Translations under genes and position numbers: made by a program
Notes under the pieces: model-generated
The model's database searches: none
Seen by the model: the letters and a program-made list of their open reading frames with translations, nothing else
What the model was told of the DNA's origin: nothing
In this document: piece after piece, positions 1-64,000 of the stretch
Layout: every line of letters begins with the position of its first letter
How positions within the stretch are numbered: the first letter of the stretch is position 1
DNA from: Vitrella brassicaformis CCMP3155
Lineage: Eukaryota; Protista; Chromerida
Length of the DNA stretch: 64,000 nucleotides
Assembly: GCA_001179505.1 (NCBI GenBank)
Contig: CDMY01000298.1
Location: 1-64,000, forward strand
Direction of reading: 5' to 3'

Positions 1-328
1 TACTTGGATGTACATGTGCAAGCATGCACTTTATTTTTCTCAATCAATCCATTACTCATTTGACGAATTGTGTCAGGGCCTCGTCCCATCGCATCAAAAA
101 CACTTCCAGCTCTTCTCTCGTTGCACCTGGATGAGATTACACACCCACATGGAGAATCCATAGGTCTCATCTTAGCACGTCCATGTCTCAGCGAATAGTC
201 AATGTGCAGAGATGGTTTGCCCACCATCGAAGAGCTAATTGATGCAGTAAATGATAATGTCATCAGCATGAGGATGCGATGAGTCGTCTTGTCAAATGAG
301 GATGAAAGGGAAATGTTGTCAGTATATC
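1..328 (-). pseudogene. AT-richer degenerate coding relic, probably a transposon remnant
   Basis: One minus frame reads protein-like (..HPGATREELEVFLMRWDEALTQFVK..) but is broken by several stops, mostly TGA; adjacent to a retroelement cluster. No family recognised. Confidence 0.3.
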
Positions 329-1320
329 TTACCAAGCGGTCGCGAGGCGGTAGGTGTAGTTGTTCAGGCACTTGCGCTTGTCACCTCGGGTGTAGGCGGG
401 GATAGCTGATAGCCAGCCCGACAACAGAGGCCCCAGGCAGGTGAGAAGGCGGCATCGGTAACGACTGCCAGCCGGAGAGGACTCGAACAGGGTGTTGAAG
501 TCCTTCTCTGCGAGGGCCTCTGAGAGCTTCTGCTGCAGTCGGGCTTGCGGGCGGGTGATGAGCTGCTGGATGGGAGGGATGGCGACAAAGGGGAGAGATG
601 CAGAGAAGCCGGTGCGGGCGGATGCTGCCGGGACGAGCCATTCCAGCTGGAGAAGAGAGGTTTCTGACTCGGGCATCCAGGGTTGCTCATGAAAATGGTC
701 CTACACATCCCCCACAGTGACAGCTACCGATCCCAGATAAGCAGCCGGTGCGACGCGGGCAGACGACATCAGCCCGAAGTCCCCCAGCCGAATAGAGAGC
801 TGCACCTGCCGGTGTGCCGGATTAGACAAGGCGCCCGTGCGGTGGATTCGGGTGAAGGCCGTGATCTTCGCAGCATCGTGTACACGGGCGGCTACCAAGA
901 GGGAAGACGAGGGGGCAAGAAGGCGACACCAGTAGATGAAGTGCGGAGACCCGCAATAGCGAAGCAGCAGGTTCGCCCCCTGCACCGCGTGGTCCCAATC
1001 GTCGACAGCAAAGGCCACCACGCCGTCGAGGAGGCGCTGGTGGCTGGCGACGACTTCGTTGATGGTGCGCTCGACGAAAGCCGGAGTGCCGATGGGGGCG
1101 GAGAGGAGGATAATCCTTCGGTGGACGCGCGCGCACCTCGACTAATGATGGCGGTCGGCAGGTCGACGGGTGAGCGCCAACGCGGGGACCAAGCATGGCA
1201 CTTGTCGAGCCGCAGCACCAGACACGAAGAAGGCTCATGAAGACGCTCAGGCAGCCGCATCCAACAATGTCGGAGGTGCAAGGTAAGACCATCACCAGTA
1301 CGTCGCTGCATGGAAGACTG
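329..1320 (-). mobile_element. Degenerate CRE/SLACS-like non-LTR retrotransposon (late RT and post-RT region), multiple frameshifts
   Basis: Motifs spread over different minus frames: LRLDKCHAWSP; QGANLLLRYCGSP; RQVQLSIRLGDFGLMSSARVAPAAYLGS (cf. CRE-type QLPxRxGGLGLRSAxxxAxAAYLAS); RLLTCLGPLLSGWLSAIP (cf. RLxSxxGPxAGAWLxAIP). Confidence 0.7.
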
Positions 1321-1327
1321 CAACTAG

Positions 1328-1636
1328 CTTCCTGACGACGTCGGGGTATTCAAGCTCCTCAAAGAATACCCAGCATATTACGACCGGGCTGTCAAGGACC
1401 TCAGGGAGCAACACCTTCAGGTCATTGACTCGAACATCCCCAAGGCTGGCCGAGGCCTTATATCTCTTTTACCACTACGCGCATGTGACTCATTCCGAGG
1501 CATTAAGGGCGTTCTTCTGCCTGGCAACTTGAGCAGCTGGGTTATCCATGAGAAATGTCTTGAGTATCTGAAACGGGACCACAAAGAGCGATGGGGCCAG
1601 CCGACGACGTCGTACACGGTTCGGTTCGGTAGTTAG
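1328..1636 (+). other. Stop-free ~100-codon fragment resembling the N-terminal half of a SET domain
   Basis: Manual translation LQVIDSNIPKAGRGLISLLPLRACDSFRGIKGVLL...SYTVRF resembles the SET entry motif SxIPxAGxGLFA; no ATG and no C-terminal NHSC motif. Confidence 0.3.
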
Positions 1637-1710
1637 TTAACGGACACCGAAGTCCCGGCCCCCGAGGGCAGATGCTGTGTCCAACTAAGCGTCTGTCAGA
1701 CAGAGGAAAC

Positions 1711-3250
1711 TTATGAAGGTGAGGAATGCAAAGAAAGCCATCGCTTGCGAGAAGCCACGACCATCAAGAGAAACTGAGCCAACGCACGTTGCACAAGGAG
1801 AAAGCGCGAAGTGAGCAATGACCATGCAAACACCAAGGGATCACAATGGGCGAGATCCCACCAAAAATAGACAACACCATCCGGTGCAGTCAAGCCATAC
1901 ATGCGAACAACACGAAAGACTTCCCTCCGCGGAACACGATAGAGTGGGCAATAGAAAAGCACATGCAACTCATCCTCAACCGGCGGCACAAGCCATGGCA
2001 TGGGCCAGCTGGCGGGAGAGCAAGTAGCAGCGCAGAATGGGCAGAAACGCAATAGACGAGGCCGATCACTCAGCCGGCCATCAGTGACAGCACAAGTATA
2101 GGTGCCCGTGCGAAATGAGAACAGCACACGGCGCTCAGCAGAGGGAAGAGAAAAATAACATGGGAAAGTGGACAGGGGGTGCATACGATGATGAAGCCAA
2201 TCCTGGCCTGATTCGAGGATAAAATCATGGAGGAAGGCAGGCACATATGCGGGCATAGAAACAAGGGAACTACGATCACGGTAGCAACGCGGTGTATGAT
2301 GAGAGGTAAAAACGTGACGAGCCACCGGGAATGTGTGAGGGAAGTGATGATTGAAGAAGGCTGAGGCAGTGAAAAGGCATTGCCGTGCAAGTAAGAGGAC
2401 ACGACTGCGAGTAGTAGTCGTAGTGTAACCCCGCCATGGCAACAGACAGAGAGGCAGTGGAGCAAGGGAGAGAGGTGAAGGAAGAGAAGGCGCATCACGC
2501 AAAATTGCATGGTTGGTGCGAATGGACGTGTCCCATCGTGTAGCAAGTGTGTCAGAGTAGTACGCCTTTGTAAGGCCGACGTAAATATCACGCAACACAG
2601 CGTCACTAATGGGACCCACTTGAAATAAGAGTGCGATGACCAACATAGCTAAGCAAGGCTGCAAAGCGAGCATACATGTTGTGATGCTGTCGGTATACGT
2701 ACGTGTGATCTGCCTGCATATTCCTGAACTGGTTGGTCGATGTGTATGCTGCCTGGGCCTCCAAAAGGGCCTTTTGTGCCAAAGGCCCACAACGGCCATT
2801 CCACACACGACACAAAAACCCAAGCTGCCTGCGACGCGTTTCGTACGTGACAGAGAAGCGGCCGGCCTCACTCAACAAAGCATCATTGCTAACATGAGAC
2901 GACGCATGCATGGCACGGAGCAAGAAACGACGATGCAGGTTGTCTAACTCCCGGCATGGCATGCCCGCCCAAAACTCGCAGCCATACAGATAGACAGACG
3001 ACACAGTCGCATCATAGACAAGGAAGAGGGTAAAGGGGTCGAGACGAGGCAGGTGTTGGAGGTGATGAAGGAAGATGCGCAGTGCAGTCGCTCCATTACC
3101 ACTCATCACCTGCAAATGATACTCCCAACCCATCGTCTCATGGAACCACACACCTAAGTACCGAAATTGAGTGCTGCGAGGGAGAATAGTAGTGGGCGAG
3201 CGCGTACACGTTCTATGCGTTTGTGATGATCGAGGAGGGGACGGATCCAA
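1711..3250 (-). mobile_element. 5'-truncated LINE-type non-LTR retrotransposon ORF2 (RT thumb plus C-terminal CCHC), one frameshift near 2630
   Basis: FRYLGVWF and VYLYGCEFW in ORF 2606..3250; continues in frame 1711..2871 ending RFCPFC...VEDELHVLFYCPLY. Confidence 0.85.
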
Positions 3251-3273
3251 GATTTTAACATGGTGCGTTTCTA

Positions 3274-3406
3274 GAAGTCAAACAGAGAACACGTCACATA
3301 CTGGTGCGATATCACTTTGTGCGTGACCTGGTCCTGAAGGGACAGCTCTGCGTCCACTGGATTGCGTCGAGCGAGAACACTGCTGATATCTTCACGAAAG
3401 GCCTCG
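3274..3406 (+). mobile_element. Ty1/copia RNase H C-terminal fragment, copy 1 (runs into the gap)
   Basis: KQRTRHILVRYHFVRDLVLKGQLCVHWIASSENTADIFTKGL, the canonical copia RNase H end. Confidence 0.85.
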
Positions 3407-3706
3407 NNNNNNNNNNNNNNNNNNNNNNNNNNNNNNNNNNNNNNNNNNNNNNNNNNNNNNNNNNNNNNNNNNNNNNNNNNNNNNNNNNNNNNNNNNNNNN
3501 NNNNNNNNNNNNNNNNNNNNNNNNNNNNNNNNNNNNNNNNNNNNNNNNNNNNNNNNNNNNNNNNNNNNNNNNNNNNNNNNNNNNNNNNNNNNNNNNNNNN
3601 NNNNNNNNNNNNNNNNNNNNNNNNNNNNNNNNNNNNNNNNNNNNNNNNNNNNNNNNNNNNNNNNNNNNNNNNNNNNNNNNNNNNNNNNNNNNNNNNNNNN
3701 NNNNNN
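3407..3706. other. Assembly gap (300 N)
   Basis: Run of N. Confidence 0.99.
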
Positions 3707-4261
3707 GGAAACCTTGTGTCGTGGAGGAGCCGCAATCAGACCCTGGTTGCTCTGAGTACCTGTGAAGCAGAGTACATCGCTCTGAATGAGTGCGCCAGAG
3801 ATCTGGTGTTTGTCAGGCAACTAGCTGACTTCTTTCGCCTACCTGTGCAGCGAGCGAAGCTCATCACAGACAACAGAGGCGCTGGGTCGGTCTCCTACAA
3901 CGAGGAAGCCAAGCAGAGAACACGTCACATATTGGTGCGATATCACTTTGTGCGTGATCTGGTCCTGAAAGGACAGCTCTGCGTCCACTGGATTGCTTCG
4001 AGCGAGAATACTGCTGACATCTTCACGAAGGGCCTCGACGAGGCGCAGCACGCTCATTTGAGGATGAAGCTCCTCAACAATCCTGTGTTCGACGACGAAG
4101 GGACACCGATGGTGCCCGACGAGCCACACGACAAGGTGCTGATGGCGCCCGATCGGTCACACAGCGCAAACACAGACTCACACGCCGCTGAATGCGCCCT
4201 GTGCTGCTTTCTGCGTTATGGTTCTGTCTGCTGAATGCGGATACCTGTTTGAGAGGGGGAG
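3707..4261 (+). mobile_element. Ty1/copia RNase H domain, copy 2, with candidate polypurine tract
   Basis: GNLVSWRSRNQTLVALSTCEAEYIAL...TDN..A...RTRHI.VRYHFVRD...ADIFTKGL; purine run GAGAGGGGGAG at 4251-4261 downstream of the ORF. Confidence 0.9.
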
Positions 4262-4639
4262 ATCGCTGTAATGCGACGCAAGGACAGCACAGTGCGAGAG
4301 GGGGTGTCAGAGGCTGCGTGTGTTGGGGTAGATCCCGCCGTGTAATGCCACTGCATGCTGAGAACCCTGAGCACTCCGAACTGTCCCTCCTTCTCGTGAA
4401 CCGTCCCTCTGGCTCATCTGTTGCCTTAACGGGCAACGACAGCGATCCTCTACAGCCACTCTCATCTACCGACAGGATTCATAACTCGCGTCGGGGGCGC
4501 AGTGAAGCAGGAGAATGAAAGGCAAGATGAGTCAGATCTTGAATGCCATGGTGTCAGTTGCCTCGCTGGACCGAAACAGTGTTTTCTCGCATACAGCGGC
4601 ATCGCTTCATCCCCCCCCTCTTCTCGGAACGATCGCTCT

Positions 4640-4649
4640 CTGCGAGCTT
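4640..4649 (-). promoter_or_regulatory. AAGCTCGCAG candidate promoter motif, ~200 bp upstream of RXT3
   Basis: CTGCGAGCTT on +; the same 10-mer recurs in other promoter intervals. Confidence 0.4.
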
Positions 4650-4851
4650 GGCGTTAAACAGCCTGGCATGAATCCATGAGGGAACGTCGATGTCTTTCAT
4701 TCGCTCATAGACAGCGAGAAGCATGCTTCGTGAGCCTCTCTCACCCCCTCTCTGACGCGCTCTCTCACCCCAGTGAGGAGACCACCTCCATCGCACCCCC
4801 AATCCCCAGCACGGCGTGATCCCTTCGGTGCGAGCCTCATCCAAGATCCCG

Positions 4852-7560
4852 ATGGCATCCAACATGGACGGGGCAGCGCCACTCGAGGCCGACATCAAGG
4901 CCGCAGCGGGCAACAACAAGCGAGCACGAGCCGAGGGCGACGGTGCCGAGCCAGCCAAGAAGGCAAAAGGAGAGCCACCAGCGGCAGCAGCTGCCTCTGC
5001 TGGCAACAGTGCTGCTGCAGCATCGGCGCCGCAGCCATCTCAGCTTAAGCGTGACGACTTCGAGCGGCTGATGTATGGCGACAACAACGGCAACAATGGC
5101 GGCGAGTCGATGGTGAAGACCAAGGGTGCGGACGAGGCGAATGTCAACGGGAGTGTGGCCGAGAGGGATCTGGAGAGCCGCGCCGACATGGATGTCGACG
5201 AGATGGAGGAGGGAGACGACGAGGGGCGGGGCATCCGGCGGCGGGAGGTCAAGGCAGTCGACCAGAGGGCCGGCAAGAAGCCTACCAGGGGCGCCAAGGA
5301 CGCCACCACACCCGCCGAAATTCCGCCCTACTACCCTGACGAGGCGGAGGAGTGCGTTCAGACCTTCCTATACAAACCAAGTGAGCACCAACACAAACCG
5401 ACGAAAGGCAGGCCACCAATCCATCACGGCATGTCTGTCTGTCTGTCTGTCTTGCTCTGTCTGTGTGTGTCAGATGTGCCTTTGCCGGATCTGAATCCCT
5501 ACATGGGTCAGATCATCGAGGTGCGCGTGCCGGTGGACCACCTCTCCCTCAACAACCCCGCATACCAGAACCGCCAGCTGTGGGGATGCGATTACTACAC
5601 GTCCGACAGCGACATCGTCTGCATGCTGCACCACGCCGGCTTCAAGCGACTGCAGGCTGACCCCTCCAAGGAAAAGATCGCCGGTTAGACAGAGGAGGGA
5701 GTCGGGGAGAGGGAAGACCGCCTCTCACATGTATGTTCCTCTATATTTGTGTGTCTGTTCAGGTGTGTCGGTGTATCTGAAGGTGACCAAGGGACGCACG
5801 ACGTACTCGCAGGCCACCCGCAACGGCCTCAGATCACGCAAGTGGCCATCAGAACACTGTAGGCCGACAGCCGACACACCGAGAAAAGACACGCAGAGCG
5901 AGGGGCAGATGCATCCGTGTGTGTCTGTGGTGCAGCTCACACGTTGCGTATTGTTCGCGTTGACGATTTGTTGGACCAGCTGGGCACTGAGGAGGAAATC
6001 GAAATGATGACACTCAGGTACACACCAGACCCACCCTCCGCCCTCTCTTTGCCGCCTCCCCTCACTGTGGTGTCTGTGGGTGTCTGCAGGCTTCCATCTG
6101 CGTGCAAGTCGCGCAAGCCGAGGGTGCGCAGTTCGAATGTGCGGTATTTATCGGACATCGTCATCGCATTCAACCTCTGCAATGAGCCCTGCAGCAAGGT
6201 GGGTGCGTCAGACAGACAGACAGACAGACAGGGCAGGGCTGGCAGGCAGGCCACAGGAGGGGGAGGGATAGGCGTGATGCATTAACCCTCCATCGAGGTT
6301 CTGAAATATCGTGTGGAAAAACCCATCACCATCTTTCGACTGACCATCCACCCATCCGCCGAGGGACATGTGTGCCGTGCCTGTGCTGACCGTTCCAACA
6401 TGGATGCATTCATTAAATTCTCTCGTCTGCCTGTGTCTGTGTGTGTCTGTCAGTATTCGTTGAGTGAGGTGTGCGACCGCGGGCTGGAGGTGTCGCAGTG
6501 GACGACCTACAGACTCACCAAAGAGGTACACATGGACACACACACAACACACAGCCACTCTCCCTGTCCCTCACACCCATCTCCACATACAAGTATGGTG
6601 TGTCTTTCCTCTCATCCATCCTCCCATCCATCAGGTGATGTATTTGGAGACCGAGACGGAGCGCTATGAGTTGTGTCAGGAGGGGCCGAAGAGCGCCCCA
6701 CTTCCAGAGGACTTCGACGCACAGGCGGCAGCCGGAGGGCATCCTGGCGTGCCGGTCAAGATGGAGCCCAAGGAGGAGAACAAGCCGCCCCCCCACGTGT
6801 CGGCCATCAAGTTCAAGACTTACCGGTGGGCAATATCGACAGGAAGTCTTATCTATGGTTGTGCATCGTTCGTGTGTGCGTGTTAATGCTTGCAGGTGGA
6901 GTCGCGTCAAGAGCCCCCGCAGCCTCACGCGTGAGGAGATGATGATGACGACCGTGCCCCTCCCGGCAGAACGAGTAACCCACCACAACTCACTCGACAC
7001 GACACACAGGCACACCACTCACGTCATCCATCCACCTCTTTCTGCAGCTGGAGCTGCTCAATCGCGGGCTCGACTGGACCGACATCGCCTTCGGCCGCGA
7101 CTGCATCCAGGTCGACGGCAAGGTCTACTCGGGCCTCCTGCGGGTGCAGTTCTACCCCATCCACGAGACGGCCCAACTGCCCAAGACGCGCCCCATGCCG
7201 CCAGCAGGCCTCAACAAGGACGACCGCGGCATGTGGGTGCTGCTGCAGGCCTTGGAGGACCAGGCCATGGAGGAGGCTGCCATCACGCAGAAGAACCTGA
7301 GTGCCGGGCGGGCCAGCGGGCAGCGCAGTGGTGAGGGCATGGAGGTGCCCGTGATCAAGGAGGAGGAAGAGCTGCGACATGAGGAGATGGAGAGGGAGAA
7401 GCGAAAGAGAGCTGGTGAGTCGACAGCGAGGGGAGGAGAGCGACCTTTGCAATTTCGTGTGGTTGGCCATGGTGGTGTCTCTCTCTGGGTGTGTGTGACT
7501 GAACTGTCAGTTGGGCTGCTTGCCGCTGGGGCTGGAGATGACCCCATGAATGGACCATAA
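4852..7560 (+). CDS. RXT3: RXT3-like histone deacetylase complex subunit (multi-exon)
   Basis: IIEVRVP...NRQLWGCDYYTSDSDIVCMLHHAG; YSQATRNGLRSRKW; FNLCNEP..YSLSEVCDRG...MYLETETERYEL match the Rxt3 domain and plant RXT3-like C-terminal motifs; last exon approximate. Confidence 0.8.
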
Positions 7561-7844
7561 GCTTATGATGAAGATGGACCGGACGGTCTGTTTTCTAGAG
7601 AGAGGTGCTGGTGCTGCTTGCGTGGAGAGAGAGAGAGGGAGAGACAGAAAACTGTGAGAGCAGCAGAGAGCTGCACCCGTGCCTACGTGGCTGACTTTTC
7701 AACACATAACACGCGAACGCTGGTAACCTTTCGGCACAAGCAGGGGCTTGGCTTCGTAGCAGGGTTTCAAGAGAAGGGTTCCAAACCCTTGTCCATGACC
7801 TTCGCAAGAGAAAACAGAAAATTGAGGAGGAAGGGCGTGAGTGG

Positions 7845-9134
7845 ATGCATCATGGAGGGCAGAGCCTTGGGCAAAGCTTGGCCGTCCGCCTGTGTGCTGC
7901 AGACCTGGCTCTCTTCGACGGATACCGATGGACCACACGCCTCAGCCCAAGGACCCACGCCCCATCTCGTAAGGACAATGCAATGCACATAGGTTGACAC
8001 ATCTGTCCCTCTCTCTATTGCCGTTTCTTCCCTGCAGTGGTGAGGGCTGAGGCAGCGATAGGCCGCTTTATTATTCAGGAGGCCTATCAGCTGGCGCTGC
8101 CCAAAGGCTTTGTCGTCCTCCATCGCAACAGCAGCCCGCTCAATGCATGCCTCTCGAACCTGGAAATCGGCACACTTCAGCTCATGGCGACTTACGCCCT
8201 GCTCGACAGACGGAAGAGCTCAAGGCGAGACCACCAGGCCGAGTTCTTCCGCATCCAATCTGAGCTCAACACGCTGCTCGAAGCGGCCGGCTGGGGCAGC
8301 TACGTCAGGCAGCATCCTCTCTATCCCTCTGCTGCCGACGGTCGCCCTCATTGTTTCATGCCCCACCGCTATCATGGGTTCAGCCGTCATGGATGGCCGC
8401 CGTGGCCCATCTGTGTGAGTCCGCAGCATGCATGGGTGGAGAAGTGGGTGTCGTGGTGCCTCAAGAACGAGGAGGGGCGGTTCAGGGTGAAGGGGGACCT
8501 CAGCCTCAGTCGCATGATCATGCAGCGGATGATCGATGGGCCTATTCCAAAGTGCATTTCCATCGGCGGGAGGGAGGAGAAGATCGTGGTTGATCACATT
8601 AACGGTGACCCTCTGGACAACAGACGCAGCAACCTGCGGCTTGCGACATCGCAGCTCAACTCTCTCTATGCAAGACGGCCACCTGCAGGGAAAAGACGGC
8701 CGTCTGGGGGTGGCCGTCTTGCAGACCCGAGGGACGATCAAGGCAGAGCGATTGGTGGTGGAGCCGAAGGGATCGCCCGGCCGGTGTACGCCGTCGTGGA
8801 CACAGCAGAAGACCACCACACTCATGACAGCTGCAATGATAACAATGACGGTGCTGCCCTGTCTTGCCGTGATGTGGATGGCTCTCTGCCAGTGGGCATC
8901 CGCTACTCCGAAGAGCGGGAGAAGAAATACTGCGCCGCCCTGACAATCAAGGGCAGAAGAGTTCTCAATCGGTGCTACCCCTCTTACGAGCTCGCGGAAG
9001 CTGCTCTCAGGCAGGTCAAGAGCGCGGCTATTGGGCGACTGGAGGAGCGTTTCAGGCGTGCGCTGGTGGAGGCTGGGTGGGGGCATCTTGTGCAGTGGAC
9101 TTATGCTGATCGAGAAGGGAATGGGAAATGTTGA
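7845..9134 (+). CDS. HNH endonuclease-AP2 domain protein (two HNH_3-like modules plus one AP2), one intron 7969-8037
   Basis: VVDHINGDPLDNRRSNLRLATSQLN (8583-8660); AP2-like GIRYSEEREKKYCAALTIKGRRVLNRCYPSYELAEAALRQ (~8886-9020); degenerate first HNH VVLHRNSSPLNACLSNLEIGT (~8109-8175); the GTAAGG..CTGCAG intron keeps the frame from ATG 7845. Confidence 0.8.
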
Positions 9135-9440
9135 TGTGTTGATGTGGATGTGGGCGCTTGTGTAGATAGATGAACAAACTGAATGCGCTCTTGTGTGTGA
9201 GTGTGAGAGTGTGTGTGGCATGAGGGAAGGGATTCGGTGATCGGATCAACAAAGCTAACAAATGATAGCCTTACAGAGCCAGCCCACAGACATCGGCCAA
9301 TCCGTCTCCATCGACACACCCACCACACCCACCCACGCAACAGCCGATAGACAAAAATCTCCCCCAACCCACCCGAGACAAACATTCGAAAGAGGCAAGA
9401 CACATACATACACCAGGCAGACGCCCATCCATCATTTAGA

Positions 9441-11451
9441 TCATTGAGTTGACGGCACGTAGTAGTTGAATGTGTCGCGTTCGGGGTTAGATCGCTGCGC
9501 GTTCGCACGTGACGTCTCGTTGTACTTGTTGGCCAGCCTCGCCTTCTCCTCAAGGTCTTCATCGAACAGCCACATCCGGGCCATCCACAACCGATCTGAC
9601 ACGCCCTGGCTCATGTAAAGAACACCTGACACACACACCACACCAGCACATTGCACCACATGGCAGGTGAGAGAAGGGTGCCATGCATCCGTGCGTGGCT
9701 GTGCGTGCGTTGTTCTTGTCTCCTCTCACCGTCGCGAACGAGCGAGGGGAATTCGAGCCAGAAGGCGACGTTTGGGATCATGTCGATGCCTCTCGCGTTG
9801 TGCCGCTCCTGCTTGAGGTAGATGCCGATCGACACGTACAAGGCGGCAGCAACCAACACACATATCAGCAAAAAGGTCGCCTGCACACACACACACACAC
9901 ACATCCACAACACACACACAATCTCATCCCGCTCCCTGCTTCATTGTGTCTGACTGTCTTGCTGACCGGTCCCAGCCGCCTCCTGCCCGAGTGCGGTGTG
10001 ACGTGGTGGTGGCTGTGATGCCCGTGGTGCTCGCCATGGTGCCGGAAGTACCCATGAGACGGGTGCATGGCGTGGTGGTGGTGATAGGGGTGGTGCGACT
10101 CCCCAGTGGCGATGTACGACTCCTCCCCTGGCGCCACGCCATGGACCATGTGGAGGTTGGGGTGGTGCCCATGGTGGGGCTGATGCTGATGGTGGGCATG
10201 CTGGTCGCCCTCCAGATGAGCCACAGCCATGTGCGGGGACCCCTCGTGGTGGGCGTGATGGCCTTCTTCGAGTCTTCTCTCTATGTGGTGGTGCTGCGGC
10301 ATGGTGTGGGGATGGTGTGGGTGGTGGGGGCCGTGGGGGTGCTGGTTGACGTTGTAAGCGTAGTAGAAGGGCTGCTGGGTGGTGGGCTGATAGCTGAGGA
10401 TGGTCTGATAATCGGCGTCAGTCAGCTGATGGCCGGGAAGGAAGATCAGCGGACACCTGAACCACACACACACACAGATCTCTGTGTGTATGTGGTGGTA
10501 TATGTTTGATCTCACCCGGCAGGTCCCCTCAGTTCGAATGTGTAGTGTGCCGATCCTCGACCATCCACTGCGTCGAAGAGGCCCTCAGGCCGCGAGGGGT
10601 CACACTTGAAGTGAATCGACACTCGGTGGTGTTCGCTGGTGTGCTGGTAGGGATCGCCATCGAAGTACGTCTGAACGAGTACCGACACATATGGACGTAC
10701 AGAATGGGCGTTGCCGTGGATGGACACTTTTCTGTGGTTGATTAACTGACTGACTGACTGACTGACCAGTTCCAGCCCTCTGGTGGCCATGTAGTGGTCG
10801 ATTGGCCGCAGATCCATGTGCCCGACATGCCCCAGCAGCCGGCAACCTGCACACACAGATGGATGAATGGAATGGACAATACACTCACTCCACACACTCG
10901 ACACACTCTGCGGCCGACTGCCTCTTCCTTCCATCTCACCGACCGTGAAATCCGGCAGTGTTGGTCTTGGACTCCATCGCTGGTGTGGCCATGCCGTCAC
11001 ACGCCTCATTGAGGTCACGGAACACAGCAAAGCGGTAGCAAAAGGTCTCAGTGGCGTTGCCGGCCATGCACCGCTCGAACTCCCCGGCCCTCTCGACGCC
11101 ACACAGATTCCCTGCAGGCACCAACACAACAGAAACACACACTCGCCTGGCGTCGTCTGCTTGTCCCTCCCTCCCTCTATCCCTGTCTACAAACTTACAC
11201 GTGTAGTGGTTGAATGGCGACGACCATTCCACGATGCATGGGTGCTTGCCGTTCCTCACAGCCGGTGCCTCGAGCTTCTTCAGGTAGGCCTCGTGCTCGG
11301 GGATGCCGTGTTGGAGGTAGTGGGGCTGCTGGCTGTCGTGGTGATGCTCACTCGTGTGCCACGATGAGAGATCACCCGCTTCGTTCGCCAGAGATGCGAC
11401 GGACGCGATGGCGACCAACGTCAGGCCTAGAAGAGCCTTCATCTTCTGCAT
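9441..11451 (-). CDS. Type I membrane protein of the M6PR/ATG27 (MRH domain) family with a His-rich juxtamembrane insert
   Basis: Signal peptide MKALLGLTLVAIASVASLA; Cys-containing lumenal region with HRVSIHFKCDP and HYTFELRGPAG; TM FLLICVLVAAALYVSIGIYL followed by RGIDMIPNVAFWLEFPSLVRDG, typical of CD-MPR/ATG27 tails. Confidence 0.7.
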
Positions 11452-11728
11452 TTAACACCCTCGTGCGATGCGACCTCAAGGCGAGCTTGAAGTCGATTCA
11501 TTCTTCCACACCTGATGCAGCGTGCTGCGCAGATGCCAGTGAAAGTGCCGTAGAGAGGAGACTGCAAACCGTCCGCACAATGAGTGGTGATCTTTGCCGA
11601 CGCCAGGAGGAGCGCCGCAACTGACGGTGGAGGCGGCGCGACCTGCCTGCCTATCCATCCATTTCCATCAGCACACATCCATCCATCAGCTGCTGTTGTT
11701 GCGAGTGCGTGAGTGAGTGCGTGTGGTG

Positions 11729-12535
11729 ATGGCGCCCGAGCGAGGAGCGGAGCCCAAGGGTCGGCTGGAGGAGCTGGTCTTCTGCAACTTCAAGAGCTAT
11801 GAGGGCGAGCGCCGCTTCGGACCCTTCAGACGATTCACAGGCGTCATCGGACCCAATGGATCAGGTACTCACGTCACGTGAGCACACACCTGCACGGCTG
11901 ATGGATGGATTGATGTGGCTGCAATGTGTGTGTGTGTGTTGCGGTGTGTTGTGTGTGGTGTGTGTTGTTGTGTTTGGGTGCACTGCAGGCAAGTCCAACG
12001 TGATGGACGGCATATCGTTTGCGTTGGGGGTGCAGTCCCGTCACCTGCGGGGCAGCAAGCTCGAGGACATGGTCTTCAGACGCGAGGAGGAGGAGGACAT
12101 CGCAGCGCTCAAACGATCGTACGCCTAATGTGTTGGGTGTGTTGGATGTGTTGGATGTGGCTATGTGTGTGTGTGGGTGCGTGGCTGGTTTGGATTGATT
12201 GCAGTGGTTGGGTGAAGCTTCGTTTCCGCACCGCGGGCGACGAGATGGTGGAGTTCCAGCGACAGGTCAAATACGACGGCACTTCCAAATACCTCATCAA
12301 CGGACACGTACTCAACCACTCAAGCCACGGCCGGAAACAACGCAGACGAAGCACAGACAGACGAGTGGTGTGTGTGTGTGTGTGTGTGAGTGTGTGTAGG
12401 TGACGAAGCGGGAGGACTACGAGTCGCGTTTGGGGTCCTACAACATACTGGTCAAGATCAAAAACTTCCTCGTCTTCCAGGTGGGTGGGTTGGTCAGAGG
12501 TGGCCGCACAGCACACACTCCTGCACCGCACCCTG

Positions 12536-12569
<34 letters not shown>

Positions 12570-15500
12570 AGGGTGACGTTGAGCGTGCGGCCCAGCGGTC
12601 GCCCGAGGAGCTGTCGCGGGAGATCGACGAGCTGTCCGGATCGTAAGCCGTACCACACACACAACACACAATACTGCGCCCATCCATGTGTGTACTTCAT
12701 GTGTGTGTGTGTGTGTGTGTGTGCAGTGGTGCGTTTCGCGAGGAGTATGAGGACCTGAAGAGGCAAAGACAGCTCGACCAAAACAGACTCACGTACGCAG
12801 CTGTGCACCACACACACCCTAAGCAGACAGACAGACAGACAGACGGACAGACGTGTGTTAGTGGGCACCCATCTCTCTCTGTGTGTGTGTGTGTATAGTA
12901 TTCTGTTCAAGCAGCGTCAGGCGATGCACAAGGAGGAGAAGCTGCTGAGGCAGATGAAGAACGAAGCAGAGGAGTGGAAAAAGAAACAAGAGCAACAGGC
13001 GCGCTGGCGGGCCGACACACCCACCACCGCCACCACCACCACCACCACGCCACCACGGATCCCCCTGCCTGTGTTCTGTGTGTGTGTCAGTATGCCAAGA
13101 AGGGCCAGAAGCAGCTGTTCCGTCTGCTGTGCATCGACAGCAACCTGCAGAAGCTCTGTGAGAAGATCGAGGGCAAAGATGACAGCCCCGGACTCCAGTA
13201 AGCCAACACAAACACACACACACACACACAGACAAAATGGGCATCCCATCCACGTGTGTGTATGCGTGCGTGCATTCTGTGTGTCAGGTCTCGTCTCGAG
13301 GAGGCGCAAACCACCATGGAGGAGGCCGCCGCACAAGTCAAAGAGGTGAAGAAGTACCAACCCTCCCCCGCCCCCCCCCTCCCCCCCGATGGATGCACTC
13401 GTGTGTGTGCCTGTGTGTTGTGGTCGTCAGTTGGAGAAGAGCAAGGCCGCGCTGCACATCGAGGCCACCAAGGCGGCCAAGGCCGTCACACGCATCAGAA
13501 ACGAACTCAAAGACATCGTACCGTACACGCGCGTGTCCATCCGATGCATGCTGTCTGTCCATGTGTGTGTGTGTGTGTGTGTGTAGGCATCTGAGCTGAC
13601 GCCCACTCAGCAGCGTCTGGAGTTTGCCGAGAAGCAGAAGGTGGAGCTGGAGGCCAAACTCAAGAAGGAAGCCGAGAAGAGCGAGTCGCTCGAGAAGCGC
13701 ATACAAAAGGTCCGCGACCCCCACCCCCACCCCACACCCTCACACGCGCGCGCACAAGGAGACGGCACACTGATGCGTGTGTGTTTGTTCAGTTGGAGGA
13801 GCTGATCAAGGAGTCCGAGGAGAGGTTGGCAGCGATCCGGCAGCAGGAGCCGCGCGACCTCGACATGACCCGAGAGCAGGAGGACGTACGCACACACTCC
13901 AACAACAATCAACTCGCCACACCACACCGCTCCTCTCTACATGTCTCTGTGTGTGTCTGGTGTGCGTGTATGTGTGTGTTTAGGAGTATGAGCGCATCAA
14001 GGAGATTGCAGAGCGGGAGACGGCACCAGCGGTGAGAAGGACAAAGGGAAAGGAAGAGAGAGAGGAACACGGCACGTGCGTGTGCGTTCTATGAATCAGC
14101 GTCAGTCCCGTTCGCACCACCAGAAGGACCTGTCGGAGCTCAAATCAAAGATCAACGCGGTATACACCGTTGGGTGAAGTGCCTTGCCCGCACGCACTCC
14201 TGCACACACATGTGCACCTGCGCGTCTGTATGCGACTTTGCAGGTGGAGACGGACATCCAGGACGGCGAGAGCAAGCTGAAGCGGGTCAGCTGACCCAAC
14301 CCACGCTATGCGCCACAAAGGTGTGCCTTGTGTGTGTGTGTGTGTGTGGCGTGTGTTCAGCTGGAGGGCGAGTTGGAGAAGGCGCTCGAGGAGAAGAGCA
14401 ACACCGAGCAACACATACAGCAGAGAACGGTCGGTCAGGCACCACAGCAACACCATCCACACACACACACACGTGTCCTCCCTGATGTGTGTGTGTGTGT
14501 GTGTGTGTGTGCAGACTGACCTGGACACCGCGCGGAACGAGCTGCAGGACAAGAGCAACACATTCGACGTACGCCAGCCATCCCCCGACCACTACTACAC
14601 ACCCCACCCTGTGCACACACCCATCGTGCCTGTTGGTGTGTGTGTGTGTGTGTGTCGTGTCATCAGACGGCCTTGAAGCGCAAGGGCGAGCTCGAGCAGC
14701 GCATCCAAGCACTCAATGACAAGAAAATGAGCTGCTCTGCCAGCAAGGTAGCCCACCTTAGCCCCTGCCGACACACAACACACCCACACACACACCCACA
14801 CACACACACTCGCACGCGCGTCTGTGTGTGTGAATGGTTCGCCCGTCGATCAGCGCATGATAGAGAAGGAGCGCGAGCAGCAGCGCCTGATAGCTGAGAT
14901 GAAGGAGCACGTGCCGGGAGTGCACGACAAGCTCTTTAACCTCCAGAGCTGCCCACAGCACAAGCTCAGGGTGGCTGTGGCGGCCGCCCTCGGCAAGTGG
15001 GCCGACCACGTCGTTGTCAATGACTATGAGACCGCAAAGGTGCGTCCGCCCTGGAAGGAAACATCGCAAAAGGCCGTACGCTCCCTCTCTGTCTGTGCAC
15101 GTGTGTTGTGTGGATGGTGCGTTTGTGTGTGTCAGCGTGCGATTGAGTTTCTCAAGAAGAAGCCGAAAGCTGGTCAGATGGACTTCCTGCCCCTCAACAC
15201 CAAGACCAAAAAGACCGACCCACGGTCGCTACACCACACACACAAGACACACACAACACATGGATGTGTGTTGGTTGTTCTCGTCTCGTCAGTCTGCGTG
15301 ACTTTGGCTCGAAGTGTCGCGCGGCGATCGACTGCATCCAAGTCAAGGACGAGGCGTACCGAGGCATCTTCGAGGCAAGACACCAAAGGCACACCCAGGC
15401 ACACACACACACACACACACACAACTACATATATGTGTGTGTGTGTGTGTGCAGAAAGCGTTGGGCGACACGGTCATCACGGACGACCTCGAGGAGGGCA

Positions 15501-15576
15501 GACGGATCGCATTCCAGTAACCTCCCCCACTTACACACACACGCACACACAGATGATGGGCGCTTGCCATGCATCT

Positions 15577-15607
<31 letters not shown>

Positions 15608-18600
15608 CATGGATCAGGGTGTGTCCAGCTCAGAACCTGCGTGTGCGTGTGGTGACCCACCGGGCGGAGATCATCAAGAAGAACGGAAACATGTCCGTCG
15701 ACAGCTCGGTCAGCCCGCACCCCCCCACCCAAGCCCCCCACCCACACCACACACAATGGATGGCTTCTCTCCAATGTTGAGTGTGCGTGCAGGCCGGCGA
15801 GGGTGGCGGTCGCTTTGAGGCGTCTGAGCTGGAGGTACTGAAGTAACAAGACCACACACCGAACGCGCTCAACGCCGCACCGAGCAACGCGCTCTCCATC
15901 GTGTGCAGGCCATCGAAACTGAGTTGGAGGCCCTCACCAAGGAGTACGGCGACATCGCACACATAGAGGTGAGTGGGCAACACGAAGATGGTGCAAACGG
16001 CCACGTGTGAGATGCGTGTGCTGTGTTGTGCGTGTGGTGCAGTTGACAGGTTCTGGCGAGCGTGAGGCCCTCGAGCGCAAGATACGGCAGCTCGAGACCA
16101 TCATCCAGACACAATCCACTCGGCTCGACGTGCGTTGACCCTCACACCCCGCCCCCCAACACCCACACACATGTGCCCATCTCCCTCTCTCTCTCTGTGT
16201 GTGTGTGTGTCTGCGGTGTGTGCAATCAGCAACTGGGTGTGTCGATCAAGGGCAAGGAGCGGGACCGCAGCAAGACCACCGACATCGTCAAGAACGACAA
16301 AGCCAAGCTCGACCAGCTCAACAAACAGAGGGAGGAGTGCGAGGCCAAGATAGAACAGGTAGGTCGCCACCCACCATACGCGACACACGACTGCGTGATA
16401 ATCCGCACAAGTGTGTTTGTGTGTGTGTGTGTCTGCCGGTTTGTGCAGTTGTCTAACGAGATTCTGGAGTCCGAGAAGGGTCACTTCGCCGAGCTCTCGG
16501 CAGCACTCGGGGTGGACGACGTCAGAAAGGTAGACATCCAAACCTCACCCAGCAAATACGTTGATGCGCGTGTGTATCCGTTCGTTCGTTGTATGTGCTG
16601 TGCAGCTGGACGACGACATCCGGAAGGAGAAGAAGCGCCGCGAAGAGGACGAGTCCAAACTCCAAAGACAAATCGCAAAGAACAAGTAGCCATCCCCCAC
16701 ATACCACTCCCTCTCCCTTTCCCCCTCCCCCACCCCCACAAACACACCTGCGCTCTCTCTCTCTCTCTGTCTCTCTCTCTCTCTCTCTCCGTCCGTGTCT
16801 GTGTGTTGATCAGGACCGATTTGGCCAACTGCCAGCGCACCCGTCAGACGGTGGGCGACCCTGCGAAGCTGCAGGCGAGTGTGGACAAGGTCGAGTCGGA
16901 CATGATAGCGCTCAAGGAGAAGGAGGGCAAGCTCAAGAAGGACAAGATGGACAAGGAGGGGAGGCTCAAGGACAAGGAGAAACAGGCCAAGGAGAAGAAA
17001 GACGCGCAGGACAAGCACGACAAGGATATCAAAAAGTGAGTGAGCTCTGCGAATGAATGGGGATAACGGGGGGGGAAGGTCGGTGACTGAATATCTCCCT
17101 CGGCCTCCCTCTCCGTCTGTCTGTCTCTCTGTCTGTCTGTGTGTGTAGGCATCGTGAGACCCTCCGTGTCAAGCAGAAGGCCAAGACAGAACTCGAGAAC
17201 GAACTCGCCAGTGCGGTGAGACGAGACAGACCTACGCGCCCCCCACCGACCCCCACACACACACACGCCATTGCCTCTGTCTGTCTTTCTTTCTTTCTTT
17301 CTTTCTGTCTGTCTCTCTGGTGTCTGTGTGTGCAGCGGAAGCGCATCAACCAGTGCTATGTAGAGATGGTGGACATCATCCGGCAGTGCCTCATGGAGCA
17401 GGTCAAGATACCACTCACAGTCGGATCCATGGACGCATTCAGGTCAGCACCCACCCTACCTCATCGCCTCCTCCTCACTCCACACACCATCTGTCTGTCA
17501 TGATGGCTGCAGGCCTCTGTTGGACGAGGTAGAGGTGCTTGACCGCGTTGCCGGGGCCGCCACCCCCTCCCAGACGCCGTCGCTCACCCTCAACGACTCG
17601 CACGACGCTCCGGAGGGCTTCGACGCGCTCCAGAAGAAGTTCATGGAGTGCTGCAAGAACCTCTCGGGGGAGGGGGGCGGCTTCGACTACAACAACCTCG
17701 GCGATGAAGTATATGCCGCTGCGGTGAGCATGGAGGGGGAGAGGTCGGCGCATCGACCATCCCTCCATCTCTCTCTGTGTGTGTGTGTGTGGGTGGGCGG
17801 TGGTAGGGCAAGGGTGCCGATGCGATTCAGCAGCAGCTGGATGAGTACGACAAGGAGATCGAGGCCATCCAGGCTGAGCTTGACAAGACCAAGCCCAACA
17901 TGAAGGCCGAGGAGAAACACGACGAGGCCATGCAGCAACTCAAGGTCAGTCAGTCGGGGCAAACAACCAGCCACTGGGCCTTACACACACCCTTTGGTGT
18001 GCCTATGTGTCTGCAGAAGCTGGAGAAGGAGTACAACAAGGCGCAGAGGGACATGAGAGGTGCGGTGCAGTCTCCACGACAGAGACACACAGAGATGTGC
18101 ACACACACATGAATAGATGTCCTTCTCTCTCTGTGTGCTTGTCTGTCTGTCTGTCTGTGGTGTGTGTCTGTCCATCCCGTCAGCGACTGACCAGGAGTGC
18201 AAGGCCCTGCGCAAGAAGCGCCACGACCTCTTCCGCAAATGCTTCAACAAAATCAAACAGGAAATCAAAATGTAGAGAGCGCCATACACCCATACCACCC
18301 ACACCACACACCACACACACTCTCTCTCTGTGTGTGGTCAGCATCTACCCCGAGGTCACCAAGTTCGATGACAACGACGTGGGCGGCAACGCCTTCCTCG
18401 ACCTCGAGGACGAATCCAACGAAGAAGTCTTCAACGTGTACGCCTCACCCCCACAGACGCAAAGGCCCACACGCACGCACACACACACCCCACATGAGCA
18501 TAGCACGTGCGTGCTCTTTGTCAGGCCGGTCAAGTACCATGCCATGCCGCCTGCCAAGCGCTTCAGAGACATGTCCCAGGTGGGTGGGTCCACCTATGGG

Positions 18601-19532
18601 CAGACAGGCATACGGGAACCCCACACGGATGTGTGTGTGTGTGATATGGTCACTCAGTTGAGTGGTGGCGAGAAGACCATGGCGGCTTTGGCGCTGCTGT
18701 TCGCCATCCAGCGCTTCAGACCCGCGCCATTCGTAGTCCTAGACGAGGTCGATGCCGCACTCGGTAACTACGCACACAAATGCGCCCATGCCATCCCGCG
18801 CACTCATCGAGACGGACCGCTGTTTGTGTTGTGGTGTTTGTCTTCTTCTGTCAGATCCGCGCAACGTGTCGTCGCTCGCCCGCTACCTCCGCAAAGCCCG
18901 GTTCCAGTGCATCGTCATCTCACTCAAAGACAAGTACACCCACAACACAACACACCCAACTGGCACACCCACGCACACGCCCATCCACTCTGTGTGTGTG
19001 TGTGTGTGAGTGTGTCAGGTTGTTTCGCGAGGCCGACAGTCTGGTGGGCATCCACAAGGACCCCGAGGAGCAGACCTCCGACACCCTCACACTCGACCTC
19101 ACCGAATTCGACGCGCCGGCCGAGCGCAAACGCCGCAAGCAGGAGCAGCAGGGCTCACAACGAGACGACGACCAAGATGACCAAGATGACCAAGATGACG
19201 ACCAGGAGCCCGACCAAGACGACGAGCATGACGACCCACCATCACCAGCAGCACCAGCAGCAGCAGCGGCCGCCATCGGCAATGGAGATGACGCACAGAT
19301 GATGAATGGCGTGGCGGGGCACGACCACGGCCATGATGGCGAGGAGCAGAACGGTGTGGACGGCCATGACATGGAGGTGGACATGGTCAACGGGCAGCAG
19401 CAGCAGCAGCAGCCTGAGGAGGACGAGAACATGGGCGGCGAGGGAGGCGGTGGCGGTGAGGGTGACGTGGACATGAACGGTGTGGCGGAGGAGGGCGATG
19501 GTGAGCAGATGCAAGATGATGACGACAACTGA
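11729..19532 (+). CDS. SMC1: Structural maintenance of chromosomes protein 1 (cohesin), many short introns
   Basis: [33 protein letters not shown]; hinge motifs; [44 protein letters not shown]; acidic low-complexity C-tail. Confidence 0.96.
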
Positions 19533-20353
19533 CCCTACCCACACAACCACTCGTCCACACACACACACACATACTCACTGGGTGGGAGAGAGGGGAGGGT
19601 ATCGCAGCGAGCCAGACGGCCATGTGGTTCCATAGTGGGGAGGGAGATCGGTTGGTGGGGTACTGGCTAACTCAGACACACACAAAGACAGACAGACAGA
19701 CAGACAATCACGTAGGCAGACCGGCAGACAAGCGGCTACTGTATTAGATGTACACCTACGCACTCACTCTCTTACTGACTCATTGATTGGTTAAGGTGTC
19801 CTTCCTCTCCCTCTCTCTCTCCCTCTCTTGTGCAGGTGGCTAGCCCCGGCTATGCCATGCCATGCCATGACCTTCCTCCCTCTTCCTCCTCTCTGACCGA
19901 TCGCCCTGTCTGTCGACCGACCTGTCCGGCTCTGCAGCTGCGTTTTTGACATGCGTCAGTGTCCTTCTCTGTTGATTCTCGGTTGCTGGCTGGAGATGGT
20001 TTGATGCATGCGAGGACAAGCCGCATGTGTCGAGCCATCCACAGCAGGCGCCCTGGCATCAGCAGCGAGGGAGGGAAGGACGAAAGAGCAGTCGTGACGA
20101 CCGACTATCTACCCCTTATTTGTGAATACATGCAGACAGACAGACGGACGGCCTTGACTGACATGGGATGGGTGGTGTGCGCGTCGGTTTTTCTCCCCTG
20201 ATCGACTGACTGGTCGCGTCACTGCCGACAGCATGCGAAGGTAACAGGCGTGGTGTGCTGCATTGTGTTGTGGTGCTGCTGTCGTGTCCATCAGGCGAGA
20301 AAGACAGGCGCGTGCGCCTACCTACCCAGACACGCACGTGGATATGATGTACT

Positions 20354-20457
20354 TGGTGGAATGTGAGCTGTGGGACTATCCACCTGTCTATCGCTCGCTT
20401 CGCTTGATGTGCATCCTATCCTGTGGCCGCCAGACGCAGCACATGTTGGTTGAATGA
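20354..20457 (+). repeat. 104-bp direct repeat, copy 1
   Basis: Matches 25631-25734 at 103/104 positions (C20381 vs A25658). Confidence 0.95.
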
Positions 20458-20806
20458 ATCCGTTGATGACTGTGTGGACCCCTGTCCGTCCATCCATCCA
20501 TCCACTGTCGTCCCAACAAACATCTTGTTGTGTGTGAGAGTCTCGAACGAATGGGTTGTGTGATACTTGATGACGCCATGCACGCACAGGGTCGGTCCCA
20601 TGCACAAATTTCATGAATGTGGTGTTCGCGCATCTCATACAGCTGTACAGCACATGCATGGCGTCAGCTCAGAATCGCTGCACTGCCTGTCGTCTGCTAC
20701 GAGTGATCCACCAACACAGCCAGCCTGGCAGACAAGCATCCCAGACATTCACGAAGAGCAGACAGTCAAGGCCTGTGAGTCAGAATGATTGGCGATTCTC
20801 TCACCT

Positions 20807-22938
20807 TCAGGCATTGGATGGTGCAGTCATTTTCACGTACGTGCCCCCAAAGACGCGATTGATGTTGATTGTGAGGCCTCCGACGTTGGTTCCCACAGGG
20901 AAGGGGGCGCGGATGGAATCATGCTGCACAGCTGTAGCGTCGACCGTCAGAGTCACACGCTGAAGGCCCCTGATGTGCCGGATCACCGACACGAGGCCGG
21001 TGCGGACAACGCTGCCCGCATCCTCCACGCCAGTAGGCACTAAAGGGAGGAAACACACACAAGGCAGAAATGAGGACGGACATAGCTAATGCCCTCTTCT
21101 CTCAGCGTACGTGTCAGCTTGAAGTCTAGCGCCTTGATCGTTGGCAATCTGTCCGCCCCCACCAGCTGGTCGACGCCGACCTCCCCCATCCGCACCTCAC
21201 TCACCTCCCTCTCCCTCCCCAGCGCCGCCAACACGCCCACCTTCTCCTCAGCACCCGACAACCGGTAGATGTCCACCCTCCCCACCTTCTTGGGCATCTT
21301 GCTGGCGAACAGCTGGCCAGCAGCAACACCCAGGTTGCTCCAGACATGCAGCTCTGAGGCTTTTGGGAACGGCTGCAAGTGGCTGATCATGGCGGGGTCG
21401 GGCGATGGCGTGTTGGCCGGGGGATCGAGGCCAGGGGCGTCGTTGTGAGCCAACACCTTCGTGGCCTCGTCGAATGAGAGTGTCTTGGCCATCTCGCTGG
21501 CCGATTGGCTGTGGCTGGCGTGCGGGTCGGTGAGGCCGTCCCCGGTGAAGGTGTACCTCACCGATGCGGCCTGCAATGCCAGCTGCTGGATCATGGTCTT
21601 GAGTGGGGGTGAGGGGCGGATGGGGAACTCGTGGTGGTAGAAGACGGAGAGGTCGAAGCCGAAACGGCCGCAGGTGGTGGTGAGCGTGAGTGGGGCGTCT
21701 GGTCGGCAGCACCTGCGGATCAGCCGATCCAGGGCGAGCAGCACAGGCATATTGCGGCGGCTGATGTCGTAGCCGACAGCAAAGCCCACGCGTAACTCCT
21801 GGAGCGACTGTCGGCAGCCACGCGCAACGAGCACTTCCTGAAGACAACAAGCACAGATGCAAGAAGGACATCATGAGCCAACCCAGGTGCCTCCCTTGTT
21901 GTCACCTGAAGCCGATCGACGCCCGCCGGGTTGTTACCTTCGACGTGAATGGTGCCGATGCTCTCCAGCTGGGCGAGTCGCCCTCCCTGCTGCCCATCAC
22001 GTGCCGCAGGGACGCGCTCAAATACATCCGCCCACCCCTCACCCCTAAAAGCACCGCCCACACGCCGCAGCGAGCGGGACGAGCTGATGAATCGGCCCAC
22101 TCTGTCGCCGCGGGACCCCCCCTCCAGCACAATGCCGAGTGAGGGCATCTCCCAGCGTCGGCCGGCCAGCCTCCGACGGGGACCCTTAAAGGTGGTGAGT
22201 GCGTGGAGGGTCGGGGGCGGGTCGAGACGAGGGGGGAGAGGCGGACGAGTCCTTGCGACGGTGTGCCTCGCCGTGCCTCTCAGCCGAACCTCTTGGATGG
22301 TGATGGCCTGCAGGGTCCCGCCGCCCATGTTGGCTGCACGTCGCCGGCCACGTGGCCCTCTACCAGGGCCACAAACACGTCCAGACACCACAAGGCAGCG
22401 TGGAAGGGACGGCGGAGGACGATGGTTGTGAGATGGGTGAGAAGCGCCCCCAGCTGGCTGACGAGAGGGGCGGGAATGCGCCGCCAGAAGCACCGCTCCT
22501 CGCACGTGCCGCAACTGATGGTGAGGTGCGTGTGGGCCGGTGCAGCCTGCTGGTAGATGGACTGGCTCAGCTGCACCAGCAAGTAGAGGGGCAGGAAGGC
22601 CACAATACTGACGCGAAGGCCAGGCTGCAAACACCCACATCACACACAGGGAGGAATCAGCGTGGCGTTCATTCTGGACATGTGTGCATCGGCTTGCCTC
22701 GTCAGTGATTCCTTGCCAAAGGACGCGCTCCCTCTCTTCCCGACGCTGTCGCTCTCCATCACTCTCGCCACCACCACCACCACCAGCAGCAGCCGATGAA
22801 GACGCTGCCGGCGTGTGATAAGACCTCTTGACCTGCACCCATGCACCCAGCACACACACAGCCAACATCCCTCTGTTGACATGCGCCAGTTATTGCAAGC
22901 GGTGCTGCGATGCGCCTTACCTGTCTACCGTCCTCCAT
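20807..22938 (-). pseudogene. Member of an expanded Vitrella-type lineage-specific protein family; 1-bp frameshift near 22345 (pseudogene or sequence error)
   Basis: Exons MEDGRQ / VKRSY..GITDE / PGLRVSIVAFLP...VEGHVAG, then a frame change to RRAANMGGGTLQAITIQE; later exons ..LSFDEATKV..FPKASEL..; family assignment is from recall, not from a search. Confidence 0.65.
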
Positions 22939-23688
22939 GGCTGCAGATCTGATTCAGCGGCTCGGTATCTGCCCTCCGCTGCGATGAGCACTCCAATCAA
23001 TGCCTTCTCTGAGGCCGCTACTTAACCGATGCTAACGGTCCCTCCCTGACGCACAAACACACACAGCACATGATCGAGGGAGGCACCGATGGTGAATGCG
23101 CCTCCTCCCTGCCTGCGGTACCTCAGGAAGGACAGACGCGATGATGCTTCTCAGTCGACCCATCGATTTGAGGCGTAGAAGGCACAGCGCGGGGCCTCAG
23201 CCGCCCCTGATGCTGCACGCGCCCCCCCCTGCCTCCTCTTCCTTGCATCGGTCCGATCTGCGAGCTCGAATCTCCGCATGGGAAACTTCCGGGTTCTCAG
23301 TTTTGACCGATGACAGGCTTGTCTGATGCCTCCACACTTCCTCTCGTCACCATACACCCATTCACTCACTCACTCACTCACTCACTGACCGGTGCGCGAA
23401 GCCTTCCCATCAGCGAGGCTCACTGAGGCGGGCAGACTCATAGAAACGACAGGAAACACATATTCTCTTCCCTCCCTGCGTGGCTGTGCGGTGTGTGCGC
23501 TGTCAGATCTGACGGTGACGGGCTGAAATGAGAGATTTCGCACATGTGCGGGGCAGCAAGCGCCTGACGCCAAAACTCACACACTGAGCAGTGAGTCGGT
23601 AAGCTGAGAGGACAGGCGCACTGATGACTGCATCCCATCTCGCTGTGTGGTTGCTTCCTTGGTGCAGGTGGTTGACCGTGTTCGTCAC

Positions 23689-25404
23689 ATGGACAGTAGC
23701 CACGAGGCCCCGGCTCCCTCGAGAGGTGGGCGCCAAGAAGAGACCAACAGCAACAAACAGCATAGGGAAGCGGTACGCACAAGTCCACACCCACACAGAC
23801 ACAGACATACAAGCTCATTGATGTGTGTCGCTGGTCAGGTGTCTGCTGATGACGGCGGCGCCAAGAAGCGTAGACGCGTAGACATCAGCCATGCTGCTTC
23901 TGGTGGTGGTGGTGGGCCTAGCGGAGGTACGCAAAGCATCGGCTGCCGTTGTGGTACTGCACATCGTCATTACCCCGTCCTGTGCTGTGTGTTGTGGTGC
24001 CTTCAGGTGGCTCGATTGCTGCGGCAGAGTCACAGCAGCAACAAGAGGGAGGTGCCACCTCCCTGTCGGCAGATCTGACGACCCCCATCCAGCACCCCCA
24101 GCAGCAGCAGCAGCAGCATCCCGTGTGGTACGTCTGCGCCCACCGCGGCAACGATTTCCTGCTCCGGGATGTGCTGCAGCTGAGGAAGACCTGCTGCTGG
24201 GCCAGAGGCCTCTTCGGAGCGCCTCAGCTGCGACAGCGGCTCAACCATGAACTCAGCACACAGGCGGGGCTGCGGCGGACGGCCAACGGACAGCAGCTGC
24301 TGACATTTGACGAGCAGCAGATGGGCGAGGGTGACCTGCTGGCGGCGCTGTGTGTGACGGAGGCGGGCGGCTGGAGTGAGATGAGCGAGGCGGTCGAGCT
24401 GGCGGGGCAGTGCAGCAACTGCCAGCTGCCTGTGAGGCTCACTCCGGCCGATCTGCACCAATACCCAAACAAGACGGTAAGCCAACCGAGGGAGGGAGGG
24501 AGGGAGGGAGAGAGACGAATGGCTCTCAATCGGTGTGGGGTGTGGTGTGTTGATGTGTTGTGTGTGCAGGCGTATTTGGCCGCTCCCCGTGTGTTGGCTC
24601 AGCTCAAGATGGTCGGCCCCCACATCCACCTCGGCGACGGCGTGACCTTCCAGCTGTTCCAGCACGGCAACACACTGCGGGCCGTCAAGGACGAGGACGG
24701 CTTCGAGATCGACATCAACCCGCCCATCCCTGCTTACCATCTCTTTCAGCAGCACCGACAGCAGCACGACCCGCCAGTCCGCAGCAGGATCTACTATTCT
24801 CGGCCCACGAACTGGTTGCTGCTGAGTGCATACGACTACGCATCTGTGTCGTCGTGTGTCAAGAAGATCGTCCTCGACACACACTTCGTGCAGACTCCTC
24901 AGATCAACAGGTGAGGCGGGGCATCGCTCTGTGAGGGCATTGCCACGACACACGAGTGTGTGTATGTGTGTGTGTCAGGCGTGTCGACAACGGCCGGCCG
25001 GACACCATCACGACACAGTCCCCCCACACACCAGTGGCGGGCTGCACCACCACCGCATCATTCCGCTTCACTGACAGTCACTTGACTTGGCGTGATCTCG
25101 TGCTCACCGACGCCGGCCACTCGTTCGTCGCACGGATCGCCGTCACGGATCTGCTGCACAACAACGGTCAGCCCAGCACAGCACAGCAAACCGTTGGGGG
25201 AGGAGGGTGGCAAATCCAGGGAGGCACATACTCTTATGCGCTGTCCTCCCCTGTCGTCCATTTGCAGTGCGTGTGCTCATCTCCACGACCGAGTCGGCTG
25301 TGTCTGGTGTGGGTGGTGCCTTCAAGGACCGCTTCCCGGAGACCACTCGGCTGGCGCGTGTGGTGCTTGGGGCCAGCATCGCGCAGAGGATCTTCGAGCG
25401 ATAG
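23689..25404 (+). CDS. Member of a second expanded Vitrella-type lineage-specific protein family
   Basis: Spliced ORF MDSSHEAP.. / LLRDVLQLRKTCCWARGLFGAPQLRQRL..LAALCVTEAGGWSEMSEAVELAGQC..AYLAAPRVLAQLKMVGPHI..FPETTRLARVVLG*; canonical GT-AG introns; function unknown. Confidence 0.7.
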
Positions 25405-25630
25405 ACAGCTGGTGTATGTCTGCATCAAACACGACTGACACCAGCAGAAGATGCCGACACGACGTACTCAATGGTGTCGGTGTCTGATATCTTTCGGTGC
25501 GTGTCAGGCTGGGGGATGGTGTGGTGTTGACATTGGAGCGATCTGCCCGACATATTCTCGCAAGTGTGGGTGGTAGATAGTGGCGTGCTGTCTGCTGTGG
25601 TACTGGCTGATGGATGGGTGGGTGGGTGGG

Positions 25631-25734
25631 TGGTGGAATGTGAGCTGTGGGACTATCAACCTGTCTATCGCTCGCTTCGCTTGATGTGCATCCTATCCTG
25701 TGGCCGCCAGACGCAGCACATGTTGGTTGAATGA
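25631..25734 (+). repeat. 104-bp direct repeat, copy 2
   Basis: See copy 1 at 20354-20457. Confidence 0.95.
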
Positions 25735-26339
25735 CTGCCTTTGTTGATTGATGAAGGTGCCCATCCATTTATCGAACCATCCACTGTCCCGCCGACGGCG
25801 GTGGACACACATCCCCTCCCCGCCCCGGGAACTCAGTCCAACACAACCAACCAATCGCAGGCAGCCCCTTCACGTGAGTAAGGCCCATCTGGTAGGAAAG
25901 GCCAACATGGATGCTGCCTGCCGCGCAACCGCACTCACACAGAGTGGACATGGCAGCACCAATCATTCCCACCGCACGATATATATATACACACACAACA
26001 GACAGACAGACAGACAGACAAGGTGAGGAAGAATGGCAGAATGAACACGCGCACGAGACACCTGGCTTGCCGACGGATATGTGGCAAGGAGAGTGACGAT
26101 GAATGGGCTCCACCACACGCACGCGTGTGTGCGCGAGAGTCCATTCGTCTGCCGCCCCCATCGTCACACCACTGCACACAGACGTCACTGGAAATGGACC
26201 ACACAGCCAGACCACCACACCCAATGTATATGCACTGCCCACCCCAGGCGGCCACCATCCGATGTGCCGTTCACAGAAACACCACAGAAGGGCAGAGAGC
26301 GATGAATAAAGGAATGGACGAGTAGGCAGGTGTAGGATG

Positions 26340-27802
26340 GATAAATATGCTTCAGGTCGTGCAAGGGAAGAGTTCCTGCAACAGACAAAAGAAAGGGATG
26401 GATGGACGGATGGATCCGTCTGTCGGTGTCCCCCTCCGCTCACCCGCAGGATGGCCGACACAGCCGTCTTGAATGTGCCATTGCGAACACGCGAGTAGGT
26501 ATCGTCTGCACAGCAACGCAATGCTGCTCTCGGGCGCCTCCACCCATCCAGCCCATCCATCCATCTCCTTACCGTTTTGTGCCTCGCCGTCGGGCGGCAC
26601 GGACAAGCACACCCATTTGCGGAAGAAGCGCTCCACACGTATGCTCCCAGACAACACCTGCTTCAACTCCTTGACCTTATCAAATCACGCAAGCCAGAGA
26701 ACCGTTCCCAGCAGACGTCCACACATCCACCCACCCACCCTTTGTCACCATTGTCATGTATTGGTGTGCATGCCTGACTGCCTGACCTGCTCATCGGACG
26801 GCTCGGTGTGGGCCTGTAGCTCGCCAAACCACTGCATCATGTTCGTCAGCACCGTCTCGTTGACCTGTCAGAGGACCACACAGTACGGAAGGCATCACTG
26901 GCACATGCATGTATTGGCGCGCATGCACTTGACCCGACTCACCGCGTTAAGAAGGCCCGCTGGAGGGCGCCCCAGGACGACGCCCGTCACCATCACCTCG
27001 TCATCGTCATGGTCATCGTCAGCCAAATCTATCACCTTCCGTGCCTCACCTTCCCCACCACCGGCATGACCAGCAGCTGCTGCTGCTGCCCCTGCTGATG
27101 CACCACGACCCCTCTCGACCTTCGGGCGCTTCGACGCCCCATCGCCGCCCGGCGGGCTGCCCCTCTTGTTCTGGTCCTTCTGCATCTGGTCCCGCGCCCA
27201 GCCCTCGATGACCCTGAGGGCAGAGCGGTCGGGGACGAGGTCGGCCTTAGTCAGTCGCTTGTCGCTGCTCGGGCTGCGGTCGCTCTGTCGATCAAAGCAA
27301 GAGGGAGAAGAGTTGCGGGGTGTGGTGTCGTGTGGTGTGGTGTGGTGTGTCCGTTGGTCGGTCACTGCCTGCCTGCCTGACCACTGCTTACGTGGTCGAG
27401 GTGGTCGCAGATGGCGTGGTACTCGTATGTGGTCTGAGAGGTGGGGCTCTGAACAGGCTGGCGGGGCACACCCAACGTGATGGGGCAGGTTGGCAAGAAC
27501 TCTGCACACAAACAAAGCCAGACAAGAGGGAAGACATCATCGCAGCCGCACAGACGTCATCAGACGCGGTGCGGCTGCGTACCTGGTACATCCTCCTCAC
27601 GCAGCCCATCAATGAACTCCCACACGTCATCGGGTAGCCTCGGGTACCTCACCGCCTCACCACCACCCGCAGCGCCACCATCAGCCTCTGCATCAGCCGC
27701 CGGTGCAAGTGGTTGAGCGCCGTTGGTGGACGAAGCGCCCTGGGCTCCCTGACCGCTCGGCCTAGTGCCCGCCGACGGACTGAAGCCAAAAAAGGGAAAC
27801 AT
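26340..27802 (-). CDS. U-box domain protein (putative E3 ligase); 3' end approximate
   Basis: Spliced CPITLGVPRQPVQSPTSQTTYEYHAICDHLDH..SPSSDKRLTKADLVPDRSALRVIEGW fits the U-box consensus. Confidence 0.7.
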
Positions 27803-28170
27803 CTGCACGCACCGCACCCATAGAGCAATGACTGACTCGCTGCCAGAGATTCGCGTGTTCCTATGGTCTTGCCTCGCCTCTTCACCCCCCGCGAGCGGTG
27901 TAGCCCCTTACCGATGAGCAGATTTCAGCAGTATGCGATGCGGGAGGCCATCAGCAGAGCGAGGAAAGCTTCAGCGACGTCGACACGCACTCCAGGGGTG
28001 GAGTGAGGTGCCCCCAGCAGGGTTGGGAAAGGCCTTTGCCAAGCTCGCATCTGTAAATTCCTGGAGGCGAAATCCAATGACGTGAGGAAACGCCCATCGT
28101 CGCCGCCATGACGACCACTGCTGCCTCCTCCCGGTATGGGCGGGGTCGTGGTGTTGGAGCCAGCCCCACC

Positions 28171-29772
28171 ATGGAGCCCGAGGCGACGGACGAGAAGTAT
28201 CGTCGGGTGGAGGTGGTGGGCGAGGGCACCTATGGCGTGGTGTGGCGTGCAGTAGAGCGGACGACGGGCGAGGTGGTGGCCATCAAGAAGATGCGTTTGG
28301 AGAGCGAGGAGGAGGGCGTGCCGGGGACGGCGGTGCGGGAGTGCAGCATTCTCATGGAGCTGCAGCACCCCGCCCTGGTCAATCTCAAGGAAGTCGTCGC
28401 CGGCGCCACCGCACAGATCTACCTAGTCTTCGAGTTCGTCGTAAGGACAGTCGACACACACGCATTGCATCGCATTGGTCTCTCCGTTGCAATGTGTGTG
28501 TGATGGGCCGACGTGTGTGGAGTGTTCAGGATTTGGATGTGAAGAAGTTGATGAAGGGTTTGGCGTCGGTGGGGATGCCGACCTACATGAGCGGCAAACT
28601 CCTCAAGAGCTACGCCAGACAGCTGCTCGAGGGCATGGCCTACTGCCACAAACGCAAAATCCTCCACCGGTCCGCACACAGACCAACACCAGACACACCC
28701 ACAAGGCCACAGCAGACGCATGATTGTGTTGTCTTGTCTTGTTTGGTGTGCTGTGGATGGATGCACAAACTTTGTGTGCAGCGATTTGAAGCCGCAGAAC
28801 CTGCTGATAGGTCGTTCGGGTGAGTTGAAGGTGGCCGACTTCGGTTTGGCGCGTGCGTTTGAGATGCCGGTGGACAACATCACCACCGAGGTCATCACAC
28901 TCTGGTACAGAGCACCCGAAATACTACTCGGCAAAGCGGTCAGCACACACACATATAAAAGTGGGGCCTGGGCTGCCCCGGCTGCCTTGACACACGCGTA
29001 CATTTGTGTGTGTCCATGTGTCCATGTCTGTGTTAGGTGTATTCGTTGGGTGTGGACATGTGGTCGGTGGGGTGCATCATCGCCGAGATGGCCCAGGGGA
29101 CGGCTCTCTTCCCGGGCGACTCCGAGATAGACACGCTCTTCAAAATATTCAAAACTCTAGGTGTGGTGGGTGAGGGCAGGGGAACCATGGCCAGGCCAGC
29201 CCGATGTCATCCTTTCCGTGTGTGCAGGTACCCCTGACGACCGTGTGTGGCCCGAGCTGGGCGAGGAGGGCAAGATCAAACACTGGAAGGTCTGATTGCC
29301 ATCCAACGACCAGCCATATACCTTCTCTCAGCGTGTCTCCCACTCTGTCTGCTGCTGCTGCTCGTGTGTTTTGTGGTCAGTTGACGTTTCCCAAGTGGCC
29401 TGCGTGTGGTCAGGATCGGCTGCGCGAGAAACTCACCAACATGGACACCCCCGGCGTTGACCTCATCTACAGGCAACACCACACACACACACATAGAGAC
29501 ACCACATCACGCAACACCCATTCCCCTCCATCCATCTGTTCATCAGGATGTTGCAGTACGACCCCCAGCAGCGCATCTCGGCGGCCGACGCCCTGGACCA
29601 CCCGTGGTTCAGCGACATGGCCGGTGGTGAGGACCCTCGTGTGGCCGACACGCTGCGTGCCGTCATGCACGCCATCGAGAAGGAGAAGCAGGCCAGGGCG
29701 GAGCGCGACAGACGCATGCGCGCTGCCAGGGCGGCCCGCGGAGGGGGCGGAGGGGGACAGCAGCACAGGTAG
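28171..29772 (+). CDS. Cyclin-dependent kinase (cdc2-related, PGTAVRE variant)
   Basis: [72 protein letters not shown]. Confidence 0.93.
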
Positions 29773-31082
29773 ATAGCTCAGAGACGAGAGAGGGGGCGAT
29801 GGATGGATGGATGGATGGATTGGGGGTAGCCGTAGACGGAGACAGACTGACAGACTGACAGATGGATCATGTGCGGGTGTTGGTGCGATGACGGTCTGCG
29901 TTTGCGTGCGTGCGTGCGTGTGTGGCTACTGGATGAATGATGGTTTGCCGTTCCGGATGACGATACATACGGCCAGGCACACAGACAGGAATTTCACTCG
30001 AGCAGATATCACAGCCAGCACACCTCCCCATAGCAGACCACAACAGCAACAGTCGGCTCGGTGCACCCCTCCCTCCCTCTATCTTATGGTACACACAGTG
30101 ACACTCAGTACGAAGCCCAAGTCATCGCATCCACGCGCCTCTCAAACACGAATCGTCTCTTGCTGTCCGTCCATCCATCCATCCATCCTCAGCGCTTATC
30201 GCACGACCGCCGTCACGGCAACATACACTTCAATGAAGTGTGCATTTTCGTATCGTCCCGTCCGGTCGGGCTATGAGCACTGAGGTGGACAAGGCTCACT
30301 GGAAGACGCAACGCAACGTGGGATTGTGTGTGTGTGTGTATCCGTGCCGTCATCTACGCGTACAGTGTTGTATTGTCGGCCAGGCAGCCAGCCGGCTGTT
30401 CCTGCCTTGCTCCCACCACAGACAGAAACGGAGAAACGCGAGAATCAATCAACCCTCACAATTCGCCGTCACCGTACGCAGTGGAAACAAGGCAGCAACA
30501 GTTGGGGCTTAGCCAAAGCAGCAAGTAACCCATCAACCAGGTAAGTGGGTATTACACATAAGAGGGTACAAGACACACAGGACAATACGAGACGACCAAC
30601 ACACGTGCTCTTGCTCTCTTCTGCCACCGTGCACTGTTTGCTGCCCGCCGCACCCACATCGGCCTCCCTCATGCCGGCACTCCACGTGTGTCGCATGACC
30701 ACTGGATCGGACAGGCATCAGACGTGAATCCCCGGCAACTTAGAGACCGATGTGTGCGCGGGAGCAGCAGATGGCCATACACACATACACACACTGCATT
30801 AGCACCCCCTTCGTGCGATCGGTCTCGTGTGTTACACATCCAGCCAGAAAGACGTCCGGACATACAAAGACGTGTCCATCCAATACATACGCACACATTC
30901 TCTCTGGGTGCGTGGCCGTGGCGGGGCGGGGCATCCGCGCGCTGCCGTGATAAAAGCGCTGCTGTGAAAATGGCCTGCCTGCCTGCCTGCCCGGAAATCA
31001 CGAAAAAGGCTTCCTCCGTCACTGGTTGACCCAAAAGTAACCCATCCATCCATCCATGTGTGTGTCATCCATGCCACGTATG

Positions 31083-33272
31083 TCAGAGGATCTGCCACTC
31101 ATCGCCGGCGTGCCCGCCCTCTAGCTCCGACCGCAATGTCTCCGTCTTGAGAGCAGACTGCACACACCACAAACAGGGGCGCACACACACATAAACATTG
31201 CTCGCGCATACGCCCCCACACACGGATCTCACCTGTATCCGGAAGTCAGGTCTCGGCGCGAACCAGGTGGTGACGTTGAGGAGCGTGCACTCATTGCCGA
31301 GGTTGGGGTCAAACCGGCACTCGTAGAATACCCCATTGTGGTGCAGCACATAGAGGTGGTTGGAGTGCGCACCGGCGAAGGCACACAGGGGCCCCACGAG
31401 CGAGGACATGTTGGGCAGCCGCACGTCGCTCGCCAGGTGGTCGGACGGGATGTGAAACTGCGCGAAGCTCCGGGCGGCGCTGAAGTAGCGAGGCAGCACA
31501 CCCTGACACCGAATTGAGACAAACAGATCAGAGAAAGATGACGACCGGTGTAGATGTGGTCGTGGTGTCTTGCGGATCTTGCCTGCCCACCTTGAGGACA
31601 TCCGAAACGACCTCGACGCCCGTGTTCATGACGGCCGTCACAGCGGCCGGCAGCGCCTCCCGCCCCATCTGCAGCGTCGAATTCAGACCCTGACCCGCAC
31701 CGCCACCCCAGTGACCCAAGCCGCCATACCCCGGGGAACCTGGCACGTTGCCACCCCCACCTCCACCTCCACTGACCCCTCCCGCTGCCCTCTCGCCCCC
31801 ACCACTGCCGGGAGGTGACCCTGGTGGCATGGCGTGCTGCATCGACGGTGACTCGCCGTTGCTGGTGGACATTGGCTGGGGCGGGTTGACGACTGGCGAG
31901 GGGGAGGGGGAGGGCGGGATGGGCATCGGCTGCCCAACACCGCCACCAACACCACCACCAACACCAGCACCGCCCTCCATCGATCCATCTGTCGAGGACG
32001 AGTGCGAGGGGTTCATGTATGGCGACGACTCCGCAGACGATGGGGGGTTGGGGATGGATGGGTTTGAGGGTCGGGGTAGCGATGCGATGTGGGTGTGTGG
32101 GGGCAGGGGCTGGGAGGGGTTTGGGTTGGAGGGGTTGACGACGAGCTTAAAAATGTGGATGGTGGGGGAGGAGGACGCCACGGCCAGGTACTGCGAGTCG
32201 GGCCGGAAGGAGAGGCAGCTGATCAGGCTGCTCTGGGTGCCGCGGCGCAGCTCGTGATACAGCTGCCCATCAGTGGCTGAGAACACGCGAACCACCGTAC
32301 CTGCCACATCGCACAGTACACAACACGTGATGTGATGTGATGTGATGTGTGTGTAAGTGCGTTTCCTCTCCTCTGGCGCACGGCACGGCACAGCCACTGA
32401 CCGGTCTCAGAGGCCGTGGCGATCAGTGATCCCTCCTGGTTGAAGGCGATGGCGGCGAGGGGCGTCTGGTGCGCCTGGAAGGCGTGGCTGCCGTTGTGTG
32501 GCGGCACGGCAGCCATCATGAGGGACGTCTGCCCACCGCCGATCTCCGGCGGCCCGTTCTGCACCCTCACCGCCCCACAGGCGACGGCGGGGCAGGCGAG
32601 TCGCCATGCGTTGGTGTGTGGGTCGGGCTGGGGAGCGATGGCGCAGAGGCCGCGGGGGTTGGCGCCCGTCTGGATGTGGTCGATCACTTGCAGAGGGTCA
32701 CACGCATACACATACACCTGTTGGTTGGTTGGCACACAGGACGCATCGTGTGGGGTTTGTGTTCGTGTTTGTGTTGCGTTGTCCGTCCGGTGCGTACAGC
32801 GTATTCGGTGACGAGTGCGATGATGTCCCGTGTGAGGCAGACGCCCTTGATCTCAGCGCGTGACCGCAGCTCGCCCACGAACTCGCCCTTCTGGTCGTCC
32901 CATATCTTGACCTTCCGCGGCTCACACGCACTCACGAGGGCAAAGATGTTGGTGCGGTACAGCATGCCCGCCAGGGCGATGGCCGGCGACTCACGCTGGT
33001 CGCGAGAATGACCCCGGTTCTGTAGACAAGTCAGACAGACAGACAGGCAAAGAGAGTGATGAAGGCGTGTGTTTTGGTGTGTGTGTGTGTGTGTGTGCGT
33101 GTGGCGTGTGGCTGCGAGTCACCCCTCCGTTGGTCTGCATGGCTCCATCTTCCCTCCTCGAGAACTCGTGGAGCGGCTCACACGTGTAGACTCGGAAGCC
33201 TCGCGTGGTGCCGCAGACGAAGCACGAGCTGTCCTGGTTGAAGGCGCACGACAACACGTAGCAGCTACTCAT
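31083..33272 (-). CDS. ATG18: ATG18/WIPI3-4-like PROPPIN beta-propeller
   Basis: [19 protein letters not shown]; [11 protein letters not shown]; KVKIWDD; [31 protein letters not shown]; ELRRG phosphoinositide motif; [11 protein letters not shown]. Confidence 0.92.
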
Positions 33273-33434
33273 CGATACCACCCACTCGAAGCCACCCGGA
33301 TGACGTTCTCCTCCTCTCGCCTCGCGACGCACTTATCCACAGGACGGTCACTACTCTGTGGCGGACAGACTATGAGAAGCCAGATATTCGATGGACGAGC
33401 AGCGCTTGGCTCGTCAGTTTTCCTTTCCCTTCCA

Positions 33435-33444
33435 CTGCGAGCTT
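33435..33444 (-). promoter_or_regulatory. AAGCTCGCAG candidate motif in the ATG18/PHB1 divergent promoter
   Basis: CTGCGAGCTT on +. Confidence 0.4.
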
Positions 33445-33590
33445 CTCATCAGGCGACAGATCTGGCGGTTCGGCACATGCTTGCCGCTTGACGCCAGGCG
33501 CCCTCAGTGGCCTGTCAACGGGGGGCTGCAGCAACGATTCGTTCCCGGTGCATCCGCCACGCGTGAGTGGTTGAGAAGGGTGGTTGTGTG

Positions 33591-34742
33591 ATGGCTGAGA
33601 AGGTGCTGACGAACACTGCGCGGCTGGGGCTGGCGGCAGGGAGCCTCGGACTGATCCCTTACTTTTGTCTGTATAATGGTAGGTACAAGATGTACAAGAG
33701 ACAGACAGACAGATCTGGCTACAACAGGCGACCTCATCCTTGTGCGTGTGTGAGTGCAGTTGATGGTGGTGAGCGGTGTGTCATGTTCAACCGGTTCGGT
33801 GGTGTGTCCAACAAAGTGACCGGCGAGGGCACTCACTTCAAAATACCGTGGTTCCAGGTGAGCGACCCACATGCAGTGCAGACCGCCCTGTGGCTTCCTG
33901 TCGGCGAGCGTGATCTCCTTGTCTGTCGGTGTCTGTGGTTCAGGTGCCGTTCATCTATGACATCAGAGTGCGACCGAAGGTCATCTCGACCACCACTGGA
34001 ACAAAGGGTGAGCTGGCCACACTGCAGTGATGCACGGCGTCAGTCCTCTGAATGTGTGTGTGTGTGTGTGTGTGCAGATCTGCAGACGGTCAGCTTGAGT
34101 CTGAGGCTGCTCTTCCGCCCTCTTGTTGGTCAGCCACGCAGCAACACAGCACACCCATCCCGTCTGCATGTGATCACATCCGCCCCGCTGCGTGCCCATC
34201 TCCCTCAGACCGTCTGCCCGTGCTGCACAAGACGCTCGGCCCCGACTATGACGAGCGTGTGCTCCTCTCCATCGGCAATGAGATCCTCAAGGCTGTCGTG
34301 GTACGCAGCGCAGCCATCCATCCTTGCACAGACCAACCACACAAAGCCGCCTGTTACGTGCGTCAACGTGCATTGGTGTGTGCGTGTGTGTGTGTGTGTG
34401 TGGTCGCACTGCTGCACTGCTGCACTGCAGGCTCAGTACAATGCGGAGTCTCTGCTGACTCAGCGAGACAAGGTCTCCCGCGACGTGCGTGACGCCATCA
34501 CCGAGAGAGCCAAGGCTTTTGACATCATCCTCGACGACGTCGCTATCGTGAGCAGACAAACACACGGGCAGCCAAGCTGCCATGAGCATCAATCAATTGT
34601 GTGTGTCTGGTGTGGTGTATGCAGACCCACCTGAGTTACGGCAAGGAGTTTTCAAAGGCCATCGAGGAGAAACAAGTTGGTGAGTGACGGCGTCCTTTGA
34701 TTCCTTTGATATGGTCCCACACATCTCACCCTCTCTCTGTGT

Positions 34743-34775
<33 letters not shown>

Positions 34776-35249
34776 CAGCTGAGCAGGAGGCGGAGCGCGT
34801 CAAGTTCATCGTGGCCAAGGCCGAGCAGGAGAGACTTGCGGCCGTCGTCAGGGCAGAGGGAGAGGCAGAGGCTGCAGAAATGGTACGCACCACAATCATC
34901 ACTGACTGACTGACACACCCATGTTGGTCATTTCTCTCTGTGACCCTGTGCTGTGTGCGTTGTGTGTGCAGATATCGAAGGCTCTGAAGGAGCACGGTAC
35001 GGGTCTGATTGAGGTGCGACGGATCGACACCGCAAAGGACATCGCAGAGACACTCGCCAAATCAAGAAACGTCATGTAAGCGGCACACACCACATATACC
35101 TCCCACAAATGCACTACGTGTCGACCACCGCCGTCATGTGTGGCGTGTCATGTGTTGTCTTGTCTTGTGTTAGGTACGTGCCGAGCGGTCAGAACATCCT
35201 CTTCAACCTCGGGATGCCCGGCGGTGGCGGCGGCGGCCAGGCATCGTAA
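33591..35249 (+). CDS. PHB1: Prohibitin 1
   Basis: [25 protein letters not shown]; [22 protein letters not shown]; [31 protein letters not shown]; RAEGEAEAA. Confidence 0.93.
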
Positions 35250-36233
35250 CCCTCTTCCGCTCTTCTCTCTTCATCACATTCTGTAGCCGCTTGCTTTGTT
35301 CCTCCATTGGAGGAACAACCTCTGCTGTCTGCTGCGTGCTGGATGTGTGTGTCGATGGCGAGCCTTTCTTTCGTCGTTTGCCACACGGCCTTTCTCGCCC
35401 CTCGTGCCTGACGTGATGCCCATTGATATTTCAACACCACCGATGCGACGCCATGCGATGCTTTCCGCCGTTTGCGGCCGTCATGTGTCGTGTCGTGTGT
35501 CTCTGCGAGTGAGCTTCGAGTGTGCGAGGAGTTTCTGGGTTGGTGGTCGTTCGTTCCCTGATTGAGTGATTTAAGCCCCTCACTGGCCTCCCGCTTTCTC
35601 GATCTCCTGCTCTTGCTCGCCGCGTGGCTGTCCCATCTGAGCATCAGCCCGAGCCACATGCACGGTCCGGGTGGTGATCAGATGGGGCAGTGCCACCGCG
35701 AGCCGCAGCAGGTTTCTTGAGAGAAGGGAGGTGAGGGATCGCACCGTGACGACTCAGTCGGTGATGTTGAAGATATACTATGACTGCGGGCGCTCATTCA
35801 GAAGACAAATCACATTCATTCAATCGAAAAAGGAAACAAACGGTACCACTCATTTCATTGACTCACACGGGACGGGACGGGACACACACAGCCATGCGGA
35901 CACACACGGCCATGTTCTTTCTTGTCAATCCATCCGCCTGTCTGTCTAGTCGCATCACATCCGTCCATCCGTCTGTCTGTACACGCGTCCCTCAATCCAT
36001 CCCTCCATCCAGCGTTCCGATCAATGGAATGAATGGTGGAGGGAGGGACATACACACATACATAGAGAACAACACATGTATGTATGTATGTATGTCAGCT
36101 AGGATACAGACCGCCCCCTGCCTATCTCTAGATAGATGTAGCAGGCAGCAGCAACACATCCATCCATCCATCGGGGCCGATCGGCCGGCCGGTCGGTCGG
36201 TCGGTCGGTCGGTGGATCGCGCAATCGATCAGC

Positions 36234-37455
36234 TCAGCACGCACACGAGCCGGTGGACCAGCTGGAGGCCTTCTGGTTGCTCGATACCTGACGCACATCA
36301 TACATAAGAGGTCTTCATTGATTGACTCCCATGCCATGTGGAAGCGTGTGAGTGCAGTGCAGTGCCTGACCTGAAAGCCGCCAGCGTCAGAGTCCTGGGA
36401 CTTCTTGGGCAACTTGCGCGCTGCAATGCACAGAGGGACAAAGAAACGCAGTGAGCGAGGAAGGCTCCACAGAGCAGACTGTCTGTGTTGTGTTGAGTGT
36501 TCATCGCATCGAGCGACCGACCCCACGGACAGACCTATTTCGTCAAAAAGCTCCCTCACGCCCTCGCCTGTCTTGGCTGACGTCTCCTGAGAGAGATGAA
36601 GGAAACAACACAACACAACACCAGATGCGTCCATCCATCCATCCATCCGTCCCTCCCTGACTCATCAGCTGACCTTGAACAGCAGGGCGTTGTCTTCTGC
36701 ATACCCCTCGGCCAGCTCGGTGCTCACACACCTGCTGGCCTCCAAATCTATCTTGTTGCCTGTCAACGCTGGTGGATTGACACAGACATTCCGTGCAGTG
36801 AATTCCCTGCCTGTCTGTCTGTCTGTCTGGGAGTGTAGGATACGATTGGCATGCCAATCAACGTCATACATACCGATGACGACATCTGATGGGAGCACGG
36901 CTTTGAGTTCGTTGATCCATGACTTTGCGCCGTCGAACGACTCCTTGTTGGTGATGTCATACACCACCACCGCCGCCGCCGCCCCGCGGTAGTACATGGG
37001 CGCCAAACTGCGGTACCTCTCCTGACTGCACCAACCAACAAACCATCAACACAATTAACAAAACAACGCATGCAGGGCGGGAGTGCAACACGCGCTGGCG
37101 GCATTTCTGCGGCCTCTGCCTGCCTGCCTGCCGCCCGCTGGCCTTGCGTACCCTACCCTGCAGTGTCCCATATCTCGAACTTGACTATCTCGTCACCCAA
37201 CGTCACTGACTGAGTCATGAAGGCAGCTGCACACAGAGAAAGCAAATCATGGAGAACGCACAGCATACATAGTGTGTATGCATCTCTCCTCCTTTGCCTC
37301 TGTATACTCATCTCACCTCCGATGGTCGGTTCTTGATACTCATAGAATTCGTCCTTGGCGAACCGCACCACCAAGCAACTCTTGCCCACTGACGCATCTC
37401 CCAGCAGCACCAGCTTGTAGTGCACCGTCTTGGGCAGCGGCGACGACGCATCCAT
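36234..37455 (-). CDS. RAB5C: Rab5 family GTPase, most like apicomplexan Rab5C; CxC prenylation end (GSCAC*)
   Basis: [39 protein letters not shown]; [19 protein letters not shown]; GNKID; ETSAKTG. Confidence 0.9.
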
Positions 37456-37766
37456 GCCCTCACTGCACAGCTACAACCAGCGCGACGCAGCCCACTTCTC
37501 CGCTCTGCTCAAAAACTTAACAACTCCGATGGCGGCAGCTTGAAGCCGACCGTGTGGTCCTTTCCTCCTCCCTCTTTGCGCGCTCACACACGAGCTTGCC
37601 TTTTTCCGGGGATCCAAACACAGGCTGGGCTGTCGGTTTCCAGGCCCTTAGATGTAGATCTGATGATCAAGAAAGTCGCACTCAAGATGGTGCGACACTT
37701 CAGCTCAGCCGATGAGTCAACAGGCCACAGTGAGGTGACTGGCGGCTAGTTGGGACTTAACTAACG

Positions 37767-38989
37767 ATGGACACACTGACGGTGTTCTGCTCCGCCTGTG
37801 GGGCGCTGAGCAGTGGTGTTGAAGGCACATCCAGTCGCTGCCCTGCCAATGGTGGGTGAGCTGGCACATCAAGCAGAGAGAACAGGCAGAGTGTTGTCTG
37901 TGTCAACTAACTTGTGTGTGGTGCAGGTGGCGGTGATCATGAATTCACGCTGGCCACCAGCGGTGACCGAGCCTTCAAGGATAACTATGGTGACCTGCCT
38001 ATGCGCGAGGCGCCCTTCTCCTTGGAAGACATCATCATACGTACGTCAGCCGCACAAACGAATCTCGCCCAGCCCACAAGCATTGATCGATGCGATGCAT
38101 GGGTTTGTGTTGGGCTGTCCGCCTCTGCCTGTGTGCCTCTCTCTCCTCAGGCACGGCCTCCCCCCATGTGTCGCCAGCAGGCCATGCCCTCGTTCCGCCC
38201 GAGATGCACACACAGGAGCAGCAGCAGCAAACCGAAGACCAGCAGATGCCGCCCTTCAAGAGTGACTCGTTTGCGCAGACCTCACCCAGCAGGCAGCTGC
38301 CAGACCCCTTCGAGTTGGAGGCCCCGCCGCCCCCGCCTCCCGCATTCCCCTCGGTGCCCACCAAGAAGCGCGTCAAACGCTTCGCCGATCTGAGCGACGA
38401 GCGGCTGCTGCACACGGTGGCTGGGGCTGACGAGGAGGCGGAGGGTGCCGAGGACACACCGACCATGCGCAGCGTGCTCGACAAGCTGCGGCACCTGACG
38501 GTCGACCAGATCGTCACGCGCATGCAGTCGCTCAAGGGCAAGAGAGGCAGTGGGGTGGCCTCCCCCGATGTCCTCGTCAATGTCCTGCGGCTCATCAGCT
38601 CTTCTGTCGAGGGCCATGACGCACCTGCACCTGCACCTGCTCGTGGGCCAAGGGCGGCGCGCAAGGCTGCCCCGGCACCTTCGCCAGCGCAGCCGACAGC
38701 ACGCAGCGGCCGGGGAGGAGGGAGTCAGCGGCCACGCGGCCGGAAGAGTGGCACTGGTGGCAGAGTGAGGGGCGACTCGGACGAGCCGATGCTGCCTGTG
38801 GGGCTGGTGGATGACGTAGAGGTGGACAAAGAGGAGGACAAGATGCCTCGTCAGCCTGCTGTGGAGACCGAGAGGCGACCACAGGAACTGCCTGAGGATG
38901 TGAGCACATAAACAAACCATACCCAGAGAGAGAAAGGGTGCCGTCCGATGACCTGCGTGTATGTGTGTGTGTGTGTGTGTGTGTTCTCT

Positions 38990-39022
<33 letters not shown>

Positions 39023-42000
39023 CTTCAGGTGGTGGTGTGTCAGACGCCCAGTGAGGCCTCCCACCGCGACCCCGCCGGCGCGAGAGAGGAGCCCAAAGAG
39101 CCAAAGCACGACTCTGAGCCACCAGAGCCGAACCAAATGGACGACCTCCCTGACGAGCCCGATGAGTTGCCGCCCTCGCCGGGCGACTCGCAACCACCAC
39201 CACGACCCGATGACCCATCCCCGCCACCAGCAGAAGCGGCACCAGCAGCACCAGCGCCCCCACCCGCTCCACCGGCTGTCGACCAGGCGACCAAGGAGAA
39301 GAGCGACCAGCGAAGAGAAGGGGGGCCGGCTGCGACAGAGCAGCTTGTCGATCCTCCTCGCGACCAGCCTCGCCAGACTGACCCAGAGCAGCGCGGAGGA
39401 GACCTATGCAACACAGGCATGGCCGAGAAGGATGAGTCAAGGCAGGCCAAGGAGGACGCGGCCCCCATGGGCGATGAGGGTCTTCCAGCTGGTGGGTCGC
39501 TGGCCGACCAGACGCCCAACCAGCAGCCATCTGCGAGTACATGTAACAAGACGGAGGAGGGGAGGGATGTCAGTCCGTCCGACAAGGCCGCAGCCAACCC
39601 ACCACCAGCACGACGCGACGATGGCCAAGGAGAGGAGGAAGAGGTGGGCGAGGTCGAGAGCCCAGACGAGCCCACCCCAGCCGCCACTAAGCCGCCGTCG
39701 CCAGCCCGAGGTGAGGAGAAGGGTAAGAGCCGTGAGGAGTCCAAAGCCACCGAGGAGCCTCCAGCGGCAGCCGCCACTGGTGCGTCACCGCCGTGCAGGG
39801 ACGACAAGAAGGCAAAGGATGGCGAGCAGCGTGGAGGGGAGAGCCACACAGAAGCCAAGCAGGAGGAGGAGCAGCAGCAGCAGGACCAGCAGGTGGCACG
39901 CTCTCCTCCCGCAATACCTGTGGCCCCGGCGGTGTGTCTCAACGACGAGGCCATGCTCGACGAGGACATGACCCCCGCCGCCGCACCCGCTCCACCACCA
40001 GCCAAGCCACCTTCCCCTCTGCCAGCCGAGCCACCCCGCGAGCCAACTCCACCTGCATCACCCGAGAAGGGCCCGGCAGCCAAACCACCTCAAGACACTC
40101 ACACGGCCAACCGAGACAAGAAAGAGGACAAGAAGGGCACCGAGGATGGGCAGAAGGGCCCGGCTGCGTCAGAAGAGGAGAGCCCGGCGGGTCATGGAAG
40201 GGCTGGCAGCGGTGATGGGAGTGTGAGGGAGAGCGAGAAGGACGACGGTGGCCGTTCTGAGGTGCAGATGTCGGTGGATGGGGGCGAGAGCACGGGACGC
40301 AACGATGACAGGGACGGGGACAAGGACAAGGACAAGAACAAAAAGAAGAAGCGGGCGAGGGGGCCATCGCCGCCTGCGGACCTATTCGACGGGTGGGTGA
40401 GGGACACCACACCACACAGCACACACGACCACACGGACACATGAATGAGCAACACGCGCCTTCCTGTCCTCCCTGTTGTAGGTACACCCCTCAGCTCATC
40501 TTCACATCAGTACGTCGTCGCGAGATCAAGCGCCGCGACCCCAACGTCCCCCCCGACCAGCTGCACGAGCGTGTGTGCAAGTCATGGGAGGCCTTCCAGC
40601 AGCTGCCTCAGCACGAGCAGCAAGAGTTCACAAGCCAACTGGAGGCCTGCCGGCTGGGCAACCCCCACATCCCACTCGCGGCCTTCTTCAGCAACCAGCC
40701 GGTCATCACGCCAATCGAGCAGCGGGAGAGAGAGCAACGGGGAGAGGGTAAGGGCGAGCCGGCGGCTGCTGCGGCCGCTGAGAGGCCGAGGGCTGCCACC
40801 AAGCGCGGACCGTCCCCTTCTGCCGCCCCTCCATCTGACCGTGCTGCAAGCGCTGCGTCGGCTCCAGACGACCAGCAGGACAAACCGGTGAAGAAGAGGA
40901 AATACCGGTCTCGCGAGGTGCCCCCCGCCCCCCTCCCCTCTCTCCAGCTTCCGGGCATCGCAAGTCGGCGGAGCCCTCCAGGCCGCGACGACGAATCGCC
41001 ACAAGTAGGCGTGGGTTTCCTGCGAGCCCATCTGAAGCCCGAGGGTGCGACCGTGCGTTATCGGCCGATGGTGCTGGACTACAGCAGCAACGGCGGTGGG
41101 ATGGTGCGGGGCAGTTTGAGTGTGGAGAAGTACCGTGGCAAGAGGGGAGCAGGGAGTGGGGGTGGGGCGGGCAAGGGGGCCGCTGCTAGTGCAGCTGCTG
41201 CTGTGGCTCTGGTGAGAGAGCTGAGTGCGTGGGACTGGTGGATGGGCAAAGACAAAAACACCGCCACTGCTGGTACGTACTTACGGGGATGGGGAGGGAG
41301 AAAACGACCACAGCACGATTGATTGTCTCATTGCGCTGCGCACGTTCTCCTTGTCTCTGTGTGTCTGTGTGGGTCAGGTGCGGCTGTGCAGTATGCGTAC
41401 AAGACGGCTCCCACGGCCTACACGGCCTGGTGGGACGCCAAGGTCATCGAGGCAAACCACGCCAACATACACATACGATTCAGGACCGCAGCCAACGCAC
41501 CAGCACAGGTCAGTCAGCAGCAGACCCCTCCACCCTCATGCTGTAGGCATCTGTTGTGTCACGTGTATGCAGACAAGGTGGCTGACGCGTGAGCAGTTCC
41601 TGCCCTGCTCAGTGCCCGTGCGCGACCCGCCAGAGGGCGTGTTCCGCATCACGCCGCCAGGGGTGGAGAGGGACGCCTCAGATCTCTACGTGGGTGCGTG
41701 CGTGTGTGTGGCCAACGAGGAGAACACACTCGAGCTGTACGATGCGGTAATCCTGGACGTCTTCCGCGACGGCGGGGGACGCGACAAGTGAGTGAGCCAG
41801 AACGTGGCCATGACAGTGACGCATTCTCTCCATCCATGGAATCTTCTTTCTCTTTCCTTCTCTCAGCGGGCCATCTGTGAAGCTCTTCTACTTCGTCGAT
41901 AATGGCATCGATGACCGGCTGAAGGCCTCCTACGTGCGGCACAAGCTGCCCTACGAGCTGCACCCCTCGCCCCTCTCTCCCGCCCGCGACGCACCCAACC

Positions 42001-42770
42001 AGCAGGCGGCCACGCCCGACGAGAGTTACGACTGGACGGTGCCGCGGCCGTGCGACACGCCCAAGAACAAGGAGGGTCCCTCCATCAACATGACACTCAT
42101 ACCTTACTGGATCGACTGCCCGGCGTCGGCACACGTCTGGCGGCACGTCGATGCGGCCATTGTGCTGCCCAAGGGCGCACAGCCGGCCATCCCCGACCTC
42201 TGCGGACAGCCAGGCGAGAGCAACAACAGCAAGAGGGAGGAGGGAGGTGGTGCAGACGACGTCGGGCGTGAGAGAGACGACAGTGACAGCGACGAGTCGT
42301 CGTCAGAGGAGGAGGAGCAGCTACTGGAGAGCCGGCTGGCGAAGCTGCCCATCAACCTGGACACAGCTGCCGACGGGGAGCCCTCATCGCCATCGTCCGA
42401 GGAGAGCAGGGAAAAGGAGAAGAAGCACAAGAAACGGAAACAGACTGAGACGAAGAAAGATAAAGACAAAGCCAAAGGCGAGGGTGGCGGCCGTGACCGT
42501 GACGCCCATCCCAGCCACAAGCCACCCCCCAAGAAACGCAAGAAGGACCAACAAGACGGCGGCAAGAAGTCCTCCCTCTCGCCCCGGTTCGCCGTGTCGC
42601 CGCCGCGTGCCATGGTGCCGGTGAAGGAGCTCAAGCCGCCGCCCAAGAGGCGGCACGATGAGGGGCAGGGGGAGGGGGCATCAGACGAGGGTGGTGACAG
42701 CAGCAGCCACGCTGACAAGGGCAGACTGGCCGCACCGTCCATCGGTCAGCAAGCGCACATGTCTCTATGA
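37767..42770 (+). CDS. Large low-complexity putative chromatin protein: N-terminal Cys/His motif, HMG-box-like segment, tandem Tudor/Agenet-like segments
   Basis: Spliceable from MDTLTVFCSACG..CPANGGGDH; LIFTSVRRREIKRRDPNVPPDQLHERVCKSWEAFQQLP..EQQEF (HMG-like); AWWDAKVIEANHANIHIRF and LELYDAVILDV (Tudor-like); long P/E/K-rich linkers. Confidence 0.55.
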
Positions 42771-43599
42771 CATGACATGAAAACACCACACCTACTGAGT
42801 TGAGTGTGTCTGTTGGTTGCGTGTGTTCGTAATGGATGCAGGTAGCAGCCAGGGCTGCGAGAAGGCTGGTGCGGGTTCGTCTGAGGGCAACTGGGTGCGG
42901 CGGAGCAGCCGCATGTCGCAGCCGCCAATGGAACGCTTTTTTTCGAGATGATAGCTGAGTGAAAGGTGCGTAATACGGAACGAATGGATTATTGCATTGA
43001 TATCGAATCGAGACCAGGGATGGATGATTTCTGTGTCTATTATCCGAGTGCTGCCGTGTGTGTTACCTTCTCATTGCATTGCGTGTGTGGGGGTCTCGGT
43101 TCTCATTGAAACCTTCAACCCTCTCAGCCATGAGAAGCAGAAACTCATGGCTGGGTCGGTTGCGGGAGGATGTGCGGACCGAAACCATCACGCAGACGCT
43201 TGTGTGGATGCCAGCCACACTGAGTCGATGAATGCAATGCAAACAAAGAGAATGAACACTTTCCTTCTTCGTCGTCAAGAAGGAAGGCACTCATTGAGTC
43301 ATGAATGAAGTCTTTAAGCGACGTGTCAGCTGCAGCACGGCAGGGAAGGGCGGGGGAAAGAAAGTGTCTCCGACAGGTCGCCATCCATCCATGCACACAG
43401 CTAAGAGCAGTAATACATCGTCAGTATCGAGTCGTTGTCATTCAGAAAGGGATAGTCAGGCAGATCCCCAGCAACCTGTTCACAATACAGGCACACGAAA
43501 CGCACCCCACCACACCACAGCAGACACCACAGCAGCCCTTTCCCTTTGACCGACAAGCTCTTGCATGCCCATGCATCCCCACCGTGTGTGTCTGTGTAG

Positions 43600-46420
43600 T
43601 GTACCTCGGTGTTCGTCAGCGTCACACGAGCATCATCAGCCTCTCGTGGTCCCTGATAGCTCGTCGACCAGACGGGGACAAACATGGGATTGGTCGGTAC
43701 CGATGGCTGCGGCACTGCACGCCCTTCCGAATCTGTCGGACAACCGCACCCCAGCACTTCGACGCGCACCTCCGCCAGCGACGGGTCTTGTGTGCTGCAA
43801 CACGCAGAAGACACCGCATACGTCTCGGCTGCCCGATCCGATCCATAGATGATGTAATATCGTTCGTGTGTCTGCTTACATACAGTTGGTGTTGTTTGTT
43901 GCCCAGCTTCGAGGTCTCCTCCTCGTTGGTCTGCGGACCGTCCGTGTCCTGACGAACCACCAAGACGGAAGCCAGGGATGCACTGGATCCCCTGACAGCA
44001 CCGTGCAACGGGGGGGTGGATGAGGCCAGGCCATGGCTGCCTGTCTGTGTCTCCCCTTACCGGTCTTTCGTCGCTTATGTCGCGGCGAGCACGGCGCGAG
44101 GGCCTCGGCGGAGGGCTGTCTTGATCCACCTGCACCCCCTCCACCATATTCTGTGCCGTCTGCTCATCCTGAGTCTGCACCACGAACTGAGAATCTGAGA
44201 AGCGAGAGCAGGGGAGATGAGCGGATGTCAGATCATCACACAGCCCTGCTTGTCTTACCATTCCTGGTGATCTGAGGTCCATTCTGAAGGACGGCCTTCT
44301 CGACACTCTCCGCACCATTTTGGCCACCTGCGTTGTCCCACTTGGTGAGCCCGAAGCCTGGACACTCTTCGATCCCCTGCCACACACAACAAATACGGCA
44401 CAACTTTCATGCATGTGTCGGAAGAGACGATGATGGATGGGGTGGGTGGGACGGCTCACATTCTCCAGCTGGATCCGCTTGATGCCCTTGAGGTTGTCGA
44501 TCGACGGAGGAGGAGGGCCGTAGGGAGTGCGGCAGTCGACATGGTGGCTGTGGCTGTGCCCTACCTCCACCGAATGGGAACCACGACCCACAGACGACGT
44601 CCGAGCGAATGGCGGGGTGGGTGTCGGATGCGGCTGCACAAAGGGATTGCGCGAGGGCTGTGGTCTGTCTGTCATGGTGGCTGCTGCTGTGGATGGCGTG
44701 TGGTGCTGGGGACCCGCAGGCGATGGCCGCTCGTCGGGTATCTCGGGCACAGGCTCGCGACGATCTTTGTGTTGTGCTGTGGTGGCGGTAGATGGGTCGG
44801 AGGATGGCCAAGAGCTGTTGTCATCCCTGTCGACCTTGTTGGGCTCCGACGAGCCCTCCTTGCTGGACTCGACGGCCGATGTAATGCTTGTGGAAGGGGC
44901 ATCAGTTTTTGCCTGGCGATAGGCATCGAAGATCGCCCGGAATACGCCGCGATGTTGCAGCTGGCCGGCATTGGAGGCGCTGACCAGAAACGTCCACAGG
45001 TTGCCCACAGACCACTCAAGCTCCCGGATGCAGTTGACCACACGGGCGAGGTCGGCCACACGGGCGTCATCGATGGGGAAGTAGTGCAGGGCCCGGTTGG
45101 CCACGCTGCACGCCATCAGCTGTAGTAGCGCCTTCAGCTGCGGGTCGCCCTCAAACACACCGCACCCCCAGTTTCCTGATCAATATAGAGGAGTGAGTGT
45201 GGCACGGTGTGGATCGTGTTTTCTCCCCTTGCTTACCGGAGGCAAATGGCATGCCGCCGGCGAGTCCGTTCGATCCCGTGAGAGCCACATATGCCTTGTT
45301 GAGCTCACGGAGCATGTACCCCTCGGTGTACTGCAGCTGCTTCCCATGAGGCATCTTCCCATAGTCGACCGCATCGAGCGCCACTACATAAGACTGCAGC
45401 CACCCTTGGTTGTCGAGGGGCGTCTGGTCGTCATAGGGGCCGGTGCAGCGGAAAGAACGGGCGTAACCCGTAAACGATGAGAAGCGCTTGGCGCCCACGA
45501 TGAGGGCCGACTCATTGTCCTTGAGCGGCTCCATGAATGCACGCGACACGAGGAGCTCGGGGGAGATGGCGAAACGGATCTCCTCTTGAACACATCCTAC
45601 AGATACACATACATAGGGGCACACGCACGATACAGATGGTCCATGCCATGGGTGCTTGGTGCGTTCTCACCTCGCCCGAGCGTGCCGCCGCCGAGGACAC
45701 GATTCGCGAAGTCGGCCTGCAGGTAGGGCGAGTCCTCAATCCGCGCAGCGGCGCTCTTTACGTCCACCCCCAGCAGCGGCATGTGATTCTTGGCCCATTC
45801 AGCGCTCTTGGGCAGCTGCTGTGGAGGCACGCTGAGCCGCTGGAACACCACAGTGCGGTCCGCGTCCGCCGTCTTGTTGTTCACCGATGCGGCCATTCTG
45901 AGAAGAGAGATACATGATATAGGGAGATCTCCTGTCGGTTCCAACTCCAGTGGGAGTAGAGTACCTGTTGAAGTAGACCATGAAGCAGCAGAGCTTCCAC
46001 ACGCTATCGGGTAGGGTGGATGAGACGAGGCCCGTGAAGTTGATGGATGAGGAGGTCTCTTTGCCGCCCTTGAAGAGGCAGAAGAAGCCGGCCGACAGGA
46101 TGGCGAAACATTGCCGGGCCGTGACTGCGATGGTGCCGGTGGTCACATCGTCGGGCCAGCAGCGATGGACAGCAAGAGCCTCTCTTGCCATAACGGGCAA
46201 GGCCTTCTCGAGAAAAATGCCCGTGCACCGAGGTGGGATGAGGCGGAAGACTGACGGCAGGTCATTGAAGGGCTTGTTGTGGCCAACAAAGGCGCCCTTG
46301 CATCGCGAGATCTTGGAGAGCAATTCTCGCAGCTGGCCGCTGTGATGAATGGCCTCTTTGCCGCTCGCAATGAGCCGCAGCGCGTTGGATGCGCACCGCC
46401 ACTCATCCGAATGCTGAGAA
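43600..46420 (-). CDS. PARG: Poly(ADP-ribose) glycohydrolase; both ends approximate
   Basis: [30 protein letters not shown] (GGG-x-QEE signature); GAKRFSSFTGY; LRELNKAY; GNWGCGVFEGDPQLKALLQ. Confidence 0.92.
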
Positions 46421-46716
46421 AGCAGAGAGAACATCCTGTGGGAAAGCCGTCTGCGTGCCGATTGCCGTCAGAGGAAGGGGATGCCGACTGCATCCAGGAA
46501 CACCCGAATTCCTTCCAGATCTGCCGCATTGTAGGAATACACCTTTGCGAGACTAGCGTTCGCCCGCGCGTTGCGCGAGCAGTTCTGCCCTAACGTAAAC
46601 TCATAAGTTTGGATTTTTCTCTCTGACCACAAGTGAGCCAGACATATATCAAGGTGTCAGATACAGAGAGCTTCACAAGATGCACATCTACACTGCCACA
46701 ACAAATATATCCAAAG

Positions 46717-47850
46717 TCACTCGAACGCACCCGGATACCGTCTTGCTGCCTCCCGCGTAGATTCGTCTACACCCTCACTTTTTATCTCCTCGTATCTGTC
46801 CAGGTGAAGCTGACGCCTTCGAACCGCCTGCTTCTCCTCGGAATGCTCCGCATACAGCTGTCGACGTTTCTCGGCCCTGCTGGCACAGACACGCGCATAG
46901 TCAAACCACACGCACACCCACGTCTGTTCCAGCGATTCCCTCTCTCGTGTGCACCTGCTCATTTGGCCGTCCCCCCCCATAGAATCCGGCACTCTCCACT
47001 CGTGATCGCACTGGAAGGCCTCACATAGTGCCACTGACCGCGAGAACGTCCTCTGATGCTTCGAGCGGCCAGCGTCCACTACTCGGTCGATGTAGAGCCA
47101 CAGCATTGTGCGGAGCTGCTCCTCGGTCATTGCCGATGCTGTCGTACTACCAAGAAAGGCGATGGCCGTGTCATAGGGGCTGAGTCCGTTCGCGACGGGC
47201 TGGCCGTCGATGTACGGCCGCGCCCTCTTCGCAGTGTTGCTGGAGCGGATGAGAGGCACCCTCATCCCATGCTCAGGCACGGGCTGCCGCTTGAGGACGT
47301 CGGGCTCTTCCTCGTTCGCCCTCCTCTGCTGGTGGACCATCCTCCCCAGCTTCCACGGATTTCCGGTTGGGGACCTGGCAGTGGGAAAGAAGGCCTCTTC
47401 CGCTCGAATAGCTCGAAGGCCTCTTTCGTCCATGTACGTGTCGGGCTGGATGCTCTGGTGCCTCATGGTCCCGACGCGCACTCGTCGCAGGTAACCTCCT
47501 ACAAGGACATCCCTGTATCTCTCCATAATCTCGCTGCCGGTCTTGAGCTCGGCCTCCCCACCGATCCACACCGTACGTGAGCCCACCATCCAGCCACTGT
47601 TGTCGACAGCGGGCCACCCTCTGTCGCGGGTGAGCGCCCTCTTGCTCGTCATGGTTTTTGTTCTCACACTTGCTTGGGACAGTAGGGTTCGGGTCAAGGG
47701 TTTATTGAGCTCGCAGCTCGCATATGGTTCCACCTTGGGATCCGAACCCGCGACTTCCTTTGCTCCCGCTGCACGCCTTCCCAACTGAGCTGTGGTGTGG
47801 GTGAGCCGATTCCCCCCCGAGCGCATTTTCATTTCTCCCCGCGCAGCCAC
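46717..47850 (-). CDS. Hypothetical protein (377-codon ORF; true start may be ATG 47651; may contain one in-frame intron)
   Basis: Long stop-free frame with coding-like composition, divergent from the gene at 47982; no domain recognised. Confidence 0.5.
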   Translation of the reverse strand: MAARGEMKMRSGGNRLTHTTAQLGRRAAGAKEVAGSDPKVEPYASCELNKPLTRTLLSQASVRTKTMTSKRALTRDRGWPAVDNSGWMVGSRTVWIGGEAELKTGSEIMERYRDVLVGGYLRRVRVGTMRHQSIQPDTYMDERGLRAIRAEEAFFPTARSPTGNPWKLGRMVHQQRRANEEEPDVLKRQPVPEHGMRVPLIRSSNTAKRARPYIDGQPVANGLSPYDTAIAFLGSTTASAMTEEQLRTMLWLYIDRVVDAGRSKHQRTFSRSVALCEAFQCDHEWRVPDSMGGDGQMSRCTRERESLEQTWVCVWFDYARVCASRAEKRRQLYAEHSEEKQAVRRRQLHLDRYEEIKSEGVDESTREAARRYPGAFE

Positions 47851-47954
47851 GCCGCGTCAGGCCCTGCGGACGGAGCACGTTGAATGCGGCGGGCACCCGC
47901 GTCGTTTAACACGACCCTCCAGAGCGGGGGGGCAAGTGGAGTATAGAGAGATTT

Positions 47955-47968
47955 GGCTAAGCTCGCAG
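47955..47968 (+). promoter_or_regulatory. GGCTAAGCTCGCAG candidate motif, 13 nt before ATG 47982
   Basis: Exact 14-mer shared with 55727-55740. Confidence 0.4.
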
Positions 47969-47981
47969 ATGGATCGCCGCG

Positions 47982-50494
47982 ATGGATGTTGAGAAGGACA
48001 GGTGTGGTGGGGTGGAAGAGCTAATGCAGCACGTGAACTTCTGGGGCCTGGAGCGCCTCAGGTCCGATGAATCTGCCAGCCCCATTTCGCCACTTCTCGC
48101 GGTGGTTTCTGCTGTGTTTGTATGTAGGGCTGAGTTCGGTATGCTGGACGACGACCAAGATGAGAGGTTGACCGGTGTGCAGGCCTCAGTCTTGCTGCGG
48201 GTCAATGGCAACCTCTCAGACCAAGACGTCACACACATCCTTGCAGGCAAAACAGGAATGGGTACCATTCGATGCAGTCCAAGTGTGTTTTCGGTGTGTG
48301 TTACCTTTGCAGAAGCCCCAAAGAGGGTGGACTTCCCGTCGTTCTGCTCCCTGCTGCTACAGGCTCTCATGGCCGATGCCAATCGGTCGCTGCCTTCGCC
48401 AGAGGAGCTTCAGGGGGCGTTGGAGTGGCTGGGGCGGGAGAGTGGACGTGGTTTCCTGGATGTGGATGGACTGATGGGGGTGATCGATCAGCCTGAGGAG
48501 GGAGGGAGCAGCGTCGGGCAGGGGGGGAGGGCAATGCTCAAGGAGGAGATGCAGTGCGATGAGGACGGCAGGATTGACTGCCGGAGGCTGGCATACAGGT
48601 GAACCAACAAACGTACTGCAAATAATTGCGTGAGTGTGCGCCTTCCTTGGGACACACTGGACACACTGCAGGTTGCTCAATGAGTATCCACCAGAGGACG
48701 CCGGCTGCCAAGACAGAGAGACTCAGATGAGTGGCGAGAAGATGGAGGCCACTATCCATGCACTAAGAGGTCCGCAGACCGTAGAAGAAAGCACAAACTT
48801 CAATCATGGCTATGTTGTGTTCCCTTTTTCTTTACAGCTGTGTGCTCGGCTGAGTTTCGCAGCCCTAAGAGGGCCAACCTTTCGGCCAAGAGCAGCAGCC
48901 CCAACGCATCGATGCCGCCCACGTATCCGGCCGCTGCTGAAGAGGAGATGGACTCGCCGACCCACCATCCACCGCCACAGCCACAGAATGATGTGCCAGT
49001 GCAAGCTGCTGAAGAAGAGTCCAATTCTCCCTTTGCCGATATGGACAAGTGGGCAATGAGAAAACAATCGAGCAGCTTGCTTGACAATTGCGTCTTTGCG
49101 TGTGTAGCGGTGTAGATGTGTCGTTCCCAGAGGGGGCTGAGAGCACTCCTGTCTCCAGGTGGATGATTCCTGAGGTGTATGCGTCACAAATGGGCCTCAG
49201 CGTGAGCGCGAAGTTGGCAGCTGACACATCACCATGATACAAGTCTCCTTGTCGCCGCACAGCATGGCCGTCACCGCACCTCTCAGCTGAGGAAGGAGAG
49301 CGCGGCGGCATCATCACTTGAGGAAATCAACCAGGACGACGAGGCGGTGTATCAGCTGCTGAGGCCCCTCTTGCTGATGGATCTGCCTCACCCCTGGACC
49401 GCGGTGATGGACCCAACAAATCGGGTGTACTTCTACCACCCCGGGGCTGTGCACTCACAGGTGAGGCGTGACACAGGAAGAGAGAGAGATGCATCTATCT
49501 GCGTCTTCCCTTGCTTGCAGTGGCAGCATCCTCTGGAGCACTTCTTCATGGCTTTGATCACACTCCTCCGGTCGCTGATGCCCGGAGAGCTGCATGAGCC
49601 CAACAGGATGAAGGCCATCATCACTGTAAGCTGACAGACGCAGGCACACACACACACACACCTCTCTCTCTCTCTCTCTCTCTCTCTGCGCGCGCGCGCG
49701 TGTGTGTGTGTAGGAGAAGGTCTCGGCCCTCCTCTCCCCCACCAACATTCTCAGGTCTTATGGTCTATGGGAGGGCCCTTTCTCTGAGGACACAGCAGGC
49801 GCATCAGCGGCTCACCCTCGATGCTGGTACGTCGAGGAAATGGACGAAGCCACGAGTGTCTCCCTCCCGGCCCCTTTTGGGAGCCAGCAGCGGAACACTC
49901 ATGGCATGCCTTCACGTCAGAGAGGGCCGCACGCGAGGTGGGACAATCCAGCGAGATCGGTGGCCAACGAGATATACGTCAAGATCAGGTGTGTGAGGGG
50001 AAAGGCAACGAGCACGGGCTGCGAATGACGAGAATCCTTCCACTGGTCAGGATGCTGCGCGAGCTCTGGGGTGCTTTAGTGCCTGAGGAGCCCTTCATCT
50101 ACACCGATGACGAGCTGAGACACCAATGCAAGGCCGTCAGCACGGTGACAGCACGCTTGCTCCTTTTGTCTCATGCATGTGTGCTCTTGTCGTGTTGATA
50201 TATGTGTGCAGTGTGTGTTAAGGTCTCGACAGGATGCTGGAGACACGAGTGACGAGACGCCGCCTCGTTTGGTGCCGCCGTTTGGTGTGTGTGCGTCGCC
50301 GCAGAGCCCCGCACCAAGCAAGAGGACATTTGAATGCTTGTGATGCACAGAAATCGACCGCATATATGTCTCAAGAGTTGGCTTATGACGCTTTGGGCGT
50401 GTGCGTGGACAAGAGATGCGCAGATTTCCTTTTGCTTCAATCAATAGTTCCATTCACTGTGCATCATGCCTCCCTCCTCTCTCGCAGTCGTTAG
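47982..50494 (+). CDS. EF-hand-like N-terminus plus CEP164-like WW region protein; 3' end approximate
   Basis: FGMLDDDQDERLT, VDFPSFCSLL, CDEDGRIDCRRL (degenerate EF-hands); LPHPWTAVMDPTNRVYFYHPGAVHSQWQHP (WW). Confidence 0.55.
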
Positions 50495-50508
50495 TGTCAC
50501 AATCGTGC

Positions 50509-51332
50509 TCAGAGAGAGAGTCCCGCAGCGATTTGCACGACAGTCAGCGCAAATGCTGCCGAGTAGAAGGCACCGGTGTGGCGCATGACGTTGAGACTCT
50601 TCGCGGCACCTCTGCCAGCGGTCGCGATGCATTTCCACCTGAGCAGTAAAAGGAAGACACCGCAGCCAAGTGGAGTGACAGACGATGCGGAGGTCCGGAA
50701 GTGGTAGCCGCCAATCACCAAAAAGGGACACAAGCATCGTGCCATTGAATGAGATGATGATGCCATTAGTTGTCGTCTCTTACGTGCGTTGTCATTGCAC
50801 TTGTGGTCTGTGCATGTGCTCCAGCAGACACACGAGCTGCCACACGACTTGGGAGCCAAGTCCTCACACAGCAAAATCTTGCCCGGGCCTTGAAAAGCTT
50901 CCATCCTAAAGACACACAGGCAGAGTAGACGAGAGAAAGAGAGAGACACGGATGCAGCCAAGCCATGTGTTGATGTCTTACGCTGTGCATAGGACTCTCT
51001 CTTGCTGTGGAGGACAACCCTTCTTGGTCGTCTGCTGTGCGTCCACAGCAAACCGTAGGCCGCTCTTGAGGGCGCCAGGGTCGCAGAAAGCTGCACAAAA
51101 ACACACACACACACGCACAGACACTCACAATCCAAAGAGGAGCATGGGGTTGTGAGTGATCGGGACCTCTGCAGTTGCTGAAACACGACTGTCCCACGGC
51201 GAGGCGCTGCGCGTACTCACACAAGGGGATTTCACCTCTGCCTGTTATGTCAGCTTGCGACAGGATGAGGTGATTCGCTGTGGCAACAGTCACGCCACAT
51301 GCCGAGACGAGCAACAACAGCAGCACTCTCAT
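50509..51332 (-). CDS. Small secreted Cys-rich, possibly GPI-anchored surface protein
   Basis: Signal peptide MRVLLLLLVSACGVTVATA; spliced exons give SFC..GCPP..VLC..LLC..KSCGSSCVCWSTCTDHKCND; hydrophobic tail FYSAAFALTVVQIAAGLSL* (last splice junction uncertain). Confidence 0.55.
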
Positions 51333-51519
51333 TGTCTTCCTTCTCAGCGGCAGTCAGAGAGACTCTCCAGTGGCAGTCAGAGCAACGTGTGTGTGTACCG
51401 CTCGTAAGAGAGTGCGTATAATTGGACGTTAAATACACATGACATACATACAAACATGTCTGAATGTCTCATCATTCATTCGCTCATTCGCCCATTTGCC
51501 CATCCACTCATTCACTCAC

Positions 51520-54500
51520 TCACTCACTCACTCCCTCCTCCCCTGTGGATGATCTGATTGTCCCGTCCGCCCGCAGCCCCAGCAACGACATTGCTTCCAC
51601 GTCCATGTCTGTCACTCCACCCTGTGCACAGGCCATGCACGAATCGGGTGGGTCATCCACACACGACTGACACAGCAGGTGACCGCACGGGTAGTTGGCA
51701 GCACACGCGGGAGGCAACACTGCCGACGATGCACCGGCACTCAGCGCCTGCAGCGCAGCAGAGAAACAGATGAGGAAAAAACATACATATGAGGGAAAAA
51801 GGTGGCATGCCTTTCTCTTCTCTGTCTTACCCTTGCAGCGCAGAACGTGCACGACCACTGCTTCAGCGACGCGGTCAGCGTGTCATTGTCGCTCCTGAGC
51901 CGCTTGGCCTCCTGGGTCTTTCCCTCGAGTGCTGCCTTCAGTTCTCTGATGCGCTGGTTGAGCTGCTGCGGATCCTCTTCAGCCACCCGGGCGTCTCTTG
52001 GAGGCCTGTCCCCACCGTCGCCTGCACCCGAGCTGCCACCACCACCTTGGGCACCCGCTGGGCGATTAGATGGTGGCGGCTGCTGCTGCTGACCGCTGCC
52101 CTGCTGTTGCTGCTGCCGGCGGTGGTTGTTGCCATCGGGGTGGTCTCGCTGCTGCCCGCCGCCGGCCCTTTAATGTAAGGCAGCAGGCATTCAATCGATC
52201 CCATCCCAGCGCTTGCCTCCGTGTATGCATACCCTTACGTAGCTGTGCGGACGGCGCCGGCCTCCACGCCATTGCGGGCCGCGTCGTCCTCGTCGTGTCC
52301 GAAAACGTCAGCAAGGTCGTCATTCGGGCTGGAGGCCTGCAGAAAGCAATGCAGGATGGACACACATTACAAAGCGTCTCTCCCTCTACCTTCCTCTCTC
52401 GCCCACCTTGTCTTTCGCGGCAGCTGTCCCGTTTGCCTTGGCAGGGAGGCGTCTGTCGTCGTCTTCATCTGAATCGACAACGCGGCGTCGATTTCGGCGG
52501 TTGATGCGAGAGCCATCCTCATCGTCACCGCCATCATTGTTGCCGGCTCTCACGTCCCCCCGCTGCCGCTTGTCGCCCGCATGCGCATCCTCCTCCTTTG
52601 CCTTGGCCTTCTTCTTGTGCTGTTTCTTGTGCCTCTTGCCCGTCTCCCTGTCCCTGTTGTCGTCGTCCCCCTTGTCAGCAGCCTTGTCGCGGTGCTTCCT
52701 CTTCTTGTGCCCCTTGCCCTTGGCATCCTCACCCGCTGATGCGGGCACAGCCGCCTCGGAAGGCTCCTGGAAGTCGCGCATGGAGGGCGAGTTGGTGTGG
52801 GGCGGCCCTGACTCGCCGGGAGATGATTCAGGCACGGCAGGAGTGGGGCCGGACCGGCTCGGCTTGGCGTCGCTCGCACTCCGCTGAGGCTCCCCTGGTC
52901 GACTGACGGCCGCTTCAGCTTCAGGATGCGCGGACGTCGGCTGCGATGGCTCCGACTCATTGACCAGCTTTAGCTTCGACTTGGACTTGGTCTTGGACTT
53001 CTTCAGAAGACTCACACCACCGGCGAAGCCCTTGGCGGGCGGCTGCTCCACGCCCTTGCTGGACGCAGGATGAGCACTCTCGGCCGCAGTGGGGCTAGCA
53101 CCCGACAGCTCGGGGAGTGTGGCGGTTGAGTCGCCCCTTGCCGCCTCCACTGGCCGCCGAATGCGCTCCTCGCGCAGCGCCTGGCCGCGTCGTACCCAAG
53201 CAGTGGCCTCTTCCAGCTGATCGATGTCTCGGTATGAGACGCGGTCGAAGGGGAAGCTGTCCTGGTTGAGTGGTCCTGCGGGCAGCGTGGAGGGGTCGTT
53301 ATTCTGCGCCCGACGCAGAAAGTCCCTCACGTACGCCGTCCCCTCGCCCGCGTCAGTCCTCTGCAGCTGGTCGGTCAGCCGAGTCACCAGATCACGGATG
53401 TCCGTGACGCCACGAGACGTATCCCGCGTGAGCAGGCGATCGATGGGATTCGCGAAGGATGCACTGAGGACGGTATTGCTGTTGCCCGGCAGAAGACTGA
53501 GGGCTCGGCCATCGTACCGTTCTGGCTCTGGTGGGAGACCAGCCGGGCTGATGGGCCGCTGCTTGGGCTGCTGGTCCACCTTAGGAGAGAGGTCCGGCTT
53601 GTGTTCGTCGGTGAGGGGAGCGTGCCAAGACTCGATGAGGATGGTGTGCTGAGGGAGGCCGGGTGGTGGCGCTAGATGGTCGAGCTTGGCGAAGATCCTG
53701 CGGCTCTCGTGGTCCTTGCAGCACAGCGTTGCGAAGCTCTTGTGCTGCTCGTGCCACCAGTGGACGATCTCGGGCACTCTGCAGCCACTCGTCTCCTCTG
53801 GATGGTCTCGCATGTGCTGCGCGCACGTGTCGATGATGTACCGCTCCAGTGCGATAGTGTTCCTGATACACACACCACACACACACACATACACAACACA
53901 CATGCTAGGGATGTTTATATCGGCGCGTTGTGCCACGTGTGTGTGATACCATTCTTTCGGGAAGCCTTTGACGACAACACACAGCCGAGTTTTGATGTCC
54001 TGCGGCACGTCCATCATGTTGGCGCTCGCCGGCCACTCGCACGGCTCCTCAATCACATCTGCAGTCCCTGATCACATATCAGTCACATGCGACCACAGAA
54101 GTCATTCAGACCAGAGCAAATCGTGCATCCCTGAATCCAATCCGTGTCCTCACCTTCCTCTTTCATCGATTTCGCGGGCGATTCAGCCTTGGGAGTCCCC
54201 ACTGCCTCCTTAGCTCTCTCCGCCCCCGCGTGACCCTCCCTAACGGGCACCGACATGACGGGAGGGGCACTCTGCACAGAGGCCGTGGTAGAGGCGACCA
54301 CAGCAGCGGTATGAGGAGCTGTAGCAGCAGCATCTGCCACCGTTGACGGCCGTTGGTCCCACGGCGACTGGCGAGGTGGCCTTGGGAAGGGGGCAAAGCG
54401 GGTAGGTGGGCGGGGGTTGGGGAGCCCGGGCAGCTGCGGCACCTGGGGCGACGGGATGGGCTCCACACGGGCAGGGGCAGGAGAGCTCACACCATTCACA

Positions 54501-55690
54501 AGGCTGCCACAAGACGAACCGAATAAAGTATCGATGAAAGCAGCACCCCTCACCCTGCTCGTCTCTCTTGGTGCGGTGTCACCTGTTATCTGCAGGCGTC
54601 ATTGGGGTCTTTGGGGTCTCAGCGCGATGGGGCGGGTTGCTGGGCGGATTGCTGGGTGGCCCTTGGTCGCGTGGGTTGCTGCTGGGCGGCCCCGAGTGCT
54701 GTCCCTGTTCCCACCACGGCCTGTCGCCAGTGGGCTTGTTCCGGAATCTCTCGAGGCTGATCACGGGGTTGTCTTCCATGGTGGCGTCAGCCGCATCCAC
54801 GTACTCCTGGGCGCGCCTTGGCTTGTTACCGAATGCGGTGATCATGTTCTCTCTGTCAACGGGGGTGCGGCACCCGATGGTGGCCATGGGCTTACTGCCG
54901 ATGAAGATGTCCTGCAGCTCGGGGAAGGGCACATTCCTCGTGGCGGGATTCTCACACCACACGCGACGAAGGAAGCCACGCACCTTGTCTTTCTCCCTGA
55001 TCCACATGAGCACACGCACAGGGGGATGCACACGATCATGCTGAAGTCAGTCATAGCTACAACTGACCATCTCATGGGTTTGCCCAGCAGTGCGAGGCAG
55101 AGCATCTCTCGCTGGTCGAGCTTGAGATCTCTGAACTGCACTGGATGCCCATGGCTGTCGGTCGGCCACCTCACGCCAGACGGAGGTGAGAGACCACGCC
55201 CTGCACCACCCCCCGCCCCACACACACACCATCATTATGACACCCAGAAGGAGCGTCATCCATCGCCCCCGCACCCACCCCTCGCCCTCCCTGCCTGTCT
55301 CTGCCTGGCTGTCGTCCTACTCGCGGCAGTGGGCGGGTGTCTGGCGCCGTGAAGGCCATCCGCATGCTCACGGTTGTCACGCCTGACTCCCGGGAAGGTA
55401 GCATTGGGTCCACTCAGAGGGGGACGCCTCTGCGGCTGATTGCCGTACATAGCTGCCCTTGACGCCCCAAAGTCAGCTCATTCGAGCGCCGAATGACAGC
55501 ATCAGCAGCCAGCCCGACGATCGTGCCTCCACCTCAAGGACGATGCTTCAGTCGTCTCGCCCTCCTCCTCGTGTGGTGCAGGTCTGTGACGCGAGAGATG
55601 GTGAAAGGGGGATCTGCCGAGAGAGCCAGGTGCCGCAGAATAGATGTCCTCGTGGGTGCTGAAGTGCTCCGAGCACACAGAAGCCGCGCC
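51520..55690 (-). CDS. Large protein with C-terminal coiled coil and RING-HC finger; start uncertain
   Basis: QQLNQRIRELKAALEGKTQEAKRLRSDND..WSCTFC / ..YPCGHLLCQSCVDDPPDSCMAC; upstream exons 52386-54056, 54083-54553 and 54579-55031 are in the same orientation. Confidence 0.6.
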
Positions 55691-55726
55691 TCAGACAAAA
55701 CCATTAGTCAAACAGCTCGCAAATGG

Positions 55727-55740
55727 GGCTAAGCTCGCAG
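55727..55740 (+). promoter_or_regulatory. GGCTAAGCTCGCAG candidate motif upstream of the RING gene
   Basis: Exact 14-mer shared with 47955-47968. Confidence 0.4.
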
Positions 55741-55799
55741 TTGTAGAAACGGGGAGCCGCGCGTTCCCTTCTTTTTAAGAGAGTAAGTAGTTTTAGACA

Positions 55800-58700
55800 A
55801 AGATGCTGAAGGCAAGTGTCAGTCAGGAGATAGGTTCATCGTCTTGTCACGCATGCATGCATGCATGCAGTGAGTGACCATCAGACAGCGTGGCGGTGCC
55901 ACCGACATCGATCATCGCATCACATCACACCAGCCCAGCAACATACATGCATTCACGCAGCCGTACCGTACGCACACACACGCATCCATCCATCCATCCA
56001 TCCATCCAATCCTTCAAGGGCTAAATTAGGCAGACTCTCATTCCTCTGTCTGGTCGACGCACTCACTCACTCACACCACACAGGCAGGCACAAAATCAGC
56101 CCGGGCAGGTCCTCCTGAATTGAGCACAAGAGAGGGGAGAAAAGAGAGCCGCCGGGTGCGCCGCTTCTCATCACACGACACGCACACACGCACGCATCCA
56201 AAAATCCATCATCCCACATCATCACGTCACCACAGCATGAGGCAGTCGCATCGCATGCAGCACCACATCGCCATCGACCATGCACACACGCACACGCAGG
56301 CAAGCAAGTGGGAGCAGAGCGGGAATGATGGCATGCATCAGTACGAGATGTACGCACCTTGTCAGTCATGATGTGTTTGTTGTGTGGGGATGTATGGGTC
56401 GCTCGCTCGTTATGCAAATAAGTAAGAAGGTCCGTACGTACATACACACATACACGGACACACACACACACACACGCCTGTTTACGCATGCCATGCCATG
56501 CAGCCACCCAGTGAGTGACCTGTCCGTCTTGTCTGCCCTCACCTGCCAGTAGTCTACACACAGCCACTGTCCCCTCTCCCCCCGCAGCCACCCGGCCAGC
56601 CAGACATTCATTTAAAAGGAGAGGTGAGCCAGGAGAGTGAGACATCTATCAGCCAGGTACTAAAAGCAAAACACCGGAATACCGGCCTCTGTCTGTCTGT
56701 CTGTCTTGCTGGTCGGCGTCCATCGGTTAGAAAGATCACGCAAACAAACGTGTCAAGTCGTAACAAAAAAGTCACAGCCCCGGTCAGCGAAACAGCTAGC
56801 TAATTGTGGTGTGGTGCTGTGGGTGCCTTCAGGTTTCCATGTTGCTGCCTTGTCTCTCTGTCGTCAAGTGACCGTCAGTAGACACGTCATTTGCAGGCGA
56901 TTCAAAATCCAGTAGTACACAATGCGGCAGGCGGCTGTTCTCATCCAGACGGTGCCTTGTGTGTCTGATTTGACATCAGCCCCCAACGTCCACGTTCAGC
57001 TTTTGGCGTATAGCAGAGTGTGGCCGTTGGAGGGCAGTATCAAATCAGACACACTCAACACTCAGCCAGATTGAATGTTCTGTTCGTCGTGTTTCAGACA
57101 GACAGATACGGCACTGATTCACTCACTCACTCATGCTTAAAAGGAAAGCAAGCGGACACCACCCAGCGACTTGACAGCAACAGCGAGACAGGAGGCTCCA
57201 TCCGTGACGACGACACCAAGCCACGCCACGCCACGCCATGGCTCATCAGGACCGCACCCACTGCATGATAATCACTCCATGCCACGCCACTCACGCCCGC
57301 ACTCAATGCACATCTGCACGGAGAGATGCACACAAGCACAAGCATGACGCACATGGGGACGTCCTCGGCCGGCAGCGCAATGAGATGTATTCGTGGATCG
57401 TCTGTTGGCAGGGAGGCAGGCATGGCACGCCACTCTTTCACCACCCATCCACTCACCACAGGTATGCAGATGCATCACGGCATCACAGCACTGGATGGAC
57501 CATCAATACGGAGCGTATCGCACACCTGCATGTTGCATGCCACCTACACAGACCACACCACGCACACGGGGATGGAGGAGGGGACGAGGGAGGGAAGGAG
57601 GGACACACATCAATTCCATCACACACACAAGACAGAGACGTCAATTCATCATGTGTGTGTATGTGATGTGTGCAATGCTGGGGCATGCGTGTGACGAATA
57701 TGAGTGAATGAGTGGGTGGGTGTATGGCATGAGGTGAGTGACTGGGCGGGCTGGGTGAGACTAGCTAGCTGGCCTATCACTGGGTTCAAAACAAAAAGAC
57801 ACTGTACGCTCTCCTCTCTCCCAGCTCTCGCATCGCTTCCCTCCTCTCTCTGCCATCCATTGACTCAAACAACACCAAACAGCTTCGCAACCGGCCAGTC
57901 AGACAGACAGACAGACAGTCAAGACCAGTCAGTCAGTGAGTGCGTGAGAAAAAGACCTTACAGACGCTCTCCTCTCCTCCCTGCCCTCGCCTCCCCTCTC
58001 CCCGTCTCTCTCGCTTGTTGACAACCGGAAAAAATAGACACACTGACTGATCACTCGCTTGCTTGCTTGTCGATCCGATCCATCCGTTGCGCCATCCGTC
58101 CATGCGTCCATGCGTCACTCAGTTCAGCGCGCATGTGTACGTATGTATGTACGTATGTTGTACTGATATGTATGTATGTGTACGCATACAGCCGACCGTG
58201 GGAGTTATGGTATGGATGGCACGCACGCACAGGCGTAGGCAGGGAGGTAGGTGAGCTGAGTGAGTGAGTGCTACTCTGCGGCAGGGATGTAGAGAGGCTA
58301 CACACGGCAGGCACGCAGGCAGACAGGAGGCAGGCAGGCAGATGCAGACGCAAACAGACAGGCCATCCATCCATCCATCCATCCAGCCAGCCAGCCAGCC
58401 AGCCAAGTAGACATGACACGAGCCACCGCAAGCGAACCAAGAGGTGTGAAGGAATGGATGTAGCACGAGAGCACGAGAGCATCATACACAGACAGAGAGC
58501 CAGACATCCCGGGTGTGAGAGCAAGACCAAGACCGCACACGCCACCGAATGCAGAAGAGACACCACGCCATTCACCACCCACACCCATCCGTCCACATAT
58601 GTGCGCGTCAGTCATCGAGGGCAGCACATCACTCCACAGCACCGCCAGCCACGTGTGTAGTGTACGTGTGTATTGTATGTGTACATACCACCCACGATCC

Positions 58701-61550
58701 AACGAACGAACGAAGAGAGCACCATTCCATCCATCTATCCATCACTCCATCCATATCCACGACGCGAGATATATGCATGAGCATGCGCTGTACAAAACAC
58801 TCACTCCATCCACCACACCACGCTTCGCACACGACACCACCACGCCATGCACGCACGCAACGCATTGCATCGCACCGCATCCACATAAGTCCTGTCACAT
58901 CCAGAGTGTGATGATCAGTGTGTGACGGACATCCATCCACCCTCTGACACAGCACTCCACACCATACATACGCAGCTATGCATATCACGTTAGTCCAGAT
59001 CGACCGACCGATCGATCGGTGTGTCGTAGTTCATTCGCTCGCTCTCTTCCTCCGCTCTTGCACTCGGTGATGGGCGGGCGGGCAGGCAGGCAGGCAGTCA
59101 TGCCCTTGACTACAAAACTGCTGCTCCGCGATGAAAGCAGAGCAGCAGCTCCGATACACACACACATACGTACAGCCCCGTGTAAGTACGAATGAACGCT
59201 AGCCAAATAGGTGTATGGTACGCACGCAGACAGGCGGACAGCAGGCACACGTGAGGGAGTGAGTGAGTGATGAGTGTGTATGAATGGGCCGCAGAGCCAC
59301 ATACAGACAGAGAGAGAGAGAGTTCCATGGACAGAGAGGGAGAGCACGAGAGAGGGGGAGACCGACACCAGACAAGCAGAGAGAGATGTACCCAATCCAT
59401 CCATCCATCGATGAATCCACCGAAGGCCAGTCCGCGTGTAGCCACCACCATGCCACGTATCCATCCATCCATGCACTCAGCCGCTTTCTACCCACCACGT
59501 AATGACGCTTCCATTATGTAGAGGGAGGAGGTACGAAGGTCAAAACTGTGGCTGGCTGGCATCATGAGTGATGTCGTGTGTACGTACATACTCATATACA
59601 TACATACATGCTCGCATACACAACACAGCGATGGATCGATGGTTGTTTGTGGGTGCAGTGAGTGAGTGAGTGAGTCACGTGACTTGACTTGACTGACTGA
59701 CTGACTGGCGAACAGAACCATCCATCCACTCATGCATGCCATGCAGCAGGGCACGAGACGAAGGCGAGTGACACGGAGACGAGAGCAGCTACGCGAGACG
59801 GCAGGCTGTACACAAGTGGGTGGGTGGACGAATGGACAGGCAAGAACGGGTGTATGTGTGTACGCATGGAATCACAGTGAGTGAGTGAGTGAGTGTAGCC
59901 ACACTACGCATGGAGCAAGCGTGTCTGTCTTGCGCGTCTAAGCAGAGGACCGGCCGCGTCGTTCGTCGCCGAGCCAGCCGAGCCGACAGAAGCACCTCCG
60001 TTCTCGCCTGCCCGTCAGCCCGCCCCATTGAAAACGGAAAAAGTGAGCAGCAAGCGCCCGTACGGTCTGTCTGTGTGCCTCCCTGTCTGTCTGTCTGTCT
60101 GTCTGTCTGTCAGGTTAGAAGATCATACGCGTGGCGAATATCGATCGATCCACCACTTCACTTGACGTGTAAGCCATCCATCACCCAGCCAGTCCGCCCG
60201 CACCCATTCACTCATCTGATGAGATGTCATCCACTGCACTGCACGATAGCACTGCATCGATCGCATCATCGCATTCTCGCATTATTCAGCTCCGTTCAGC
60301 TGGCTTGGGGATACCAACAGACGAAGGAATGAACACCACCACCACCACCACGCCGCACGAACAACAAAATCTGTCTCGTGTGTCGTATTGAGTTGCCTTC
60401 CCATCCATCCATCCACAGCGAGCAAGCACATCCATCCATCCACTGGCTGACGCAAACAAAACGATACACGCCGTGTCATTCATGACCCACCCCATCCGGC
60501 CCTCCCTCCCCTGGCTGGCTGTCCCTTTACATAGGTACATACACAGTGACGTCACTCACAATCACAGCTATCCACTTATCCATCCATCCATCCGTGCACA
60601 CTACATATGTGAGCAGGGGAAAATCTCGCCAATCGCTCGCCAACGGTCGCTCGCTTGCTCGCACAACACGTCACGTACAACCAAACATACACCCACCCAC
60701 CCACACGCTATGCAAACAGCCAGACAGGCAAAGGAGTGAGTGGCGGTCTTCGGTCAGTCCATCCATGTACCCACCAGACGCACGGACGCACGGCAGCAAG
60801 TGAGCGATGGATTGTGTTTGTGTTTGGTGCGATTGGCGGCATGTTTTCTTCCTTCCTTCGACAGACATCTCACACAGCGTCTGCATCCATCTACCGACCT
60901 GCACAAGAGCGGAGCGAAGTTAGTCAGTGAGGTAAAGTACGAGGCGGGACAAGACGAGGGAGAGGGCGCACCAACCAATAGATGGGTCATAGAAACGAGA
61001 AAAGGGCAAGTGAGTGAGTGAGGAGGTAGAAGGTAAGGCAAGCCGCAGCCTCTCTCTCTCTCGTCAGTAGCGTAGGTATCGATCTATCCAATCCACCAAT
61101 GGGAGGGGAGCATCCATCCATCCATCCATTCATCCAGGCATACGTGTTGGTTATCGTACAGACACTATCCTACAAACAGACGGTCCGTCCTCCTTCCCAT
61201 CCACGGTCGGCCGACCGATGAGGCAGCCAGCCAGCCAATTTAAAACATCACCGTAACCCAAATACTGTCTTGTCTGTCGTAGTCGATGGATGCTCCATCC
61301 AGCCCTCCTTCCTCCCTCCGAGCAATGCACTCCATCCATGCATCCATCCATCCATGCCATTGCACCCGTCGCACCACATTAGCAGTCCAGTTGGCCATAG
61401 CAAACAACCCACTGATTGCATCCACCATCCATCCATCCACCACGAGCATACAATCCACCAACAAACACCCGCCCCGCACCGCCCCATCCCACCCCCACAT
61501 ACCTACGTAACGTAACTTACGGCCTTTCTTCGTTCGTTCCTTCCTAGCCT
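55800..61550. repeat. Gene-poor interval dense in short microsatellites (CATC, GAGT, CAGA, GCCA, GCAT, CA)
   Basis: Direct inspection; the ORFs called here are low-complexity translations of repeats. Confidence 0.8.
56959..57054 (+). other. 96-nt imperfect hairpin (inverted repeat)
   Basis: GTGTGTCTGATTTGA (56959-56973) is the perfect reverse complement of TCAAATCAGACACAC (57040-57054); pairing continues inward to a ~12-nt loop. Confidence 0.75.
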
Positions 61551-61598
61551 GCCTGTCTATCTATGTATGTGTGTTGCATGGTGTACGATGTGGTCACT

Positions 61599-63901
61599 TC
61601 ACTGAGGTCTGATCTGTGTGCCCCCATAGGGATACGCATAGGCATTGGGATTGTACGCACCTGGTGCCGGGTAGCCGCCCGGCGCGCCGCCAGCCGCCGC
61701 AGGCATGCCCGCCATCTGCTGCGCCATCATGTGCTGTGCCGGCATGCCCATCATGGGGCCCGGGTGGCCCATGGCGGCCTGGGGAGGGCCGCCCATGGCC
61801 GCGGGGGCGGGCGTCATGGTCTGGGCCAGGGGCGCCACCGTGGGCATCGTGCCCGCCGCATGCTGCTCCTCGCCCTTCTTGATCTGCACCTTCAAACGCT
61901 TCCCACCTGACACACATGGCGCACACACAGATAGGGAGTCGGCAATGGTCATTTGTGTGTTCGTGTAACGGTTGTTGGCTGGTTGGATTGTACCTCCGAC
62001 TTGGAAGCCGTTCATGGCCTGCACGGCGTTGACGGCGCACTGGACCTGGTCGAAACTCACGAAGCCGAACCCACGATTGCGACCCGTAGCCTTGTCAGTA
62101 GCGATACGAGCACTGACACACGGTACAGACACACATCGATGTGGGAGACTGTGGTGTGTGGTGGTTGTGCGTCTCTCCGTTTCAGGTACCTGATGATGCG
62201 GCCATACTGGTTGAAGTGGTGCTGCAGGTCAGTCTCGGTCCACTCATTCGGGACCTGCACTCACAGCCGGTGACACAACGTGTATTGTGTACTGTTTGTG
62301 TAAGTGACACAAGGAGAGGAAGCGCCTTTGGCATATGGCCGTACATGGAATATGAAGATATTGGCCCCTGCACACGAATCGCACACGAGCCATGTCCATA
62401 TGCTGCCCTGACAATCATTTCGCCCATGATGGTGTGTGTTGTGGCGTACCAGGGGGTCCGTGCGATTGGTTTCCAGCCGACGCCATGCCCCCCATCCCAG
62501 CCCCCATGCCACCAGCCATCTGCCCCCAACACATGATACGGACACCCACATCGCATCAGATGTGGTTGTGTAGGTGAAGGTGCATCCATCCGAGTGTGTG
62601 TGCGTCCTAACCGGAGGCTCAGGTCTGTCCATCTCGGGGGGTCGGTCCCACTGTGTGGTGCCCGTGAGGCTGTTGTAGTAGTAGGGCCGGTTGTCGGTCG
62701 TGAAGTACTCCGTCCAGTTGCCCTTCTGAGTGGGGCCGGGAGGAGTGCCGCCACCCATGCCGCCACCCATTTGCTGATCATCACCGCAGGCACACACGGT
62801 GGGTAACCATCAGTGTGTGTGTGTGTGTCTGTGTGTGTGTGGCGGTGTGGCCTACCGGCTGGTTGTACTGGTCAGTGGGGCTGCCGCCCATCACCTGACC
62901 ACCGCCCTGAGCCTTGCGGTTCTCAGCTGACAAACCACCAAACACAGGTCAGATACATGTTATGGCTGGGTCGCTGGCTGCATGTGGGCGGGGAGGGGAG
63001 CGTGTGTCGTGTGCTTACCGAATCTGACTTCGATGGGTTTGTTGTGGCCGGGCATGGTGAACTTTTGGTTGAGGTTGTTGATGGCGTAGAAGGCCTGCTC
63101 CTTGTACGCAAACTTGACAAACGCACAACCTGTATACACACCACACCACACCACACACGTGCAGTGCAGACATGGGTTGGGTGTGTGTGTCGTGTCCCCT
63201 CTCACTCACTCACCTCGCGACTCTTTCCGCTCGTCGCGCATGATGAAGACCTCATCCACCATACCGAAGGGCGCAAACACGTTACGAATGTCATCCTGAT
63301 CAATCAGAACCGACGTCACACGCACATGAGGGTGTGTTTGTGTGTGTGCTGCCTGCCCTGCCCTGCCGTGTGTACCTCCGAGCATGTCTTGGGGAGGCTT
63401 CCCACGAACAGTTTGGCCTGGTCGACGCCCGGCTGACAACTGCCGTCGGTCGGTAAACCTACACACACATACACACAGAGACCAACCGCCACGAGTGAGT
63501 TGGCCCCCCCCCTCCCCCCACACATGCAGTCAGGTGTCTGTCAGGTTTTCGTGCCCCTGTCTGCCGCCAAGTGTATGTGTGTGTGCTGTCTGCCCTGCCC
63601 GGGTCTGTGTGTCTTGTCTTGTCTGGTTGCGTGTGATGTGTAGTGTGTGGTTGAGTGTAGTGTCTGTGTAGTTCAGGTTGCTTACCCATACCCAATCGTT
63701 CGTTCTCCCCCGTAGCGTACTTGACAGTCAACGGACCCATCGACTGTCATGACACCAACACACACACACGCACGAGTGCCAGTGATATACACTGTCGCGT
63801 GTTGTGCATTACGCACCTGGTCGAGCACTTTGGTGTTGTTGAGGGCCCGGATAGCCGCGTCGGCCTTGGTGAGTGACGTCATGCGGATAAACGCACACCC
63901 T
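61599..63901 (-). CDS. CELF: CELF/Bruno/FCA-like RNA-binding protein (RRM-RRM-WW-RRM); 5' part lies beyond the window
   Basis: CAFIRM..AIRALN; KLFVGSLP..CAFVKF..AINNLN..PIEVRF; WW WTEYFTTDNRPYYYNSLTGTTQWDRP; RRM3 ANIFIFHVPNEW..RGFGFVSF..MNGFQVGGKRLKVQIK. Confidence 0.88.
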
Positions 63902-64000
63902 GCAATGCCACACAACACACCAAACACGACACGACACACAACACAGATGCACTCCCCGTGTCTCTCACTCGGTCACTGGCACGTCTATGAGCTGATCTAT

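What the first reader, a model, noticed from the sequence alone, without database searches (positions are those of the whole stretch)
7845..9134. Spliced nuclear gene with phage-type HNH-AP2 architecture and an internal duplication
Seen: an intact-looking HNH_3 motif (DHINGDPLDNRRSNL..N) followed by an AP2-like fold. It is preceded by a second, degenerate HNH module (VVLHRNSSPLNACLSNL). Each module has an upstream W..(S/G)R.I(M/I)Q segment like the phage LHRLIM, and each ends in an (L)xEA(A)GWG helix (LLEAAGWG; LVEAGWG). One canonical intron is present. Established: HNH-AP2 homing endonucleases of bacteria, phage and ciliates are the proposed source of plant AP2 and apicomplexan ApiAP2 domains. 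Inference: a domesticated or still-mobile intermediate between a selfish HNH-AP2 nuclease and an ApiAP2 regulator in a close photosynthetic relative of apicomplexans. The repeated GWG helix may be an unnamed domain.
Basis: partly seen in the sequence, partly recalled or inferred. Interest (0 to 1): 0.8.

Follow-up and report, generated by a model that had tools for sequence, protein, structure and literature searches.

The report
Virus-derived HNH-AP2 nuclease gene in Vitrella
A transcribed, intron-bearing nuclear gene of the alga Vitrella encodes a DNA-cutting protein of the kind carried by phages and giant viruses, with a hidden AP2 DNA-binding domain; it looks like a separate viral acquisition, not the ancestor of the parasite ApiAP2 regulators.

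Summary
Window 7845-9134(+) is a two-exon gene of Vitrella brassicaformis and matches the public 406-aa model. A spliced RNA contig confirms the 69-nt GT..AG intron.

The protein has four parts:
- A catalytically dead HNH module.
- An HNH_3 module that keeps the four residues aligned to I-HmuI D74/H75/N87/N96.
- A disordered linker of about 65 residues.
- A C-terminal domain that Pfam misses but that models confidently as AP2. AP2 structures are its best structural matches.

The two "GWG" tails are real and lineage-specific. They are extensions of a helix, not a demonstrable domain.

An exhaustive search of 1.84 billion proteins found no orthologue or paralogue. All relatives are phage or giant-virus HNH(-AP2) endonucleases, and many of them are tandem. 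The gene is single-copy here, lies between the host genes Rxt3 and ATG27, and has no transposon-like ends.

My reading is a long-resident viral acquisition that probably acts as an AP2-guided nickase or DNA binder. The "intermediate towards ApiAP2" reading is not supported, because ApiAP2 expanded before the chromerids split off.

The scan noted other virus-type double-HNH genes elsewhere in this genome. I did not test those notes.

The parts
7845..7968 (+). Exon 1: start codon, residues 1-41 and the first base of codon 42. It encodes the start of module 1 (AADLALFDGYRW).
   Evidence: There is an in-frame stop 46 codons upstream in the transcript and no earlier ATG. It matches public protein P0001.
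7969..8037 (+). Spliceosomal intron, 69 nt, GT..AG, 48% GC. It lies inside the conserved N-terminal part of module 1.
   Evidence: read laying shows joint 7968/8038 'skips 69, GT..AG' in the X6 contig. Logan contig L002 translates to the exact 406-aa protein. Neighbouring introns are 70-109 nt.
8038..9134 (+). Exon 2: residues 42-406 and the stop codon at 9132-9134.
7884..8087 (+). Module 1 N-terminal part (residues 14-58, interrupted by the intron). It corresponds to the D.eD....W...HR.IM region of viral HNH_3 endonucleases.
   Evidence: Alignment A3. Block-mean pLDDT is 62-90 over residues 11-60. I-HmuI residues 1-105 align to model residues 17-100, Z 5.6, rank 1 of 48,161.
8097..8174 (+). 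Degenerate HNH motif of module 1 (residues 62-87). The core residues are L69, H70, N82 and M91, so both positions aligned to the metal ligands are lost.
   Evidence: Pfam HNH_3 17.9 bits, E 0.0024, below the cutoff. Residues read. I-HmuI equivalence.
8235..8297 (+). Helix and first GWG tail (residues 108-128, ...ELNTLLEAAGWG). There is no AP2 sheet in module 1.
   Evidence: The model has a helix at 108-124 with low pLDDT. Similarity of the two tails has p=0.0013. The AP2 profiles find no second AP2.
8409..8564 (+). Module 2 N-terminal part (residues 166-217, ...WVEKWVSW...LSLSRMIMQ...).
   Evidence: Alignments A1 and A3. Block-mean pLDDT is 70-94. I-HmuI aligns to model residues 6-92, Z 4.8 over 77 residues.
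8574..8663 (+). Intact HNH_3 motif (residues 221-250). D227 and H228 lie at 8592-8597, N240 at 8631-8633 and N249 at 8658-8660.
   Evidence: Pfam HNH_3 39 bits against a cutoff of 24.8. PHROGs HNH endonuclease families down to 9e-14. The profile alignment to I-HmuI puts these residues on D74, H75, N87 and N96.
8682..8879 (+). Low-complexity, disordered linker (residues 257-322). It may be the remains of a first AP2 domain.
   Evidence: Block-mean pLDDT is 28-61. A collinear blastp alignment with giant-virus-context protein P0048 places its first AP2 opposite this stretch. No AP2 signal remains here.
8883..9041 (+). Cryptic AP2 domain (residues 324-376, SLPVGIRYSEEREKKYCAALTIKGRRVLNRCYPSYELAEAAL...).
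   Evidence: Pfam AP2 gives no hit, even at E<=10. Profiles built without this protein score 12.3 bits (E 1e-5) and 21.6 bits (E 1e-8). Block-mean pLDDT is 91-96 with three strands and a helix. VIA matches: 9hqv_Yn Z 6.7, 7et4 6.7, 7wq5 6.2, 1gcc 6.2, 6sy0 5.4.
9042..9098 (+). Extension of the AP2 helix and second GWG tail (residues 377-395). GWG lies at 9075-9083.
   Evidence: One continuous helix spans residues 358-386, then GWG, then a short helix at 390-395. GWG is absent at this place in 161 relatives.

Best explanation
This is a nuclear gene of Vitrella brassicaformis, single-copy as far as the window and the searched protein collections show. It descends from a viral (phage or giant-virus type) tandem HNH_3/AP2 homing endonuclease. 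It has been in the genome long enough to gain a host-type spliceosomal intron inside a conserved module and to be transcribed between ordinary host genes.

Shown here:
- Module 2 has the I-HmuI-like N-part and beta-beta-alpha-metal motif with all four core residues (D227, H228, N240, N249).
- A C-terminal AP2 fold with an unusually long helix follows a disordered linker.
- Module 1 is a copy that lost both positions aligned to the metal ligands (L69, M91) and the AP2 sheet, but kept the lineage-specific GWG tail.

Inferred:
- The duplication, or a homogenisation of the tails, took place in this lineage or in its unknown donor.
- The protein binds a specific DNA site through the AP2 sheet and the N-part.
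- If it is still active, it nicks one strand with the single live HNH site. The dead module then serves as a scaffold or an extra DNA-binding surface.

It is a separate acquisition that runs parallel to the origin of ApiAP2. It is not the ancestor of ApiAP2 and it is not a currently mobile element.
For: - Identity and gene model.
- Intron and transcription: a spliced contig lacks six GT..AG or CT..AC introns across three adjacent genes, and L002 encodes the exact protein.
- Host context: Rxt3 upstream, ATG27 and SMC downstream, on a 130-kb contig. No terminal repeats. No second copy in the window.
- HNH_3. Core residues.
- AP2.
- Module 1 fold.
- Orphan status and virus-only relatives: one search gave 280 hits, the best non-self at 5.6e-11. 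Searches agree.
- Tandem architectures among the relatives: HAHA 48, HHA 25, HAH 23, HH 15.
- Giant-virus contexts for P0048, P0024, P0041 and P0057, with an NCLDV capsid and DUF5760/5767/5871.
- Collinear alignment of P0001 217-380 with P0048, E 1e-10.
- BFVD and Atlas matches to Nucleocytoviricota and phage HNH endonucleases.
Against: - Nuclease activity and DNA binding are untested.
- The conserved N at position 252 is Y. The AP2 has W->Y and LG->LN changes and fails the Pfam model.
- There is no orthologue, so purifying selection cannot be measured.
- GC3 is 0.67 against 0.77-0.78 in the flanking genes.
- The donor is unresolved. The HNH-part tree has no support. The best single AP2 match (P0078, 46% identity over 37 aa) sits in a phage-like contig. 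P0018, P0020 and P0021 are also in phage-like contexts.
- The RNA evidence comes from assembled contigs, so it gives no level or strand.
Confidence: 0.72

Rival explanations
1. Transcribed relic. The gene is a decaying leftover of a viral insertion with no present function, and its ORF is intact only by luck or youth.
For: Module 1 is catalytically dead, and the stretch between HNH and AP2 is disordered low-complexity sequence. There is no orthologue or paralogue. GC3 is lower than in the neighbours. The AP2 is too divergent for Pfam.
Against: The ORF has 406 codons with no stop or frameshift, although there was enough time to gain an intron and erase an AP2. All four core HNH residues are kept. 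The AP2 and both HNH cores model with block-mean pLDDT of about 87-96. The transcript is correctly spliced.
Confidence: 0.2
2. One reading: a surviving evolutionary intermediate on the path from an HNH-AP2 nuclease to the ApiAP2 transcription factors.
For: The gene is in a chromerid and has the full HNH-AP2 architecture. The genome paper did not find this at full gene length (PMC4501334). The best structural match ties between Toxoplasma AP2IX-6 (28% identity over 47 residues) and plant TEM1.
Against: The gene is an orphan found only in Vitrella. ApiAP2 expansion predates the split of chromerids and Apicomplexa, and ApiAP2 is also present in dinoflagellates. The viral-module profile is far closer to plant AP2 than to ApiAP2. 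The AP2 scores best with profiles of virus-linked AP2 domains.
Confidence: 0.04
3. An active selfish homing endonuclease gene that is still spreading in the Vitrella genome.
For: One HNH site is intact and an AP2 recognition domain is present. The scan notes several other virus-type HNH genes in this genome (not tested here).
Against: Only one copy was found in the window and in the protein collections. The gene is not inside an intron or an intein, it has no repeats at its ends, and it carries its own spliceosomal intron.
Confidence: 0.03
4. Contaminant or assembly artefact from a phage or a virus.
For: All detectable relatives are viral or metagenomic.
Against: The gene is flanked within about 300 bp on both sides by intron-bearing eukaryotic genes on a 130-kb contig. 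The locus is found in contigs of runs from four studies, and three of the four studies laid cover the gene itself. A spliced transcript spans the gene and both neighbours.
Confidence: 0.01

Closest known systems
I-HmuI-like HNH_3 homing endonucleases with AP2 domains of phages and bacteria (His-Me finger group 2; PMC5714182)
   Same: The order N-terminal part, D-H...N...N motif, AP2 is the same. Pfam HNH_3 is met. I-HmuI is the best structural match for both modules.
   Different: This gene is nuclear, spliced and flanked by host genes. Its first module is dead. It has a 65-residue disordered linker, its AP2 is not recognised by Pfam, and it has lineage-specific GWG tails.
Tandem HNH/AP2 endonucleases of giant viruses (metagenomic P0048, P0041, P0057, P0024; BFVD Yasminevirus A0A5K0UAN8, Klosneuvirus A0A1V0SKU9)
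   Same: It has two HNH modules in one chain. Its AP2 begins LPxG(I/V) and is followed by a long helix. It is collinear with P0048 over residues 217-380.
   Different: In the viral proteins the LP-type AP2 lies between the two modules, whereas here it is C-terminal. Identity outside the HNH core is low, and the tree does not resolve a donor.
Germ-line-limited HNH-AP2 genes of Tetrahymena thermophila (Wuitschick et al. 2004, cited in PMC4117751; the paper is not held, so the details are from memory)
   Same: An HNH-AP2 endonuclease-type gene residing in an alveolate nuclear genome.
   Different: As I recall, those genes belong to repeated, germ-line-limited mobile elements. This one is a lone gene among housekeeping genes and is transcribed. 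I made no direct sequence comparison.
ApiAP2 and plant AP2/ERF DNA-binding domains (PF00847)
   Same: A three-stranded sheet packed on a helix. The matches are 1gcc (Z 6.2, rmsd 2.2 over 51), 6sy0 (Z 5.4) and 9hqv_Yn (Z 6.7).
   Different: It fails the Pfam model, it is attached to a nuclease, it has an extended helix, and it has no ApiAP2 orthology.

Membership tests
HNH_3 / I-HmuI-like His-Me finger endonucleases | Sequence match to PF13392 above the curated cutoff | tested here: met
   54 bits for the whole protein and 39 bits for module 2 alone, against a cutoff of 24.8. Module 1 alone scores 17.9 bits, below the cutoff.
HNH_3 / I-HmuI-like His-Me finger endonucleases | Core residues equivalent to I-HmuI D74, H75, N87 and N96 | tested here: met
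   Module 2 has D227, H228, N240 and N249. Module 1 has L69, H70, N82 and M91, so it fails. The roles of these residues are from my memory of Shen et al. 2004.
HNH_3 / I-HmuI-like His-Me finger endonucleases | beta-beta-alpha-metal fold preceded by the N-terminal DNA-binding strands | tested here: met
   1u3e_M aligns at Z 4.8 over 77 residues to module 2 and at Z 5.6 over 79 residues to module 1, where it ranks 1 of 48,161. The Z values are modest.
HNH_3 / I-HmuI-like His-Me finger endonucleases | Mg/Mn-dependent DNA nicking or cleavage | not testable with these tools
   This needs purified protein.
Homing endonuclease genes (mobile) | Location in an intron, an intein or a variable free-standing site, with spread to empty alleles or multiple copies | tested here: not met
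   Single locus between Rxt3 and ATG27. No other copy in the window or in the protein collections, and no terminal repeats. The whole genome was not searched.
AP2 domain (PF00847) | Match to the Pfam AP2 model | tested here: not met
   No hit at E<=10 for the whole protein or for residues 300-406. phmmer against PDB also gave none.
AP2 domain (PF00847) | Homology to AP2 domains shown through intermediates | tested here: met
   Profiles of virus-linked AP2 domains, built without this protein, hit residues 324-374 at 12.3 and 21.6 bits, against a shuffle maximum of 7.0 and 3.3. The partners P0078 and P0009 carry sub-threshold Pfam AP2 at the aligned place.
AP2 domain (PF00847) | Three-stranded antiparallel sheet packed against a C-terminal helix | tested here: met
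   Block-mean pLDDT is 91-96. AP2 structures take six of the eight best VIA rows, at Z 5.4-6.7.
ApiAP2 transcription factors | AP2 of the apicomplexan type, no nuclease, and orthologues or paralogues in Myzozoa | tested here: not met
   No chromerid or apicomplexan relative turned up in the exhaustive search. An HNH nuclease is present. The profile of the relatives matches AP2IX-6 only at E 0.13-0.31. No AP2 phylogeny with ApiAP2 sequences was made.
Giant-virus tandem HNH/AP2 endonucleases (unnamed group) | Two HNH_3 modules plus an LPxG(I/V)-type AP2 with a long helix, encoded in Nucleocytoviricota genomes | tested here: inconclusive
   The architecture and the collinear alignment fit, and the contexts of four relatives are giant-virus. 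However, the tree is unresolved and the best AP2 match is in a phage-like context.

The most novel reading that the evidence does not exclude
The gene is a functional, domesticated AP2-guided nickase or DNA-binding factor caught part-way through the change from nuclease to regulator: one HNH is already dead, one is still intact, and the AP2 is retained. On this reading, viral HNH-AP2 genes can enter and settle in the nuclear genome of the closest free-living relatives of Apicomplexa. That would be a living replay of the route proposed for the origin of plant and alveolate AP2 factors.
Probability: 0.15. Interest if true: 0.7.

Novelty: new member of a known kind. Interest (0 to 1): 0.42.

Why it matters
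How alveolates obtained their AP2 domains is an open question. The chromerid genome paper states that no homology to bacterial AP2 genes was found at full gene length (PMC4501334).

This gene is a full-length HNH-AP2 homologue in a chromerid nucleus, and it is spliced and transcribed. It shows that such transfers from viruses do happen and persist in this lineage. It also offers a concrete protein for testing whether an endogenised nuclease keeps cutting or turns into a plain DNA binder.

It does not itself explain the origin of ApiAP2. It also shows that Pfam-based AP2 censuses miss divergent virus-type AP2 domains.

Tried and rejected
- Pfam AP2 on the whole protein and on the C-terminal piece gave no hit.
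- phmmer of exon 2 and of residues 318-400 against PDB gave nothing relevant.
- Foldseek against PDB with the two-domain model gave no hit at E<=0.001, although AP2 and I-HmuI entries were among the top rows. VIA re-alignment was needed.
- Two word-index searches found no paralogue or orthologue.
- Cluster look-ups of 20 relatives showed no chromerid source.
- The search for terminal or inverted repeats flanking the gene found only AC/TG-rich low-complexity matches.
- A tree of the N-part and HNH (137 modules, 91 columns) had 3 supported branches of 134 and did not place the Vitrella module, so I name no donor.
- The LP-type AP2 profile has an advantage partly by construction, because its members were picked by a motif this protein shares. 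Without the motif it scores 17.0 bits against 15.2 for the canonical profile, so this test does not decide between the two subtypes.
- Composition cannot show amelioration, because several related giant-virus contigs are themselves 56-64% GC.
- Looking up the scan's notes by sequence gave a blank.
- The Wuitschick 2004 and Magnani 2004 papers are not held.

Full report
**What is there.** The window is the first 64 kb of contig CDMY01000298.1 (130.6 kb) of Vitrella brassicaformis CCMP3155. On the + strand, an ATG exon (7845-7968) and a long ORF (8038-9134) are separated by 69 nt that begin GT and end AG. The spliced product is identical to the public 406-aa model P0001, named "HNH nuclease domain-containing protein". 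In the transcript there is an in-frame stop 46 codons upstream and no earlier ATG.

**How I handled the spliced model.** I did not type or join the exons for any search or fold. I used the exons by reference, or the database record P0001 that the search returned. The only joining was inside one script, which concatenated the two exons to count GC3 and codon usage.

**Intron and expression.**
- Four runs from four studies were laid on 6500-10500, and three of them cover the gene itself.
- Run X6 contains one 5,279-nt contig that skips 7969-8037 (GT..AG), four introns of the upstream gene, and one CT..AC intron of the downstream minus-strand gene. It therefore derives from spliced RNA.
- The same contig (L002, Logan SRR646408_3180) encodes the exact 406-aa protein.
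- Run X1 has a contig over 8567-9013, together with spliced contigs of the neighbours.
- Contigs give neither expression level nor strand.

**Context.**
- The neighbours are Rxt3 (4852-7560, +), ATG27 (9441-11442, -) and an SMC gene. The gaps to the neighbours are 285 and 307 bp.
- No terminal direct or inverted repeats bracket the gene, and there is no second copy in the window.
- GC is 0.60. GC3 is 0.67, against 0.77-0.78 in the neighbours.

**Domains.**
- Pfam finds HNH_3 (E 1.3e-14, two stretches). Module 2 (residues 221-250) passes the cutoff and module 1 (62-87) does not. PHROGs gives HNH endonuclease families.
- A profile of 136 viral modules, built from alignment A2 (which also holds this protein's module 2 as its first row), aligns to I-HmuI (E 4e-10). 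That alignment equates D227, H228, N240 and N249 with D74, H75, N87 and N96. I recall these as the metal ligands, the general base and the structural Asn; I did not re-read Shen et al. 2004.
- Module 1 has L69, H70, N82 and M91, so it has lost both positions aligned to the metal ligands.
- AlphaFold with viral alignments gives both modules the same order of elements. I-HmuI residues 1-105 align to module 2 (Z 4.8 over 77 residues) and to module 1 (Z 5.6 over 79 residues, rank 1 of 48,161 chains).

**The AP2 question.**
- Pfam AP2 does not hit.
- The segment 324-376 aligns in register with the AP2 domains of viral relatives.
- Profiles built without this protein hit exactly this segment, at 12.3 bits (E 1e-5) and 21.6 bits (E 1e-8). 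The maxima over 2000 shuffles were 7.0 and 3.3.
- The best individual partners carry sub-threshold Pfam AP2 at the aligned place.
- The segment models with block-mean pLDDT of 91-96 as three strands and a helix.
- Its best structural matches are AP2 domains: Toxoplasma AP2IX-6 in the mitoribosome (Z 6.7, rmsd 1.6 over 47), TEM1 (6.7), WRI1 (6.2), AtERF1 (6.2) and PfSIP2 (5.4).

**Duplication and GWG.**
- The N half and the C half align significantly.
- Both halves end in L(L/V)EA(A)GWG (residues 120-128 and 382-390). The tails are similar (p=0.0013), and none of the 161 relatives has GWG at that place.
- Module 1 has the tail but no AP2 sheet.
- In the models the second GWG closes a helix that runs on from the AP2 helix (358-386). 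I see a duplicated, lineage-specific helix extension, not evidence for a separate domain.

**Relatives.**
- HMMER against 1.84 billion representatives gave 280 hits at E<=1e-3. Only one non-self hit was below 1e-10, and almost all hits go through the HNH core. There is therefore no detectable orthologue or paralogue, including in Chromera.
- Most of the 161 relatives retrieved across the three protein searches are themselves tandem (HAHA 48, HHA 25, HAH 23, HH 15). The two-module plan, including a first module without AP2, is therefore common in the viral pool.
- Contexts are giant-virus for P0048, P0024, P0041 and P0057, with an NCLDV capsid and DUF5760/5767/5871. They are phage-like for P0018, P0020, P0021 and P0078.
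- P0048 aligns collinearly with residues 217-380. Its HNH lies opposite the HNH, its first AP2 opposite the Vitrella disordered linker, and its LP-type AP2 and helix opposite the Vitrella AP2 and helix.
- BFVD and the Atlas point to Nucleocytoviricota and phage HNH endonucleases.
- The tree is unresolved. A giant virus is the more natural donor for a eukaryote, but that is inference only.

**Comparison with ApiAP2.** The chromerid genome paper concludes that ApiAP2 expanded before chromerids and Apicomplexa split. It found no full-length homology to bacterial AP2 genes. An orphan confined to Vitrella, whose relatives' profile matches plant AP2 far better than AP2IX-6, cannot be the ancestral intermediate. 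It is a parallel case.

**Other notes of this scan.** The scan lists further virus-type double-HNH nuclear genes in this genome, some with introns and some broken. I reached the giant-virus link before reading these notes and did not test them. None of those genes appears among my hits as a close relative.

**Verdict.** This is a new member of a known kind, of moderate interest.

Noticed in passing
window 8669-8723: An imperfect 55-nt palindrome lies inside the coding linker just after the HNH motif and encodes ...ARRPPAGKRRPSGGGRLA.... As single-stranded DNA it folds at -22.9 kcal/mol, z = -5.9, and no shuffle folds as well. It could mark how the linker arose, for example by slippage or a small insertion.
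   Followed up: partly
L003 11157-11798, L007 5717-6181, L008 9490-9993: In three giant-virus contigs the tandem HNH/AP2 gene sits directly next to a P11_C-domain gene. This suggests a conserved insertion site for this endonuclease in one group of giant viruses, which are 56-64% GC.
   Followed up: no
window 6500-10457 (L002): One assembled RNA contig runs through Rxt3, the HNH-AP2 gene and the antisense ATG27 gene. The intergenic gaps are only 285 and 307 bp, so transcripts of neighbouring genes probably overlap or abut.
   Followed up: no
window 7325-7338 and 8034-8047: An exact 14-nt repeat, GCAGTGGTGAGGGC, occurs once in an exon of the upstream Rxt3 gene and once across the intron acceptor and the start of exon 2 of the HNH-AP2 gene. 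I expect roughly 0.03-0.1 such matches by chance in this 4-kb stretch, so it may still be coincidence.
   Followed up: no
window 9185-9220, 9875-9920, 6528-6562, 10453-10478: TG-rich and CA-rich tracts flank the gene and lie at intron borders of the neighbours. The read tool skipped them as repeats. They probably belong to the (AC)n/(TG)n intron pattern noted by the scan at 12643-19018.
   Followed up: no
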